64,000 bases of DNA from an uncultured Porticoccus sp. (GTDB lineage: Bacteria > Pseudomonadota > Gammaproteobacteria > Pseudomonadales > Porticoccaceae), in assembly GCF_963973895.1 (NCBI RefSeq), contig NZ_CAXBBF010000001.1. One strand, written 5' to 3'. The notes under the pieces are model-generated. The model was given only the letters and a program-made list of their open reading frames with translations, did no database searches and had not been told where the DNA came from. The translations under genes were made by a program, and so were the position numbers. Positions within the stretch are counted from its first letter, which is position 1. Each line of letters begins with the position of its first letter. Shown here piece by piece: positions 1 through 64,000 of the stretch.

Positions 1-711
1 CGGGCCGAGAAAGGCCACCACGGGTATCAGTCCGCCGCGCAGGGCGTGTTTCAGCACTACCACCCGTTCCGGCAGACCTTTGGCCCGGGCGGTGCGAATG
101 TAATCCTGGGTCATTACCTCCAGCATGCCGCCGCGACTCAGTCTGGCGATATAGGCGGCGTAACCGGTACCGAGGGTAATCGCCGGCAATATCTTGTCAC
201 CGGCGAGCTCGCCCCAGCCGGATACCGGCAGCCATTCCAGCCAGATCCCAAAGACCAGCACCAGCAAAGGCCCCATCAGAAAAGAGGGCATACAGATACC
301 CAGCATGGCCGCCGACATGGGCAGGTAATCCTGGGGGGTGTTGGGTCGCAGTGCCGCTATCACGCCGGCACAGACACCGATCAGGATAGCCACCAGCATG
401 GCATAAAATGCCAGTTCAGCAGTGATGGGTAGTCCCCCGGCAATCAGCTCGTTGACAGTTCGCCCCGGGTAGCGGAAGGAGGGCCCAAATTCCCCATGGG
501 CGAGATCCCCCAGGTAGCTCAGGTATTGTTGCCAGATTGGCTGGTCGAGTCGGTACTGGGCCTCCAGCGCCCTGACCACTTCCGGCGGCACTGCCTTTTC
601 CGCGCTGAACGGGCCGCCCGGCGCGCATCTCACCAACAGAAAAGTGGCAGTGATAACCACCAGTAATACCGGAATGGCCTGTAATAACCGACTCAGAATA
701 AAGCGCAACAT
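1..711 (-). CDS. ABC peptide-type transporter permease (OppB/DppB-like), 3' end cut by the window edge
   Basis: Absent from the ORF track because it runs off the window. My reverse-strand translation from the ATG at 709-711 reads MLRFILSRLLQAIPVLLVVITATFLLVRCAPGGPFSA..., a typical N-terminus for this permease family. It shares an ATGA stop/start overlap with the upstream binding-protein gene. Confidence 0.8.
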   Translation of the reverse strand, partial: MLRFILSRLLQAIPVLLVVITATFLLVRCAPGGPFSAEKAVPPEVVRALEAQYRLDQPIWQQYLSYLGDLAHGEFGPSFRYPGRTVNELIAGGLPITAELAFYAMLVAILIGVCAGVIAALRPNTPQDYLPMSAAMLGICMPSFLMGPLLVLVFGIWLEWLPVSGWGELAGDKILPAITLGTGYAAYIARLSRGGMLEVMTQDYIRTARAKGLPERVVVLKHALRGGLIPVVAFLGP

Positions 712-2366
712 CAGTGTGGCAACTCTGCAGCCGGCTTCTTATCGAGAGACAGGTTATCGAGAGACAGGTTTTTGTACAGGGTGTAGTTGAGTATGTTCGG
801 CTCAAGCCCTTTAAGTGCGGGGTGCACCAGGCTTTTACTGGTATAGATGTGAATCGGAATAATCGGCATATCCTCCAGTAACAGCGCTTCCGCCTCTCGC
901 ATCAGACGGTAGCGCTCCTCGCGCGTCTCTGCTCTGGGTGCTTCCTTCAGTATCAGCTGGTCGAAGCGGGCACTGGACCAGCCGGTGCGGTTATTGCCGC
1001 CGTCGGTTATCCACATATCGAGAAAGGTGTTGGGGTCCACGTAATCGCCAATCCAGCCCGCCCGGGCAATGCCATAGTTTCCACCGTTAACCGAGTTCAG
1101 AAACACTTTCCAGTCCTGGTTGTGGAGACTCACCTTGATACCCAGCTCCTTGTACCACATCTGTTGGATAGCCACGGCAATTTTATGGTGTCCCTCTGAA
1201 GTGTTGAACAGTAACTCGGTAACCGGAAAACCTTCGCCACCGGGGTAACCCGCTTCCGCCAGCAGTACCCGCGCCCGGGCCGGGTCATAGGCAAAGCCAG
1301 CGGGGGCGGTGTAGCCCAGCGTATCCGGCGGCGTAAAGGTATAGGCCGGCAGCTCATCGCCCTTCGTGACCTGCCGGACAATCGCCTCCCTGTCGATACT
1401 CATGGCCAGCGCCCTGCGAACCCGTTTGTCGCTGAGGTGTGGCACCTGGGTATTGATGCGATAGAAATAATTGCCGAGATACGGATGGGTGTGCAGCAGC
1501 CCGGGATGATCCCGCCGATAGACCGCCAGTTTATCGATCGGCACGGTGGCGGTGCGGTGCAGTTGCCCGGAGCGAAACATCCGCTCCTCGGTGGTGATGT
1601 TTTCCGTAGGATAGAAGTGGATGGCATTGAGCGACACGTTTTCAGCATCCCAATAGTGGGGATTCTTTTCCACCACCACACGCTTGAACAGTTGCCATCC
1701 GGTCAGGGAGAAGGGGCCATTGCCGACAAAATTGCCGGGCCTGGTCCAGAGACTGCCGCGTTGGTCGGGCGGGCCAAATTTTTCAATGGTGGCGCGGTGC
1801 AATGGAAAGTAACTGTAGTGATCGAGCAATTGCAGGAAGTAGGGTGTTGGGTTGGCAAACTCAACCTCCAGTGTATGGTCGTCTATAGCATTGATACCCA
1901 CAGCGGAAAAATCACTCAGCTCCTGCCTGAAATACGCCTCCGCATTTTTGATGGCAAACAGCATATAGGCGTATTGATTGCCGAGCGAGGGCTGCAGTGC
2001 CCGCCACCAGGACCAGGCAAAATCCCCGGCTGTGACAGGGTCACCGTTTGACCAGCGTGCGTCATGGCGCAGGTAAAATGTATAACGCTTGCCGTCGGCG
2101 CTGATCTCCCAGTGGGTAGCCACACCGGGAACAGGTTCAAGTGTTGAAGGATCTTTCAGCACAAGCCCTTCGAGGAGGGCCGTGAGGATATTGTGCTCCG
2201 GCACCCCCGTGACAATATGCGGGTCCAGCTCCTGGGGATCAGTGCCATTGCCGAGGTGGAGTATTCCCTGTCGGTTGCCACTGGCGGTGTTGCTCTCCCC
2301 CTGACCACAGGCCATTACCAACAGGCTGAACAGGAGGCTGACAGAGGCCATTTTCAGGAACGGCAT
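711..2366 (-). CDS. ABC transporter substrate-binding lipoprotein, family 5 (OppA/DppA-like)
   Basis: ORF 711..2495 has family-5 SBP size and motifs (WSNGDPVTAGDF, NPHYWD). I trimmed the start to M44 (MPFLKMASVSLLFSLLVMACGQ), which gives a signal peptide with lipobox LVMAC. Confidence 0.85.
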   Translation of the reverse strand: MPFLKMASVSLLFSLLVMACGQGESNTASGNRQGILHLGNGTDPQELDPHIVTGVPEHNILTALLEGLVLKDPSTLEPVPGVATHWEISADGKRYTFYLRHDARWSNGDPVTAGDFAWSWWRALQPSLGNQYAYMLFAIKNAEAYFRQELSDFSAVGINAIDDHTLEVEFANPTPYFLQLLDHYSYFPLHRATIEKFGPPDQRGSLWTRPGNFVGNGPFSLTGWQLFKRVVVEKNPHYWDAENVSLNAIHFYPTENITTEERMFRSGQLHRTATVPIDKLAVYRRDHPGLLHTHPYLGNYFYRINTQVPHLSDKRVRRALAMSIDREAIVRQVTKGDELPAYTFTPPDTLGYTAPAGFAYDPARARVLLAEAGYPGGEGFPVTELLFNTSEGHHKIAVAIQQMWYKELGIKVSLHNQDWKVFLNSVNGGNYGIARAGWIGDYVDPNTFLDMWITDGGNNRTGWSSARFDQLILKEAPRAETREERYRLMREAEALLLEDMPIIPIHIYTSKSLVHPALKGLEPNILNYTLYKNLSLDNLSLDKKPAAELPH

Positions 2367-2552
2367 AGCTTGCTCGATACGTAATAGGAGACTGGCTATG
2401 TTAGGCAAGGACGGCATTGAGTGCCAGCCCCCGATCGTGGTTGAAATAGCGGTTCCGAAGGACCATAATGCCCACCCTTCGGGAGTTCTGTACAAGACTC
2501 CGATTCTTTATGGTGACCTCTGCCGGTCCCCTCGCAATGATCAGCTGTGAAC

Positions 2553-2583
<31 letters not shown>

Positions 2584-2793
2584 AGTGACATCGTGTGCCG
2601 GGGTGCGGCTGGCAGGGGAAGCCACCAGTTTATTTTCAAACGTTGGTTAATCAGAAAGTCCGGCGCAGATGCGAATTGGGCCTGTCTTTTGCGGAAAAAT
2701 AAATCCCCAACTACCACCCGAGCATCTGGAGAAGCGACCATGCTCAGATTGTAGCCGGGGACCAGTCGTGTCATACGTGCTTTGCCCTGTTAT

Positions 2794-5472
2794 CTATGCG
2801 GCATCGACATTCAGGGTCTCGTTGATCAGTTTGTTAAGCTCCGGTATGCAAGAGCCACAGTTGGTACCGCAGTTAAGTTGTTCTCCCAGTGCTTTTGTGG
2901 AATTTGCCCCATCGACAATGGCTGCCAGGATCTGTTTTTCGCCGACCTCAAAGCAAGCGCATATTAATTTTCCCCGGTCGGGCTGGTTCATGTCGATCCC
3001 CGCCAGCAATTGCCACGGGGAGGACGTTATCTCCCGGCTGAGTAATCCCTGTAACCAGCTTGTTGCCGGCATCAGTGACAGACTGTGATGACTGAAGATG
3101 GCCATTTGCACCAATGCGCCTTCGTAGCAGATAAAACGCTCGTCCCTATGTTCGGTATCGGCGTAATGGGCGCAGTTGCCGGTGAAGCCCTGCTGGCTGA
3201 TAAAGGCTTGCCAGTCGAAGCCCTCAGCGGCAGCAAATCGGTAGCAATAGCCCTTGTTATCTGTCAGTGGCGTCATTGACCAATCGATGAATTCGTCGCA
3301 GTCCAGTGCCTCCCTGCTGACCACCATTGCCCAAACCGGTGTCGCCACTTTTTTCAGTGCGGCGGGGGTAAATTTGAATTCGGGTTGCCCGGACACCGGA
3401 TCGGTCAGTGGGGCAATCACTGAGCAAACGCGAGCCTGGCGGGCGAACTGGTCGTTCCAGTGAATCGGCATAAACAGCTGATTTTTCCCCATGCCTTCAT
3501 CCAGCATCACGCCGACCCGGACGGCCCCATGTACGGTGCGCACCTCTGCCAGATCTCCATCGTGAAGTTCATTTGTACGGGCTGTTTCGGGGTGCACCAG
3601 GACAAAGGGCGCATCGATATGATTGAGCAATCGTTGGGCGCGGGCGGTGCGCGTCATGGTGTGCCACTGGTCGCGGATTCTTCCGGTATTGAGTGCACAG
3701 GGATAGGTCACACTGAGCGGTTGAACCGGCAGACGGGGCGCAATGGCGATAAACTGAGCCTTGCCGGATGCCGTCACGAACCCGCCCTCAGTGAACAGGC
3801 GCGCTGTTCCCGCGGGAGATTCAGCCGTGACGGGCCATTGGATGGGTGAGAGATCGTTGTATTGTTGTTCAGACAGTTCGCTGAGGCCGCTGATATTGAA
3901 AATGCGCTTGCCCCCGTTCCTGAAACCACTCAATGCAGCGTGTTCAACAAACACATCCCGCGGTGACCGGTAGGGAAACGCCTCCGAGAACCCAAGTCTT
4001 TGTGCGACCTGGGTCATGATCCACCAGTCGTCCTTTGCTTCACCCACGGGTTTTATCAGTGCTCGCTGTCTTGAGATGCGGCGCTCGGAGTTTGTGACGG
4101 TGCCGTTTTTCTCGCCCCAACCGGTGGCTGGCAGCAAAATATCGGCGGTGGCGGTCGTGTCTGTGGCTGCCACGCAGTCGGAGACAATCACGGTTTCACA
4201 GCGCTGCAGAGCCTCTCTGACACGATTGGCATCCGGCATGCTGACCACCGGATTGGTCGCCATAATCCAGATTGCCTTGATCCTGCCGTCGGCGACGGCG
4301 TCAAACAGGTCCACTGCTTTCATGCCCGGCTGCTGACAGAGTTGGTCGGTAGCCCAAAAGTCGGCCACGGTTCGCAAGTCCCCGGGGTTGTAGTCCATAT
4401 GGGCAGCCAGCTGGTTGGCCAGACCGCCCACTTCCCGGCCACCCATGGCATTGGGCTGACCGGTAATCGAGAATGGGCCTGCGCCGATCTTGCCGATTCT
4501 TCCGGTGGCAAGATGGCAATTGATAATGGCATTGCCCTTGTCAGTGCCGGAGGAGGATTGGTTGATCCCCTGTGAGTAGAAGGTAATGGTTTTATCCGTT
4601 TCGGCGAACCACTGGTAAAAGGTTTCCAGTACGTCCGTTTCAAGCCCGACCAGGCGGGCCGTTTCTGCAAAAGAGATGGCATTGGCGGCTTCCAGTGCCT
4701 CCCGATAGCCTTCAGTGTGCTGCGCTATATACTCAGAACAGCTAGCCCCCGTTTGCTGCAACCACGCCAGTAAACCGACAAACAGATAGCCATCGGCACC
4801 GGGGCTGATCGGCAAATGGAGGTCGGCGAGATCACAGCTGGCCGTGCGGCGCGGGTCGATCACCACCACCCGCATGGTGGGATTTCGTTTTTTGGCAGCG
4901 GCCATCCGGCGATAGAGTACCGGGTGGGTCCAGGCGGCGTTGGAGCCAACCAGAATCAGCAGATCGCAGTGATCCAGGTCTTCGTAACTGCAGGGTACCG
5001 CATCGGCACCAAAAGCCCGCTTATAGCTGGTGACGGCAGATGACATACAGAGTCGGGAATTGGTATCCACATTGCCAGTGCCGATAAAGCCCTTGGCCAG
5101 CTTGTTGGCCACGTAGTAGTCCTCGGTGAGCAATTGTCCGGACAGGTAAAAGGCGATGGCGCCGGGGCCGTGTTCCTCGCGAACCTCGTTCAGTCGCTTT
5201 GCCACTGTATCGAGGGCGGTGTCCCAGTCGACCTGTTGACCGTTGACAGACGGGTAGAGTAGCCGGCCGTGGTCGCCCATGGTTTCGTGGAGCGCTGAAC
5301 CTTTTACACAGAGGGCACCGTAGTTGGCGGGGTGGGTTTTATCGCCGGATACGGCGATGATGCTGTCGTCCCGTAACTTTGCAGAAACACCACAGCCAAC
5401 CCCGCAGTAGGGGCAGGTGGTTTCCAAATTGGAGGTGGATGCACTCATGAAGATCTGCCGGATGCCGAGCAT
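2794..5472 (-). CDS. nasA: Assimilatory nitrate reductase catalytic subunit (molybdopterin oxidoreductase with C-terminal BFD-like 2Fe-2S domain)
   Basis: 892-aa ORF with the N-terminal 4Fe-4S motif CPYCGVGCGV and a C-terminal CACFEVG...CGTNCGSC motif. It is the last gene of the nrt-nir operon. The start could instead be M9 (5448). Confidence 0.92.
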   Translation of the reverse strand: MLGIRQIFMSASTSNLETTCPYCGVGCGVSAKLRDDSIIAVSGDKTHPANYGALCVKGSALHETMGDHGRLLYPSVNGQQVDWDTALDTVAKRLNEVREEHGPGAIAFYLSGQLLTEDYYVANKLAKGFIGTGNVDTNSRLCMSSAVTSYKRAFGADAVPCSYEDLDHCDLLILVGSNAAWTHPVLYRRMAAAKKRNPTMRVVVIDPRRTASCDLADLHLPISPGADGYLFVGLLAWLQQTGASCSEYIAQHTEGYREALEAANAISFAETARLVGLETDVLETFYQWFAETDKTITFYSQGINQSSSGTDKGNAIINCHLATGRIGKIGAGPFSITGQPNAMGGREVGGLANQLAAHMDYNPGDLRTVADFWATDQLCQQPGMKAVDLFDAVADGRIKAIWIMATNPVVSMPDANRVREALQRCETVIVSDCVAATDTTATADILLPATGWGEKNGTVTNSERRISRQRALIKPVGEAKDDWWIMTQVAQRLGFSEAFPYRSPRDVFVEHAALSGFRNGGKRIFNISGLSELSEQQYNDLSPIQWPVTAESPAGTARLFTEGGFVTASGKAQFIAIAPRLPVQPLSVTYPCALNTGRIRDQWHTMTRTARAQRLLNHIDAPFVLVHPETARTNELHDGDLAEVRTVHGAVRVGVMLDEGMGKNQLFMPIHWNDQFARQARVCSVIAPLTDPVSGQPEFKFTPAALKKVATPVWAMVVSREALDCDEFIDWSMTPLTDNKGYCYRFAAAEGFDWQAFISQQGFTGNCAHYADTEHRDERFICYEGALVQMAIFSHHSLSLMPATSWLQGLLSREITSSPWQLLAGIDMNQPDRGKLICACFEVGEKQILAAIVDGANSTKALGEQLNCGTNCGSCIPELNKLINETLNVDAA

Positions 5473-5475
5473 CGC

Positions 5476-5829
5476 CTAGGGGGTGACTACCACTTGACTG
5501 CCCACCAGTTCAATGGCGTAGGTGGGCACCGTCACGTCCTCGTTTTCCAGGCACTGGCCGGTGGTCAGATCATAGTGCTGTTTGTAGAGCGGTGAAGCGA
5601 CCACCAGTCGACCCTGTACATCGCCGACCACGCCCCTGGACAGCACATTGGCCTTGCCGATGGGATCCCAGTTGCCAATGGCATAGACCTGGGGTGCTTC
5701 ATCGGGCAGGTAAAAAATTGCCACCTGCTGGCCGTCGATCAACGCGCAGATGCCGGAATTTGGTATCAGGTCTTCCTGTAGGCAGATCACCAGCGGGTTT
5801 TCAGATACTCTGTTTTCTGCGGTATTCAT
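5476..5829 (-). CDS. nirD: Nitrite reductase [NAD(P)H] small subunit (Rieske-like)
   Basis: Track ORF 5476..6024 trimmed to MNTAENRVSENPLVICLQEDL (ATG 5827-5829). The upstream 65 codons overlap the nirB 3' end in another frame. Size (117 aa) and position after nirB fit NirD. Confidence 0.88.
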   Translation of the reverse strand: MNTAENRVSENPLVICLQEDLIPNSGICALIDGQQVAIFYLPDEAPQVYAIGNWDPIGKANVLSRGVVGDVQGRLVVASPLYKQHYDLTTGQCLENEDVTVPTYAIELVGSQVVVTP

Positions 5830-5842
5830 CAATAAAGCCTCA

Positions 5843-8368
5843 TTACGCCGATTTGGCCAACAGTTGGTCGGTTTCTTCTTCGGTGGCCGGCCGCGGCTGG
5901 CCACGCTCCTGCACGAACACAACCCGTTCGTCCGCCGCATCAGAGTTGACGAACTGGCGGAAGCGCTTGAGTTTTTCCGGATCCTCAATGGTGGTTTTCC
6001 ACTCGCACTGGTAGGTGCCGACAATACTGTTCATCTGCTCCTCCAGTTCGGCACAGATACCCAGCCGGTCGTCGATGACCACCTCTTTCAGGTAATCCAG
6101 ACCACCCTCCAGATTGTCCAGCCACACCGAGGTGCGCTGCAGGCGGTCAGCGGTTCGTACATAGAACATCAGGAAGCGATCGATGTACCTGATCAGGGTT
6201 TCGTCATCCAGGTCGGTGGCGAACAGGTCGGCGTGGCGGGGTTTCATGCCGCCATTGCCGCACAGGTACAGGTTCCAGCCGTGCTCGGTGGCAATTACCC
6301 CGAAGTCCTTGGATTGCGCCTCGGCACACTCCCGAGTACAGCCGGAGACGGCGGACTTCAGTTTGTGGGGCGAGCGCAGACCCTTGTAGCGATCTTCGAT
6401 ATAGATCGCCATGCTGACGCTGTCCTGTACCCCGTAGCGGCACCAGGTGCTGCCGACACAGGATTTGACGGTGCGCAGTGCCTTGCCGTAGGCGTGGCCG
6501 GTTTCAAAACCGGCGTCGATCAGTTCTTTCCAGATATCCGGCAACTGATCCACTCTGGCCCCAAACAGGTCGATCCGCTGCCCGCCGGTAATCTTGGTGT
6601 AGAGATTGTATTTTTTGCCCACCTCGCCGAGCACAATCAGTTTTTCCGGGGTAATTTCGCCGCCCGGCACCCGTGGCACCACGGAATAGGTGCCATTTTT
6701 CTGCATATTGGCCAGAAAGGTGTCGTTGGTATCCTGCAGGCCCACATGTTTCTCTTCGAGGATGTAGTCATTCCACAGGGAGGCGAGGATGGAGGCCGCT
6801 GCCGGTTTGCAGATCTCGCAACCGCGGCCGCTACCGTGTTTACCCATCAATTCCTCAAAAGACTTGATGGATTCCACCTTGATAATGTGGAACAGCTCCT
6901 GGCGGGTGAACTGGAAGTGCTCGCAGATGGATTTGTTCACCTCCATACCGCGTGCAGCCATTTCGTCGTCCACAACATTCTTCAGCAGCGCCGCGCAGCC
7001 ACCACAGCCGGTGCTGGCCGCGGTGCAGGACTTCACGTCTGCCAGCGAGCAACAGCCACCATCGATGGCGCTGATGATGTCGCCCTTGCTGACATTGTGG
7101 CAGGAGCAGATCGTTGCCGTGGCGGGCAGGGCCGCCGCGCCCAGCAGTGGCGCGCCACCTTCGCTGGCGGGCAGAATCATGGTTTCAGGGTTGGCGGGCA
7201 GCTCGATGCCATTGAGGTAATACTGCAGCAGGGTGTCGTAGTCGGAACAGTCGCCCACCAGCACTGCCCCCAGAGCGGTTTTGCCGTCTGCGCTGACAAC
7301 CAGGCGTTTGTAGACTTCCTCGCGCTCGTCACTGAAGGTGTAGGCGATAGCACCCGGAGTTTTGCCGTGGGAATCGCCGATGGAACCCACGTCGACACCC
7401 AGCAGTTTCAGCTTGGTGCTCATGTCGGCACCCTGAAAAGCGCTGTGTTCGCCGGTCAGCTGACTGACAGCCACTTCCGCCATGCGGTAGCCGGGGGCCA
7501 CCAGACCGAAGATCATGCCGCCATACAGGGCACATTCACCGATCGCAAAAATGTCGGAATCACTGGTGCGACAGTGGTAGTCGATGGTGATACCACCGCG
7601 CGGGCCTACCTCCAGGCCGCAGTCCCGGGCCAACTGATCAGAGGGGCGAATCCCGGCGGAGAACACGATCACATCGGTGGCCAGGGTTTCGCCATCGGCG
7701 AAGTTCATCACCAGGCGGGTGTCCTTGCCATCAGTTGCGGTAATGGTCTGGGTTGCCTTGCTGGTATGTACCTGAACATCCAGGGCTTCAATTTTGCGGC
7801 GCAGCATGGCACTGCCGCCATTGTCGAGCTGCACACCCATCAGACCGGGGGCAAATTCCACCACGTGAGTTTTCAGGCCGAGATTCTGGAGGGCATTGGC
7901 CGCCTCCAGTCCAAGCAGGCCACCGCCGACCACAACGCCGACTTTGGCGTCCTTGCTTCTGGCCTGAATCATACCGAGATCGTCGATGGTGCGATACACC
8001 AGACAGTCGGGCAGGTCGGCCCCGGGAATCGGTGGTACAAAGGGGTAGGAACCGGTGGCCAGCACCAGTTTGTCGTAACGGAAGCTGCGGCCACCCTCGG
8101 TGGTGACCGTTTTGGCTTCGCGGTCTATGGTTGCCGCGGCATCGCCGAAGTAGGCATCCACGCCGATCGATTGGTAATGCTCGCGGGTGGTCAGCGCCAG
8201 CTCTTCAGGTTTGCGACCCGCGAAGTATTCCGACAGGTGGACCCGGTCGTAAGCGGGGCGGGGTTCGGCCCCGAGGACGGTGATTTTGGCGGTAATGCCG
8301 GATCCGGCCAGTTGTTCCACGTAGTGGTGGCCCACCATTCCATTTCCTATAACGACAATTTTCAACAT
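5843..8368 (-). CDS. nirB: Nitrite reductase [NAD(P)H] large subunit
   Basis: 841 aa. Contains the Rossmann motif GNGMVG, the BFD-like motif TICSCHNVSKGD, and sirohaem/4Fe-4S motifs SCVGSTWCRYG and SGCTRECAEA. Confidence 0.95.
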   Translation of the reverse strand: MLKIVVIGNGMVGHHYVEQLAGSGITAKITVLGAEPRPAYDRVHLSEYFAGRKPEELALTTREHYQSIGVDAYFGDAAATIDREAKTVTTEGGRSFRYDKLVLATGSYPFVPPIPGADLPDCLVYRTIDDLGMIQARSKDAKVGVVVGGGLLGLEAANALQNLGLKTHVVEFAPGLMGVQLDNGGSAMLRRKIEALDVQVHTSKATQTITATDGKDTRLVMNFADGETLATDVIVFSAGIRPSDQLARDCGLEVGPRGGITIDYHCRTSDSDIFAIGECALYGGMIFGLVAPGYRMAEVAVSQLTGEHSAFQGADMSTKLKLLGVDVGSIGDSHGKTPGAIAYTFSDEREEVYKRLVVSADGKTALGAVLVGDCSDYDTLLQYYLNGIELPANPETMILPASEGGAPLLGAAALPATATICSCHNVSKGDIISAIDGGCCSLADVKSCTAASTGCGGCAALLKNVVDDEMAARGMEVNKSICEHFQFTRQELFHIIKVESIKSFEELMGKHGSGRGCEICKPAAASILASLWNDYILEEKHVGLQDTNDTFLANMQKNGTYSVVPRVPGGEITPEKLIVLGEVGKKYNLYTKITGGQRIDLFGARVDQLPDIWKELIDAGFETGHAYGKALRTVKSCVGSTWCRYGVQDSVSMAIYIEDRYKGLRSPHKLKSAVSGCTRECAEAQSKDFGVIATEHGWNLYLCGNGGMKPRHADLFATDLDDETLIRYIDRFLMFYVRTADRLQRTSVWLDNLEGGLDYLKEVVIDDRLGICAELEEQMNSIVGTYQCEWKTTIEDPEKLKRFRQFVNSDAADERVVFVQERGQPRPATEEETDQLLAKSA

Positions 8369-8388
8369 GTCCTGTTACCTGCTACTGC

Positions 8389-9609
8389 TTATTTCATTTC
8401 GCGTACGATGTCCTGACCGGTCTGGTCACTGAACATCAATTGATTTGCATTGGTACCGAGTGGTTGCCCCTCGCTGATCAGGGTCTCGTAATGGCTGCAC
8501 AGACTTTTGTCACCAAACAGCAGGGCAGCCTGCAAGCGGTTATCCTCAATCACCAGACGTCGATAAATACCGGCGGACGGGTCGTTGATCACAATATTGC
8601 GTTCACTGTTTCCTGCGTTTAGACGTCCCGCCGAGAACACATCAATTCCCGATACCTTGAGTTGGGTCGAGTGTTCTCTGGGTCGATAACAGGCGGCGTT
8701 GCCCAGCAGGGTTTCGGCGAGGACTTTTGCCTGTTCCCAGATCGGCGCAACAATACCCACGGTGGTGTTGTTGTGTTCCGAACACTCACCGAGGGCATAG
8801 ATATGTTTGATGGACGTATGCATCTGGTCGTCGACGACGATGCCACGGTTGATCTTCAGTCCGCTGTCCCTGAATACCTGTACATTGGGTGATATTCCGG
8901 TAGCAAACACCACCAGCTCGCCCGGTAGCCAGTCGCCGTTTTCAAGCATCAGGCCATCTGCGCGTTCGCTGCCGGTAACGGCTTTGGTTCTTACCCCGGT
9001 GAGGACAGAGATGCCCCGGTCTTCCAGGCTTTTTTTCAGCATGGCTGCGGCGGTCGCATCGAGTTGCCGATTCATCAGGTTGTCGCTGTTGTGCACCACG
9101 GTGACATCCAGACCGAGATGATTCAGGCCATAGGCGGCTTCGAGCCCCAGCAGACCACCGCCAACCACCACGGCGCGTTGACCCTGCCGGGCGAAATCCT
9201 GCATGAGGGCGACATCATCGAGGGTGCGAAAGGACATGACACCGGGCAAGCTGTTTCCCGGAATCGCCGGTACAACGGGTCTCGAGCCGGTGGCAATCAC
9301 AATACGGGAAAATTGTGTCTGCCACCCTGAAGCGGTGGTTATGGCCAGATTGCCGGTATCCAGCTGGATCAGCGGGTCGCCACAACGCAGACGAATATTG
9401 TTGGCGCGATACCAGTCATCGCTGAGCAATGGCAGGCAATCCAGGGTCTTATCGCCGGTGAGTAACGAGGACAGCTGTACGCGGTTATAGGCCTTGACCG
9501 GCTCTTCACCAATCATGGTAATTGACCCCGAAAAACCGCCATTCACCAGCGCCTCGGCGAGGCGGGCGCCTGCCATACCAGTTCCGACAATTGCAATAGA
9601 ATCTGCCAT
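8389..9609 (-). CDS. FAD-dependent pyridine nucleotide-disulfide oxidoreductase, probable NAD(P)H electron-transfer subunit for nitrate reductase
   Basis: 406 aa with two dinucleotide-binding motifs (IVGTGMAG, VVGGGLLGLE). It resembles the N-terminal half of NirB and sits between nrtD and nirB. Confidence 0.75.
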   Translation of the reverse strand: MADSIAIVGTGMAGARLAEALVNGGFSGSITMIGEEPVKAYNRVQLSSLLTGDKTLDCLPLLSDDWYRANNIRLRCGDPLIQLDTGNLAITTASGWQTQFSRIVIATGSRPVVPAIPGNSLPGVMSFRTLDDVALMQDFARQGQRAVVVGGGLLGLEAAYGLNHLGLDVTVVHNSDNLMNRQLDATAAAMLKKSLEDRGISVLTGVRTKAVTGSERADGLMLENGDWLPGELVVFATGISPNVQVFRDSGLKINRGIVVDDQMHTSIKHIYALGECSEHNNTTVGIVAPIWEQAKVLAETLLGNAACYRPREHSTQLKVSGIDVFSAGRLNAGNSERNIVINDPSAGIYRRLVIEDNRLQAALLFGDKSLCSHYETLISEGQPLGTNANQLMFSDQTGQDIVREMK

Positions 9610-9612
9610 TGC

Positions 9613-10533
9613 TCAGGCTGCCCTGGTTTTGTCGGTGCCGGTCGTTGTCTTACCGGTATCGACAGCGGCATCGTCCTGTGAAGAGGCCGGTTTACATGCC
9701 ACCTCCTGTAACTTCCTGGCAGAGTCGGCCGGCTTTTTTTCGATCTGAGGATTTTTCTGCTTGTCGTAGAGAAATTCCAGGACCTGCTGACGGTAGTGAA
9801 TGAAGTCGGCGTCTTCAGCCAGGGCCAGCCTGTCCCGGGGGCGGGGCAAATGGACGTCGAGTATTTCACCAATGGTGGCGGCGGGGCCGTTGGTCATCAT
9901 GACGATTCGATCCGACAGCAAAACGGCCTCATCCACATCGTGGGTAATCATGATCACCGTGTTGCCCAGACTGGTCTGGATTTCCATCAGTGAATCCTGC
10001 AGGTGAGCGCGGGTCAGGGCATCCAGTGCGCCAAATGGCTCGTCCATCAGCAACACTTTGGGTTCCATGGACAGACAGCGGGCGATACCGACGCGCTGTT
10101 TCATGCCGCCGGATATTTCTCCGGGCAGTTTGTGCAGGGCGTGGTCCATATGAACCAGTGAGAGGTTGTGTTCAATCCACTCGTGCATTTCCGCCTTGTT
10201 TTTGGTCTTGCGAAAGACCCTTTTTACCGCCAGTTCGACATTCTGGTACACGGTCAGCCACGGCAACAGGGCATGATTCTGGAAGACCACTGCCCGGTCG
10301 GGTCCCGGTTTGTCGACTTCGCGCCCTTCGAGAATGACGCCGCCTTCGCTGGCCTCATAGAGTCCGGCGATGATGTTCAATACCGTGGACTTGCCGCAGC
10401 CGGAGTGGCCAATCAGCGAGACAAACTGGCCCTTGTCAATTGATAGGTCGACATCCTGCAGGGCGCGGAACGGCTCACCATCGGTGGCAAACTCAATGCC
10501 GATATGGCTGATTTCCAGATAGGGTTTTTTCAT
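9613..10533 (-). CDS. nrtD: Nitrate/nitrite ABC transporter ATP-binding protein
   Basis: Walker A GHSGCGKST, signature ISGGMKQRVGIAR, Walker B LLMDEPFGALD. It follows the nrtA and nrtB homologues. The C-terminal ~50 aa form a low-complexity tail. Confidence 0.88.
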   Translation of the reverse strand: MKKPYLEISHIGIEFATDGEPFRALQDVDLSIDKGQFVSLIGHSGCGKSTVLNIIAGLYEASEGGVILEGREVDKPGPDRAVVFQNHALLPWLTVYQNVELAVKRVFRKTKNKAEMHEWIEHNLSLVHMDHALHKLPGEISGGMKQRVGIARCLSMEPKVLLMDEPFGALDALTRAHLQDSLMEIQTSLGNTVIMITHDVDEAVLLSDRIVMMTNGPAATIGEILDVHLPRPRDRLALAEDADFIHYRQQVLEFLYDKQKNPQIEKKPADSARKLQEVACKPASSQDDAAVDTGKTTTGTDKTRAA

Positions 10534-10563
10534 AGGTTGCTCCTTGACTGCTGTCCGCCGCTG

Positions 10564-11565
10564 TTAGCGGAGAATTGCCTGTTTGTCCCAGCTGATACGT
10601 TTCTGAAGGAGCAGCATGAGGCGATCCAGCAGAAAACCGATCAGTCCAATGGTCACCACAGCCACCATGATGCGACCCAGCGAATCCGATGAGCCATTCT
10701 GAAACTCATCCCAGATAAATTTTCCCAAACCGGGGTTCTGGGCCAGCATCTCGGCGGCAATCAATACCATCCAGCCAGTGGCCAGGGATAACCGCATACC
10801 GGTGAAAATCATGGGTATGGCGGAAGGGATAACAATTTTTTGGACGTGCACCAGCGAAGGCAGTTGCAGAACCCGGCTGACGTTGACTAGGTCGCGATCG
10901 ATACTGGTGACGCCCACCGTAGTGTTGATCACGGTGGGCCAAAGGCAACAGAGGGCCACAGTAAATGCGGAGGTCAGAAAGGCCTTTTCAAACATGGGGT
11001 CATCGGTGACATAAAGGGCCGATACCACCATCGTCACTAGCGGTAGCCATGCCAGGGGTGAGACCGGCTTGAATGTCTGAATGATCGGGTTCACCGACTG
11101 GTACACCTTTTCGCTCAAGCCGCAGACGATGCCCAGCGGCACCGCAATCACTGTGGCGATCAGAAACCCGAAAGACACGGTATAGAGGCTGGTTATCACC
11201 TGATCCAGGAAGGTGGCTTTACCGGTATAGCTGCGAATTTTTACTTCCGCATCGGGATTCTGGGCCAGCCGTTTGGCATTTCTATCCTCTTGCCGCTGGT
11301 AGAATGCGGCTGCTTTTTCCCGCTCCCGTTGGTGCTCGGCCAGCAAGCCTTTGGATTGCTCCCAGACTTGCACCGGTCCCGGAAATTGCCCCAGTGAGGT
11401 ATCGATATTGTTGGCGACACCCTGCCAGAGCATTAAAAAAATCAGGATGCCAGCAAGAGGGAGGGCGAGGGTTTTACCCACTGTGCGGGCAATACTGCTC
11501 AGTTGTGAGATAGAGAAGCGGGCGATTCCCTGTTCATTCCTGAAAATAGCAGCAAGGTCAGTCAT
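10564..11565 (-). CDS. nrtB: Nitrate/nitrite ABC transporter permease
   Basis: 333-aa polytopic membrane protein of the NitT/TauT permease type, located between the binding-protein and ATPase genes. Confidence 0.85.
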   Translation of the reverse strand: MTDLAAIFRNEQGIARFSISQLSSIARTVGKTLALPLAGILIFLMLWQGVANNIDTSLGQFPGPVQVWEQSKGLLAEHQREREKAAAFYQRQEDRNAKRLAQNPDAEVKIRSYTGKATFLDQVITSLYTVSFGFLIATVIAVPLGIVCGLSEKVYQSVNPIIQTFKPVSPLAWLPLVTMVVSALYVTDDPMFEKAFLTSAFTVALCCLWPTVINTTVGVTSIDRDLVNVSRVLQLPSLVHVQKIVIPSAIPMIFTGMRLSLATGWMVLIAAEMLAQNPGLGKFIWDEFQNGSSDSLGRIMVAVVTIGLIGFLLDRLMLLLQKRISWDKQAILR

Positions 11566-11636
11566 GTAATAGATCCTTCGGTGGCTAATGGGCAGCCTTG
11601 ACTGCCCGTGCTTTACTTAAGATTTAGCGTTGCCCA

Positions 11637-13028
11637 TCAGAGCGTTTCGTCTTTCAGACCAATGGAAAATTTTTCCAGGTAGGCGTTGGGCTGCGTGCCA
11701 TCGAACGTGATGTTGTCGATAAACTCTGATTGAGGCGGTTTGAAACCGGATTCGCTGTCCAGGTCCGGAAAATCCTCCGCAGACATCAGTCCTTCGGCAA
11801 TCAATGCCTTGGCTGCGGTGGCATAGATGTCTGGGAGATAGACTTTCCTGGCGGTCTCGAAATACCACTCATCGCTTTTGGGCTCGGCAATCTGTCCCCA
11901 GCGGCGCATCTGGGTTAAATACCAGACGGCATCGGAGTAATAGGGGTAAGTGGCAAAATAACGGAAGAACACGTTGAAGTCGGGTACGTCGCGTTTGTCA
12001 CCCTTCTCGTATTCAAAGGTTCCCGTCATGCTGTTGGCAATAACTTCATAATCCGCGCCGACGTATTCCGAACGGGAGAGGATTTCAACGGCTTCAGGGC
12101 GGTTGACATTGTTGTTTTCATCCAGCCACTTGGCGGCACGGAGCATGGCCTTGACCAGGCGGGCGGTGGTGTTCGGGTACTTCTCGGTAAACTCCTTGGT
12201 CATGCCAAAGACTTTTTCCGGGTTGTTTTTCCAGATCTCATAATCCGTGATCACTGGAACCCCGATACCCATGAATACCGCTTGCTGGTTCCAGGGCTCG
12301 CCGACGCAGTAGCCGTGAATAGTGCCAGCCTCCAGGGTGGCGGGCATCTGAGGTGGAGGTGTGACAGACAGCAGGGCTTCGGCGTTGATATTGCCGCTGG
12401 TATCGCCCTTGTGTGGTGCGTAGAAGCCGGGATGAATACCGCCGGCCGCCAGCCAGTAGCGCAACTCGTAGTTGTGCGTGGAGACCGGAAAAACCATGCC
12501 CATTTTAAATGGCGTGCCCTGCGCCCGCATTTGATCGACCACCGGCTTCAGATAGTCGGCTTTGATCGGGTGGACCGGTTTGCCCTCAGCCATCGGTACG
12601 TGGGCTTTCATTTTCTCCCAGACAGCATTGGAAACGGTAATACCGTTTCCGTTGAGGTCCATACTGAACGGCGTAACGATGTGGGCTTTGGTGCCAAAGC
12701 CAATGGTGGCCGCCAGGGGCTGACCGGCGAGCATGTGGGCGCCATCAAGTTTGCCGTCGATAACCCCATCCAACAGCACTTTCCAGTTAGCCTGTGCCTC
12801 AATGGTGACGTAGAGTCCCTCATCCTCGAAATAGCCATTTTCGTAGGCGATAGCGATAGGTGCCATGTCCGTCAGCTTGATAAAGCCAAACTTGAGCTCG
12901 TCCTTTTCAGGCGGTCCCAGTTCGGCGTGTGCCCAACTGCCCATGACCAAAAAGGACAGGGTCAACAGGATCCATTGTGGAAATTTCAGTCTTTTCTGTA
13001 CCAGGGAGTCTTGAAAATTGCTGTTCAT
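11637..13028 (-). CDS. nrtA: Nitrate/nitrite ABC transporter periplasmic binding protein
   Basis: 463 aa with a signal peptide ([15 protein letters not shown]) and an NrtA/NMT1-like body. It is paralogous to the cytoplasmic NasS ORF upstream. Confidence 0.88.
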
Positions 13029-13063
13029 TTAACGGCTACCTCAACTGTGAATGTCACTTGCAT

Positions 13064-13130
13064 AAAAAAAGCCCACCTGCAGGTTTTATGTGCAGGGGGC
13101 TTCATTGCCCTTAATACCAGTGGACCGGTA
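13064..13130 (-). promoter_or_regulatory. nrtA leader attenuator: two adjacent hairpins followed by an intrinsic terminator (NasT/ANTAR-type antitermination target)
   Basis: The minus-strand RNA reads UACCGGUCCACUGGUA-UUAA-GGGC AAUGAA GCCCCCUGCACAUAAAACCUGCAGGUGGGC-UUUUUUU. The GCCC arm of the hexaloop hairpin is also the 5' arm of the terminator stem, so the two structures are mutually exclusive. nasS and nasT lie immediately upstream. Confidence 0.75.
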
Positions 13131-13167
13131 TCAATCGGTGCGTTATTGGTGTCTTAACTATCAGGCA

Positions 13168-13183
13168 TACAAAATATATGCCA
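13168..13183 (-). promoter_or_regulatory. Candidate sigma-54 promoter for the nrt-nir-nasA operon
   Basis: The minus strand reads TGGCAT-ATATT-TTGTA with correct -24/-12 spacing, but the -12 element is GT rather than the conserved GC. It lies about 140 nt upstream of the nrtA ATG. Confidence 0.35.
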
Positions 13184-13317
13184 AATAATAAAGTCGGCAA
13201 AAACAGGATGTTGAGACGAGCGGGGAGGGAGTAGCCGGGCCGTCGGCACAATTCTGGGGCGCTTTTCAGTCGAGTTGCACCAAGAGGTGACTTTGGGCCT
13301 GGTTGTTGCGGGGAGGG

Positions 13318-14541
13318 TTAGTCGTTGCGATTTTTTTGCAGCACCTGGGGAGATACCATCAGATCGCTACCCAATTTAATCTGATCATTAAACCAATAGG
13401 GTTCAGCATGGGACCCTTCACTCTTGTGGTCCTGATCCGGTGTGGGGTAACCCAGCAACCGGGCAGCTTCTCGGTATAAATCCGTCCGGAAACACTGTTG
13501 CGTGATAGACACTATTTTTTCGCGATCGAAAACCTTGCCCAGCAGCGGTTCACAGTGATGCAGAAGAAATTCCGCTTGGGATCGCCATGGAAAACCGGCA
13601 TTGTAACTGGCGAAAACGTGGAAATTCGGATGGTGTTCAGCCGCACATCCGCGGTCATACACCAGATTGCCGATCAGTGATGGCCGCAAATAGTTGGTGG
13701 GCAAATCCAGATAATCCCGGCGAGTCAACATTTGCACAGTGGCTTCACGGTTGTCCATATCGGCGAGCCACTGACAGGCCTCCATCAATGCCAACCGCAA
13801 CCGAAGGTGAGTGGCGGGATTGCGGGTATGCCATTCCTCCATGACACCCAGTACTTTTTCCGGTGCATTGTTCCAGACGTGGAATCCCGTGGTAGCCAGT
13901 ACCCCGACGCCATATTCCACCGCGATACTGTTCCAGGGTTCGCCGGCACAGAAACCGTCGATAACGCCCTGAGCGAGGCTATCCACCATCTGTTCCGGTG
14001 GCAGCACGATTACCCTGACATCGCGATCCGGATCAATACCGCCCGCCTCGAGGCACATACGAAGCAATTGTGTGTGCGTGGAGAAAGAGTGGACAGTAGC
14101 GAGGGTGATTGTCTGGTTGCTGGGCTGTTTATCCAATACTTTTTTGAGCGCCCTGGCACTTGCCAGGGGTTGGTTAGGCTGCAGGGGAATGTCTGACTGA
14201 TTGACCATTTGTTCCCATAGGGGGCGGGACAGGGTAATCCCGTTACCATTGAGCGATAGCACTAACCCAGTGACAATCGGCGCGCGTATCCCCGCAGCCC
14301 CCAGCGTTGTCACCAGCGGCATGGGTGCCAGCATCTGACAGGCGTCAAAATTCCCGGCGATCAGTTTATCGCGGATATTGGCCCAAGAGACCTCCCTGCA
14401 AAGCGTCACATCCAGGCCGTATTTGGCAAAAAGCCCCAGTTCCTGGGCGATGATCAACGGCGCGCTGTCACTCAGTCGCATATAGCCGATGTTAAGATTC
14501 TGCCGTTCGCCGGTTGGTAATTTATGGATAGTTGTCTGCAT
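13318..14541 (-). CDS. nasS: NrtA-like cytoplasmic nitrate/nitrite sensor, partner of NasT
   Basis: 407 aa with an NrtA/NMT1-like fold and no signal peptide. It lies 3 nt downstream of the ANTAR regulator gene. Confidence 0.85.
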   Translation of the reverse strand: MQTTIHKLPTGERQNLNIGYMRLSDSAPLIIAQELGLFAKYGLDVTLCREVSWANIRDKLIAGNFDACQMLAPMPLVTTLGAAGIRAPIVTGLVLSLNGNGITLSRPLWEQMVNQSDIPLQPNQPLASARALKKVLDKQPSNQTITLATVHSFSTHTQLLRMCLEAGGIDPDRDVRVIVLPPEQMVDSLAQGVIDGFCAGEPWNSIAVEYGVGVLATTGFHVWNNAPEKVLGVMEEWHTRNPATHLRLRLALMEACQWLADMDNREATVQMLTRRDYLDLPTNYLRPSLIGNLVYDRGCAAEHHPNFHVFASYNAGFPWRSQAEFLLHHCEPLLGKVFDREKIVSITQQCFRTDLYREAARLLGYPTPDQDHKSEGSHAEPYWFNDQIKLGSDLMVSPQVLQKNRND

Positions 14542-14543
14542 GA

Positions 14544-15155
14544 TTATCTCGCGCTGCCACTGGGCTTTCCCAGAATATTAATCACTGACCGAGCCGCCTC
14601 GGGCAAACTCTGGTTGGTGTCCATCGAGAGTGACCGCAAGGTTTTGTGTGCCTTGTCTTCGCTGATGCCGCGTTGAGCCATCAGCAGTTGTTTTGCCTCT
14701 TCTATTACAGACTGACTGGCAAGCTTGGTGCGTGCGTCATCCAGGGCCCTGCGCAGGGACTGGTAGGACTTGAACTGGGCAATGGCCAGATCAATAACCG
14801 GTTTGACGCGGTCCGGGTTCAGCTCATCCATCAGGTAGGCGGTCACTCCGGCGTCCACGGCCTGTTCGATAAAAGCGGGATCTTCCTCATGGGAAAACAT
14901 GACTACCGGTCGCGGATTGTGGTGGTTGACCACCGAGAGACTTTCCAGCACATCACGACCGGGCGACTGAATGTCGATCAATACCAGATCTGGCTGATGC
15001 TGTTCGATCTGGAACAGTAATCCGGTCGCCGATGGCAGCCGCGAAATGACTTCAAAACCGGAATCCCGAAGTTTTTCTTCGACACTGGCAGATCGTTCGG
15101 CATGATCATCGACCAGCATGATACGAATGGGGTCCCTGGCTGAAGGTGGTGTCAT
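14544..15155 (-). CDS. nasT: Response-regulator receiver plus ANTAR RNA-binding antiterminator
   Basis: 203 aa with a receiver N-terminus (IMLVDD...) and a C-terminal ANTAR region (IEEAKQLLMAQRGISEDKAHKTLRSLSMDTNQSLPEAARSVI). Confidence 0.9.
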   Translation of the reverse strand: MTPPSARDPIRIMLVDDHAERSASVEEKLRDSGFEVISRLPSATGLLFQIEQHQPDLVLIDIQSPGRDVLESLSVVNHHNPRPVVMFSHEEDPAFIEQAVDAGVTAYLMDELNPDRVKPVIDLAIAQFKSYQSLRRALDDARTKLASQSVIEEAKQLLMAQRGISEDKAHKTLRSLSMDTNQSLPEAARSVINILGKPSGSAR

Positions 15156-15203
15156 GGGGCTCGATTTGAAGTAATTCGTTGGAAGGATAGGTTTAAAAGT
15201 GCG

Positions 15204-15241
15204 AAAAAATCAGTGGCAGTCGAATCATAGCCTGCCACTGA
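15204..15241 (-). terminator. Rho-independent terminator after the porin gene
   Basis: The minus strand reads AUCAGUGGCAG-GCUAUGAUUCGA-CUGCCACUGAU followed by UUUUUU, 28 nt after the stop codon. Confidence 0.75.
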
Positions 15242-15268
15242 TAGAGATGCCACGATGATGCTCGGGGA

Positions 15269-16477
15269 TCAGAACTTCACATTGACTGAAAACCAGATTT
15301 TGTCGGTGTCCTGGGAAAATTCATCGGCATCGTATTTGGCGTACTTCAGCTCAACGCCAACGTATTTGTTGATCGGGTAGCTTGCCACGGCATTATATTC
15401 CTCGCCATAGTCGGCGCTGCCCTCATCGGCGGAATAGTCGTGGTAGAAAAAGGCCAGATTGGTTTTGCCAACGCTGCCGGTCATCTTGAAGTAAATGTCC
15501 TCAATACCATCGGCAGGTGTGACCAGAAACTGATCCGCCCAGCCCTGAAACTTGTGCAGAGTGGCGAGGGGCGTGCCGAAGGCTTTCATCCCGTCATCAC
15601 TGCCCAGTAACTCATAACCGATGCCCAGACCGATACCTTTGATTTTTGTACCAATCTCGGCCATGTAGTAGTCGGCGTCGTAATCAATGGGTCCATCGGC
15701 ATAATCGGTCTGGCTGGCGGCACTGGCTGCCAGGGTGATGGGGCCAACGGCACCACTGTACTCAATACCATAGGTCTGCGATGAATTGGCCGCTGCATTG
15801 TCAAAATCCAGCAGATAGGCAAAGGCGGCCAGCTTGTGACCTTCAAATGGCGAAAATGAAAGGTAAAGCGCATGTGAGTCAGAGTCGTAGCGACGCGGTT
15901 GTGCGCCACCCGTATCGGGCCCGAAAATTCGGTTTACATCCCAGATATAGCTGTAATCCAATGTGACGGGCCCGATGGGCAATTGAACCCGTACAGAGTC
16001 ATAGGTCTGTTCGTTCTGGCGCCAACCCACACCACCGACAAATCGCTGGCCGGAATGGAGAATGCGCTGGCGGCCGGCTGTACCGGTAAAGCCATCTTGC
16101 TGATACTTGAGATAGACCTGATTGATATCGGTGCCATCCGGATCAGCAACGATGGGATATTCACCGACTTTCCCGTTGGAGGGTGTCGCGTAGTTTTCGC
16201 CACCAATGTGGCTTACGTCATCGACTTCCAGTAAGCCGGAAAAGCCATGATAGCTGGCCGAAGTCCAGGTTATACGAGACTTGAGTGTGGATGCATTGGC
16301 ATTCTTTTCGGCATTTTCATCATCCACATGCTCAAATCGATAACGAAAAGTAAAACTGGTATCACTCTTGGTGAATATTTCTGAAAAACTGGTGGCTTCT
16401 TCAGCACTTGCCATCAGCAAAGGGTGGAGGCCAAACAGTAATGCAAAAGCTGAAAGTCGAACAGATCTCGGTTTCAT
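15269..16477 (-). CDS. Outer-membrane beta-barrel porin, alginate-export (AlgE)-like family
   Basis: Track ORF 15269..16555 trimmed to MKPRSVRLSAFALLFGLHPLLMASA (signal peptide, GAGGA RBS 7 nt upstream). The body has alternating beta-strand-like sequence and a C-terminal aromatic residue (..VNVKF). The upstream 26 codons cover the leader terminator. Confidence 0.8.
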   Translation of the reverse strand: MKPRSVRLSAFALLFGLHPLLMASAEEATSFSEIFTKSDTSFTFRYRFEHVDDENAEKNANASTLKSRITWTSASYHGFSGLLEVDDVSHIGGENYATPSNGKVGEYPIVADPDGTDINQVYLKYQQDGFTGTAGRQRILHSGQRFVGGVGWRQNEQTYDSVRVQLPIGPVTLDYSYIWDVNRIFGPDTGGAQPRRYDSDSHALYLSFSPFEGHKLAAFAYLLDFDNAAANSSQTYGIEYSGAVGPITLAASAASQTDYADGPIDYDADYYMAEIGTKIKGIGLGIGYELLGSDDGMKAFGTPLATLHKFQGWADQFLVTPADGIEDIYFKMTGSVGKTNLAFFYHDYSADEGSADYGEEYNAVASYPINKYVGVELKYAKYDADEFSQDTDKIWFSVNVKF

Positions 16478-16515
16478 GTGAAATTCCTCGAGTTTGTTTT
16501 CCCCAAAACAAAAAT

Positions 16516-16560
16516 AAAAAAAGCCCGTACGCAGGATGGCGCGCACGGGCTTCATTACCC
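16516..16560 (-). promoter_or_regulatory. Porin leader attenuator, paralogous to the nrtA leader element
   Basis: The minus-strand RNA reads GGGU AAUGAA GCCCGUGCGCGCCAUCCUGCGUACGGGC-UUUUUUU. It has the same hexaloop, the same shared GCCC arm and the same 7-U tract as 13064-13110. Confidence 0.7.
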
Positions 16561-16585
16561 AGTAGGATGTAGTGTCAAAAAGTTA

Positions 16586-16603
16586 CAAGCATAACCCGTG
16601 CCA
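16586..16603 (-). promoter_or_regulatory. Candidate sigma-54 promoter for the porin leader
   Basis: The minus strand reads TGGCACG-GGTT-ATGCTTG, with GG and GC at canonical -24/-12 spacing. It lies about 25 nt upstream of the hexaloop hairpin. Confidence 0.55.
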
Positions 16604-16824
16604 TATATTTAATAATGGCTGTTTTAGTTGTTATGGGTGGCCTGTAGGGCATCAGGTGGGAAATTTTTGTTTGAATTTGGTGCGATAAAAAAACGAGTGC
16701 GGAGTAATTTGGGGCAAAAAAGTATTTAGCTAATAGCAACAGCGAAGGATTTGGTGGGCATGAAACATACGGGCATGTCTACCATGGGTGAGGCGTGGTC
16801 GACTTAACGATGATGCGGTATATA

Positions 16825-16855
16825 ACAGCCCCGGTCATTTGATAACCGGGGCTGT
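16825..16855 (-). terminator. Hairpin terminator after the EF-hand gene
   Basis: 11-bp perfect stem (ACAGCCCCGGT / ACCGGGGCTGT) with a 9-nt loop, 16 nt after the stop. The trailing tract is only UAUAUA, so it is a weak terminator. Confidence 0.45.
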
Positions 16856-16870
16856 CAGGTATTGTTAATC

Positions 16871-17200
16871 CTATTTATCGGCTTTATTGCAATGCAGGCG
16901 ACGTTTTTCCTTCCATTCTGCTTTCATTCGCTTCTTGGCTTCCATCGCTTCGGTTTTGCTCACCAACCCATTGCCATCTGCATCCATCGCGTTGAAGTGG
17001 GCCATGCGTTTTTCCATTTTTTTCCGGAGGCCCGCTTCATACTCTGCTCTTGATATATTGCCGTCCTGGTCAGTATCCATATTTTGAAACATGGAACCGG
17101 TATAACTTTTTCTATCGCCGGGCTGATCGGATTTTGTTGTTGTCTCGGCGAAGCTGGATGTGGCGAGAACAATGCCCGCCAGTAACAGTAGTCGTCGCAT
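16871..17200 (-). CDS. Secreted EF-hand calcium-binding protein
   Basis: 109 aa with signal peptide MRRLLLLAGIVLATSSFA and two canonical EF loops (DTDQDGNISRAE, DADGNGLVSKTE). Confidence 0.8.
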   Translation of the reverse strand: MRRLLLLAGIVLATSSFAETTTKSDQPGDRKSYTGSMFQNMDTDQDGNISRAEYEAGLRKKMEKRMAHFNAMDADGNGLVSKTEAMEAKKRMKAEWKEKRRLHCNKADK

Positions 17201-17316
17201 GGTATTTCCTCATTGGTGATTAAAGACGTGATGCTTTTAACGCCAGAATAAGGATTCGGTTGACCTGCGCGCTGTATAAATTTTGAAGAAAGGGTTTCGT
17301 CGGTACAACAACATGC

Positions 17317-19212
17317 TCACCCGGAAGTATTCTTTGCATCCTGCCGGTCGAGAATATGCTCAACCTCGTCCATCAATCGGGTCATTCGTTGAATCATGGG
17401 GCGATACGCGGCTGGATCAGCCAGATCCACTCCCGAATTTCTGAGTAACTTGTAGGGGTAGTCAGAACCGCCCGCCTGCAGAAGGTCAAGGTACTGTCGC
17501 CGTGCTTCTTCGCCACCGGTTGTAATGCGTTCTACCAGGTTGTAGGCGGCAACCATAGACGTCGCATACTGGTATACAGAAAAGTTGCGGTAGAAATGTG
17601 GAATGGAGGCCCACTCCACGGTATAGGGTTCATCAATTTGCATGATACCCATGCCGTGGCCGGCATGACGCTTCTGAATCGTTCCATACAACGTATTCAG
17701 TTTGTCGCCCGACAGATTGCCGCCGCTCTCAACCTGCTCATGGATAGCCAGTTCGAATTCGGCAAACTGGGCCTGTCGAAAAAAAGCACTTCGCAAAAGA
17801 TTGAGTTCTCGAAACAGGTAAAACAATTGCTCGTCGTCGCTTGACGCGTTGTCGCGCAGATAATCAAAAAGGAGTAATTCATTAACCGTCGAGGGGATTT
17901 CTGAAATAAAACCGGAATAAGCGGATTTGCTGAAGGGTTGATGAGTGTTGGCCATCAGGGAGTGCATGGCGTGCCCCCATTCGTGAGCGTAAGTGCTGAC
18001 AGAGTCAAAGGTACCCTCAAAATTCAACATCAGGAAAGGATGGACGTCATAGGCGGCTCCCATCACATAGGCACCCTTACGCTTGTCTGGTGCAGGATAG
18101 GCATGTAGCCAGTGTTGTTTCAGCGCCTCGCTGAGTGGTCCGCCATAGTCTCTGCCCAGGGGCGTGAGCGCGGCCTGTGTCAACGTGGCGGCGTCTTCTA
18201 GCGTGTATCCCCTAGGCAAGGTGACTGCGGGTGTGTAGAGGTCGTAGTAACGGGATTCCACGAGGCCGAGTATTCGTTGACGCAGTCCAAGCAGGCGGTG
18301 GAGGGATGTGAGGTGTTCATTGGCGGTCGACAACAATGTCCGGTAAACCGCCTCAGGGATGTTGTCCTGGGACAGGGCGCGATCCAGGGATGAATCGAAA
18401 CCGCGCACTCGGGCTATCATCGCCTCTTTCTTTACCTGTCCCTCCAGGGTGAGGGCAAGGGTCTGACGAAAATGCTGGTAGGTTCCCCAGAAGCGCTCAA
18501 ATACCCGTTTTCTATCGTTGCGGTTTGCCGATGCCCGGTGGGCTTCATAGGTCATCGGGTTGAGAGTGACTTTTGTGCCATCCGACAGGGTGATTTCCGG
18601 CCAGGGAATGTCGTTGTTGACCAGCACACTGTAGGTGCTTGAGGTAGATTGCAGTGCATCTGAGGCCGCTCTGAGGACGTGTTCCCCCTCTTCACTGAGA
18701 ATATGTGCAGATTGACGCAGGGTATTGCGGATAAAAAAATCGTGCTCTTCAAGTCGTGCGCTTTCATCGAGGTAGTGGTTAAGGGTTGCTTCTCCGATAT
18801 GGCTGAGCTCTTGCTTCACAAAGCGCGTGGCTTCTGTGAACTCGACAAGCAACTCCTGGGCAACCGTTGCCCGTTCCTGATACTGGATATTGCTCTGGTT
18901 AGTATCTTTGTTCAGAAAGGCATAAACGTAAAGTTTGAGCAGGGCTCTATAGGTGTCGGCAACCCGGTTCAGGCAATCAGCCAACACGCCCGCGCTGTCG
19001 CCGAGAATACCTTCGCACTCACCGATGGCACCGATTTGTGCGGTGGCATTGTTGCGTGCTTCGTCCCAGCTGGCGATATCCGGGTACAGGTCGGAGAGAT
19101 CCCAGACAGAAGCAGTGGGTTCCGCCTGGGGTAACGGCAGGGATTCAGTGGTTGATTCAGCCAGTGTCTGGACTGTAATCGCAAGCAGACAAAGACCGAG
19201 GTATCGTTTCAT
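17317..19212 (-). CDS. M3-family oligoendopeptidase (PepF-like), secreted
   Basis: 631 aa with signal peptide MKRYLGLCLLAITVQTLA and zinc motif HEWGHAMH. Its ATG overlaps the xseA stop (ATGA at 19209-19212). Confidence 0.85.
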   Translation of the reverse strand: MKRYLGLCLLAITVQTLAESTTESLPLPQAEPTASVWDLSDLYPDIASWDEARNNATAQIGAIGECEGILGDSAGVLADCLNRVADTYRALLKLYVYAFLNKDTNQSNIQYQERATVAQELLVEFTEATRFVKQELSHIGEATLNHYLDESARLEEHDFFIRNTLRQSAHILSEEGEHVLRAASDALQSTSSTYSVLVNNDIPWPEITLSDGTKVTLNPMTYEAHRASANRNDRKRVFERFWGTYQHFRQTLALTLEGQVKKEAMIARVRGFDSSLDRALSQDNIPEAVYRTLLSTANEHLTSLHRLLGLRQRILGLVESRYYDLYTPAVTLPRGYTLEDAATLTQAALTPLGRDYGGPLSEALKQHWLHAYPAPDKRKGAYVMGAAYDVHPFLMLNFEGTFDSVSTYAHEWGHAMHSLMANTHQPFSKSAYSGFISEIPSTVNELLLFDYLRDNASSDDEQLFYLFRELNLLRSAFFRQAQFAEFELAIHEQVESGGNLSGDKLNTLYGTIQKRHAGHGMGIMQIDEPYTVEWASIPHFYRNFSVYQYATSMVAAYNLVERITTGGEEARRQYLDLLQAGGSDYPYKLLRNSGVDLADPAAYRPMIQRMTRLMDEVEHILDRQDAKNTSG

Positions 19213-20585
19213 GATTGTGGATCCGGAAAAATTTTATCGACTTTGCATTCCAGGGAACCGTTCGCCAGCCGTGTGGCAATGCTGTCGCCGATTTGTACGG
19301 TTGCGACGCCCCGCAATATGTTGTGCTGTTGGTCTGTAACAATAGCATACCCGCGTTCCAGCGTTTTTAGCGGACTCACGGCGTTGAGCAGTTGTAACGC
19401 GTTTTGCCACCGGATTTTCTTTTGCTCGAGCAGGGTGTCGGTGGCGCGTTCCAGCCGGCGAGTCAGCAAATTCAGGCTGTCGTTCAAATAGTCGATTCGA
19501 TAACCGGGACCTGCTTGCTCCAGGCGTGCACGCAAATGCTGCAGGTGCATATCCAGCTGTTGATGTTGCCCCGAGGTGGTTCGGACCAGTCGCGCTTGCA
19601 GGGCCTGCAGCTGTTGCTCCTGCTGCTTGAGGCGTTCTCCGGGATCCCGCAATTGACGAGTCAGACTGTCCAGGCGTTGCGACGTTGATTGCAGCCGCCG
19701 CGAAATGGTTTCGCAAAGCAACTTTTCATAACCGCGCAATTGGTCGAGCAGTTTGTTGCCGTCGGGACTCAATACTTCGGCTGCGGCGGAGGGGGTTGGC
19801 GCTCGGTAGTCAGCAACGAAGTCGCTGATCGTGAAATCAATCTCATGACCCACCGCGCTCACAATCGGAATCCGGCTGTGGTAGATCGCTCTGGCAACGA
19901 TCTCTTCGTTAAAAGGCCAGAGATCCTCGATGGAACCGCCGCCGCGGCCGACAATCAGCACATCACAATAATTATCGTGATTGGCCAGCTCAATGGCCGC
20001 TGCGATCTGTGCGGCAGCGGCTTTTCCCTGAACCAGCGCCGGGTAAACTCTCACTGCGATGCCCGGAAAGCGGCGTTTCAGCACCGAGAGAATGTCCTTC
20101 AGTGCCGCGCCGGTAGGCGATGTAATGATACCCAGCCGCTGCGGCTGGGTCGGCAGTGGCTGTTTGTGGCGGTCGTTAAAGAGCCCTTCGGCATGCAGGC
20201 GCTGTTTCAGTGCATCAAATTGACGCTGCAATGCCCCGAAACCGGCTTCTTCGAGGTGCTCAACAATCAACTGGAAGTCACCCCGGCCTTCATACAGGCT
20301 GACCCTGCAGCGGGCCAGCACATGGTTGCCGTGGTCTGGGCGGAAACGGACATGGGCATTTCGATTGGCGAACATCGCACAGCGAACCTGGGCCTGTTCG
20401 TCCTTGAGCGTGAAATACCAGTGTCCGGAGCCGGGACGGGAGAAATTGGATATTTCACCCTCGACCCAGACCAGGGGAAAGTGGGTTTCAAGCAACTGTC
20501 TGGCGCGACGGTTTAGTTGGGTAACGGTCAAAGTGATTGGTATGTCAGGCATAGCCCATTGTCCATCACCAGTGAATCGAGTCAA
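19209..20585 (-). CDS. xseA: Exodeoxyribonuclease VII large subunit
   Basis: 458 aa with an N-terminal OB-fold region (VWVEGEISNFSRPGSGHWYFTLKD) and a long coiled-coil C-terminal half. It is divergent from guaB, as in many gammaproteobacteria. Confidence 0.9.
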   Translation of the reverse strand: MTRFTGDGQWAMPDIPITLTVTQLNRRARQLLETHFPLVWVEGEISNFSRPGSGHWYFTLKDEQAQVRCAMFANRNAHVRFRPDHGNHVLARCRVSLYEGRGDFQLIVEHLEEAGFGALQRQFDALKQRLHAEGLFNDRHKQPLPTQPQRLGIITSPTGAALKDILSVLKRRFPGIAVRVYPALVQGKAAAAQIAAAIELANHDNYCDVLIVGRGGGSIEDLWPFNEEIVARAIYHSRIPIVSAVGHEIDFTISDFVADYRAPTPSAAAEVLSPDGNKLLDQLRGYEKLLCETISRRLQSTSQRLDSLTRQLRDPGERLKQQEQQLQALQARLVRTTSGQHQQLDMHLQHLRARLEQAGPGYRIDYLNDSLNLLTRRLERATDTLLEQKKIRWQNALQLLNAVSPLKTLERGYAIVTDQQHNILRGVATVQIGDSIATRLANGSLECKVDKIFPDPQS

Positions 20586-20769
20586 TTTAAATAATAGCTA
20601 TTGGCTATAACCTATGGTCACCAGACCTATTGAAAAAAGTATTTTTTAGCCGACCATGCCTTTATAATAGCGCGCTTACTTTTATCCTTGAGCTATAGAG
20701 AGCGGTAATGATCCATTGTCTGACGCTCAAGCACTGAAATCCATTTCCCTGACGAGGTAAGCCATCCTG

Positions 20770-22239
20770 ATGTTGCGAATCGCAGAAGAAGCTCTCACCT
20801 TCGATGACGTACTGCTGGTACCCGGTTATTCCGACATAACCGCAAAAGATGTTTCTCTTAAAAGCCGCCTGACGCGGAACATTGGACTGAATATCCCGCT
20901 CGTCTCTGCCGCGATGGATACCGTTACCGAGGCGCGACTCTCCATCGCGCTCGCCCAGGAAGGTGGTATCGGTATTATTCACAAAAGCATGTCCATCGAA
21001 AAACAGGCCCTGGAAGTGCGCGCCGTCAAGAAGTTCGAAAGCGGTGTGGTCAAAGACCCGATTACCATAGATGCTTCTGCCCCTGTCAGTGCCTTGCTGT
21101 CCCTGACCCGTGAACACAATATTTCCGGTGTGCCCGTGCTGGATAACGGGGAGCTGGTGGGTATTGTCACCCGCCGCGACGTTCGCTTTGAACCCAGTCT
21201 GGATTTGCCGGTATCGGCCATCATGACGCCCAAGGATCGACTGGTAACCGTGCGGGAAGGGGCCAACGCAGACGAGATCAAAGCACTGCTGCACAGGCAC
21301 CGCATTGAAAAGGTATTGGTCGTAAACGCCGATTTCGAGCTGCGTGGACTGATTACCGTCAAGGATATCGACAAGGCCGAAAAATATCCCAACGCCTGCA
21401 AGGATGATCAGGGCCGATTGCGGGTAGGGGCCTCCGTGGGCACCAGCGCCGACACCGATGAACGTATTATCGCCCTGGTTCGGGAGGGTGTGGATGTGCT
21501 GGTGGTCGATACTGCCCACGGTCACTCTCGCAATGTGCTCAACCGGGTACGTCAGATCAAGGCCCAGTTCCCCGAGGTTGATGTGATCGGCGGCAATATT
21601 GCCACAGCCGAGGCGGCTTTGGCGCTGGCCAAAGCCGGTGCGGATGGCATCAAAGTGGGTATTGGTCCCGGATCGATTTGCACCACGCGCATTGTAACCG
21701 GCATCGGTGTGCCACAAATTTCCGCCGTCGCCAATGTGGTTGAAGCATTGGCAAGTTATCAGATACCTGTTATTGCCGACGGGGGTATCCGTTTTTCAGG
21801 CGATATCGCCAAAGCGCTGGTCGCCGGGGCCCACGCGGTAATGATGGGCTCGATGTTTGCCGGCACAGAAGAAGCGCCCGGTGAGATTGAGCTGTATCAG
21901 GGCCGAACCTATAAATCCTATCGTGGCATGGGATCGATGGGCGCAATGTCCCAGACCAGCGGTTCCAGCGACCGTTATTTTCAGGATGCAAGCCAGGGTA
22001 CTGAAAAACTGGTCCCTGAAGGCATTGAAGGCCGCGTTCCCTACAAAGGTCCGTTATCGGCGATCATTCATCAGCTGATGGGCGGCGTGCGATCAGCCAT
22101 GGGTTACACCGGCAGCGTTGATATTGAAACCCTGCGCAGTAAACCCCGTTTTGTCAGGGTGACTTCTGCGGGTATGAGTGAAAGTCACGTGCACGATGTA
22201 TCCATCACCAAGGAAGCTCCAAATTACCGGCGTGAATAG
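20770..22239 (+). CDS. guaB: IMP dehydrogenase
   Basis: 489 aa with a CBS pair insert and the catalytic loop [11 protein letters not shown]. Confidence 0.97.
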
Positions 22240-22312
22240 CCTGGGTTTCCGGTGTGTTGAAAACGACCCGACAGGGCTGCCTAGAGCAGCCCTTTTAGAT
22301 TGGTAACTGACT

Positions 22313-23887
22313 ATGACAGATATTCATTCTCACAAAATCCTTATCCTGGATTTCGGCTCCCAATATACGCAGTTGATCGCCCGCCGTGTACGCGAAGTCG
22401 GGGTCTACTCGGAAATCCGTGCCTGGGATATGGATGAAGCCGAGATCATTGCCTTCGATCCCAAAGGCATCATCCTGGCGGGGGGGCCGGAGTCGGTTAC
22501 CGCCGGAGAATCGCCCCGGGCTCCTAAGCTGGTTTTCGAGCTGGGTATCCCGGTTCTGGGTATCTGTTATGGCATGCAGACCATGGCTGCCCAGCTCGGT
22601 GGCGCCGTGGAAGGCTCTTCGATTCAGGAATTTGGCTATGCCCAGATCAAGACCCACGGCAACAGCCGCCTGTTCCAGGGTGTGGCTGACCATGTGGATC
22701 ATGACGGGGGCACACTGCTCGATGTCTGGATGAGTCATGGCGATAAAGTGGTTACCTTGCCAGCCGGTTTCGAACTTATGGCGTCGACGGGTTCCTGCGC
22801 CATTGCCGGCATGTATTGTCCCGAAAAAGATTTTTATGGTGTCCAGTTTCACCCGGAGGTGACACACACCCTGCAGGGCATGCGGATGTTTGAGCACTTC
22901 GTGCTTGATATCTGTGGCTGCGAGGCACTCTGGACGCCCGCTCAGATTATTGAGGACAGTATTGCCCGGGTGCGTGTCCAGGTCGGCAGTGACAAGGTGT
23001 TGCTGGGGCTTTCAGGAGGCGTCGATTCATCCGTGGTCGCAGCGTTGTTGCACAAGGCCATCGGCGACCAGCTCACCTGTGTTTTTGTCGACAACGGCCT
23101 GCTGCGCAAGCACGAAGGCGATCAGGTCATGGACATGTTTGCCAAAAACATGGGGGTGAAAGTCATCCGTGTGGACGCAGAAAAACAGTTTTTGAGCAAA
23201 TTGGTGGGGGAGGCTGACCCGGAGAAAAAGCGCAAAATCATTGGCAACACGTTCATTGATATTTTCGATGTGGAGGCTACTACCCTCAAAGACGTCAACT
23301 GGCTGGCCCAGGGCACTATCTACCCTGATGTCATCGAATCGGCGGCGGCCAAGACCGGCAAGGCCCATGTGATCAAATCCCACCACAATGTAGGAGGCCT
23401 GCCCGAGACCATGAAAATGGCGCTGGTAGAACCCCTGCGGGAACTATTCAAGGACGAAGTCCGCAAGATTGGGCTGGAACTGGGCCTGCCCTACGACATG
23501 GTGTATCGACACCCATTCCCGGGGCCGGGGTTGGGTGTGAGGATTCTCGGTGAAGTCAGAAAGGAATACGCCGATATCCTCAGGGAAGCCGATGCCATTT
23601 TTATCGAAGAACTCCACAAAGCCGATTGGTACCACAAAACCAGCCAGGCGTTCGCCGTCTTTCTGCCGGTCAAGTCCGTGGGTGTGGTGGGCGATGCCCG
23701 TCGCTACGAATGGGTGATTGCCCTGCGCGCGGTGGAAACCATCGACTTCATGACGGCCCGCTGGGCACATTTGCCCTACCAACTCCTGGAACAGGTTTCC
23801 AATAGAATTATTAATGAAATCAGTGGGGTATCAAGGGTTGTTTATGATGTTTCTAGTAAGCCTCCGGCGACGATTGAATGGGAGTAG
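22313..23887 (+). CDS. guaA: GMP synthase (glutamine-hydrolysing)
   Basis: 524 aa with the GATase motif GICYGMQ, the ATP-PPase P-loop SGGVDSSV and the conserved C-terminus PPATIEWE. Confidence 0.97.
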
Positions 23888-24030
23888 ACCCGCAGTGTAA
23901 AGGGATGACCTTACAAGGATGCGAACATGTTGCCATTGGTGGCTGGCCGTTTGAAAGGCCACTTCACGTTATTTGGTGCGCCTACTGGGTTTGATTCAGC
24001 TATAGTTGAAATTTAATAGAGGAGTCCTAC

Positions 24031-24666
24031 GTGTCAAAATTTTTTCCCCAACATCTTGCAGCATTTACAATTGCCGTTTTGTTGATGACAACATTTTCGT
24101 TCAGTGCGTTTGCAGAAAACCCGCAATGTTATAAAAAGATCGAAGGGATTTCACTTGATCAAAGCGTTGGCGACATTACAAATAAGTTGCAGCAATTGGG
24201 ACTGCAAGACATTACCTGCAAACAAAGATCAAAGATGCCTTGTGCCGCCAGAAAAAAACAAATGCAGACTTATGCCACGAACGATCAAGGTTCTCTGCAT
24301 AAGGTCGGTGATAAACTGGCGAGACTGACATTTGATAATACGGGAAAGCCAAGAAGCTTTGCGTATGAATATTATACTGACGGCCCTTCGACGCTACAGG
24401 CACATGATGAAAACAGAAGCTGGGAAGGCTGGACACATAAGGATACGATCGAATCCCGCATCAATGAATATTGCAAAGGCTCCACACCAGAGGGCGTCAG
24501 AGTTGGCTGTAAATACGGCAGCGCACTTACCATTAATGTTATGTACGGCGAACCACGCGATAAAGATTGCTCGTATAAGTTCAACGTCATGTTCAGTGCT
24601 GTGAGAGGAAAGCCGGAAGCCCCGACAAATCATAAAATTATCGAGACGATAACGCTCAATAAATAA
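24031..24666 (+). CDS. Hypothetical secreted cysteine-containing protein
   Basis: 211 aa with a GTG start and signal peptide (AVLLMTTFSFSAFA). I recognise no family. The surrounding DNA is AT-richer than the flanks. Confidence 0.55.
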   Translation: MSKFFPQHLAAFTIAVLLMTTFSFSAFAENPQCYKKIEGISLDQSVGDITNKLQQLGLQDITCKQRSKMPCAARKKQMQTYATNDQGSLHKVGDKLARLTFDNTGKPRSFAYEYYTDGPSTLQAHDENRSWEGWTHKDTIESRINEYCKGSTPEGVRVGCKYGSALTINVMYGEPRDKDCSYKFNVMFSAVRGKPEAPTNHKIIETITLNK

Positions 24667-24905
24667 GGATTATTTTGATGCATTATCTTAAATATTTTTA
24701 TGCACGTTCTTACTGCTAAGCCCGTTTACAGTTGCCTATGCGGATGTTCTGAGTGAGCAGGACGCGGAGACTGGCTTGGTGCCAGAACTGACCTGTTCTC
24801 GTTAGCAGAGGAAATAAAGGAAAAGGATTTGGATTCATTTTTTAAATTTCGACCGGTGCTGACAGGCAATACTCGTCCTGTCTAACAACAGCAGGAGAAA
24901 CTTTT

Positions 24906-24940
24906 AAAAGCCCAGCATCTTCGCTGGGCTTTTCTTTTCT
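24906..24940 (+). terminator. Rho-independent terminator (possibly bidirectional)
   Basis: AAAAGCCCAGC-ATCTTC-GCTGGGCTTTT followed by CTTTTCTT. It lies 240 nt after the nearest annotated stop. Confidence 0.7.
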
Positions 24941-25040
24941 TGACCTCGCAATAAGCTGACATGCGCAGGTAACGAATATTTACCCTTCCTGTTACCAGTA
25001 CTCTCATATTGATTTTGAAAAAGTATTTCTGAGTTAGTTG

Positions 25041-25092
25041 ACTGTACTATTACAGTTTGATAGGCTGCATTTAAGCACTGTAAAAATACAGT
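25041..25092 (+). promoter_or_regulatory. Twin 16-bp palindromic operators ACTGTA-N4-TACAGT upstream of the Xre-RES cassette
   Basis: ACTGTACTATTACAGT (25041-25056) and ACTGTAAAAATACAGT (25077-25092). A TTGACT hexamer overlaps the first copy. AGGAGG at 25105-25110 precedes the ATG at 25117. Confidence 0.55.
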
Positions 25093-25116
25093 ATTGGTGC
25101 TGCTTAGGAGGTAATC

Positions 25117-25518
25117 ATGATCGCTCAAGCCGAACAACTGCTGCAACGTGGTTCCAGTGTCACCAGTTCACTGCTGCCGGCGATTTTCAATATCTTCAGC
25201 CAGTGGCGCCTCACTGGTGCCCAGCAGATGACGCTACTGGGACTCAGCAATGAGAAGACCCTCTATAACTGGAAGAGCCAACCCGAGAAGGCCAAGCTGA
25301 CGCGAGACCTATTGGAACGGGCCAGCTACATTTTGGGGATCTACAAGTCCTTGCAAATCCTGTTGCCTGATCAGGTGCTGGCTGACCAGTGGCTGGCCAC
25401 ACCGAACGACAACCCGCTGTTCAATGGCACGGCGCCGCTGGACCGGATACTTGCTGGTCAGGTGGTCGACCTGGCCGTGGTCAGGGATTTTCTTGATGCG
25501 GAGCGGGGTGGTTGGTGA
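25117..25518 (+). CDS. Xre-like/DUF2384 antitoxin (ParS/MbcA family)
   Basis: 133 aa with the C-terminal toxin-binding region typical of DUF2384 (WLATPNDNPLFNGTAPLDRILAGQVVDLAVVRDFLDAERGG). It overlaps the RES gene start. Confidence 0.8.
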   Translation: MIAQAEQLLQRGSSVTSSLLPAIFNIFSQWRLTGAQQMTLLGLSNEKTLYNWKSQPEKAKLTRDLLERASYILGIYKSLQILLPDQVLADQWLATPNDNPLFNGTAPLDRILAGQVVDLAVVRDFLDAERGGW

Positions 25519-26219
25519 TTGCGATCGATACGCTACCCAGCAGCGAGGTCAATGAACCGGTCTACCGGGTCATCCTGTCGCGCTATCCCCAGATCCACCT
25601 CTTCGAGCGCGTCTCCAATCCCCAGGATTGGGACGTGCTCTACGCCGTCGAGTCGCTGACCAACCCCCGGCTGCGCGATGAAGTCGGCGATATTCGCCTG
25701 GTGCCGCCGGAAGACCGCGTCTATGGCGATGGTGCCTCCTGGATCATGGCTACCTTCACTCATCTGCCGGTGGACAGACGGGGTGGTCGCTTCAATCGGG
25801 ACTTCGGTATCTATTACTGTGCTGCCGATGAGGCAGTGGCCATTACTGAATCATCTTTTCATCGGGCGCGCTTTCTGCGGGAATCCCGAATCCACAAAAC
25901 CACCCAGGAAATGCGCGTGATTCGTGCGCACTTGGGACCGACAACTCTTCACGATGTGCGGCACCTGGCCGGACACGCTATTTACCATCCCGATGACTAC
26001 GCTGAAGCCCAGCAGCTCGGTTACGCGTTACGTAATGCCAAAAGCTTTGGTGTTCACTACCAAAGCGTGAGAACGAAAGGGGAGTGCTACGGCGTGATGC
26101 GTGCCCGAGTGCTGTCCGATGCGATCCACTGGCGCTATCTGCGCTACCACTATGACCAGGGGACGATCGTCAACGTTGAATCCCTCGATGGCAATAGTGG
26201 CGGCAGTGGCAGGAGGTGA
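25512..26219 (+). CDS. RES-domain toxin (ParT/MbcT family, NAD+-targeting)
   Basis: 235 aa with RES signature residues in GGRFNRDFGIYYCA, AITES and HYQSVR. The start is TTG 25512 or GTG 25515, overlapping the antitoxin stop. Confidence 0.82.
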   Translation: MVIAIDTLPSSEVNEPVYRVILSRYPQIHLFERVSNPQDWDVLYAVESLTNPRLRDEVGDIRLVPPEDRVYGDGASWIMATFTHLPVDRRGGRFNRDFGIYYCAADEAVAITESSFHRARFLRESRIHKTTQEMRVIRAHLGPTTLHDVRHLAGHAIYHPDDYAEAQQLGYALRNAKSFGVHYQSVRTKGECYGVMRARVLSDAIHWRYLRYHYDQGTIVNVESLDGNSGGSGRR

Positions 26220-26818
26220 TGGCAATGTATAAAGAGCTGCTGTGGATCTTCACCCAACTCCCGGACGATTACATCGTCCTTGATACCGAAACCACCGGGC
26301 TCCCAGACGAAAACGGCCCGCCGGATATCGTGACACTTGGCATCACCGTGGTAAGAAATCGGGAGATAGCGGCATCCTTCGAATTTAAAATACAGCCACA
26401 AAAACATATTTCAGAAGAAGCGCAGTCGATACACGGCATTACTAACGAACAGGCCGCTGAATTCGAATCCTTCGGTGCCCAGTGGGACCAGATCGCGCAA
26501 TACTTAAAAGAACAACTGATTGTCAGCCACAACGCCAGTTTTGATTGGCCCATCCTGCTTGACCATGCCGCGCGATACAATTTGAAAATGCCCATAATTA
26601 GTGGTGTGTTTTGCAGCCAGAAGGCCTCCATCCCTTGGGCACAAGCGATGAATTTGCCCTGCAGCCAGAGAGGACCGTCGTTAGATACGTTGACGGAAGC
26701 GCTGGGCGTTGAAAACCTCAGAGAAAAGAGCAGTGGAATACATGGAGCAGAGATAGATAGCCAGCAGGCGGCTCGAGTGGTGGAAACAATGCGACGATCT
26801 GGGACCCCTTCAATCTGA
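26219..26818 (+). CDS. DEDDh 3'-5' exonuclease (DnaQ/epsilon-like domain protein)
   Basis: Exo I LDTETTGL, Exo II SHNASFDW, Exo III HGAEIDSQQAA. AGGAGG at 26211-26216 lies inside the end of the RES gene. ATG 26219 overlaps the RES stop TGA (26217-26219); ATG 26225 is an alternative start. Confidence 0.85.
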   Translation: MAMYKELLWIFTQLPDDYIVLDTETTGLPDENGPPDIVTLGITVVRNREIAASFEFKIQPQKHISEEAQSIHGITNEQAAEFESFGAQWDQIAQYLKEQLIVSHNASFDWPILLDHAARYNLKMPIISGVFCSQKASIPWAQAMNLPCSQRGPSLDTLTEALGVENLREKSSGIHGAEIDSQQAARVVETMRRSGTPSI

Positions 26819-27220
26819 AGTGTCAACCTGTTCCACCGGACCGGTATTTTTCTCTGGTGCCCAAATCTGTGCTAGCACTGACGAGAAGTTGTTGCGCTCA
26901 AATTGAAATAATCAAACAAATACTGGCTGGTATTCACAGCTAGCGGTAAGCAATATTTTGCATGGTATTTTCCAGGATATTGTCTGGATTAAATGAGTGA
27001 CAATCATTCAATTACAATGAAAATTGGGTGAAATGGCTAGGCTTGCCCCTAATCAAAATATTGTTGTTCTGATGATTATATGGGGGTAAAGTTTTGCCAA
27101 AGGTCATAGCAGAATGAAAAGAACTGCCTTCCAAGACCCAAGCCATCATTTCATGCTTGTACCTTAGCTTTATCCCCGATTCATTGAAAACTATTCGTCG
27201 TATCTTTGAGGATAAATCCG

Positions 27221-28090
27221 ATGAGCAGGTTACCCCTTTTTAAGATTCTAGCGTTAAGTATGGTGGTGAGCAGTTGTGGTGGCAGTGAGGACTCAGCAGT
27301 AAGTAGTACAGAACACGCCAGCCCTAACGACACTGCTATAACGAAATCAGCGACTCAAACCACTCAGCCTTCTGCTATGCAACCGGCTAAAGGGACCATT
27401 GGCAGCCGTATCGGACCCGATATCGCCGGCCTGTATCTGGGTATGACACCTGAAGAAGTCAATGCTGTAATGAAAGCCTACGATGCAAGCATACGTATCC
27501 AGGACACCAGCCGTTATTTTGAATACAACGCGCTGGGCAAACGCTACAAAACTGACAGCTTTCTGGTCGCCACACATGGTCAGATGCCGGGGGGCAGCGT
27601 CGGTCTGTCAGTCGGTTACTCTTACCCTCCCAGCGAACCACGTGTAGTTTCCATCACTCGGGGCCACCGCCAAACCACAGAACCTTTAACTCAGGCCGAT
27701 TATGCGAAGGCACTGATTGATAAATACGGCCAACCAGTCGCAGATATTAATAATGGCAGAACCGACTCCAGAGCCGAACGCACGCTGAAATGGAAGTTGG
27801 CAGAAACCGGAGATACGAGCTGTGTGCTCGGTGCCTCAATAGGCAATAGTGTGCTGGATCGTTTTGTCAAAGAGGGTAGGAAGATGGCCACCGTGGACGT
27901 GACACCAGATTACGCCGCCCAATGCGCTGGGCTGTTCGAATATACCTTGCGTGGCGAACCCGTTACCAATGCAAGCGGCACCATTTTTGATGTTTGGGCG
28001 CAGGCCAAATCTGAATTTGAAGCACAGGCCTGGGTGCAACAACAGGTTGCAGAAAAATCCAAAACCGGCACGGAAGCACCAAAACTTTAG
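27221..28090 (+). CDS. Hypothetical lipoprotein
   Basis: Track ORF trimmed to MSRLPLFKILALSMVVSSCGG (lipobox VSSC). I recognise no family. Confidence 0.6.
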   Translation: MSRLPLFKILALSMVVSSCGGSEDSAVSSTEHASPNDTAITKSATQTTQPSAMQPAKGTIGSRIGPDIAGLYLGMTPEEVNAVMKAYDASIRIQDTSRYFEYNALGKRYKTDSFLVATHGQMPGGSVGLSVGYSYPPSEPRVVSITRGHRQTTEPLTQADYAKALIDKYGQPVADINNGRTDSRAERTLKWKLAETGDTSCVLGASIGNSVLDRFVKEGRKMATVDVTPDYAAQCAGLFEYTLRGEPVTNASGTIFDVWAQAKSEFEAQAWVQQQVAEKSKTGTEAPKL

Positions 28091-28304
28091 CTGGAATATT
28101 CCAACTAGATCGGGACTGCCGGGGTTGCGGTGCTTTTTGCCGGATATCCCTCGAGCCATGGACGCTGGCTGCACCTGGGTTTCTTTAGGAGGTGATTCCA
28201 CAAAGGCGAGGGGGCACGTTGGTCATTGCCAGCGCCCGCGAGCACGGCCTTTTTTACCAGACCATTTGGCAGCACTACTGGCTTTCACCGCCGGTTTGCA
28301 CTAA

Positions 28305-29666
28305 TCACTTGATCCATATCTGCTTGGCATTAACAAATTCTTTAATCCCTTGCGGCCCCAGCTCACGGCCATAACCGGAACCTTTGATCCCGCCACTGGG
28401 CAGTCGTGGATCGGTTTTAACAATGCCATTAATGGCCACCTGACCGGAGTCGATTTGTAAAGCCAGTGATTTTGCCAGTGAGGCATTTTCTGTCCAGATC
28501 CCGGCACCCAGGCCATATTCAGTGTCATTGGCCATTTCAAGTGCCTGATCAACATCATCCGCTCTGATGATCACCATCACCGGTCCAAAGGTTTCCTCCC
28601 GAAAGGCGCACATGGGGGGTGTCACACAAGTCAGTAATGTCACCGGATAGAAGAACCCAGCACCTTCCGGTAAGTGGCCGCCCAACAGACATTTGGCACC
28701 GGCGGCGATCGTCTCTTCGACCTGGCGGTGCAAATTCAGTTGTAAATCCTCACGGGCAATTGGACCGATATCCGTGTCGGCCTGCAGGGGATCACCAAGT
28801 CGTAACTTGCCAAGTCGCTGTTCGACCAGTTCGATAAAACGATCATGGGCGTCTGCCTCAACGATCACCCGCTTGGCAGCGATGCAGGACTGGCCGGCAT
28901 TAATGATCCGCGACAGGCAGATAATATCCGCCGCTTGTTCGAGGTTGGCATCGTTTAATACCAGTACTGGATCCGAACCGCCGAGTTCCAATACACAGGG
29001 CTTAACTTCACTGCCGGCTATGGCCGCCACTTTTTTGCCTGCGCTGTTGGAGCCGGTAAACGACACTGCTGCTATGCGTGGATCGCGAATCGCCAGTTCC
29101 ACTTCCGGTGTTTCCAGTGGCAGGTTGACCATAATATTATCCGGCGCACCGGCCTTTAAAAATGCGTTGGCAATCGCCTGGGCAGATCGCGGCACATGCG
29201 GATCATGTTTCATCACGCAGGTATTGCCCACCATCAGTGCCGGCGCCAAATAGCGGAACGCCAGCCATAACGGCGCATTCCACGGCAAAATACCCAGCAA
29301 GGTACCGAGCGGCTGATAGGTCACATAACTAAGGCTGGCATCGGATGGTAGGGTCTCGTCGGCCAGATAGGCCTCGGCATGGTCAGCGTAATATTCGGCA
29401 CAGGTTGCTGCTTTTTCGACTTCCGGCACGCCTTCTTTGATGGGTTTGCCCATTTCCAGTGCCATTAATTCGGCAATGTCCTGTTTTTCGGCACGCAGCT
29501 GTTGGGCGACGGCTTTCAGCACGTTGGCGCGCTCGGCAAAGCTTGTGGTGCGCCACCCCGTAAAAGCGGCGCTTGCATCACCAATACGGGCGTACATTTC
29601 ATCTTTATCAAGCGAGGGGAAACCTTCGAGCTGTTGTCCGTTATAGGGATTAGTTGCTATTAGCAT
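28305..29666 (-). CDS. NAD(P)-dependent aldehyde dehydrogenase (succinate-semialdehyde DH-like; DoeC-like role possible)
   Basis: 453 aa with catalytic motifs ELGGSDP and AGQSCIAAKR. It is the last gene of the four-gene catabolic operon. Confidence 0.85.
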   Translation of the reverse strand: MLIATNPYNGQQLEGFPSLDKDEMYARIGDASAAFTGWRTTSFAERANVLKAVAQQLRAEKQDIAELMALEMGKPIKEGVPEVEKAATCAEYYADHAEAYLADETLPSDASLSYVTYQPLGTLLGILPWNAPLWLAFRYLAPALMVGNTCVMKHDPHVPRSAQAIANAFLKAGAPDNIMVNLPLETPEVELAIRDPRIAAVSFTGSNSAGKKVAAIAGSEVKPCVLELGGSDPVLVLNDANLEQAADIICLSRIINAGQSCIAAKRVIVEADAHDRFIELVEQRLGKLRLGDPLQADTDIGPIAREDLQLNLHRQVEETIAAGAKCLLGGHLPEGAGFFYPVTLLTCVTPPMCAFREETFGPVMVIIRADDVDQALEMANDTEYGLGAGIWTENASLAKSLALQIDSGQVAINGIVKTDPRLPSGGIKGSGYGRELGPQGIKEFVNAKQIWIK

Positions 29667-29673
29667 AATGTCC

Positions 29674-30930
29674 TCAGGAAGGGTGTTTGGCGGTGGCTTT
29701 TTTAACGTCTGTGGTCGCCTCGTTATGAAGCGAGCTATCCAGACTCAGCAATTTTTTACTATTGCTTGCCGGTTTGACGCTAAAATCCCGATCCATCGTA
29801 AAGAAAGACTCGCAGCCATCTTCAGTAATGTAGATGGTGTCAGAAATACCGCAGGTTTTATCGCCATCGACACCCCACATCCAGGGAATGATATGGAAGG
29901 TCATGCCGGGTTTGAGTACTGCGGATTCACCTTGCTTAAGGCTGACGATATAGCCCTCATCCCAACTGGGTGGAAAAGCGATACCAATCGAATAACCTGA
30001 GCGGGTCACCAGCCGGGCACCAACATCATTTTTGGTAATGATATTGCGGATCATATTATCGGCATCCGACACCGTCATACCCGGCTGAAATTTATTGTGT
30101 ACGACGGCCAGTGCCATTTTCATGATTTCCTGGGCCTTGTACATTGACGGGCTGAGTCTGCCGAGCACAACGGTGCGCATCATCGCTGTGTGATAACGCC
30201 GGTAACAGCCAGCGACTTCGAGAAACACATGCTCGCCGGGTTGCACCACGCGGCCCTCCCAGGTGGCATGACCAATCATGGTGCGTGGTCCGGATGTGAC
30301 GTAAGGCATCACAGCCGGCGGTTCTCCGCCAGCCTTAAACATAGCAGAACTTATCGCCGCGCCAATTTCATTTTCAGTGACGCCCGCTTCTGTCGCATCG
30401 ATACCCGCCTGCATGCCCGCTTCGGTAGCTCTTGTGGCATTTTGCATTATGGCAATCTCTTCCGGTGACTTACAGACCCGGCCCTCTTCAACAATGCCAA
30501 AACAATCCAGCAATTTGCCATCGGTCAGTGTGTTGTGAATGCAATCCTGATGATACGCCGGGAAGAAATAGCTGTTGCGCTCATAGCCAATACGTTTTTT
30601 ATCAAGACGAAACTCACGCAGGGCATCGACCAGCATTTGAATCGCATCACCGGTGTCCGGATACGGCCGGGTGATTTCCACCCAGGTGCGGGCCGTGATA
30701 TTTGACTCCTCCAGCTTCCGGGTGATCATAAACGGCTCATCTTCGAGCGGTACGACCAGGGCCTGAAAGAAGGAATAACCGGTAGTCTGATAATCTGTCA
30801 GATACATAATGTTTTCCGGATCGGAAATTACCACCGCATCCATGCGGCGCTCGGCTATCCGCTCACGCAATTCGCGCAATCGTCGCTCATATTCCTCAAA
30901 GGGAAAGGTCATATCATCGCGTTTTCTCAT
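29674..30930 (-). CDS. M24-family hydrolase (creatinase/prolidase fold; ectoine hydrolase DoeA-like)
   Basis: 418 aa with a creatinase-type N-domain plus a pita-bread C-domain. It shares an ATGA overlap with the upstream transaminase gene. Confidence 0.7.
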   Translation of the reverse strand: MRKRDDMTFPFEEYERRLRELRERIAERRMDAVVISDPENIMYLTDYQTTGYSFFQALVVPLEDEPFMITRKLEESNITARTWVEITRPYPDTGDAIQMLVDALREFRLDKKRIGYERNSYFFPAYHQDCIHNTLTDGKLLDCFGIVEEGRVCKSPEEIAIMQNATRATEAGMQAGIDATEAGVTENEIGAAISSAMFKAGGEPPAVMPYVTSGPRTMIGHATWEGRVVQPGEHVFLEVAGCYRRYHTAMMRTVVLGRLSPSMYKAQEIMKMALAVVHNKFQPGMTVSDADNMIRNIITKNDVGARLVTRSGYSIGIAFPPSWDEGYIVSLKQGESAVLKPGMTFHIIPWMWGVDGDKTCGISDTIYITEDGCESFFTMDRDFSVKPASNSKKLLSLDSSLHNEATTDVKKATAKHPS

Positions 30931-32204
30931 GCTGCCTCCTGCATCATGACGCTATCAGTGGCTTTAATAAGGATTTGCAGACCTTCTTCCAAATCGGCTT
31001 TTGGCGTGGTCAACGGCGGGATCAACTTCACTACCCGGCCACCAGTGCCGCAACTGGCAATTATCAGACCGGATTCAAAACATTGACTGACAATTTGCTT
31101 GGCGCGATCTCCATTACCGACATCTAGGCCCAGAATCATGCCTTTGCCCGTCAGATTCACCGGCGGATGCCGATCCACCAATGGCTGCAGGCTATCTGCC
31201 ATCATGGCGCCATGGGCTTTAACGGTTTGCATCAGTGCATCGTCGTCAAAATACGTCAGTGCCTGATCGCCGGCGATAAAGGAAATATCCTGGCCACGAA
31301 AGGTGCCGGTATGTTCGCCCGGCAACCAATGTTGGTCGTGTTCGGGTTTGACCAGATTCATGGCCATTGGCGTGCCCAGGCCGCCGATACCTTTGGCAAG
31401 GCAAATAATATCGGGGTCCAGATCCAGATCATCGAAACTAAAAAACGAACCGGTGCGACCGACGCCGACCTGAATATCATCGATAATCAGCAGGGCGCCG
31501 ATTTCTTTGGCAAGTTTGGCCAAGGCCTGTAACCAGTCTTTATCGGCGACCTTGACGCCACCTTCGGCCTGAATGGTTTCCAGCAGAAAAGCCGCTGGTG
31601 GTGCAATACCACTGGAGCTGTCAGCATAAATGGCGCGCAGTTGTTCGATGCTCTGCATGCCACAACCCAGTTCACAGCCGGGACAGACGGTTTCGCAACC
31701 AAACGGGAAATGTTGAACATGGCTCAGTGGCACACCGGCCGCATTACGGAAATGCTGGTTAGCGGTGGCACTCAGCGCCCCCAGGGTCATGCCGTGAAAA
31801 CCATGACTGAAAGCAACAATATCCTGCCGGCCGGTCACCCGACGGGCCATTTTCATGGCGGCTTCAACGGCATTGGTGCCGGTCGGACCCATGAACTGCA
31901 TTTTGTGCGGCATATTGCGTGGCTCAAGAATGGTTTTGGTGAAATGTTCCATATATTGCCGCTTGGCAGTGGTATGCATATCGAGACTGTGGGTGACTCC
32001 ATTCGATTGAATATAGGCAATCACCGCTTCGGTCATTCGCGGATTGTTGTGGCCAAAATTCAGCACCCCGGCACCGGCGAAAAAGTCGATATATTCCCGG
32101 CCACTTTCATCAGTTTGCCGGGCATTCAACGCCTTATCAAAGACTACCGGATACACCCGGCAATAAGCCCGAATTGCCGATTCTCTTTGTTCAAATATGT
32201 TCAT
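30927..32204 (-). CDS. Diaminobutyrate--2-oxoglutarate transaminase (EctB/DoeD-like class III aminotransferase)
   Basis: 425 aa. The N-terminus MNIFEQRESAIRAYCRVYPVVF...IDFFAGAGVLNFGHNNP closely follows the EctB/DoeD pattern as I remember it. Confidence 0.8.
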   Translation of the reverse strand: MNIFEQRESAIRAYCRVYPVVFDKALNARQTDESGREYIDFFAGAGVLNFGHNNPRMTEAVIAYIQSNGVTHSLDMHTTAKRQYMEHFTKTILEPRNMPHKMQFMGPTGTNAVEAAMKMARRVTGRQDIVAFSHGFHGMTLGALSATANQHFRNAAGVPLSHVQHFPFGCETVCPGCELGCGMQSIEQLRAIYADSSSGIAPPAAFLLETIQAEGGVKVADKDWLQALAKLAKEIGALLIIDDIQVGVGRTGSFFSFDDLDLDPDIICLAKGIGGLGTPMAMNLVKPEHDQHWLPGEHTGTFRGQDISFIAGDQALTYFDDDALMQTVKAHGAMMADSLQPLVDRHPPVNLTGKGMILGLDVGNGDRAKQIVSQCFESGLIIASCGTGGRVVKLIPPLTTPKADLEEGLQILIKATDSVMMQEAA

Positions 32205-32222
32205 CTAACTCTCCTTACGTAT

Positions 32223-33407
32223 TTACGCCTTGCCGACGTTGGGCAGATTCTCCGGAACAGGTGCGCCACAAAGACGCGCAAACAGGGCCGTGACCAAAGG
32301 GATCAACCGGTCGTTAAAATCATAATATGGGCTGTGGCACGGTGCCTGATGCTCAGGACCATCATCGCTGCCAATCAGCGCAAAAGCGCCGGGGATTTCC
32401 TGCAGGTAATAACTGAAATCTTCGGAAGCCATAATTGGCAAGCGAATATCGCTATGCACGGCATCAAATCCGAATAAAGTCTGCCACTGTTCGCGTACCT
32501 GCAAAGCCGGCAGGGCATGGTTGGTGGTCGCTTCGTAGCGCGGATAAATATTGACCTCGCAATGCACGCCATAGCTGATTGCGGTCTGTTGACTGATTTC
32601 AGTGATAAGACGGTTAAGCGTTTCGCGCGTGGCTTTATCGGGAACGCGGATGCTGCCACCAATTTTGGCCTGTTGAGGTATAACGGTCGGCGCGCTGGGC
32701 GCTTCAATGGATGTAACACTTAATACTGCGGCCTGTTGCGGTGGTAGCCGCCGGCTGATGATCTGCTGCAGGTTTAAGGTGATGGCACTGGCGGCCAGCA
32801 CAGGATCCCGGCATAACTCAGGCTGACTGGCATGACCGCCCAAGCCATTAATAATCAGTTCAAATGTGCCATTGCCAGCCATAACAATGTCATCCGGGCA
32901 GACCAATTTACCAAATGGGATCGCCGGCCAGTTATGCCAACCATAGATCGCGTCAATACCGTCTAATGCGCCATCGTGGATCATTTCCCTGGCACCATGA
33001 CCGCCTTCCTCGGCAGGCTGAAAAATCAAGGTCACCGGACCTGGCAATAAGGATTCGTGCATTTTCAGCCAGTGCGCGGTGGCGATAAGCGTTGCAGTGT
33101 GACCGTCATGTCCACAGGCGTGCATGCAGCCTGGTCGTTGCGAAGTCCAGTTTTTTTGGCTGTTTTCAGTGAGGGGCAACGCATCAATATCACCGCGCAG
33201 CGCAAGATGTGGGCCTTTGCCTGTCGGGTTCAGCCAAGCCAGGGTGCCGGTGCCGGCACAAGCGCGCCAGGCAATATTCAACCTGCTGAGCGTCTCGCGA
33301 ATGCGATCAGCGGTACGGTATTCCTGCCAGCCCAACTCAGGATGCGCGTGTAAATCCCGTCGCATTACTTCTGCATTGGTGATGGTTTCCTGCCAGCCAT
33401 CTGACAT
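32223..33407 (-). CDS. M20D-family amidohydrolase (N-acyl-amino-acid/hippurate hydrolase-like)
   Basis: 394 aa with the metal-binding motif HACGHDGH. It is the first gene of the operon. Confidence 0.8.
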   Translation of the reverse strand: MSDGWQETITNAEVMRRDLHAHPELGWQEYRTADRIRETLSRLNIAWRACAGTGTLAWLNPTGKGPHLALRGDIDALPLTENSQKNWTSQRPGCMHACGHDGHTATLIATAHWLKMHESLLPGPVTLIFQPAEEGGHGAREMIHDGALDGIDAIYGWHNWPAIPFGKLVCPDDIVMAGNGTFELIINGLGGHASQPELCRDPVLAASAITLNLQQIISRRLPPQQAAVLSVTSIEAPSAPTVIPQQAKIGGSIRVPDKATRETLNRLITEISQQTAISYGVHCEVNIYPRYEATTNHALPALQVREQWQTLFGFDAVHSDIRLPIMASEDFSYYLQEIPGAFALIGSDDGPEHQAPCHSPYYDFNDRLIPLVTALFARLCGAPVPENLPNVGKA

Positions 33408-33432
33408 GACACCCCCCCTATGGTGACCCGCA

Positions 33433-33450
33433 AATCACGATTGCGTGATT
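33433..33450. promoter_or_regulatory. Inverted repeat AATCACG-ATTG-CGTGATT in the promoter region of the catabolic operon
   Basis: Perfect 7-bp arms, 26 bp upstream of the M20D start codon. Possible operator; no regulator gene lies nearby. Confidence 0.3.
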
Positions 33451-33629
33451 ATGCGACTTCACACTGTAAAAAAATTCAGCGTATTGCAAGAAAAATCATC
33501 AGCTTTTCAGTCATGTTGATTGATTGATCTGCAAAAACTGCTTCTGCACCAACGGTTGTCTGCGATAGTTAATTGAATTTAACGAAGATAATTTAGGCTT
33601 TGGCTTTCGCGTGGGCAGCTGAGTAGCTC

Positions 33630-35129
33630 TCAGAACGTTGACAGTCCGCTTGCTTCCATCAGGCGATAACGCCAGTAGTGCAGGGCGGATTCATCGGCAT
33701 ACGCCCCGTAGGGCAGACTGTGAAATTGCTCTCTACCGTTGTTCCACTGCTGATCGAAAAAGGCCAGCGCGCGCTGCGCGGCGGGATGTTCGGAGTCGGC
33801 CTGCAGGGCGATCTGGGTTTCGAGGTTGTAGTTGTCTAGGTTGCGCCGGGTGAAATTGGCCGAACCCAGCATTAGCCAGACCGACTGGTCGTCACCACCC
33901 TGGCGCAGCATGTGCTTGAAGTGGCATTGCTCGCCGCGCGTGTTGCACCAACGCAGTGGAACGCCGGCCGCATGCAGCTCGCTGGCTACCTGGCGATTGG
34001 GTATCCCGTTCTTCTTGCGCCCGAAGGCGTCCTCGTTGGGATCGAGCAGAATGCGCAACCCTACGCCGCGCTGGTGAGCCCGGATCAGGGCCTCGATCAA
34101 TGCGCGATGAGACAGGTAGAACATTGCCACGTCCAACCGGTCACCGCTTGCGGCCCGCTCGATCCGTTTTAGCGCCACATCGCGAGTGGCCGCTTCTGTC
34201 AGAACTTGTATCGTCGCTCCAGCGGCGGTGCGCTCACGGGGCGGTGGTGCCCATTGATTAGGCCAGTCTGGAACCTGACCGGACAGCGTGGCCGTGGCGC
34301 GCATGCTCGCGAGCAGATCGGCTGCAGCCAACCCCGAGAATGTCAGTGCCACGTTGCTGTGTCGGCTGCTGGCATCATGGGCGTTACCCGAGGACACCCA
34401 ACCTCGAAGCTGTCCGCCTTGGTCGACAACCAGCGCCTTGCGGTGATTGGCCTTGAAATTGAGCATGGTCAGCCAGGTCCTCAGGCTAACCGGGTCCCCT
34501 CCGACCGGGTTGGGCAGCCAGCCGTCGGCTGAGTTGCCGAACCATTGGCAGCACATTCTCCAGGCCGCTGACCACAGCGGATTGGAGTCGCGCAGCACCG
34601 TCAGATCGGTTTCGATAACATCGATTCCTGCATCCTTCAGGGCATCAAGGCGGTCGGATTCGACGCCGCCGTAGAGCCGGTTGAAGGGGTCGACAATCAG
34701 TGCGATCTGCATGTCGGGGCGGGCCTGCCGGCGCGCTATCAATCGATCGAATACCTGGCTTGAGAGTGCGCGATGTCCGTCGCCGGCTTGGCCGGCGAAC
34801 TCGTTGATCAAAAACATCTCGAGCACAATCAACTGCTCGGCGCCATCGATCAGGGCAAACAACGTCTCGAAGATCTCGCTGCGCTGGTGCTGCTGACCAT
34901 CGGCGTCGAGCCAGGTGCTGTCGATGAGAAAATTGACATCACTTGCCGCACGCAGCGGATAGCCCGTGTCCAGGCCGTCCGGCAGCGGCTTGTGGACATG
35001 CCAGACGAACGTGCCTGAGTAAACGATCAGCAAAATGCCGACCAGCCAGGCCACCGGGTGGAAGCGAAGCGATTGCAAGAAAGCCATCATTTTCGATGGT
35101 GGTGCCTTGTTCAGCTTGTCTTTTGGCAT
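33630..35129 (-). CDS. Phospholipase D-family protein with N-terminal membrane anchor
   Basis: 499 aa with two HKD-type motifs (HRKALVVD...SSGNAHDAS; HFKHMLRQ...GSANFTRRN) and a TM helix (VAWLVGILLIVYSGTFVW). Confidence 0.8.
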   Translation of the reverse strand: MPKDKLNKAPPSKMMAFLQSLRFHPVAWLVGILLIVYSGTFVWHVHKPLPDGLDTGYPLRAASDVNFLIDSTWLDADGQQHQRSEIFETLFALIDGAEQLIVLEMFLINEFAGQAGDGHRALSSQVFDRLIARRQARPDMQIALIVDPFNRLYGGVESDRLDALKDAGIDVIETDLTVLRDSNPLWSAAWRMCCQWFGNSADGWLPNPVGGDPVSLRTWLTMLNFKANHRKALVVDQGGQLRGWVSSGNAHDASSRHSNVALTFSGLAAADLLASMRATATLSGQVPDWPNQWAPPPRERTAAGATIQVLTEAATRDVALKRIERAASGDRLDVAMFYLSHRALIEALIRAHQRGVGLRILLDPNEDAFGRKKNGIPNRQVASELHAAGVPLRWCNTRGEQCHFKHMLRQGGDDQSVWLMLGSANFTRRNLDNYNLETQIALQADSEHPAAQRALAFFDQQWNNGREQFHSLPYGAYADESALHYWRYRLMEASGLSTF

Positions 35130-35375
35130 TCGTGACTCAGGTATGGCAGCGGTCGGAATAGGGCCCCAGATGGTTGGGGTGGCGGTTTGATATTACGTTA
35201 GCCTTGAAGGCTCGGGCAATGACGAACGACACCCGGCATCCGGATCGTTGATACCGATGGCAAACTGGATAGCATCCGGTCTACGGGACTGTCCCAGCGC
35301 TTCTTCAATATCACAACGATGGTGTGTTCGGGTTTCAGCAAAATCCCTTGCCTATCAGTTTCCATTGTTGCGGAC

Positions 35376-36623
35376 TCAGAGTATCCATAGGGTTAGCAAG
35401 GCCAGTACAACGGCGAGCAATAATCCGGGCCAGAGGGGGCGGAAAAGTGAGGCATGTCCTGCAAACAGGGCCAAGCCACCTTTGACCAGGGTGTTGGTGA
35501 TTGCCGCCAGCGTGATGCCGGTTACGGCGGTATCCGTGCCGATGCTGTCCTGTGCCATGCGGGCCAGAGTCAGGGTGATCGCATCCACATCCGTCAGGCC
35601 AGCCACGATCGATACCAGCCAAAGACCCTGTTCTCCCATGTGTTCTTGAATACCGTGCGCGATCAGCAGAATCACGGCCAGCAGGGTACCGAACTTTAGC
35701 GCAGGAATCAGCTGGAAAGGTTGTGTCGCCAATTTCTCGGTATTTATTCTTGTACTGGACTCACGCTTGCGCCATAAAAAGAAAGCGCCGAGCACGCAAC
35801 CCAGTGTCATGGCCAGCATGGGGGGGAGCAGAGTCGGCAAAAGTGCGGGGTTGATTACGGCGACTTCCAGCAAAATTCGCGGGTACATGATTGCCGAGGC
35901 CAGCAGAATGCCACAGGCCAGCAGGCGTGGCATGGGGACACGGGCATTCATGCGCGCCAGACTCAGGGTCAGCGCAGTACTGGATGCCAGGCCACCGAGT
36001 ACGCTGGTGATCATCACTCCCTTGTTAGGACCGGTCAGACGCATGGCGAAGTAACCCGCCAGGCTGATGCCGGCGATCAGCACAACCATCAACCAGATCT
36101 CGTAGGGGTTAAGCGCATTCCAGGGGCCGTAGCTCTGGTTGGGCAATACCGGCAACAACACAGCTGAAATCAGTGCCAGCTGCAGGATACCGCGCATTTC
36201 ACTGTCGCTCAGGTGTCCCATCGCCTGATGCAGAGTCTGTTTGAAGTGCAACACGATGGTAGTGATTACGGCCACGGCGACCGCAAGGCTAAGGTCGCCA
36301 AGTATGGTAAGCAGTCCTGTGAGATAGGTCACGATGCCAGCGACGACGGTAGTTATGCCGTAGTCGTGGTCATTATTGGAATCGAGCCAGTGGGCCAGCC
36401 CGAGTAGTAGAGTGACAGCAAAACCCATGGCGATGGCGATACCGGGACCTAGCGGTGTCGTCAGCACGCCTGCCAGTGCGCCACTCAGTGCCAGCAGACC
36501 GAAGGTCCGGATTCCGGCAATGCGACCGCCTGCCGGAGTGTCGCGCTCGTGCCAGCCACGCTGAAGCCCGATTAGCATTCCCAGCGCCAACGCTACCAGT
36601 AACAGCAAGAGTTGCGTGTTCAT
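35376..36623 (-). CDS. MgtC/SapB-family plus DUF4010 polytopic membrane protein
   Basis: 415 aa, highly hydrophobic, with an MgtC-like N-terminal third (LLLLVALALGMLIGLQRGW) and a long multi-TM extension. Confidence 0.65.
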   Translation of the reverse strand: MNTQLLLLLVALALGMLIGLQRGWHERDTPAGGRIAGIRTFGLLALSGALAGVLTTPLGPGIAIAMGFAVTLLLGLAHWLDSNNDHDYGITTVVAGIVTYLTGLLTILGDLSLAVAVAVITTIVLHFKQTLHQAMGHLSDSEMRGILQLALISAVLLPVLPNQSYGPWNALNPYEIWLMVVLIAGISLAGYFAMRLTGPNKGVMITSVLGGLASSTALTLSLARMNARVPMPRLLACGILLASAIMYPRILLEVAVINPALLPTLLPPMLAMTLGCVLGAFFLWRKRESSTRINTEKLATQPFQLIPALKFGTLLAVILLIAHGIQEHMGEQGLWLVSIVAGLTDVDAITLTLARMAQDSIGTDTAVTGITLAAITNTLVKGGLALFAGHASLFRPLWPGLLLAVVLALLTLWIL

Positions 36624-37329
36624 TAAGTTTCCTGCAGGGCTGCAGCAGCCCGGTTGACTGATTTACAGGGTAACAGATCTTTGTCAGAACGGGAGTCTGA
36701 CAGTCGGGCGCAAGCAGGCCCGAAAAAGGTACATCAGGGAAAGCGCTTGATACCACCGGGCCTGCATCAATACTGCAAAAGACAGTCGTGATTCACCGTA
36801 ACGCGGATGACTTGGCGAGCCAGCCCTTAGGCACTGCTGGCGACCGGGTAGGCTGTGGGGTCATTCGAAGTAACAGGTCAGCTCAGGCAGAGTGAGGGTA
36901 TGACCTTGATCACATCAGGCCTATTCAATGAGGAGTATCCCTGCAAAGTCACCGTCGAGTTTGAGCATTGGGAGTTCGTCGCATGGCATGGACGAAGCCC
37001 GGAAACAGCTTGTTAGTATCAGTCTTTGTTTGCTAATTGATAATCGAGTGGGCGGGGCATTTTAATAAGTAATTGCTTATTAATCAGTCAATGCGTTTGC
37101 CAAGCATTTAAACCACATGATCAACGAGTCGCCTTTTTGCCGTTAGTAAATCTTGCTGGAAGCCTTGGCTTTATTAGATAAGCAAATTGCCGACGGGCTA
37201 TTAACGCGACATGTGCCATGGGAGGTTGATTGTGGATACCATTGAAACAGCATGCGCAGTCGCCACACCCTACCTGGCGTGACGGACTGTGTATACTGAG
37301 AGGTTGAATTGAAATATTGCTGTGTTGCC

Positions 37330-38262
37330 TTATTTCTGACGACGTCGACTAGCTCCAAGTCCTGCGAGACCCAGCCCCAGCAGCATCAGTGTACCCGGTA
37401 CGGGTACGGTTCCTTCTTCATCACTACCGCCTACCTGAACGAATGGAAGGAAATCAACCACATCCGGCTCGCCTATCATGCTTGTAACATCAAGGCCGCC
37501 GCTCAAACCCTTGCTGTCAGCCAGAGTATCCATGCAAACGCCAGAGAGATTGTTCTGATCCAGGGTCACGGCACCCGTGTCCGCCAGGGCTCTACCGCAA
37601 AGATCTGATGCGGAGGTGTTGAAGGTAATACTAGAGAGCGCGAGAATATTCCCCAGGAATGCGGTGTTAACATCAATGGTCGCGGAGCTGCCAACATTCC
37701 AGTAAACACCTGCACCAGAACCGGTGTTGATCACATTCACGACCGAGTTGGGTGAGGTGATCAGCGTACTGGGCATTTGAAACACCCAGGCGGCGTTGGC
37801 GTTGCCCCCGCCGTCAAGCGTCAGTGCTCCCGATAAATTGGTTGTTCCCGCGGCAACGGTATAAACGCCCGGGGCGAGCGTGAGGCCACTCAGATCGGCC
37901 GCCAACGTAGTTCCCATTCCCAGAGATGCAAGATTGTTCCTCGCGGTTGTGAGTTGTCCTTGAGCCGACTGTGCGAGTGCGCCACCGGCGTATACGCTTC
38001 CTCCTGTAACCTGCAGGTCCGAGACCCCAACACCAGGTGAAGAGTTAAACCCGGTGATTGCATTCGCGCCACCGCTTGACCAGACACCGACATTGCCGAC
38101 GATGGTGCTAGTTGGCACATTAGTGACGGTCGAGGCACCAAGAATCGTAAAGCTAGCCAAGTCCGAACCCAGTATCGGGGTTGCCAATGCGGGGGTAGAA
38201 ACGTAAAGCGATCCGATCACTGCCAATGGTAGTAACGATAAATATTTTAGTGTTTTCATCAT
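37330..38262 (-). CDS. PEP-CTERM-anchored ice-binding-like (DUF3494) surface protein
   Basis: 310 aa with a signal peptide and an N-terminal ATPILGSDLASFTILGASTVTN typical of DUF3494. The body is T/S/G/N/A-rich. The C-terminus VPVPGTLMLLGLGLAGLGASRRRQK is a PEP-CTERM sorting signal. Confidence 0.75.
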   Translation of the reverse strand: MMKTLKYLSLLPLAVIGSLYVSTPALATPILGSDLASFTILGASTVTNVPTSTIVGNVGVWSSGGANAITGFNSSPGVGVSDLQVTGGSVYAGGALAQSAQGQLTTARNNLASLGMGTTLAADLSGLTLAPGVYTVAAGTTNLSGALTLDGGGNANAAWVFQMPSTLITSPNSVVNVINTGSGAGVYWNVGSSATIDVNTAFLGNILALSSITFNTSASDLCGRALADTGAVTLDQNNLSGVCMDTLADSKGLSGGLDVTSMIGEPDVVDFLPFVQVGGSDEEGTVPVPGTLMLLGLGLAGLGASRRRQK

Positions 38263-38821
38263 CCTGAATCCTTATTAGAAGCACTGTTGGTAAAATAATG
38301 TATAAAGACGACAGCTATAGCAGTAGTCAATACCGGAGAGCAGGCGTCTAATGGACAATAGAATAGGTCTGCAGCACTGGTCTGTACGGTTGTGCACGTA
38401 GCCCAGTGGGGCTGACAGGTAAACCTTCAATTGGATTGTTCGACTCATGCCTAAGCCCACTTGCAAGGCCACATATAGTTTAAGAAACCTCTGATTAATT
38501 GGTCATTGCGAGGGACATAGCGATGAAGCTATATCATTGACAAAATACACTCACTACGCCGGCCAACCAGGTGCCACTGGAGGAGGGGGCCTCCCCGGTT
38601 GTGTACAACGCCAGCAAGGCCTTGAGCGGCCATTTCAGTAGGGCCGGGGAGTGGGTCGATAATGTGTTCAATAACCACCAGATCAGCAGTGCCACTCTGC
38701 ACGCCAACTCCGCCTACATGATCCTGCCTGGTTTGACGACTATGGAACTGCGCACAACGAGAACGTGGGCAGAGGAGAAGGTTTTTCCTGACCCATTAAC
38801 TTCTTATCAAACCCCGGTCAA

Positions 38822-38846
38822 ATACTTGACTAAATTACTAGGATTT
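38822..38846 (+). promoter_or_regulatory. Candidate IscR/Rrf2 type-1-like box upstream of the iscR-suf operon
   Basis: ATACTTGACTAAATTACTAGGATTT matches the left half of ATASYYGACTRWWWYAGTCRRSTAT well and the right half only partly. It lies 45 bp upstream of the regulator start. Confidence 0.35.
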
Positions 38847-38890
38847 GAGACAGTGCAGGCTTAGGATTTAAATCGCTCCAGGAGGTTTCA

Positions 38891-39400
38891 TTGCGGGTAA
38901 CAAGTAAGGCACATTACGCTCTCCGGGCTTTACTGGATTTGGCTAACCATGAGCCGAGCCGTTCTGCAGTGAGCCTGGCTGCGATCGCCGAGCGGCAGGA
39001 TATTTCCCTTTCGTATCTGGAGCAACTATTTGCCGGGCTGCGAAGGGATGGGCTGGTGGTCGGCTTTCGGGGGCCCCGGGGCGGGTATCGCCTCGGAGGG
39101 CGGCCGGAAGACATCAGCGTGGCTCAGATCACCGCTGCCGTCAGCGAAAACATGGACACCACCCGCTGCCAGGGGGAAGGCAACTGCCAGCATGGAGCAA
39201 TCTGCCTGACGCATCATCTGTGGGAGGCCCTGAACGAGCATATACGTGGCTATCTGCAGGGCATTACCCTAGCCGATGTCATGGCTCGCGTAACTGAATC
39301 CGACGGCAGTTCCCGGTCCGGTCAGGAAGAAAGGATCGAGGCCGTTGAGCAATTGCAGGGTTCGGTATCAGCATTTAGAGAACAGACAGAGAGTAACTAA
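38891..39400 (+). CDS. iscR: Rrf2-family Fe-S-sensing transcriptional regulator (IscR-like)
   Basis: 169 aa with a TTG start 5 nt after AGGAGG, a winged-helix N-terminus and cluster ligands in [19 protein letters not shown]. Confidence 0.8.
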
Positions 39401-39404
39401 CATC

Positions 39405-40841
39405 ATGTCGGAACAGATCAATGATCTTATCAAAAGCCACTATGCGGCCGGCTTCGTTACCGATATAGAATCGGATACCCTGCCAGCAGGGTTGAGCGAG
39501 GACGTTATTCGCTTCATTTCGGCCAAGAAAAATGAGCCGGAATGGATGCTGGAGTGGCGCCTCAAGGCGTACCACGCATGGCTGGAAATGGTGGAGCCCC
39601 ACTGGGCGCATGTGAGCTATCCGGACATCGACTTCAATGCCATGTCCTACTTCTCTGCGCCCAAGCGTGATGAAGACCGGCCCCAGAGCCTGGACGAGGT
39701 GGACCCGAAGTTGCGCGAGACCTACGACAAGCTGGGCATTCCCCTGCATGAGCAGGAAATGCTCGCCGGCGTAGCCGTGGATGCCGTGTTTGACTCGGTG
39801 TCAGTGGGTACCACTTTCCGCAAGAAGTTGTATGAAGCCGGAGTGATCTTCTGTTCCATTAGCGAGGCCCTGCAGGACTACCCTGAGCTGGTGCGTCAGC
39901 ACCTGGGCACAGTGGTGCCACAGAAGGACAACTTCTATGCAGCGCTGAACAGCGCGGTCTTCAGTGACGGCTCCTTCGTCTATATCCCCAAGGGCGTGAA
40001 GTGCCCAATGGAGCTGTCTACCTATTTCCGTATCAATGAGGCCAAGACGGGCCAGTTCGAGCGCACCCTGATCGTGGCTGACGAAGGCAGCGAAGTCAGC
40101 TACCTGGAGGGCTGCACAGCACCCATGCGGGACGAAAACCAGCTGCACGCCGCAGTGGTGGAGCTGGTGGCCCTGGACAACGCAAAAATAAAATATTCTA
40201 CGGTACAGAACTGGTATCCCGGCGACGAGGAAGGCAAGGGCGGTATTTATAACTTCGTTACCAAGCGAGGTGTGGCGCATACTAATGCCCACATTTCTTG
40301 GACGCAGGTGGAAACCGGTTCCGCCATCACCATGAAATACCCCAGTTGTGTACTCAAGGGCGACAACAGCATCGGTGAATTCTATTCGGTGGCGCTGAGC
40401 AGCAATTTCCAACAGGCGGATACCGGTACCAAGATGATCCATCTGGGCAAGAACACCCGCTCGACGATCATCTCCAAGGGTATTGCCGCCGGGCACGGTT
40501 CCAACACGTATCGTGGTTTGGTACGGATGAACCCGGGTGCCACCGGTGCCCGCAACTACACGCGCTGCGACTCGCTGCTGATCGGCGACCAGTGTGGTGC
40601 GCACACGTTCCCTTATATTGAAAGTAAAAATCCTACCGCCATCATTGAGCACGAGGCCTCCACCTCCAAAGTCAGCGATGAACAGCTGTTCCTGTGCCGT
40701 CAACGCGGCATCGGCGAGGAAAAAGCGGTCTCCATGATCGTCAACGGTTTCTGCAAGGAAGTGTTCAGGGAGTTGCCCATGGAGTTTGCGGTGGAAGCCG
40801 GCAAGCTGCTGGAAGTTAGTCTCGAAGGCGCCGTCGGTTAA
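39405..40841 (+). CDS. sufB: Fe-S cluster assembly scaffold SufB
   Basis: Track ORF trimmed to [10 protein letters not shown] (478 aa). The earlier start would overlap iscR. Confidence 0.93.
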
Positions 40842-40883
40842 TGGTCGGTCTCAAAGAATTTATACAGGAGAGTTAGAGTAGCG

Positions 40884-41633
40884 ATGTTATCTATCAAGAA
40901 TCTGCACGCCACCGTCGAGGGCAAGGAAATCCTGCGTGGTCTCGACTTGGAAATCGGGACAGGCGAAGTACATGCCATTATGGGGCCCAACGGCTCGGGC
41001 AAGAGTACCCTCGGTCACGTGCTGACCGGTCGTGAAGGCTATGAGGTCACCACCGGTGAAGTCACTTTTATGGGGCAGGACCTGCTGGCCCTGGCACCTG
41101 AAGAGCGAGCCCTGACTGGCCTGTTCCTGGCTTTTCAGTACCCGGTGGAGATTCCCGGTGTCAGCAACATGGAGTTTCTCAAAACCGCCGTGGATGGGAT
41201 GCGCAAGCATCGTGGCCTGGAGGTGCTGGATTCCGTGAGCTTCATGAAACAGGCGCGTGAGGTCTGCAAGCGCGTCGACCTGGACCAGAATTTTCTCAAA
41301 CGCGGCGTCAATGAGGGCTTTTCCGGCGGCGAGAAAAAGCGCAATGAGCTGATGCAGATGATGCTGCTGGAACCGCATTTGGGTATCCTCGATGAAACCG
41401 ACTCGGGCCTGGATATCGATGCACTGCAGGTGGTGGCCTCTGGTATCAACAGTATGCGCGACAGCAAGCGCTCCTTTATATTGATCACCCACTACCAGCG
41501 TCTGCTTGATTTCATTGAGCCGGACCATGTTCACGTGTTGGGGGGTGGGCGTATCGTCCGTTCCGGTGACAAGTCACTGGCTCTGGAACTGGAAGATAAA
41601 GGCTACGGCTGGCTGGAAAGCGAGGCCGTGTAA
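40884..41633 (+). CDS. sufC: Fe-S cluster assembly ATPase SufC
   Basis: 249 aa with Walker A GPNGSGKST and SufC-type size and context. Confidence 0.95.
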   Translation: MLSIKNLHATVEGKEILRGLDLEIGTGEVHAIMGPNGSGKSTLGHVLTGREGYEVTTGEVTFMGQDLLALAPEERALTGLFLAFQYPVEIPGVSNMEFLKTAVDGMRKHRGLEVLDSVSFMKQAREVCKRVDLDQNFLKRGVNEGFSGGEKKRNELMQMMLLEPHLGILDETDSGLDIDALQVVASGINSMRDSKRSFILITHYQRLLDFIEPDHVHVLGGGRIVRSGDKSLALELEDKGYGWLESEAV

Positions 41634-42955
41634 TGAGTGATTTTATCGCCGAAGCCCTGCAAATGGTCCCCACCGACGCGCCAGACTGGCTCAGTGAGCA
41701 ACGTCGCAGGGGCTGGTCAAGCTGGAAATCCAGCAGCATGCCTACGCGCAAGACCGAGGACTGGAAATATACCCGGCTACGGGCCCTGGAAGAGGGCGCC
41801 TATCTGGGTCGGGCCGAATGCCAGGACCCATCGCCAGCGCTGACGGCCCTGCGTGATCAGATGCACATCACCGGGTTGGACGCCCGCATGCTGGTGTTTG
41901 TGAACGGATTCTACAGTCCCGAACTGTCCAGTGCGGAAGTCGTGGACAGCATGGAGGTCGTGCTCTTCAGCGAGGCCGATGAGACACAGGTGGAAACCAT
42001 ACGTACCCACTTGGGCACGGTCGCCGACCGCGACAAATACATGTTCACAGCCCTCAACGATAGCTGGCTCGATGATGGCGTATTCGTGCACGTAAAACAG
42101 GACAGCAAGGTCACGACGCCGCTACACATCGTCTGGTTGACGGTGCCTCAGCATGAAGCCTTCAGCCTGTCCCAGAGGCTGCTGGTTGTCATGGAAGCTG
42201 GCAGCGAGGCTACGGTGGTGGAACACTTCGCCTGTAATGAAGCCCAGCAGAACAGTTTTACCAACGGTGTCAGCGAACTGGTATTGGCCGCCAATGCCCG
42301 ACTCTGCCACTACCGGCTGCATCTGGAAGAGGAGCACGCACTGCATATCGGCGGTGTACATGCCTGGCTCGATCGTGACGCCAGACTCAACAGCTTCCAT
42401 CTGGGGTTGGGCTCAATACTCAAACGTCTGGATGTGGTGGTGCGCCATGAAGGTGAAGGTGCCCACTGTGACCTCAATGGCATCTATCTGCCACGGCACA
42501 GTCAGCATATCGACTACCACACCTGTATAGAGCATGTCAGACCGCACTGCACGACCAAAGAGGTTTTCCGGGGTATCATCAGCGATAATGCGCGGGCGGT
42601 ATTCAACGGGCGTATCCATATTCATCCGGATGCCCAGAAGACAGTGGCGGAACTGCGCAACAAGAATCTGCTGACCAGCAACAAGGCCGAGGTAGACACC
42701 AAGCCGGAACTGGAGATCTATGCGGACGATGTCAAGTGTGCCCATGGGGCCACGGTCGCACAGCTCGATGAATATGCGCTCTATTATCTGTGTAGCCGCG
42801 GCATCGCCAGAGAGCATGCGCAAGTGATGCTCAGCACCGGTTTCATCAACGAACTCATCAACAACCTGCAGCACCCCTCTTTGGGCGAGTACCTTAAGCC
42901 CGTGCTGGGCGGTCTGTTTGCGCGGCAGGTGACACAGACAGAGAGGGCAGAATAG
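41633..42955 (+). CDS. sufD: Fe-S cluster assembly protein SufD
   Basis: 440 aa, a SufB paralogue positioned after sufC with a 1-nt overlap. Confidence 0.9.
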   Translation: MSDFIAEALQMVPTDAPDWLSEQRRRGWSSWKSSSMPTRKTEDWKYTRLRALEEGAYLGRAECQDPSPALTALRDQMHITGLDARMLVFVNGFYSPELSSAEVVDSMEVVLFSEADETQVETIRTHLGTVADRDKYMFTALNDSWLDDGVFVHVKQDSKVTTPLHIVWLTVPQHEAFSLSQRLLVVMEAGSEATVVEHFACNEAQQNSFTNGVSELVLAANARLCHYRLHLEEEHALHIGGVHAWLDRDARLNSFHLGLGSILKRLDVVVRHEGEGAHCDLNGIYLPRHSQHIDYHTCIEHVRPHCTTKEVFRGIISDNARAVFNGRIHIHPDAQKTVAELRNKNLLTSNKAEVDTKPELEIYADDVKCAHGATVAQLDEYALYYLCSRGIAREHAQVMLSTGFINELINNLQHPSLGEYLKPVLGGLFARQVTQTERAE

Positions 42956-42959
42956 GCGC

Positions 42960-44210
42960 ATGGAAACACTGGCAAAAAACATCAGACAGCAAGCTTTCGA
43001 TGTGGAGGCTGTGCGCCGCGATTTCCCGATCCTGCAACAGCAGGTCAACGGATATCCACTGGTGTACCTGGATAATGCCGCCACGTCACAGAAACCCAAT
43101 GCCATGATCGACGCCATCAGTGATTATTACCGTGGCTACAATGCCAACGTGCATCGCGGCATCCACAGTCTGGCGGAAAAGGCCACGGCCGCGATAGAAA
43201 ATGCGCGTCAATCCCTGGCGGGTTTCATCAATAGTCCCGCTCCTGAACAGGTGCTCTGGACCCGTGGCACCACAGAGGCCATCAATCTTGTGGCTTACAG
43301 CTGGGGCCGTAGCAATCTGAAGCCGGGCGACCGGGTACTGGTCCCGATACTGGAACATCATTCCAGCATCGTGCCCTGGCAGATGGCGACTGAATCCACT
43401 GGTGCCGAAGTGGTGCCGATTCCGGTAACTCCAAGCGGCGAGATTGACATGGCGGCGCTGGATGCGCTGCTCGATGAACGCGTGAAGATGGTGGCTGTCA
43501 GTCACATATCCAATGCCTTGGGGACAGTGAACCCGGTGTCAGACATTGTCGCGAGAGCTCATCGGGTGGGGGCAAAAGTCCTGATTGACGGAGCTCAGGC
43601 GGTAGCGCATACCCCTGTTGATGTGCAGGCACTGAATTGCGATTTCTATGCTTTTTCGGGGCACAAGATGTTCGGCCCCACCGGTATCGGTGTGCTCTGG
43701 GGGCGTAGGGAACTGCTGGAAGCCATGCCGCCCTGGCAGGGTGGCGGCGAAATGATAGAACAGGTCAGTTTCGCCGGCACCACCTATCAGGGATTGCCAT
43801 ATCGCTTTGAGGCCGGGACACCGGACATCGCTGGTGCCATCGGGCTAGCCGCAGCGGTAGACTACCTGCAGCGCCTGGACCGTGTGGCAGTGGCCGCACA
43901 CGAGGCCGATGTGCTCGAATATGCCCTGGCGCAGGGGGCAGCCTTTGATGGGCTGACCCGCGTTGGCGAGGCCGATCATGTGGCTGGCGTGTTCAGCTTT
44001 CTGCTGGACGGTGTTCCGCCCTCCGATGTCGGCATGTTGCTGGATCAGCAGGGCATTGCCGTTCGCACCGGCCATCACTGCGCCCAGCCGATCATGGCAC
44101 AATATGGCATACCCGGCACGGTCAGGGCCTCGTTCGCCCTGTACAATACTCGCGCAGAAGTCGACCGTCTGTTCGAGGGACTCGCCAAGGCGCGACGGAT
44201 GCTGCGGTAA
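42960..44210 (+). CDS. sufS: Cysteine desulfurase SufS (class V aminotransferase, group II)
   Basis: 416 aa with the PLP lysine in SGHKMFGPTGIG and the catalytic Cys in RTGHHCAQP. Confidence 0.93.
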   Translation: METLAKNIRQQAFDVEAVRRDFPILQQQVNGYPLVYLDNAATSQKPNAMIDAISDYYRGYNANVHRGIHSLAEKATAAIENARQSLAGFINSPAPEQVLWTRGTTEAINLVAYSWGRSNLKPGDRVLVPILEHHSSIVPWQMATESTGAEVVPIPVTPSGEIDMAALDALLDERVKMVAVSHISNALGTVNPVSDIVARAHRVGAKVLIDGAQAVAHTPVDVQALNCDFYAFSGHKMFGPTGIGVLWGRRELLEAMPPWQGGGEMIEQVSFAGTTYQGLPYRFEAGTPDIAGAIGLAAAVDYLQRLDRVAVAAHEADVLEYALAQGAAFDGLTRVGEADHVAGVFSFLLDGVPPSDVGMLLDQQGIAVRTGHHCAQPIMAQYGIPGTVRASFALYNTRAEVDRLFEGLAKARRMLR

Positions 44211-44278
44211 CAAAATTTCATACGGTGAGCGGCACCGTATCCATTCAGGATAAAATTGCCGCAGGAAGGTAAAGCATT

Positions 44279-44644
44279 ATGAGTGTAGAGAAATTTGATC
44301 TGACCCAGACCATTACCATTACGCCGGCTGCCGCGTCCCATTTTCGCGAACAACTGCAGCGTAATGGCGGTGCCGGTGTGCGCATCGGGTTGAAGAAAAG
44401 CGGCTGCACTGGCTTCAAGTATGTTATCGAGGAAGTGCCTGCTCCGGAGGAAAACGATGTAACCCTGACGCTGGATAATGGCGTGGCCATTTATTTCAGT
44501 CGTGAAGGTGCCATTGCCCTGCGCGGTATGGAAATTGACTATACCCGCGAGGGCGTCAATCAGACACTGAAGATAGAAAACCCCAATGTCACCGACATGT
44601 GTGGCTGCGGCGAGAGCTTTGACCTCAAGATAGAGAACGAATGA
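44279..44644 (+). CDS. sufA: A-type Fe-S carrier (SufA/IscA/HesB family)
   Basis: 121 aa with Cys ligands SGCTGF and the C-terminal CGCGESF. Confidence 0.85.
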   Translation: MSVEKFDLTQTITITPAAASHFREQLQRNGGAGVRIGLKKSGCTGFKYVIEEVPAPEENDVTLTLDNGVAIYFSREGAIALRGMEIDYTREGVNQTLKIENPNVTDMCGCGESFDLKIENE

Positions 44645-45180
44645 GTCAGGAACGCAGTATCATCAATGTTGCACGTGACTGCCCGGGGCGACTAGTGCCG
44701 GTGGGTGATCCCGTGACAATTCCGGCCGGATCTTTCGTCACCATCGTGCAGTCCCTCGGCGGCAACTATACCGTTGTGCATCAGGGCAATATGGTACGGG
44801 TGGATGGCGTGGACGCCGATGCACTGGGGCAGAAAAAACTGGAGTTGAATTTTACTGATCCCGGCGATGGCCGCATCGATGAAGACCAGGTCTGGCAGGC
44901 GCTGGAGACCGTCTACGACCCGGAAATCCCCGTCAATCTGCGCAGCCTGGGGCTGATCTACCATCTGGATATTGATCAGGGCAGCGGCAGGGTGGATATC
45001 CAGATGACCTTGACGGCCCCGGGTTGTGGCATGGGCCCGGTACTGGTGGGCGATGTGGAGCAACGGGTGAAGCAGGTGCCGAACGTAAAGAGTGCTCATG
45101 TGGAGCTGGTCTTCGATCCACCCTGGAGCCGGGAGATGATGTCCGAAGAGGCGCAGCTCGAAACCGGCATGTTTTTCTAG
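44641..45180 (+). CDS. sufT: DUF59/SufT-type Fe-S assembly protein
   Basis: 179 aa with a DUF59 core (VYDPEIPVNL...TLTAPGCGMG). It overlaps the sufA stop. Confidence 0.75.
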   Translation: MSQERSIINVARDCPGRLVPVGDPVTIPAGSFVTIVQSLGGNYTVVHQGNMVRVDGVDADALGQKKLELNFTDPGDGRIDEDQVWQALETVYDPEIPVNLRSLGLIYHLDIDQGSGRVDIQMTLTAPGCGMGPVLVGDVEQRVKQVPNVKSAHVELVFDPPWSREMMSEEAQLETGMFF

Positions 45181-45201
45181 TTACCGGAAACCCCATCCAT
45201 C

Positions 45202-45651
45202 ATGACGGCAACCCAGAACAGTACCGGCAATCCCTTTGGGAATACCATCAGCGCCGAGGACATCAAGGAGACACTGGCCTTCTTCGACACCTGGGAAGAG
45301 CGCTACCAGTACATCATCGATCTGGGCAAGGAACTGCCTCCCATGGATGATGAACTGAAAACCGATGAGCGGCTCGTGCGTGGTTGCCAGAGCCAGGTCT
45401 GGCTTAACACCCTGCAGGAAAATGACCATCTGTATTTCGAGGTGGACAGTGATGCCTTCATCGTCAAAGGCCTGTTGGGCATTATCCTTGCCGCCTACAA
45501 TGGCAAAACCATCCAGGACATACTCGATTTCGACATCGAGGGCTACTTCGAAACTCTTGACTTGATACGCCACCTCAGCGCCACCCGCGGCAACGGCTTG
45601 CGTGCGCTGGTCCAGAGTATCCAATCCGCAGCCCGTCAATCGAAAGGGTAA
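45202..45651 (+). CDS. sufE: Cysteine desulfuration (sulfur acceptor) protein SufE
   Basis: 149 aa with the active-site Cys in RGCQSQVWL. Confidence 0.88.
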   Translation: MTATQNSTGNPFGNTISAEDIKETLAFFDTWEERYQYIIDLGKELPPMDDELKTDERLVRGCQSQVWLNTLQENDHLYFEVDSDAFIVKGLLGIILAAYNGKTIQDILDFDIEGYFETLDLIRHLSATRGNGLRALVQSIQSAARQSKG

Positions 45652-45766
45652 TCAAGAAAATCAAAGTTACCTGATAATAAAATAATCGATTAACTCTGCC
45701 CCCCAGCACTGATAAATGATCTGTAGTAATTCAGACTTGATCTAACAGATACCGACTCTCCAATAC

Positions 45767-45783
45767 GGCGGCATGGTGCCGCC
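45767..45783 (+). terminator. Possible suf operon terminator hairpin
   Basis: GGCGGCA-TGG-TGCCGCC, a 7-bp stem with a weak U tract (TGTTCAACTT), 115 nt after sufE. Confidence 0.3.
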
Positions 45784-46157
45784 TGTTCAACTTGCAATTA
45801 TTCAAGCTAGGGTATTTTCGAGCATTGCGCGGTTGCGAATAAAGAACGAGGTGCTATTCAAAGCCACACTCAGCGAGCTTGAAGTAATCGTCAGGCGGCG
45901 CGTATAAGCCTTGAGGCCGACATGACATTATTTTAGTCGTGCTCATGAGTAGGATTCTCAACCGTAAAAGGCATCAATCATGAATACATTGCCGTTGGCC
46001 GTAAGCGCCATCCTGTTGTTATTGTTTGCACCAGTACTATCGATGCTGTGAAAACGTCAATGGTTATTGATGGTATACGTCTGAGTGCGTAATCCCTCCA
46101 ATTTACTATCGCTGTTGCGTATACTGGCTCGACCAGTGTTCCAGGGGCAGTCCGGAG

Positions 46158-47408
46158 ATGCAGATCACCACAATCACACCGGTTCACTATCCGCTGTCGG
46201 TCAGGGCAGGAGTGAACGAATTCTCCGCTGCCTATGGCGAACTTGTGCAGCGTATAACCGCACTGGGAGACGGGCAGGTATTGCACGCTCCGGACTGGCA
46301 TTGCCCCGCAGAGGTGGGCGACCAGGCGGATCGGCCCGGGTCCACTGCCTATTCGGATATCACCCGTGACGACCGCGATATACGGCTGGGTTACTGGCGG
46401 GGTCGAACTGTCGACGGCTTTGAACTGACATTGCACTGCTTCAACAGCGAGCTGGCTGTGGTGGAACTGGTATTGGAGCCGGCGCCCGATATTGCCGCCC
46501 ATGCACTGAAAGAGTGGGCCGAAGAGCAAACCAAACTCGCCATAAGTCAATTTGCCAACCGGGAATTTGCCCGCATTATGGCTGCTCTGCGCGAGGCAAA
46601 TATTGACAACCTGCAATTGCGCGAAGAATGCAGCGGTCTGAAGTGTCTCTGGGTCGGCAGTATACTCAACCTGTCGTCAGAGGACGTGCAGCGCAAAGAC
46701 ACCCAGATTCTGCTCCATCAATGGCTGGATGCGACCATTCGGCCCGAAGATGCCGATGACATAATCAATGGTCGGCTGCGCCATTCGTTGCGCTGGCTGA
46801 ATTATGTGATAGTCGCACAGGCGCACCAGACAGATCGCCAGAAAGTCGAAGCGATGATTCTGGCCCAGTATTTTTATGCGGTACAACACTACATCAACCG
46901 CGATCTTCTCGCGGATATTTCCGATGTCTTTCTCGAGAAGAACCTGAAAACCAGCGAGCTGAAACTGCAACGGGTCAGAGGCCGCACGCAGCTTCACATT
47001 ACGACCTATTACGAAGCACGCAATCACCTGGTGCGCGCAAAAAAACACTGGATGGAGGAGATACTGCAGGCCTGGGATTTCGATGACCTGCTGGAAAATG
47101 CGCAGCGGATGGTGGATGTCTGTTCGACCCGTATCAACGAAATCAATAATAAAAAGCGCTCCCTGGCCTCGATTCTTACCGACAGCCTGCTGGCGCTGAT
47201 TGGTCTGTTTGCCATACTCGATCTCGCGCTTCAATTTGTTACCTACAGCCGGGAGATGGTGACTTCACCAACACTGAATTACTACGACGAGCGTACGTCG
47301 GGGCTGCTCAGCGTACTGGCGACCTGGAATATCGATCTTTTCATGGGAATTAATTTGCTGATTGTGGTTTTGCTGGGAGCGTTGTATGCGGTTCTCAAAC
47401 TGCGTTAA
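46158..47408 (+). CDS. Hypothetical protein, large cytoplasmic helical domain plus two C-terminal TM helices (CorA-like topology, no GMN motif)
   Basis: 416 aa with TM helices LTDSLLALIGLFAILDLALQF and LFMGINLLIVVLLGALYAVL. I recognise no family. Confidence 0.6.
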   Translation: MQITTITPVHYPLSVRAGVNEFSAAYGELVQRITALGDGQVLHAPDWHCPAEVGDQADRPGSTAYSDITRDDRDIRLGYWRGRTVDGFELTLHCFNSELAVVELVLEPAPDIAAHALKEWAEEQTKLAISQFANREFARIMAALREANIDNLQLREECSGLKCLWVGSILNLSSEDVQRKDTQILLHQWLDATIRPEDADDIINGRLRHSLRWLNYVIVAQAHQTDRQKVEAMILAQYFYAVQHYINRDLLADISDVFLEKNLKTSELKLQRVRGRTQLHITTYYEARNHLVRAKKHWMEEILQAWDFDDLLENAQRMVDVCSTRINEINNKKRSLASILTDSLLALIGLFAILDLALQFVTYSREMVTSPTLNYYDERTSGLLSVLATWNIDLFMGINLLIVVLLGALYAVLKLR

Positions 47409-48426
47409 CGCTGCACTGTTATGTTCTCTGCTGCTGTCGGGTGTTGTTGCCGCCGGGCCTTTCACCGCAGTGGAGGTTTACACAGACTCATGGCCGCCAT
47501 ACGTGAACCGGGCGCCAGACAAGGAGCCCGGGGCCATCACACGTATTGTCGAGCTTGCCCTGCGCAATATGCGACTCGATCCGCAGTGGCAATATGTGGA
47601 TTTTTCGCTGGCCTACGAAATGGTCAACAATAACGAAATCCGCCTGTCATTTCCGTATTTCGAAACGGCTCGCCGCAAGCAACTCTATCCCGATGTGCGC
47701 TTTTCTGCACCCCTGATGACAGTGGACAATGTGCTCTATTACAGCCGAGAGCACCGGGATTTTTCCTCACCGCCGGATTCTATCGGCGATCTTCGACTCG
47801 GTCGCGTGGCCGAGTATGCCTACGGTGAGAAATTCGAGGCATGGCTGGTCGGTGCCACGGAGTATCAGTCGGAAGTGCTCGCCCTGCGCGCTTTGTTCAA
47901 CGGTGATATTGATCTGTTGCCCATGACCAGGCTCGTAGGGCAGGCATTGGTCCTGGAGCATTTCCCCTGGCAATACCGTTCCTTTCGCCATATCCCCGGC
48001 GAGGACTATCTGTCACAGGATACGGTTCATCTGGTGACCCACGACGATCCGCAGGGGGAGGCATTTATCAAGGCGTTCGATGAGGCACTGGAAAAGCTGG
48101 CAGGGGTGAACAAGCAGGACGAGGTGCAGGAAACCTCGCTGGATGCCGGGCGCAGTACTGGCTATGTGCGTCTGGTAGTGGGGGAGGGACATCCTGTGAT
48201 CATCGGACAGACTCAGCGGCAGGGAGAGCATCCCGACAACCGCTACGTCATGATTCCGCCCGGCAGCCGCGGGCTGGTGCTGGATTGGAGTGATGCAGTA
48301 TTTAAAGAGTTCAACTCCCCCAAACTATACGCTGCCATGGTGGCATTATCAAAAATCCGCATCGTCGATGGTCCTCACGTTGGTCGGGAGTTCTACGTCA
48401 AGAACCTGCACATCGAAATTGAATAG
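47386..48426 (+). CDS. Periplasmic type-2 binding-protein-fold protein with an extra C-terminal ~100-aa domain
   Basis: Trimmed to MRFSNCVNAALLCSLLLSGVVAAGP (signal peptide). The N-terminal ~230 aa resemble family-3 solute-binding proteins (VYTDSWPPYV). The C-terminal domain is unassigned. The gene overlaps the upstream gene. Confidence 0.6.
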   Translation: MRFSNCVNAALLCSLLLSGVVAAGPFTAVEVYTDSWPPYVNRAPDKEPGAITRIVELALRNMRLDPQWQYVDFSLAYEMVNNNEIRLSFPYFETARRKQLYPDVRFSAPLMTVDNVLYYSREHRDFSSPPDSIGDLRLGRVAEYAYGEKFEAWLVGATEYQSEVLALRALFNGDIDLLPMTRLVGQALVLEHFPWQYRSFRHIPGEDYLSQDTVHLVTHDDPQGEAFIKAFDEALEKLAGVNKQDEVQETSLDAGRSTGYVRLVVGEGHPVIIGQTQRQGEHPDNRYVMIPPGSRGLVLDWSDAVFKEFNSPKLYAAMVALSKIRIVDGPHVGREFYVKNLHIEIE

Positions 48427-48428
48427 TT

Positions 48429-48986
48429 ATGACCGGTTTTGAATTGCTGGGCTGGTTCGGCACCCTGCTTTACCTTGCCAATTATGCTTACCTCGCCTTC
48501 TATCCGCGCTGGCACAGACCCGTGTATTTCTCGGCCAACGGCGTTGCCGCCCTGTCTTTGGTGGTATCTTCTGCAGCCATTGCCTCCTGGCAGGCGGTGG
48601 GCATAAATTTTTTCTGGGCGGCGATCAGTGTCTGGTTGTTGATAGGTGGAAGTTTCAGGTTCGTAAGGGTAGGGCCAAGCGTTCTCACAGTCGGTGTCGG
48701 ATTGTGTTGGGTGGCCGCGTTGCCCGCGCTATTCTGGCAATGGCAGTTGGCGGTGGCGATCATTGGCTGGAGCTCAACATTTGCCTTCAGTGCCGCCTAT
48801 CTGTTGTTCGCCGCACGCCGACTGTCAATTGGCCCCTACCATCTATGGAATGCCTATGCGGCATTCGTACTACTGCCGCAGCTTTACCTAGACACCAACT
48901 GGCCGGTGCTGGCGATGGAAGTATGCTGGTTTGCCATTTCGCTATCGGCGCGTTTCAACCTACATCAGCCTGACGAACCGCGCTAG
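48429..48986 (+). CDS. Six-TM membrane protein made of two tandem ~90-aa repeats (resembles duplicated CBU_0592-type small membrane proteins)
   Basis: 185 aa. The halves align by eye: LLGWFGTLLYLANYAYL..YFSANGVAA..W....INFFWAAIS against IIGWSSTFAFSAAYLLF..YHLWNAYAA..W....MEVCWFAIS. The start lies 3 nt after the upstream stop. Confidence 0.6.
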   Translation: MTGFELLGWFGTLLYLANYAYLAFYPRWHRPVYFSANGVAALSLVVSSAAIASWQAVGINFFWAAISVWLLIGGSFRFVRVGPSVLTVGVGLCWVAALPALFWQWQLAVAIIGWSSTFAFSAAYLLFAARRLSIGPYHLWNAYAAFVLLPQLYLDTNWPVLAMEVCWFAISLSARFNLHQPDEPR

Positions 48987-49261
48987 GGAGGCGGTTGGTT
49001 GGATACACCAAACGAAGAGGTCGGATGATAGCGCGTTGAATTTTAAAGTGGGCTGTGATTAAAAAGAACAGCTTTGCCGTGTCGTTCTGGAATCAGCGAA
49101 CAGTGTTCTATTTATGGTCTATGTTAGGTAATTTGCCTTTTCTTGTTCATCACTGCCATGCAGAGGGCCGTTGGCTACTGCCTGAAAGACGCCGATTGAC
49201 ACCTCCTGCCGGCATCCGATAATGTCCGTTGCTCCTGTCTTAAACCCGGCAAAAGTTTCCG

Positions 49262-49735
49262 ATGAAGTGGTACCTCTGTCGTTATCTTCATTCGCAAAGC
49301 CGCCTCGCGCAGTTTCTGCGCTTCGCCACCGTTGGGTTGAAGATGTCTTTGATCGACGTTGGTGGTACTTACCTGCTGCCTTGGCTGTTTGGTATGAAGC
49401 TACATGTCGCCCGCATCATTTCGCTGACCACAGCAATCATGGTGGGCTATCTGCTCAACCGTTACTTCACTTTCGGGCGCGGCCAGCGCGGCAGCTTTCA
49501 TCGCCAGATGGCCGGACATTTCGGCGTTCATACCACTGGAGGGCTTCTCAACTACGCCGTGTTCAGCGGCGTAATTGCGCTGGGTCACAGTCATCTTATC
49601 CAGCCGCAGTCACTGCTGCTGTTGCCACTGGTTGCTATCTGGATCGGTGGAATGGTCGGCCTGGCATTCAACTTTTCTGTGTCCAGCAGGCTGGTGTTCA
49701 GCAACCGGGCGGAAAACCCCGGTGCGGCTTCATGA
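49262..49735 (+). CDS. GtrA-family membrane protein
   Basis: 157 aa with 4 TM helices and GtrA hallmarks (FLRFATVGL...YLLNRYFTF...SSRLVF). Confidence 0.8.
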   Translation: MKWYLCRYLHSQSRLAQFLRFATVGLKMSLIDVGGTYLLPWLFGMKLHVARIISLTTAIMVGYLLNRYFTFGRGQRGSFHRQMAGHFGVHTTGGLLNYAVFSGVIALGHSHLIQPQSLLLLPLVAIWIGGMVGLAFNFSVSSRLVFSNRAENPGAAS

Positions 49736-50895
49736 GAGATGCTTTCCTGCTCAGTGTGCGACTGCACACGCGCTGGTTTATTGAAGCCTTCGGGACAGAA
49801 GGTCGTCGCGCTGCGCCACTAGGTCCCCGGCGGCTGGCCGTCCTGCTGATACTGTTTCCGCTGTTCCTGTTGTTGCAGGCCATACACTGGCTGGGTTTTC
49901 TGCTCGACGAGCTGTTTTTTTCCGGCTGGCGCCGCGTTGAAATCCGCCAGCCACTGTTCATCAGTGGCGTGCCCCGCAGTGGAACGACTTTCCTGCACCG
50001 CACACTGGCTCGCGATACGGCCAGTTTCACTACCTTTCATACCTGGGAAGCACTGTTAGCCCCATCGGTTTCCGAGCGGAAACTGTTTGGTCTGTTCGCC
50101 GCCCTGGATCGGTTGCTCGGCAGACCATTGCAGCGGCTCGGAGATACAATTACCCGTCGGGTGACGGGTGGTTTTGCCCACATTCACGAGGTTGGCCTGC
50201 AGGCTGCCGAAGAGGATTACCTCACGCTGTTGCCCGCGGGTGGCTGTTTTATCCTCGTGCTGGCCTTTCCCGCCAGTAAGTCGTTGTGGCTGCTGGGGCG
50301 ATTGCGCGAACTGCCGGATTACGAACGCACCGTGCTGCTGAATTTTTATCGGTCCTGTCTACAGAAACATCTCTACGTCAATGGCAGTGGGCGCCGACTG
50401 TTGTCTAAGAACGCCGCCTTTGGTTCCTGGTTGCCCGAGCTCGCTGAAAGTTTCGATGACTCGCGCTTTCTGGTCTGTCTGCGTGAGCCGGGTGGGGCGC
50501 TGCGCTCCCAGCTCAGTTCCATTCGCAACGGTCTGGTTTTTTTTGGTACGACGGCGGCATCGGATCATGTCACGCATGAGTTTCAAGTGAGCCTGGAACA
50601 TGTCTATCAGCAACTACGTGAGCAGCGCCGCTGCCTGCCGGCCAGTCGTTTCGCCGTGGTTGATCACAGCCAATTACAGAACGAAACGCAGACCGCCATC
50701 ACCGCGACACTGCGCCAGCTGGGGATCCCGCTCACCGATGCGTTGCAACGGGTACTGGAGGATGCTGCCAGAGAGGCCCGTGACTATGGCGGCAGCGGGC
50801 ACGTCCACTCGCCGCTGTCAGAAGCCGAGGTGCCACAACCTGACCTGGTAAGCATTTACCGGGAGATACTCGAACCACCGGCGGGCTCATCATGA
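49732..50895 (+). CDS. Sulfotransferase-family protein with N-terminal membrane segment
   Basis: Internal start M171 of track ORF 49222..50895, with an ATGA overlap on the gtrA stop. PAPS-binding motif GVPRSGTTFLHR. The first 170 codons of the track ORF overlap gtrA out of frame. Confidence 0.75.
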   Translation: MRDAFLLSVRLHTRWFIEAFGTEGRRAAPLGPRRLAVLLILFPLFLLLQAIHWLGFLLDELFFSGWRRVEIRQPLFISGVPRSGTTFLHRTLARDTASFTTFHTWEALLAPSVSERKLFGLFAALDRLLGRPLQRLGDTITRRVTGGFAHIHEVGLQAAEEDYLTLLPAGGCFILVLAFPASKSLWLLGRLRELPDYERTVLLNFYRSCLQKHLYVNGSGRRLLSKNAAFGSWLPELAESFDDSRFLVCLREPGGALRSQLSSIRNGLVFFGTTAASDHVTHEFQVSLEHVYQQLREQRRCLPASRFAVVDHSQLQNETQTAITATLRQLGIPLTDALQRVLEDAAREARDYGGSGHVHSPLSEAEVPQPDLVSIYREILEPPAGSS

Positions 50896-52049
50896 GCAGC
50901 GGTATCGGTACCGGGATCGCCTCAGGCACTGAACCGAGCTGCCGGCAACGCGATGCGAGCCGGCTGCGGGTGGCAATTTTTTCCGACGCATTACCCGCAC
51001 GTAACGGCGCCGGAGCCTATTATGAAGACCTCGCCGCCCAGCTCGGGCCGCAACTCGGCGAACTGATACTGTTCCAGCCGGTGGTGAAAAAACGATTACT
51101 GCACTTCGCCCTGCCTCTGCCCGGCGACTCTACCCAGAAACTCATCACCCCCAATGTGCTGCGTATCCACCGCGAGTTCCATGCGCTGCGGCCTGACCTG
51201 GTGATCTCGGTAACGCCGGGGCCATTCGGGTTGCTGGGGCTTTGGCTTGCCAGGCGCAGCGGTGCTGGATTTCTGACCGCGTTCCACACGCATTTCGAAG
51301 GGCTGGCGAAACTTTACGGTGACACCTGGTTCTTCCGCCTGGCGCACTGGTACCTGGTACAGGTCAATCGTATTCTCTGCCGCAATAGCGACTCAGTGCT
51401 GGTCAACAATTCTAGCCTCAACGCCACCGTGGAAAGCCTTGGCGCGCTCCGTGTGGATGTGATGGGTACCCCGTTATCGCGAGCGTTTCTCGATACCCCG
51501 ATTGTGCCTCCCACAGAGAATCTGCGGCAGGTACTGTTCGCCGGACGTCTGGCGCCGGAGAAAAACCTGCCCGCTATCCTCGATGCTGTGAAAGCACTGC
51601 CGGACATCCGCTTCGTCATAGCTGGCGACGGTCCGCTCCGTAGTGAACTCGAGCGCGAGGCTCAATTGCTACCCAATCTGCGGTTGACCGGCTGGCTGGA
51701 ACGTGACGCCCTGCGCGCGGAAATGGACGCTGCCGGGCTGCTGATATTGCCCTCCCATATGGAGACCTTTGGCACGGTCGCATTGGAAGCGATGGCACGC
51801 GGCCGTCCTGCCCTGGTGGCCGCCAACGCCGGTATTCACGACTGGCCGTTGCTAAAGGACTCGCTGTTCACCCTGGGTGAGGGCGAGTCCCTGGCGCAAG
51901 TGTTGCAACAGCTGAGTGAGCTCCCGGCGAGTACTTGGCAGGAAAAAGCTGCCGCTGCACGCAGGGCCGCTGAAGCCCTGAACAGCCACACCATTAATCA
52001 GTGGTTGGATTTTGTGGAACGGTACGCGCGTAAAAACCGGCATGAATAG
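50892..52049 (+). CDS. Glycosyltransferase family 4 (GT-B fold)
   Basis: 385 aa with the C-terminal motif ETFGTVALEAMARGRP and an ATGA overlap with the sulfotransferase gene. Confidence 0.85.
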   Translation: MSSGIGTGIASGTEPSCRQRDASRLRVAIFSDALPARNGAGAYYEDLAAQLGPQLGELILFQPVVKKRLLHFALPLPGDSTQKLITPNVLRIHREFHALRPDLVISVTPGPFGLLGLWLARRSGAGFLTAFHTHFEGLAKLYGDTWFFRLAHWYLVQVNRILCRNSDSVLVNNSSLNATVESLGALRVDVMGTPLSRAFLDTPIVPPTENLRQVLFAGRLAPEKNLPAILDAVKALPDIRFVIAGDGPLRSELEREAQLLPNLRLTGWLERDALRAEMDAAGLLILPSHMETFGTVALEAMARGRPALVAANAGIHDWPLLKDSLFTLGEGESLAQVLQQLSELPASTWQEKAAAARRAAEALNSHTINQWLDFVERYARKNRHE

Positions 52050-52746
52050 CCAACCCCGAGCAGTGCTGTCAATGCACGACGTGATGCCCGAGACGCTCTC
52101 CCTGGTGGAAGATTTCCTGGCATTCTGTAGCACTCACGCGATCCCGCCCATGACCCTGCTGGTTGTACCCGGATGCGATTGGCGTGACGAACAACTCGAC
52201 CGGCTGCGGGATTTGGCGGGACTCGGCCACGAACTCGCCGCGCATGGCTGGCTGCACCGTGTGGGGACGCCGCAGAGCCTTTACCACCGACTTCACTCGA
52301 CCCTGTTGTCGCGCAATGTCGCCGAACACCTGGCGCTCGACGGCGAAAGCATTCTGGCGCTGATGCGCCGCTCACACGCCTGGTTCGCCGAACACGATCT
52401 GCCTGCACCGTCACTTTACGTGCCGCCGGCCTGGGCGCTGGGCGCAGTTGCGCGACAATCGCTGGCATCACTGGATTTCGCGCGAATTGAGGTGCTGCGC
52501 GGTGTATTGGACTTGCGTACCGCTCACCTGCATCCGCTGCCACTGGTGGGGTTCGAAGCCGATTCCGGGTTTCGTGCGGCGATCCTCCGGCTATGGAACA
52601 GCAGCCAAACCGGAATGGCCCGCATCTCTCGGCGAACCCTGCGCATCGGTGTTCATCCGCAGGATCTGAATCTTCGTCTCGGTGGCTCGTTGCGCGAGTT
52701 GTTGAAAGAGCGCTGGCACTTTATCAGCTATGGCGACGTACTCTGA
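52042..52746 (+). CDS. DUF2334/polysaccharide-deacetylase-like protein
   Basis: Trimmed to MNSQPRAVLSMHDVMPETL... The pattern (HDVMPET, LLVVPG.DW, ELAAHGWLH) matches my memory of DUF2334. It overlaps the GT4 gene by 8 nt. Confidence 0.6.
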   Translation: MNSQPRAVLSMHDVMPETLSLVEDFLAFCSTHAIPPMTLLVVPGCDWRDEQLDRLRDLAGLGHELAAHGWLHRVGTPQSLYHRLHSTLLSRNVAEHLALDGESILALMRRSHAWFAEHDLPAPSLYVPPAWALGAVARQSLASLDFARIEVLRGVLDLRTAHLHPLPLVGFEADSGFRAAILRLWNSSQTGMARISRRTLRIGVHPQDLNLRLGGSLRELLKERWHFISYGDVL

Positions 52747-52939
52747 TCAGGATGGCAGGGTGGTAGCAATAACGGCGTTTTTAGAGATGGATTCATTTGA
52801 CTGATGCATGAGATTTAGGGCTTTCTATGTTCTAACCGAACTCATTCACTGTATTCCCCAGAAACTGACGGGTGTGTAGTGGTTCAATAATTCTGGACCC
52901 TAACAAAAGTAGTAGTATCTCCACCTCTGGATGGTATGG

Positions 52940-53337
52940 CAGGCCTATATCCAGCAACATATCAATACCCATCCGTTATCGGCGGTCTTGTCCTCGGTGT
53001 TGCTTTTCTGGTGTTACTGGCCTGGGTATTGGCCCGTTATTCAGTAAAATTGCCTATTGCCAAATTTTTGCCATTACCACCTATCTGTTGCTGGCTTTGG
53101 CGCTCATTTTGATGGGCAAAACGGTTATCGGTCCTGCAGGAAGCAGCCCTCCTTGGTATCAGTCCATTACCTGTTAGTTTCGAAATCGACTGGGTTGGCG
53201 TCCAGTGCAACTGCCAGGAAATACTTGCGCAACTTTCTGTTCTACTGTTTTTTTTGATGGCAACGGAGTTGAGAAATAAAGCTTCCTGTGCGACATCACG
53301 TACAAGCTATTTTGAAAATCCAGATGTTGGCCGTTAG
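52940..53337 (+). pseudogene. Remnant of an FTR1-family iron permease (C-terminal part, frameshifted, N-terminus missing)
   Basis: My three-frame reading gives VIGGLVLGVAFLVLLAWVLARYSVKLPIAKF, then a frame change at the T5 run near 53065. The next segment is FAITTYLLLALALILMGKTVIG, with a second frame change near 53130. The final segment is LQEAALLGISPLPVSFEIDWVGV..QEILAQ. This follows the FTR1 C-terminal pattern (R...KL.I..FF..T..LL...A....GK.V..LQEA). Confidence 0.5.
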
Positions 53338-53559
53338 AAACCGGATTAACTGACAGATTTTTTAATCCATCTACTCAGATATTCACTAGTTTGCGCAATT
53401 GCGAGGAATACTATCTGTTGTCCAAATTGGTATCGATCATCCGGTTCAGATGATCAGAGCGCGCTGGGCAGACGGGTTTTCTTATGGGTTGTTTCCCCAC
53501 AGCAGCCTGCCCGGTTGCCACATCGGTCACGATTTAAGTCGTGGCGGCTTCATTTACAC

Positions 53560-55410
53560 TCAGGCAGCTGTGTCGGTTGGCTTCGTTCTATCCGTTTGTG
53601 TCATGGTGGCGTCCCCTGGGCAAAAATAGATTAAGGTCCAACCAGTCGAGAACTTAAAGGGCTGTTCGCTCGAACAAATCCGTAATTTACCCTGTGGAGA
53701 CAGGCTGCCAAGCAATAACCAGTCAATGCCGGATTCACCCAGCCGGCTTTCCAACTGGTCGAGATTAAAATCCTCGCTCAGGCGCGTTGACTGTATTGTC
53801 CAGCCATCGTTCAGACGTTGTTGGAGGGTATAAAAATCTGTTGGTGGCTCAAAGGCGAAATAGCCACGCTGCTGCAAGGTCAGACGTTTCTGCTCTTGGC
53901 CTGACTCCTCGTGAGGGCGTAGCTGAAAAGTGCGGTGGTGTCCGAACTGGGCGCCCTGTGCTTTGCAGACCAGCGCGTTGTAGTAATGATTGTCAGTAGC
54001 GCACAGTAGAAAACTTAAATGCTCATCATCTAACTCATGCTCGGCATGTTCGGAGAGAATCTCTCCATGGTAGACCTTGATACCATCCATGCGGATTGGT
54101 TTAAGGCGTTGATAAGATCCATCGGTGACAACCACGTCCACCTCAAGATCCTTGAGGGCCTTTGCCAGGGCCTGAGTCCAGGGAGAGGCCCCTACGATCA
54201 GCAGACCGTTTTCTTCTTTTGCTGCCAGAGACAATTTTCGCGCCAGTGGCCCGAGAGTGAGACCGTGTGCCAATACGGTCACGAAAATGATCAGAAAAAC
54301 GATCGGTAGAAGCAGTTCGGCGTCCTGATAGCCGGCAGCAATCAGTGCCGGTCCAAAGATGCCCGCAGTGGCTGCGGCTACGATACCTCTTGGTGCAATC
54401 CACGCCAGTAGCAGTTTGTCCTTGCCGCGCATGGGTGCACCCAGGGTCGCCAGAAAGATGGACAGCGGCCGCACCAGCAACAGGATAGCCAGCACGAAGG
54501 CCACCACTCGCCAGTTCAGCAGCTCCAACTGATCGATTCTGAGCTGGGAAGGGATGACGATAAACAGTACCGATACCAGTACGATGGTGAGATTTTCCTT
54601 GAAGTGACGCAGTGGCTCGCGCTCAACCAGTTTCATATTACCGATGACCAGGCCCATCACCGTCACGGTAAGTAACCCTGCCTCATGCTGGACCAGATTG
54701 CTGGCCCAGTAAGCCACCAGCACCAGCAACATCAGTAGCGGTGGTTTGAGATGAGGGGGGACCCCTCCGCGATGGAAGAACCAGCCTGTGAGCCATCCTC
54801 CTACACCTCCAAGCAGCGCTGCTGCGGCGATTGCCGCTCCGAGCCCTGTGAGCACCTGAGACCAATCGCTCCCGGCCAGCGTGAAGTATTGAAAAGTGAG
54901 TACCGCCAGCAATACCCCCATAGGGTCGTTGACGATTCCCTCCCATTTCAGTAGTGAGGTCGACTCTCCATTGAGACGCGCCTGTCGCAGCAAAGGTAGG
55001 ATCACGGTCGGACCTGTAACCACCAGAATAGCACCCAGCACCCAGGCGACCGGCCAGCTCAGTCCGGCAACAAAATGCGCGGCCAGCGCACCGAAAACCC
55101 AGGCAAGCGGTGGACCAAGAATTGTCAGGCGGCCAACACCGTGGCCAACACGTCGGATTTCGCCAAGCTTTAAGTCCATGCCACCTTCGAACAGGATAAT
55201 CGCGACCCCCATACCAATAAGCTCTGTCAGTTCGGCTTGAGATAAACCCAGTTCGATGATGCCGCTCACAGGCCCCAGAACAAGGCCGGCTGTAATCAAC
55301 ACAACGATTGCCGGCAGATGGATTCGCCAGGCAATCCATTGGCTGACAAGTCCGGCGCTCAAAATAATCAGCATAAGGGTGGCGGCGTGCATGGAGACTC
55401 CATAGAGCAT
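53560..55410 (-). CDS. Cation:proton antiporter (CPA1/NhaP-type) with C-terminal RCK/TrkA-like domain
   Basis: 616 aa with ~12 TM helices followed by a soluble ~200-aa domain (LLIVGASPWTQALAKALKDLEVDVVVTD). The start may be M7 (55392). Confidence 0.85.
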   Translation of the reverse strand: MLYGVSMHAATLMLIILSAGLVSQWIAWRIHLPAIVVLITAGLVLGPVSGIIELGLSQAELTELIGMGVAIILFEGGMDLKLGEIRRVGHGVGRLTILGPPLAWVFGALAAHFVAGLSWPVAWVLGAILVVTGPTVILPLLRQARLNGESTSLLKWEGIVNDPMGVLLAVLTFQYFTLAGSDWSQVLTGLGAAIAAAALLGGVGGWLTGWFFHRGGVPPHLKPPLLMLLVLVAYWASNLVQHEAGLLTVTVMGLVIGNMKLVEREPLRHFKENLTIVLVSVLFIVIPSQLRIDQLELLNWRVVAFVLAILLLVRPLSIFLATLGAPMRGKDKLLLAWIAPRGIVAAATAGIFGPALIAAGYQDAELLLPIVFLIIFVTVLAHGLTLGPLARKLSLAAKEENGLLIVGASPWTQALAKALKDLEVDVVVTDGSYQRLKPIRMDGIKVYHGEILSEHAEHELDDEHLSFLLCATDNHYYNALVCKAQGAQFGHHRTFQLRPHEESGQEQKRLTLQQRGYFAFEPPTDFYTLQQRLNDGWTIQSTRLSEDFNLDQLESRLGESGIDWLLLGSLSPQGKLRICSSEQPFKFSTGWTLIYFCPGDATMTQTDRTKPTDTAA

Positions 55411-55716
55411 GGTTCAGGGTTAGAGACCTTTTACCAGAGAAAATGACAAGATTGAATAAAAAACATTCCGGCAAAGCTGTAGCGTAAATACCTGCGCTTA
55501 AAAAGTACGGTGACCTCCTCTGGGGAGTCGATGTCATCTTTATGGAAGAACGGCCACAAGGCCGCCTGGCTTTTATTTAATTGCATAGACTTAGCACAAT
55601 TTAGCCGATGTGTGACTTTTTGAGACTCCTGCAAAAAAACTATTGTTTCGTGCGCTAGTGAACAGACGCCTTTTGAGCCAGGGCCCAATAATAAAATTGG
55701 AAAAAGGAGCCATGGA

Positions 55717-56118
55717 ATGAAGAAACACACGATTCGACAGGCCGCTGAACGCTGCAGCTTTTTTATCACAGTATTACTCACAACACTGACCCTGGCGGCC
55801 TGTGCATCTGCGCCGTTACCGCCGACAGAGTCGCTAAATATGGCCAGTGATGCCATTGCCAATGCCGAACAGGCTCAGGCCCGTCGTTACGCCGGCGCTG
55901 AATTGGAAGAGGCAAACCGCTATCTGGAGAACGCAAACAAGGCCGTAGAGGCAGAGAAGATGAGCGAAGCCGACCGCCTGGCAAAACAGGCCCGCGTTGC
56001 GGCCGAGCTGGCGATGGCAAGAACCGAAGTGGCCAAAGCCGCGGCAATTAATCGTGAAATGGGCCGCAGTGCCAAGGCTCTGGATGAAGAGTTGCAGCGC
56101 CAGGGAGATCAGCAATGA
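55717..56118 (+). CDS. DUF4398-family lipoprotein
   Basis: 133 aa with lipobox LTLAAC and a helical A/E/K-rich body typical of DUF4398. It overlaps the next gene by 4 nt. Confidence 0.7.
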   Translation: MKKHTIRQAAERCSFFITVLLTTLTLAACASAPLPPTESLNMASDAIANAEQAQARRYAGAELEEANRYLENANKAVEAEKMSEADRLAKQARVAAELAMARTEVAKAAAINREMGRSAKALDEELQRQGDQQ

Positions 56119-56981
56119 AGATCTTATCGTTCTTGAAACCGGTTTCCCACAAAAAAATAACTATCGCACTGGTGCTTTCGTCAGCGTTGTTGGCTGCATG
56201 TGCCATGTCGACCACAAGCCCTGATGGCTCGGAGGATGTGCGCGGCAAGTTGGTGGCCCTGCAACAGAACCCGGATATGAGGACCCATGCCCGCGTCGAA
56301 TTGCGAGATGCGGAAGCCGCTGTGCTGCTTGCCGAACAACCATTGGGTAGCGGCGAAGTGGCACTGGCGGACTACCGGATTTATATGGCAGACCGGATGG
56401 TTGAAATAGCCCGTGCCAAAGGCCAGACCAGGCTTCTGGAAGCGGAAAGAGTGCAGTTGAGTGAACAGCGCGATGCGGCCAGGCTGGCTGCCCGAACCCG
56501 GGAAGCAAATCAAGCCCGCGCCGATGCCAAGAGCGCTCGTAGTTCCCAGCAAAACGCCGCGGCCCTGTCTGCACGTGAAGCTGAGGAAATGCAGCAACAG
56601 ATCGACGACCTTGAGGCCAAGGCTACTGAGCGGGGCTTGGTATTAACCCTGGGTGATGTACTTTTTGCCACAGGGAGTGCCGAGCTACAGGGCGGTACCA
56701 ACCAGAACCTGGAGAAACTGGTGAACTTCCTGAAACAGTACCCTGACCGCCAGTCGCTGATTGAAGGCCATACCGACAACGTAGGTAGCGCCATATTTAA
56801 TGAGACTCTCTCACGTCAACGGGCCGAATCGGTACGACGGTTTCTGATAAACCGGGGTGTTGATAGTGGTAGGCTATCTGTATCCGGGTATGGCTTTGAA
56901 CGACCTGTCGCCAGTAATGACTCCGCAATGGGTCGCCAGCAGAACCGCCGTGTTGAGGTCATTATTGAAAACAGGCAGTGA
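56115..56981 (+). CDS. OmpA-family peptidoglycan-associated lipoprotein with DUF4398-like N-domain
   Basis: 288 aa with lipobox LLAAC and a C-terminal OmpA domain (LTLGDVLFATGSAEL...HTDNVGS...NRRVEV). Confidence 0.85.
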   Translation: MKILSFLKPVSHKKITIALVLSSALLAACAMSTTSPDGSEDVRGKLVALQQNPDMRTHARVELRDAEAAVLLAEQPLGSGEVALADYRIYMADRMVEIARAKGQTRLLEAERVQLSEQRDAARLAARTREANQARADAKSARSSQQNAAALSAREAEEMQQQIDDLEAKATERGLVLTLGDVLFATGSAELQGGTNQNLEKLVNFLKQYPDRQSLIEGHTDNVGSAIFNETLSRQRAESVRRFLINRGVDSGRLSVSGYGFERPVASNDSAMGRQQNRRVEVIIENRQ

Positions 56982-57280
56982 CACATGCTGAGGTATCGCG
57001 GCTTCTTTCCGTCGGCGGCGGATAACGAGGTCGATGGTGCCGGAATCATGGCATTCCAACGGGTGTGAGTGATGCATTGCCACCGGGTATTATCGGGATG
57101 GCAAGACCAGCGCTCAACCCGACCAGCATATTGTGAGGGTATTGCCAAACGCGATTGGCGCGGAGACAAGAATAGAGCAGCATAGCAGCCACAGTAATTT
57201 TTTCATTGCGAACGTGTCCCGAATGCAGTCGGCCGAGGCCGGGGTTACAGCGTCCTACAGAGCTGGATACCTCACCCCCG

Positions 57281-57517
57281 CTAGGGGTAGTTGTCCCGAT
57301 GGCTGTGGACATGCTCCATCACTTTGGATACTTCGGTGTCGCTGGCTTTTTTGTACATAAAAGGAATGGCGCGCAACAGGGCCCGTAACTGGCGTACATA
57401 GCGGCGACAGTGGCTGCACATCAACAAATGCATTTTTATGGCCAGCAGTTGACGGTGGTTCATGTCGCCGTCGAGCAGTTGATCGGCCGTGTTAACGACA
57501 TCTCGACATTTCAACAC
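57281..57517 (-). CDS. Small zf-HC2 (anti-sigma-type) zinc-finger protein
   Basis: 78 aa with the motif HLLMCSHCRRY and a strong RBS (AGGAGGAGG) upstream. It has no TM segment, and no ECF sigma gene is adjacent. Confidence 0.7.
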   Translation of the reverse strand: MLKCRDVVNTADQLLDGDMNHRQLLAIKMHLLMCSHCRRYVRQLRALLRAIPFMYKKASDTEVSKVMEHVHSHRDNYP

Positions 57518-57783
57518 GCACCGGCCTCCTCCTAATGCTCTACAAGCTTAATTGGCTTCCCGCTCTGTGCAAGATCGCTCTTGTTTTGGATGCAGTGAAT
57601 GGCCGTTCGTTACAGAGACTACCAAAAGAAGAGGCCTGTGGCGTTTAATGTTTCAGGTACTGTGCGCGGATTTGTGGGGATGGCGTTGAGCGGGCCGGGA
57701 TCGGCACGCCCTCCGGTGTCGACCGCCACCATGACTGAATCAGTCAGGCCCTGGTCAAACACTCCGGGACGTGCTGAAAAAGA

Positions 57784-58986
57784 TCAACGACTGTCATGGC
57801 TGGCGATAGCCTCCAGCGTCGATGGGTTGGGATAGCCATCTGCAACCATGTTGTTGGCAAGTTGGAATTCTCGCAGTGCACGGCGGGTCGCGGAGCCCAG
57901 CACGCCGTCCACCGGGCCGGCATCGTAACCGAGTGTGTTCAGTGTCTTCTGGGCGATCTCGATATCGGTCTTTCGCAGGGGCCCCTGGGCGCTGCCGCTA
58001 TCGCGCAGTGTCCCGGCACCGGCGATGCGATCCGCCAGGTGACCAACGGCAATGGCGTAGAGCTCGGAGCGATTCCAGCGCATGATGATCTCGAAATTGT
58101 CGTAGACGAGGAACGCGGGGCCGCGGTGTCCTGCCGGTACCAGTAACGCAGCATCTACGCCGGCGGTGGGCAGTGTTCCACCATCACTTCGCTTTACTCC
58201 GTAGTCGGCCCACGCTTGTAACGGGCGGCGCCGGTCGCGCTGTCCGGCATGCTGGAACGGGAAGTCGCTCGGCAACTGCACCTCGCGGCCCCAGCGAAGG
58301 CCAGACTGCCAGCCCAGGGATTTCAGGTAATTGGCCCCGGATGCCAGTGCATCGCGCTCACTGCGCCACAGATCGATCTGGCCATCGCCGTCACCATCCA
58401 CGGCATAGCGCAAGTATGAAGAGGGCATGAACTGGGTGTGCCCCACAGCGCCTGCCCAGGACCCTTGCATATCCGCAGGTTCGAGAGATTCGCGCTGCAT
58501 CAGCTGCAGGGCTGCGATGAATTCACCTGAGAAAAAATCACTGCGCCGCTGATCACAGGCCAGGGTCGCCAGTGAATCGAGTGTTGGCATGCGACCGAGG
58601 TAGCTGCCGTAATTGGTTTCCAGGCCCCAAAAGGAGACGAGGTACTGCGGAGGTACGCCATACTGCTCCTGCAGATCCAGGAGAAACGGCCGGTGCTGCT
58701 CCAATAGCGCCCGCCCGCGTTCGACACGCTCCGGGGTGACCCGCAGATCGAGGTACTCGGAAAAGGTCTGCAGAAACTCGGGTTGCTTCCGGTCAAGACT
58801 GATGACCCGCTCCTGTTGCTGCAGACCGGGGATGACATCCCTCAGAATGCTCTCGTCGATGCCCGCGCTGCGGGCCTGTGCCTGAAGTGACGTGAGGCAG
58901 GTGGAAAACTCGGTGTTTGCCGACGATAACCCCGGGATTGCAAGTACCCCGAGGATGAGGAAGCGGTGTACGGCGAATGTTTTCAC
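57784..58986 (-). CDS. mltB: Lytic murein transglycosylase (MltB/SLT_2 family) with C-terminal peptidoglycan-binding domain
   Basis: 400 aa with a signal peptide, the catalytic region FWGLETNYG, and a C-terminal PG_binding_1-like LGYDAGPVDGVLGSATRRALREFQ. Confidence 0.88.
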   Translation of the reverse strand: MKTFAVHRFLILGVLAIPGLSSANTEFSTCLTSLQAQARSAGIDESILRDVIPGLQQQERVISLDRKQPEFLQTFSEYLDLRVTPERVERGRALLEQHRPFLLDLQEQYGVPPQYLVSFWGLETNYGSYLGRMPTLDSLATLACDQRRSDFFSGEFIAALQLMQRESLEPADMQGSWAGAVGHTQFMPSSYLRYAVDGDGDGQIDLWRSERDALASGANYLKSLGWQSGLRWGREVQLPSDFPFQHAGQRDRRRPLQAWADYGVKRSDGGTLPTAGVDAALLVPAGHRGPAFLVYDNFEIIMRWNRSELYAIAVGHLADRIAGAGTLRDSGSAQGPLRKTDIEIAQKTLNTLGYDAGPVDGVLGSATRRALREFQLANNMVADGYPNPSTLEAIASHDSR

Positions 58987-59207
58987 GTTTTGTTACTCAG
59001 TTGGTGGTTAGGGCACATTGCTCTGATTGGTATTTCAGAAAGGCTGGTCTACAGCGTCAGACTTTACAATACCACCGTGCCAAACCGCACAGCAAAGCAT
59101 GTGAGTATCCGGCCCCGGTCAATGCCGGAAAAGCCTTTGGAAGACCTGACAACGCAGGGAATTAGACAGGGGTAAAGAAAGATGGTTCTGGGGTCATGGG
59201 CTTCCGA

Positions 59208-59390
59208 TCATGATTCCAAGTCCCTGCGCAGGGCCTGCTCCAATTCCTTGGTCTCGGTAATGTCGAGCAGGGTGATCACCACCCCGTCAATCACATTGTC
59301 CAGTCGGCGATAGGGCATGATCCGCACTGTAAACCAGCGGCCGTCGGTGGCAAGAATCTGCTTCTCGGAAAATACCAGGGTACTGAGGGT
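59208..59390 (-). pseudogene. Remnant of a PAS (PAS_10-type) domain from a CheR/CheB-PAS-like signalling protein
   Basis: ILATDGRWFTVRIMPYRRLDNVIDGVVITLLDITETKELEQAL matches the very conserved PAS_10 C-terminal block. Only ~60 aa are left, with no credible N-terminus. Confidence 0.55.
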
Positions 59391-59395
59391 GGTGA

Positions 59396-59557
59396 GGGCG
59401 TCGTCGTCAAGTCCAGTGAAGTCAACGTCGAAACCTTTAAAGACGTGGTGCAACTCAGCGGATTTGTCACTTCAAAAGAAGCCATGGATAAAGCCGTGGA
59501 CATCGCCCGTGGTATCAATGGTGTTAATTCAGTAAGAAACAACATGACCATCAAGTA
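59396..59557 (+). pseudogene. Remnant of a BON-domain (OsmY-like) protein, C-terminal 50 aa only
   Basis: My translation gives ..EVNVETFKDVVQLSGFVTSKEAMDKAVDIARGINGVNSVRNNMTIK*. The frame opens right after a stop at 59393-59395 with no start codon. It abuts and overlaps the PAS remnant head-to-head. Confidence 0.55.
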
Positions 59558-59658
59558 GGAAGACTTATTTCCTCTATGATTCTTGAATACAGCGGTTGCT
59601 GAACTGGCTTGGTTTTCCTTCTCAGCATTGCGCACTTGATATAACCCCCCCCCTCTTG

Positions 59659-59686
59659 ACCCGGCCTTGTGCCGGGTTCTTTTTTC
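59659..59686 (+). terminator. Rho-independent terminator downstream of the BON remnant
   Basis: ACCCGGC-CTTGT-GCCGGGT followed by TCTTTTTTC. Confidence 0.65.
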
Positions 59687-59976
59687 GGTATTCCCTGCTC
59701 GACGTCGTCTTCGGTTCAACAAAGTTCCTATGGTTCTCTTGTCTGGGCCATTTATGTGATTGAGTGTTAGCTGTATGCACTTTACTTCAGTAACGCGGAT
59801 TTAATTGTGGCGGGCTATTAACAACAAAACTGAGTGTAGACTTGAACAAAAAGGCATTTATTCTTTGTTGTTTTTCGTTTGTCCAATCTTCATAACTCAG
59901 TCTAGGTATTGGACATTTTAAAAGTAGGTATTTTAAAAAATGGATAGTAAAATCATGAGAAAACAGGAAACAGTAG

Positions 59977-61173
59977 ATGACAAATATAGTTGTCGGACGT
60001 CAGGAAATTCTTGACTCAAACATGTCAATTCACGCCTATGAGCTTTTGTTCAGAGGTCAGGATTTTGACCTGAGCAGCAAAGATGGTTCAAGCGAGGCCA
60101 CCAATCAAATAATTACGGACACTATTCTTGAAATCGGACTTAATAACGTAGTTGGTAACTCAAAAGCATTTATTAATTTTACTGCCCAAAATCTGTTGGA
60201 AAAAATACCACTTTATTTACCCAAGGATCGCATCGTTATCGAGGTTCTGGAAAATGTGGCAGTTGATTTGCGAATAATCAGCGCACTTAAAGAGCTTTCT
60301 AACGAAGGGTACACCCTTGCATTAGATGACTTCCAGATGAGTTCAGAATGGCGTCCACTTCTGGAGTTCGCCCATATTGTGAAACTCGATGTGCTGGCCA
60401 ACCCATTACAGGAAACTCTGGATCTAATTAAAGAGCTCAAACCTTACAACCTGACCATCTTGGCCGAGAAGGTTGAAACTCATGAAATGTTTGAGTTGTT
60501 TCGTGATGCAGGTTGTGAGCTGTTCCAGGGCTTTTTTTTCAGTAAGCCAAATACTGTTAAAGGCCGGCGAGTAGGTGTTAATCAGCTTGCTGCAGTGAAG
60601 CTGTTAACACTGGTAAATGACCCTGATGTTACTTTTTCGGAGCTTGCCTCAATCGTTTCTCAAGATGCTGGTTTAAGCTATAAATTGCTGCGTTATATTA
60701 ATTCGGCGTTTTTTGGCCTGCGGAATAAAATGGAGTCCATAACACATGCTGTATCTTATCTGGGACTGAACGAAGTAAGACGTTGGGTCAACGTTTTGAC
60801 ATTAGCGACATTGTCAGGCAAGCCCGGCGCCAGTTTCCAGCAAGCGTTGATTCGGGGAAAAATGTGCGAATTGACTGCACTTCAGTGCGGAGAGCAGGCG
60901 GGAAATCTATTTCTGATAGGTATGTTGTCTTCTCTTGATAGTATGTTGGATATCCCCCTGGCGGAAGCATTGGAGCAGATGCCAATTGGTGAGCAAATGC
61001 GACAGGCGATTCTTTTCCAGGAAGGTCCTGCTGGAGATATCCTTAATGATGTTCTCTCTTATGAACGCTGGGAATTGGCACATGAAAACTTAACCTGCCT
61101 AAGCCCGGAAGAACTTGGCAGCCTGTATTTGAAAAGTATCGAATGGGCCAAAGACGCCTTTGGTCAACTATAA
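59977..61173 (+). CDS. EAL-like plus HDOD domain signalling protein (COG3434/YuxH type)
   Basis: 398 aa. The N-terminal EAL-like domain has YELLFRG, IEVLE, LALDDFQ, LAEKVE and FQGFFFSKP. The C-terminal half is an HDOD domain. Confidence 0.8.
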   Translation: MTNIVVGRQEILDSNMSIHAYELLFRGQDFDLSSKDGSSEATNQIITDTILEIGLNNVVGNSKAFINFTAQNLLEKIPLYLPKDRIVIEVLENVAVDLRIISALKELSNEGYTLALDDFQMSSEWRPLLEFAHIVKLDVLANPLQETLDLIKELKPYNLTILAEKVETHEMFELFRDAGCELFQGFFFSKPNTVKGRRVGVNQLAAVKLLTLVNDPDVTFSELASIVSQDAGLSYKLLRYINSAFFGLRNKMESITHAVSYLGLNEVRRWVNVLTLATLSGKPGASFQQALIRGKMCELTALQCGEQAGNLFLIGMLSSLDSMLDIPLAEALEQMPIGEQMRQAILFQEGPAGDILNDVLSYERWELAHENLTCLSPEELGSLYLKSIEWAKDAFGQL

Positions 61174-61486
61174 ATACCGAGCAGACATATTGCTGGTTTA
61201 ATATAAAAAATCAGCTGTTTTATGTGCTGATATGTGGGAACGATCATCAGGTTTTTAGCTCTCTGGTATTGGTAGAGATGCTTCGCCAGAGTAATCTGGA
61301 TAATCAGGGGTGCCATCTCGTCTCCAATCGAGGTAAATGAATCGGGTAAACCAGCCAACTTAAACCTCCGTCATCTTACAAACCAGACATGTTTGTGTCG
61401 GCTATTAGTAATTGAGATAATAAAAAGTACTTGTGCGCTATGCCTCAGAAGCATAGCCGCCTGTCAGTCAGGATCATCCCCCAATT

Positions 61487-62971
61487 ATGACGGATTTAGA
61501 CACCAGTAGGCTTGCCAGCCTGGCAGACCATTTTCGTGAATTTCACCGGCTCAGTTTGAGCCGATATCGTTCCTACAGCGAGCTCTATGCTGATTATCTT
61601 AAAACGGGGATACGGTTATTCAACATGCCGACGGGCATTGTCAGTCGAATCCGCGATGATCAATATATGATTCTTGCTATTGAGCCCGATACCATGGGTT
61701 TAATCACCGGGGATACCCTGCCACTTGGAGAAACCTATTGCTCGGTAGTAGTCAGTAAAGACTCGACCATGGCTGTCACCCACGCAGCACAGGATGTCGC
61801 TTTCTACGGCCATCCAGCTTACCGGCAGATGCAACTGGAGGCTTACCTTGCTACACCTATCCACGTCAATGGAGAAATTTATGGCACCCTGAATTTCACA
61901 GCGCCAGAAGTCCGGGAGCACCCTTTTGACGACGCTGATGTAGAACTCATTGAGCTCATGGCAGGACGAATCGGTCAGCTCATTGAGCAGCATCAGGTCG
62001 ATCGTGAGAGACGGGAAGCTGTCAGCCGGCTGCGTGACAATATCAAGCTGTTTGAGAGTGCATTCGAATATGCCCCGATCGGAATGGCTTTGGTGAGCCC
62101 TGAGGGCCGTTGGTTAAGGGTCAATCGTGCGATCACCAAAATTTTAGGCTACACGGCAACCGAATTATTCGCCATTGACTTTCAGGCCATCACTCATCCG
62201 GATGATCTGGATGCCGACCTGGAGCTTCTGTGTGAAATATTGGCGGGTGAGCGCGATACATATCGGATGGAGAAGCGGTATTTTCATAAGGAGGGGCGTG
62301 AGATTTGGGTGCTTCTGAGTGTTTCAGTGGTTCGCGACGAGCATGACAAACCAGAGTACTTTGTTTCGCAGGTTCAAGAAATAACAGCCCAGAAGCACGC
62401 AGAGGTGGAGTTGCTGCGCCGACAAAAAGAGTTGGAATCAGTGAATCGAAAACTAAAGCTGTTGTCTGCCACAGATCCTCTGACTCAGCTTGGTAATCGA
62501 CGTGCACTGGATAAGCAGATGCAGGAAGAGTTACAGCGTAGCTCACGAACTGGGGAGCCACTGTCGCTGGTGATCGTGGATGTTGATCATTTCAAACATT
62601 ATAACGATACATACGGTCATCCTGCGGGGGATGTGGCTCTCCGGAAACTGGCTATTGCTCTCAAGCAGGTGGCTCGGATAACTGATGCCGTTATACGGCT
62701 AGGCGGCGAAGAGTTCTTACTCCTGCTGCCACACACTGACGAAGCAGGTTGTTATGCCGTGGCAAAACGCCTTTCCCGGTTGGTTAGTGAACTGGATAAC
62801 CTGGAGGCAGTGATCACAGTCAGCACGGGAGGAGCAACACTGATGCCGGCCATGGGAACGACACGTATACCTGAAGCAGATGCCCTGTTAAAGCAGGCCG
62901 ATGATGCGTTGTACCGTGCCAAGCAGGAAGGAAGAAATCGCCATTGCCAGTCGCCATTGTTGACCTGTTGA
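61487..62971 (+). CDS. GAF-PAS-GGDEF diguanylate cyclase
   Basis: 494 aa with an N-terminal GAF-like domain and a PAS domain (FEYAPIGMALVSPEGRWLRVN). The GGDEF domain has active-site GGEEF and I-site RITD five residues upstream. Confidence 0.88.
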   Translation: MTDLDTSRLASLADHFREFHRLSLSRYRSYSELYADYLKTGIRLFNMPTGIVSRIRDDQYMILAIEPDTMGLITGDTLPLGETYCSVVVSKDSTMAVTHAAQDVAFYGHPAYRQMQLEAYLATPIHVNGEIYGTLNFTAPEVREHPFDDADVELIELMAGRIGQLIEQHQVDRERREAVSRLRDNIKLFESAFEYAPIGMALVSPEGRWLRVNRAITKILGYTATELFAIDFQAITHPDDLDADLELLCEILAGERDTYRMEKRYFHKEGREIWVLLSVSVVRDEHDKPEYFVSQVQEITAQKHAEVELLRRQKELESVNRKLKLLSATDPLTQLGNRRALDKQMQEELQRSSRTGEPLSLVIVDVDHFKHYNDTYGHPAGDVALRKLAIALKQVARITDAVIRLGGEEFLLLLPHTDEAGCYAVAKRLSRLVSELDNLEAVITVSTGGATLMPAMGTTRIPEADALLKQADDALYRAKQEGRNRHCQSPLLTC

Positions 62972-63203
62972 TGCGTCTCCTCTAAAGCGCTGATTACAAT
63001 CCCGGTGATCTGTCGGAGGCAATAAAAATATGGAATGTCGAGGTCTTGCCGAAGCGCCGCCGTAATGATGGCCAATACGCTTATCGCAGAGCTCTGATCA
63101 GCCAGAGTGGCGATCAGACGACCGGTCAGCCAAACCAAACACAACAGCAGCCCGCACTGGATTTGATGTACATGAATGGCGGAACGCTGCTGTTAGCCGG
63201 TTT

Positions 63204-64000
63204 TTACTCCGATCGAGGGGGTTCCCCTTGACTGACCTGTTCTATCAGTTCTTCGCGCAGTTCATCAAATTCTGTTGGTCGCTCCGGCTCCCCCAGATGA
63301 TCGCTGCGGTCCAGCAGCCGCAGCAACCGCTCGCGGGTCATGGCTTCGTGCAACTCCTGCTGGCGACGCTCGGTGCGTAGGGATCGGAGCAATGAGGCGG
63401 CCATAAAAATCATCAGAATCATAAACGGAAAGGCCGCCACAATGGAGATGGTCTGCAGTGCCGCCAGTCCACCACTGAGTAGCAATACGCCGGCCACCAG
63501 CACCTGAATCACACCCCAGGTTACCCGCGACCAGCGACTGGGTGTGAGCACACCCTTGCTGGTAAACATACCCAGTACAAAAGTGGCGGAGTTGGCCGAG
63601 GTAATCACAAACAGGATAATCAGCACCAGCATCAGAATACTGATAATGTCCGCGCCCGGTAGAAGCGCCAGGGTAGCGAACAGGGCAGAGCTCATTTCCT
63701 GCACCACCGCATCGCCCAGGGCCGCACCTTCGAACAGTTCAAAATACAGTGCCGAGCCGCCAAAGGTTGAAAACCACAGTACACTCAGCAGCACCGGCAT
63801 GCCGATCACACCCATGACAAATTCTCGGATGGTGCGACCACGGGAAATACGCGCGATAAAACTGCCCACAAACGGTGCCCAGGATAGCCCCCAGGCCCAG
63901 TAGAAAATTGTCCAGCGCTCCACCCAGTCATCGCCGGTGTAGGGGGTCATCACCAGGCTCATGCCCATGATATTGCCAAAATAATCTCCGATGGCGTTGG
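63204..64000 (-). CDS. BCCT-family (betaine/carnitine/choline) transporter, N-terminal part outside the window
   Basis: Contains the BCCT signature block WTIFYWAWGLSWAPFVGSFIARISRGRTIREF. The frame stays open upstream of the track start through 64000 (..NAIGDYFGNIMGMS..). Confidence 0.85.
   Translation of the reverse strand, partial: NAIGDYFGNIMGMSLVMTPYTGDDWVERWTIFYWAWGLSWAPFVGSFIARISRGRTIREFVMGVIGMPVLLSVLWFSTFGGSALYFELFEGAALGDAVVQEMSSALFATLALLPGADIISILMLVLIILFVITSANSATFVLGMFTSKGVLTPSRWSRVTWGVIQVLVAGVLLLSGGLAALQTISIVAAFPFMILMIFMAASLLRSLRTERRQQELHEAMTRERLLRLLDRSDHLGEPERPTEFDELREELIEQVSQGEPPRSE

Follow-up and report, generated by a model that had tools for sequence, protein, structure and literature searches.

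Xre-RES systems have been studied as two-protein modules that deplete NAD+, and they have been tied to persistence and to the stability of the elements that carry them. A locus in which such a pair is followed by an exonuclease gene raises the question of whether the third gene is a chance neighbor or a part of the system, and of what a nuclease might contribute to a RES toxin. In the window (the whole 64-kb stretch of DNA analyzed here), positions 25117-26818 of the + strand encode, in this order, an Xre-type antitoxin, a RES toxin, and a DEDDh (DnaQ-like) exonuclease. The predicted antitoxin and repressor (25117-25518, 133 aa) is preceded by the Shine-Dalgarno sequence AGGAGG at 25106-25111, and its stop codon TGA (25516-25518) is overlapped by the GTG start codon (25515) of the predicted RES-domain toxin (25515-26219, 234 aa, or 235 aa if translation starts at 25512); the resulting 4-nt overlap, GTGA, recurs in homologues. 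The toxin gene ends with the TGA at 26217-26219. The Shine-Dalgarno sequence of the third gene, AGGAGG at 26211-26216, lies within the last toxin codons, and its nucleotide sequence is conserved from locus to locus.

The third reading frame offers three alternative starts, at 26216 (200 aa), at ATG 26219 (199 aa), which overlaps the toxin stop codon, and at ATG 26225 (197 aa). ATG 26225 is 8 nt past the Shine-Dalgarno sequence and 5 nt past the toxin stop, whereas ATG 26219 is 2 nt past the Shine-Dalgarno sequence. The downstream ATG is kept at the equivalent position in most homologues, for which most gene callers place the start at MYKELL, while the upstream ATG is absent in several (for example, L013, L016, L031, and L042). 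On this evidence, the exonuclease gene most likely starts at ATG 26225 and runs from 26225 to 26818, encoding a predicted 3'-5' exonuclease of 197 aa, so that the toxin-exonuclease junction is a 5-nt gap with no overlap. The first-pass annotation had described all three genes as chained by overlaps. The antitoxin/toxin overlap, the toxin stop, ATG 26219, and the AGGAGG at 26211-26216 are all where it placed them, and the shared strand and the ribosome-binding site within the toxin codons hold for the second junction as well, but the likelier start turns that overlap into a gap. A gap of this length is found in 60 of 82 loci, divergent members having ATGA-type overlaps, and it is still short enough for coupled translation. 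A promoter belonging to the third gene had been named in advance as an observation that would speak against a joint module; a scan of the window sequence found no sigma-70-like promoter on the + strand inside the operon, and the three genes are probably carried on one transcript as a single operon.

The trio is conserved in about 130 related loci. When loci were anchored on the exonuclease, an Xre-RES pair was found directly upstream in 77/78 evaluable genome loci and in 38/39 metagenome loci (the metagenome scan used a 6-sequence exonuclease alignment as its query), and this linkage is still seen where identity has fallen to 49% for the exonuclease and 36% for RES. The lone exception is one contig common to the genome and metagenome scans, on which the exonuclease is a pseudogene; a further locus, L073, is counted among the 77 and has a frameshifted RES gene. 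Sampling anchored on RES gave the exonuclease at 14/14 places, and as a negative control, generic DnaQ-like genes were beside RES in 0/22 loci. Across these loci, the adjacency of the exonuclease to Xre-RES is far beyond chance. Purifying selection acts on each of the three genes, with pN/pS of 0.10 for Xre, which is 85-100% identical in most relatives, 0.14 for RES, and 0.20 for the exonuclease. In the window lineage and at Halioglobus-type chromosomal loci, purifying selection still maintains stand-alone trios that have no cargo. In plasmid and phage collections, neither the exonuclease subfamily nor the trio was found, only matches at the level of dnaQ, and a scan of viral contigs with RES returned only three distant two-gene loci. 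The gene-neighborhood comparison that had been proposed for this locus thus gives a clear result: the exonuclease subfamily essentially never occurs intact without this RES subfamily, and the suspected three-component module is real, conserved, and co-inherited rather than a two-gene toxin-antitoxin (TA) system with a chance neighbor. The dependence has a limit in the other direction. Related Xre-RES pairs without the exonuclease do occur and branch among trio members in the RES tree, and the exonuclease is therefore an accessory that is not needed for neutralization in general or as part of the TA core.

The exonuclease itself belongs to a small, discrete subfamily. It matches the Pfam family RNase_T (3.1e-19) and, as had been noticed from its translation alone, carries all three DEDDh motifs. 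Its catalytic pentad (D20, E22, D107, H173, and D178 in 197-aa numbering) is intact in 135/135 fully covered homologues, and since these are trio members, exonuclease catalysis appears to be selected for. Catalytically dead distant relatives were considered as a sign of a non-catalytic role in trios and set aside; the only one that could be placed, P0259, is not beside RES. An AF2 model predicts a DnaQ-like fold with confidence (pLDDT 95.5). The best structural match is the exonuclease domain of the Pol III epsilon subunit (TM 0.74/0.82), of which only residues 8-181 are covered, and other good matches are DinG, PolC, a Cas-associated DnaQ domain, and ExoX. The protein shares only 27% identity with epsilon, and the NCBIfam dnaQ models score it at 76-77.5 bits, far under their cut-offs of 196-223. 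The protein stops directly after the exonuclease domain and so lacks the C-terminal segment through which epsilon is held to the polymerase. Constraint is strongest in a family-specific N-terminal helix (LLWxFxxLP), with pN/pS of 0.08-0.10. The trio exonuclease thus shares its fold and its DEDDh motifs with DnaQ, ExoX, the DinG exonuclease domain, and CRISPR-associated DnaQ domains, but differs from DnaQ and from stand-alone DEDDh proteins in its N-terminal helix and in the linkage of its gene to RES.

Several features upstream of the operon point to self-regulated expression. A hairpin and T run resembling an intrinsic terminator (24906-24933, + strand), with an 11-bp stem including 6 GC pairs followed by CTTTTCTT, lies 5' of the cassette and is predicted to insulate it from the upstream 211-aa gene. 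A predicted sigma-70 promoter at 25038-25066 on the + strand has a -35 box TTGACT (25038-25043), a 17-nt spacer, and a -10 box TAGGCT (25061-25066). Because the -10 box is too weak for a consensus scan, the promoter call rests on conservation rather than on a consensus score, and the same arrangement recurs upstream of related loci. Two putative operator palindromes of the form CTGTA-N4-TACAG are found here, one at 25042-25055, overlapping the -35 box, and the other 36 nt downstream at 25078-25091. These are the only exact matches in the 64-kb window, two against 0.04 expected. The looser form CTGT-N6-ACAG is in the same place in 78/81 related loci, with arms that are largely conserved and four inner nucleotides that vary, and the spacing between the palindromes is 36 nt in most loci and 28 or 42 nt in divergent subclades. 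LexA boxes have an N8 spacer, and the palindromes were rejected as LexA boxes on the basis of their N6 spacing. The antitoxin matches Pfam Xre-like-HTH (PF20432, 6.9e-12) and Xre_MbcA_ParS_C, formerly DUF2384 (PF09722, 1.8e-9), both above the gathering scores. In Pseudomonas putida, the Xre-RES complex has a 4:2 stoichiometry with two DNA-binding Xre dimers, for which a repressor model has been proposed (PMC12204516). By analogy, the paired palindromes of the trio are consistent with binding by two such dimers.

The toxin belongs to the Pfam RES family (PF08808, 1.7e-26), and its residues R18, E112, and S184 do not vary across the alignment and are intact in 121/123 full homologues. A phmmer search of the PDB with RES gave no match, and in a profile search, NatT (8QNQ/8QNL) was the sole solved relative (E = 1e-6). 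AF2 modeling of RES from a shallow alignment of 16 sequences gave an unusable model (pLDDT 39.5). Because the clade is remote from characterized RES toxins, the toxin could be an NADase, an NAD+ phosphorylase, or an ADP-ribosyltransferase, with none of these singled out.

How does the trio compare with known systems? Its closest likeness is to type II Xre-RES TA systems such as P. putida PP_2433/2434, Photorhabdus Res-Xre, Mycobacterium tuberculosis MbcTA, Sphingobium ParST, and Pseudomonas aeruginosa NatRT, a class in which the toxin stops growth by NAD+ consumption or by ADP-ribosylation of Prs and the antitoxin neutralizes it. Like these, the trio has an antitoxin with an Xre-like HTH and a C-terminal MbcA/ParS/Xre toxin-binding domain, a downstream RES toxin with conserved Arg, Glu, and Ser residues and an overlapping stop and start, and palindromic sites at its promoter. 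Unlike the two-gene systems, it has a DEDDh exonuclease as a constant and tightly joined third gene across the clade, and its RES clade lies far from all RES toxins of known structure. In having a TA pair with a dedicated third gene in the operon, the trio resembles the tripartite TA systems known as TAC, in which a HigB-HigA pair is joined by a SecB-like chaperone; here, however, the third gene encodes an RNase_T/DnaQ-like nuclease, predicted to be active, instead of a SecB-like chaperone. In PADLOC-DB v2, Xre and RES had no match at E <= 0.01, and the exonuclease matched only a generic Cas-associated DEDDh model and the exonuclease domain of PDC-S48. The supposition that no RES system with an exonuclease partner had been described is borne out by the literature searched, in which we found neither such a system nor a description of the trio.

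The surroundings of the trio in related genomes suggest a link to mobile elements and defense. In about 40/80 genome loci, the trio lies in conjugative elements (ICEs) of the ICEclc/PFGI-1 type, between traD/TIGR03747 and the RAQPRD gene, where it forms the 5' edge of the slot and shares the strand of the transfer genes. This traD-RAQPRD slot has been published as a defense hotspot, GI-Hotspot 8, and the published hotspots of related islands house both defense and anti-defense genes. Variable defense systems follow the trio inside and outside ICEs, with cargo types like those of GI-Hotspot 8, including CBASS, Gabija/PARIS-like systems, Zorya, and others. The ICE-borne trio and its cargo thus fill the same TraD/TIGR03747-RAQPRD slot, but in contrast to GI-Hotspot 8 as published, the first position is held by the trio as a fixed occupant in marine Gammaproteobacteria. 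The main text and two supplement files of the GI-Hotspot paper contain no match to 'exonuclease', 'Xre', or 'RES domain', and in these parts of the paper, type II TA systems are reported from another hotspot, GI-Hotspot 2. The gene after the trio is co-oriented with it in 54/75 loci (median distance, 150 nt), terminator-like sites are present in only 4/54 of these gaps, and some cargo start codons overlap the exonuclease stop. Between several ICE loci and the window, the identity of the trio sequence is a mosaic in blocks, and pS rises along the trio (0.09-0.15 in Xre, 0.35-0.46 in RES, and 0.45-0.63 in the exonuclease). Many relatives also conserve about 70 nt of non-coding sequence 3' of the exonuclease gene, an element with no Rfam match and folding no better than that of shuffled sequence.

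The window copy is outside any ICE. It is flanked by guaA and the 211-aa gene on one side and by a 294-aa gene and an aldehyde dehydrogenase gene on the other; the traD/TIGR03747 and RAQPRD flanks are absent around it, and there is no defense cargo at the locus beyond a decayed remnant at 26815-26950 (+ strand). This remnant resembles the N-terminus of the cargo protein of locus L020 (BLASTP, 13/20 identities, E = 1e-8) and aligns with its DNA over about 135 nt, with the start codon changed from ATG to CTG and a frameshift. The intact counterpart in relatives encodes 1443 aa without a Pfam match, and its ATG overlaps the exonuclease stop. On this sequence evidence, the window trio is a chromosomal derivative whose cargo gene has been deleted, leaving a 5' remnant. 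At 24995-25032 on the + strand, a short stretch (ccAGTAC...AAAAAGTATtTCTGA in the window) resembles the 3' end of the ICE gene TIGR03747 (DtrJ-like). ICE loci carry ccAGTACCTTCAAAAAGTATCTCTGA directly 5' of the promoter, which is the C-terminal coding sequence of TIGR03747 with its stop codon, and the stretch in the window is suggestive of a possible remnant of ICE origin. A search for direct repeats flanking the window cassette as integration scars gave only short matches of a kind that often arises by chance, and the 64-kb window contains no tRNA genes.

We consider it somewhat more probable than not that the trio is a mobile, self-regulated three-gene Xre-RES operon in which the exonuclease is an obligate passenger acting as a second arm. 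By analogy with characterized Xre-RES systems, the Xre-RES complex would bind both palindromes and repress the promoter, and once the antitoxin was lost or titrated through loss of the element, stress, or infection, free RES would consume NAD+ and growth would stop. The weakest step in this proposal, and one that we infer, is that the exonuclease, produced in step with the toxin, would serve as a second catalytic arm: once NAD+ was exhausted, nicks could no longer be sealed by the NAD+-dependent ligase, the 3'-5' exonuclease could then widen the unsealed 3' ends in replicating DNA, and escape from the arrest might thereby become harder, whether for an invader or a cell that has lost the element. 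A bolder version, which we hold to be unlikely, makes the trio a TA-gated switch of a mobile defense slot. The promoter, repressed by Xre-RES, and addiction would together hold the variable downstream cargo in place, loss of the antitoxin during infection would let this promoter switch the cargo on, and at that moment RES and the exonuclease would mount a two-enzyme attack in which either NAD+ is removed or a KptA-like RES modifies nucleic-acid phosphate ends, after which 3' ends would be digested.

Other explanations place the weight on location rather than on killing. The trio could be an anchor or driver of the defense-gene slot, with the TA pair stabilizing the element and its cargo, the autoregulated promoter reading into co-oriented cargo, the conserved trio sequence serving as the upstream homology arm for cargo swaps, and the exonuclease serving the DNA transactions of the element (recombination or the processing of transferred DNA). 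Its position at the 5' edge of the slot in about half of the genome loci, the differing defense systems that come after it inside and outside ICEs, the co-oriented next genes with few terminator-like sites and some start/stop overlaps, and the block mosaic with synonymous divergence climbing from Xre to the exonuclease all favor this possibility. We nevertheless give it a limited chance, as cargo-free trios persist under purifying selection, a 3'-5' exonuclease has no obvious part in site-independent cargo exchange, and the location of the trio is better explained than the absence of the exonuclease without RES. A role for the exonuclease as a conjugative element's anti-defense or establishment factor that is merely housed in a TA operon, degrading, for example, nucleotide signals or DNA intermediates of recipient defenses, would suit the location within the ICE transfer-gene cluster, on the strand of the transfer genes, and the anti-defense genes published from hotspots of related islands; with its own promoter, its maintenance by purifying selection at chromosomal loci without conjugation genes, and no exonuclease apart from RES in the plasmid and phage collections, the trio makes this very unlikely.

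The one-way dependence of the exonuclease on Xre-RES could instead mean that it is a sensor or regulator of the toxin and not an effector, for example, a guard or decoy on the Xre-RES complex that would sense phage proteins or free DNA ends and then release or tune RES, and the highly constrained N-terminal helix could be an interaction surface. The pentad preserved in every trio member argues against this, as does the position away from RES of P0259, the only catalytically dead relative with a context that could be checked, and we regard such a role as distinctly improbable. Hitch-hiking, in which an independent TA pair and an exonuclease gene are co-inherited by chance at the edge of a hotspot, has in its favor that both adjoin a recombination-prone region, but it is scarcely credible given that the genes stay linked in ICE, guaA-adjacent, and other settings down to the identities given above, that the junction is conserved, with a Shine-Dalgarno sequence inside the RES gene, and is an ATGA overlap in members that have diverged, and that the exonuclease has decayed where Xre-RES was lost.

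For the family, an obligate and catalytically conserved exonuclease suggests that the effect of the RES toxin is coupled to nucleic-acid processing, a link that the literature searched does not describe for RES toxins. If the trio is a TA-gated switch, it would represent a new three-component class of RES systems and a new organizing principle for ICE defense hotspots. As a constant marker heading a defense slot in marine gammaproteobacterial ICEs, and in similar islands elsewhere, the trio may be used as bait for new defense genes, such as the one encoding the 1443-aa protein that follows some trios, and it offers a concrete case in which to study the part that TA modules, promoters, and recombination play in shaping defense hotspots.

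The first-pass annotation proposed that the Xre antitoxin, RES toxin, and DEDDh (DnaQ-like) exonuclease genes form a three-component module, and their adjacency is conserved whether homologs are approached from the exonuclease or the RES side. Close relatives of the exonuclease number in the hundreds (76-88% identity; Porticoccus, Haliea, Nitrincola, Algiphilus, and others), and the first neighborhoods inspected were all Xre(133)-RES(230-234)-exonuclease(196-198). When GTDB species were scanned, each represented by one genome, and the best 80 of 153 relatives were kept (nearly all Gammaproteobacteria), RES lay directly 5' of the exonuclease in 77 of the 78 loci with enough upstream sequence (frameshifted in one of them, L073) and both Xre and RES were present in 75 of 76. 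The sole exception, L067 (7990-8594), has lost Xre-RES; its exonuclease gene lacks a start codon, meets a stop at codon 7, and is a pseudogene that remained after that loss. A metagenome scan seeded with distant members of the exonuclease family gave 38/39 linked loci, the exception being the L067 contig again, and linkage persists in loci as divergent as L095, at identities of 49% (exonuclease), 36% (RES), and 42% (Xre). None of 22 generic DnaQ-like loci (26-32% identity) had RES, and a reverse look-up from two RES proteins at 14 places found the exonuclease gene 4-5 nt downstream in all 14. The exonucleases are a small, discrete subfamily: an exhaustive search without profiles, covering 1.8 billion representatives, gave 22 clusters at E <= 1e-30, after which scores fall to the generic DnaQ-like level. 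A distant member, P0259 (L184 6001-6657; 36% identity), is without the DEDDh residues and lies in a different neighborhood, with no RES and with a primase and Mrr_N/N6 methylase nearby.

In the window, the antitoxin gene (25117-25518, + strand) encodes an Xre-like HTH and a MbcA/ParS/Xre C-terminal toxin-binding domain, the toxin gene (25512/25515-26219, +) a RES domain (1.7e-26), and the third gene (26216/26219/26225-26818, +) an RNase_T-type DEDDh exonuclease (3.1e-19) whose dnaQ-like NCBIfam matches are all sub-threshold. PADLOC models matched neither Xre nor RES, and the exonuclease matched solely a generic Cas-associated DEDDh model. The genes had been described as chained by overlaps, which holds for the first junction, where GTG 25515 overlaps the antitoxin stop (GTGA). 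At the second, the toxin stop TGA (26217-26219), ATG 26219, and AGGAGG (26211-26216) are all where they were reported, but the overlap drawn from them probably does not exist. ATG 26225 is the likelier start: its distance to the Shine-Dalgarno AGGAGG is 8 nt, versus 2 nt for ATG 26219, its position is kept in most homologs, as the upstream ATG is not, and MYKELL is the called N-terminus of most of them. The toxin-exonuclease junction would therefore be a 5-nt gap. Conservation of this junction extends to the nucleotide sequence (GGCAGTGGCAGGAGGTGAtggcaATG); the gap is 5 nt in 60/82 loci, and divergent members have an ATGA-type overlap. A weak terminator-like hairpin (25470-25485, +) lies within the 3' end of the antitoxin gene directly before the toxin start, and could lower toxin relative to antitoxin expression.

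A strong terminator-like hairpin (24906-24933) precedes the cassette, followed by a predicted promoter upstream of Xre (TTGACT/17 nt/TAGGCT, 25038-25066). The third gene had been proposed to be obligatorily co-expressed, and a window scan of the + strand found no sigma-70-like site within the operon. TTGACT overlaps the first of two CTGTA-N4-TACAG palindromes (25042-25055); the second (25078-25091) follows 36 nt later. These are the only two in the 64-kb window, against 0.04 expected. The promoter and double-palindrome architecture 5' of Xre is common to related loci, where the palindrome is restricted to this position and the looser form CTGT-N6-ACAG matched in 78/81. The arms are largely conserved and the inner four bases vary, the pattern expected of a protein-binding site. 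The P. putida Xre-RES 4:2 complex carries two Xre dimers, one on a promoter inverted repeat, with a second site proposed (PMC12204516), and the two predicted operators are consistent with it; by analogy, we infer that Xre-RES autorepresses the trio promoter. A divergent Spongiibacteraceae clade (L083/L084) has a different palindrome 5' of Xre (L084 6849-6891).

All three proteins are constrained, with mean pairwise pN/pS (~100 sequences) of 0.10 for Xre, 0.14 for RES, and 0.20 for the exonuclease and no 20-codon window above 0.33. The DEDDh pentad is intact in 135/135 fully covered homologs, and RES R18, E112, and S184 in 121/123. The confident exonuclease AF2 model (pLDDT 95.5) superposes best on the E. 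coli Pol III epsilon exonuclease domain (TM 0.74/0.82, 27% identity), followed by DinG, PolC, a CRISPR-associated DnaQ domain, and ExoX; the polypeptide terminates with this domain, and constraint on it is strongest in an N-terminal helix specific to the family (LLWxFxxLP). Every solved RES toxin is only remotely related to this RES clade: phmmer with the RES query matched none of them, and a profile search matched solely P. aeruginosa NatT (8QNQ/8QNL, E = 1e-6).

Of the genome loci (the best 80 of 153), about 40 are ICEclc/PFGI-1-type integrative conjugative elements (ICEs), as assigned by crude gene calling, clustering of loci, and NCBIfam on conserved neighbors. Their gene order is TIGR03759, PFL_4695, TraD, TIGR03747, trio, a variable stretch, a RAQPRD-family gene, TIGR03745, PFL_4703, TIGR03749, and TIGR03752. 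Defense genes occupy the variable stretch: Zorya I, Gabija/PARIS/OLD-like ATPases, KAP NTPases, CBASS parts, nSTAND3, BrxC/D, TatD with QueC, and others. This interval corresponds to the published GI-Hotspot 8, and in the main text and two supplement files of that paper 'exonuclease', 'Xre', and 'RES domain' are unmatched. Defense systems likewise follow non-ICE trios: DRT3 in Porticoccus hydrocarbonoclasticus, as well as Mokosh I, DndFG, a Mokosh/Hhe-like helicase, and a DrmD-like protein. In 54/75 loci the gene after the trio runs in the same direction (median gap 150 nt), with terminator-like sites in just 4 of those 54 gaps. Directly after the exonuclease stop, many relatives with different cargo conserve a ~70-nt non-coding element (…CCTTGAgTCATGAt…AATGTGTCCGGTtac…CAAAGCGGACAt; L009 8036-8125, L023 6059-6150, L034 8580-8670, L070 8583-8675, L067 8595-8680, and others), which has no Rfam match and folds no better than shuffled sequence. 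In nine loci (window 20770-23887, L006, L007, L011, L029, L038, L041, L055, and L071) the trio lies just 3' of guaB-guaA; because this adjacency recurs in unrelated lineages with differing junction sequences, it suggests that the guaA 3' flank is a repeated landing site for trio-bearing islands. In two Spongiibacteraceae MAGs (L083 1220-2837, L084 6965-8567) the trio is inverted against the same four-gene neighbor block, and a 15-nt inverted repeat that may be chance flanks the L084 copy (6625-6639, 8896-8910).

The window shares the order xseA, guaB, guaA, 211-aa gene, trio, 294-aa gene, aldehyde dehydrogenase with Porticoccus MAGs, which suggests that this copy sits on a Porticoccus-like chromosome; stand-alone trios also occur in Halioglobus-type chromosomes. 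Its cargo has been deleted. After the exonuclease stop, ~135 nt (26815-26950) can be aligned with the beginning of a cargo gene for a 1443-aa protein; in the window the ATG is now CTG and the frame is broken. That gene, whose ATG overlaps the exonuclease stop, is intact in Nitrincola, where a Mokosh/Hhe-like helicase comes next, and in an ICE (L020); its coordinates are 8591-12919 in L020 and also in L012. Its product has no Pfam or PADLOC match, and it is a candidate undescribed defense gene. A short stretch 5' of the window promoter resembles the 3' end of TIGR03747, a suggestive ICE trace at most. Low-GC genes lie on both sides of the cassette, at 24031-24666 (211 aa, hydrophobic N-terminus) and 27206-28090 (294 aa); neither product has a Pfam match, both genes are common to Porticoccus loci only, and the 211-aa gene adjoins the trio even beside a different upstream neighbor (L001). 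The window also carries a bacterial small SRP RNA gene (2521-2617, +; Rfam RF00169, 71 bits).

Synonymous divergence between several ICE copies and the window is 0.09-0.15 for Xre, 0.35-0.46 for RES, and 0.45-0.63 for the exonuclease, and identity shifts in blocks with breakpoints inside genes; the trio is therefore mosaic and recombining. Some genomes or MAGs hold 2-4 diverged copies (L034, L042, L060, and L061 in one Haliea MAG; L009 and L022; L031 and L058; L046 and L062). These bear the same CTGTA/TACAG palindrome (L058 with one exact copy only), and cross-regulation or cross-neutralization (anti-addiction) among them is possible. Decay is under way in several copies: in L006 the RES stop has become GGA (~7990-8000), RES is frameshifted in L019 as in L073, and L067 holds the exonuclease pseudogene described above. 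Xre-RES relatives that form two-gene pairs without the exonuclease are carried by plasmids (Sphingobium and others; 46% identity) and by three viral contigs. A neighbor-joining RES tree places them together with L087 and L095, two divergent trio members, so loss or gain of the exonuclease has happened repeatedly, and their existence indicates that it is not needed for the toxin-antitoxin core.

What the exonuclease adds to that core admits several explanations. We favor a second catalytic arm, the weakest step of the explanation: RES toxicity would be directed at NAD+, as in characterized relatives, NAD+-dependent ligation would fail, and the exonuclease would exploit the unsealed 3' ends. Alternatively, the exonuclease may be a sensor or regulator, or an anti-defense factor, or the trio as a whole may be the anchor or driver of the hotspot. 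The Xre-RES kind itself is known; as the first-pass annotation supposed, the literature searched, including the closest papers, describes no RES system with an exonuclease partner, although coverage was incomplete and absence is not proof, and the exonuclease-bearing form is a variant for which we found no description there. Firmly supported from sequence is a conserved three-gene operon of Xre, RES, and a DnaQ-like exonuclease, predicted to be active and self-regulated; equally firm is that the trio is mobile and typically heads a defense-gene slot, standing without cargo in the window.
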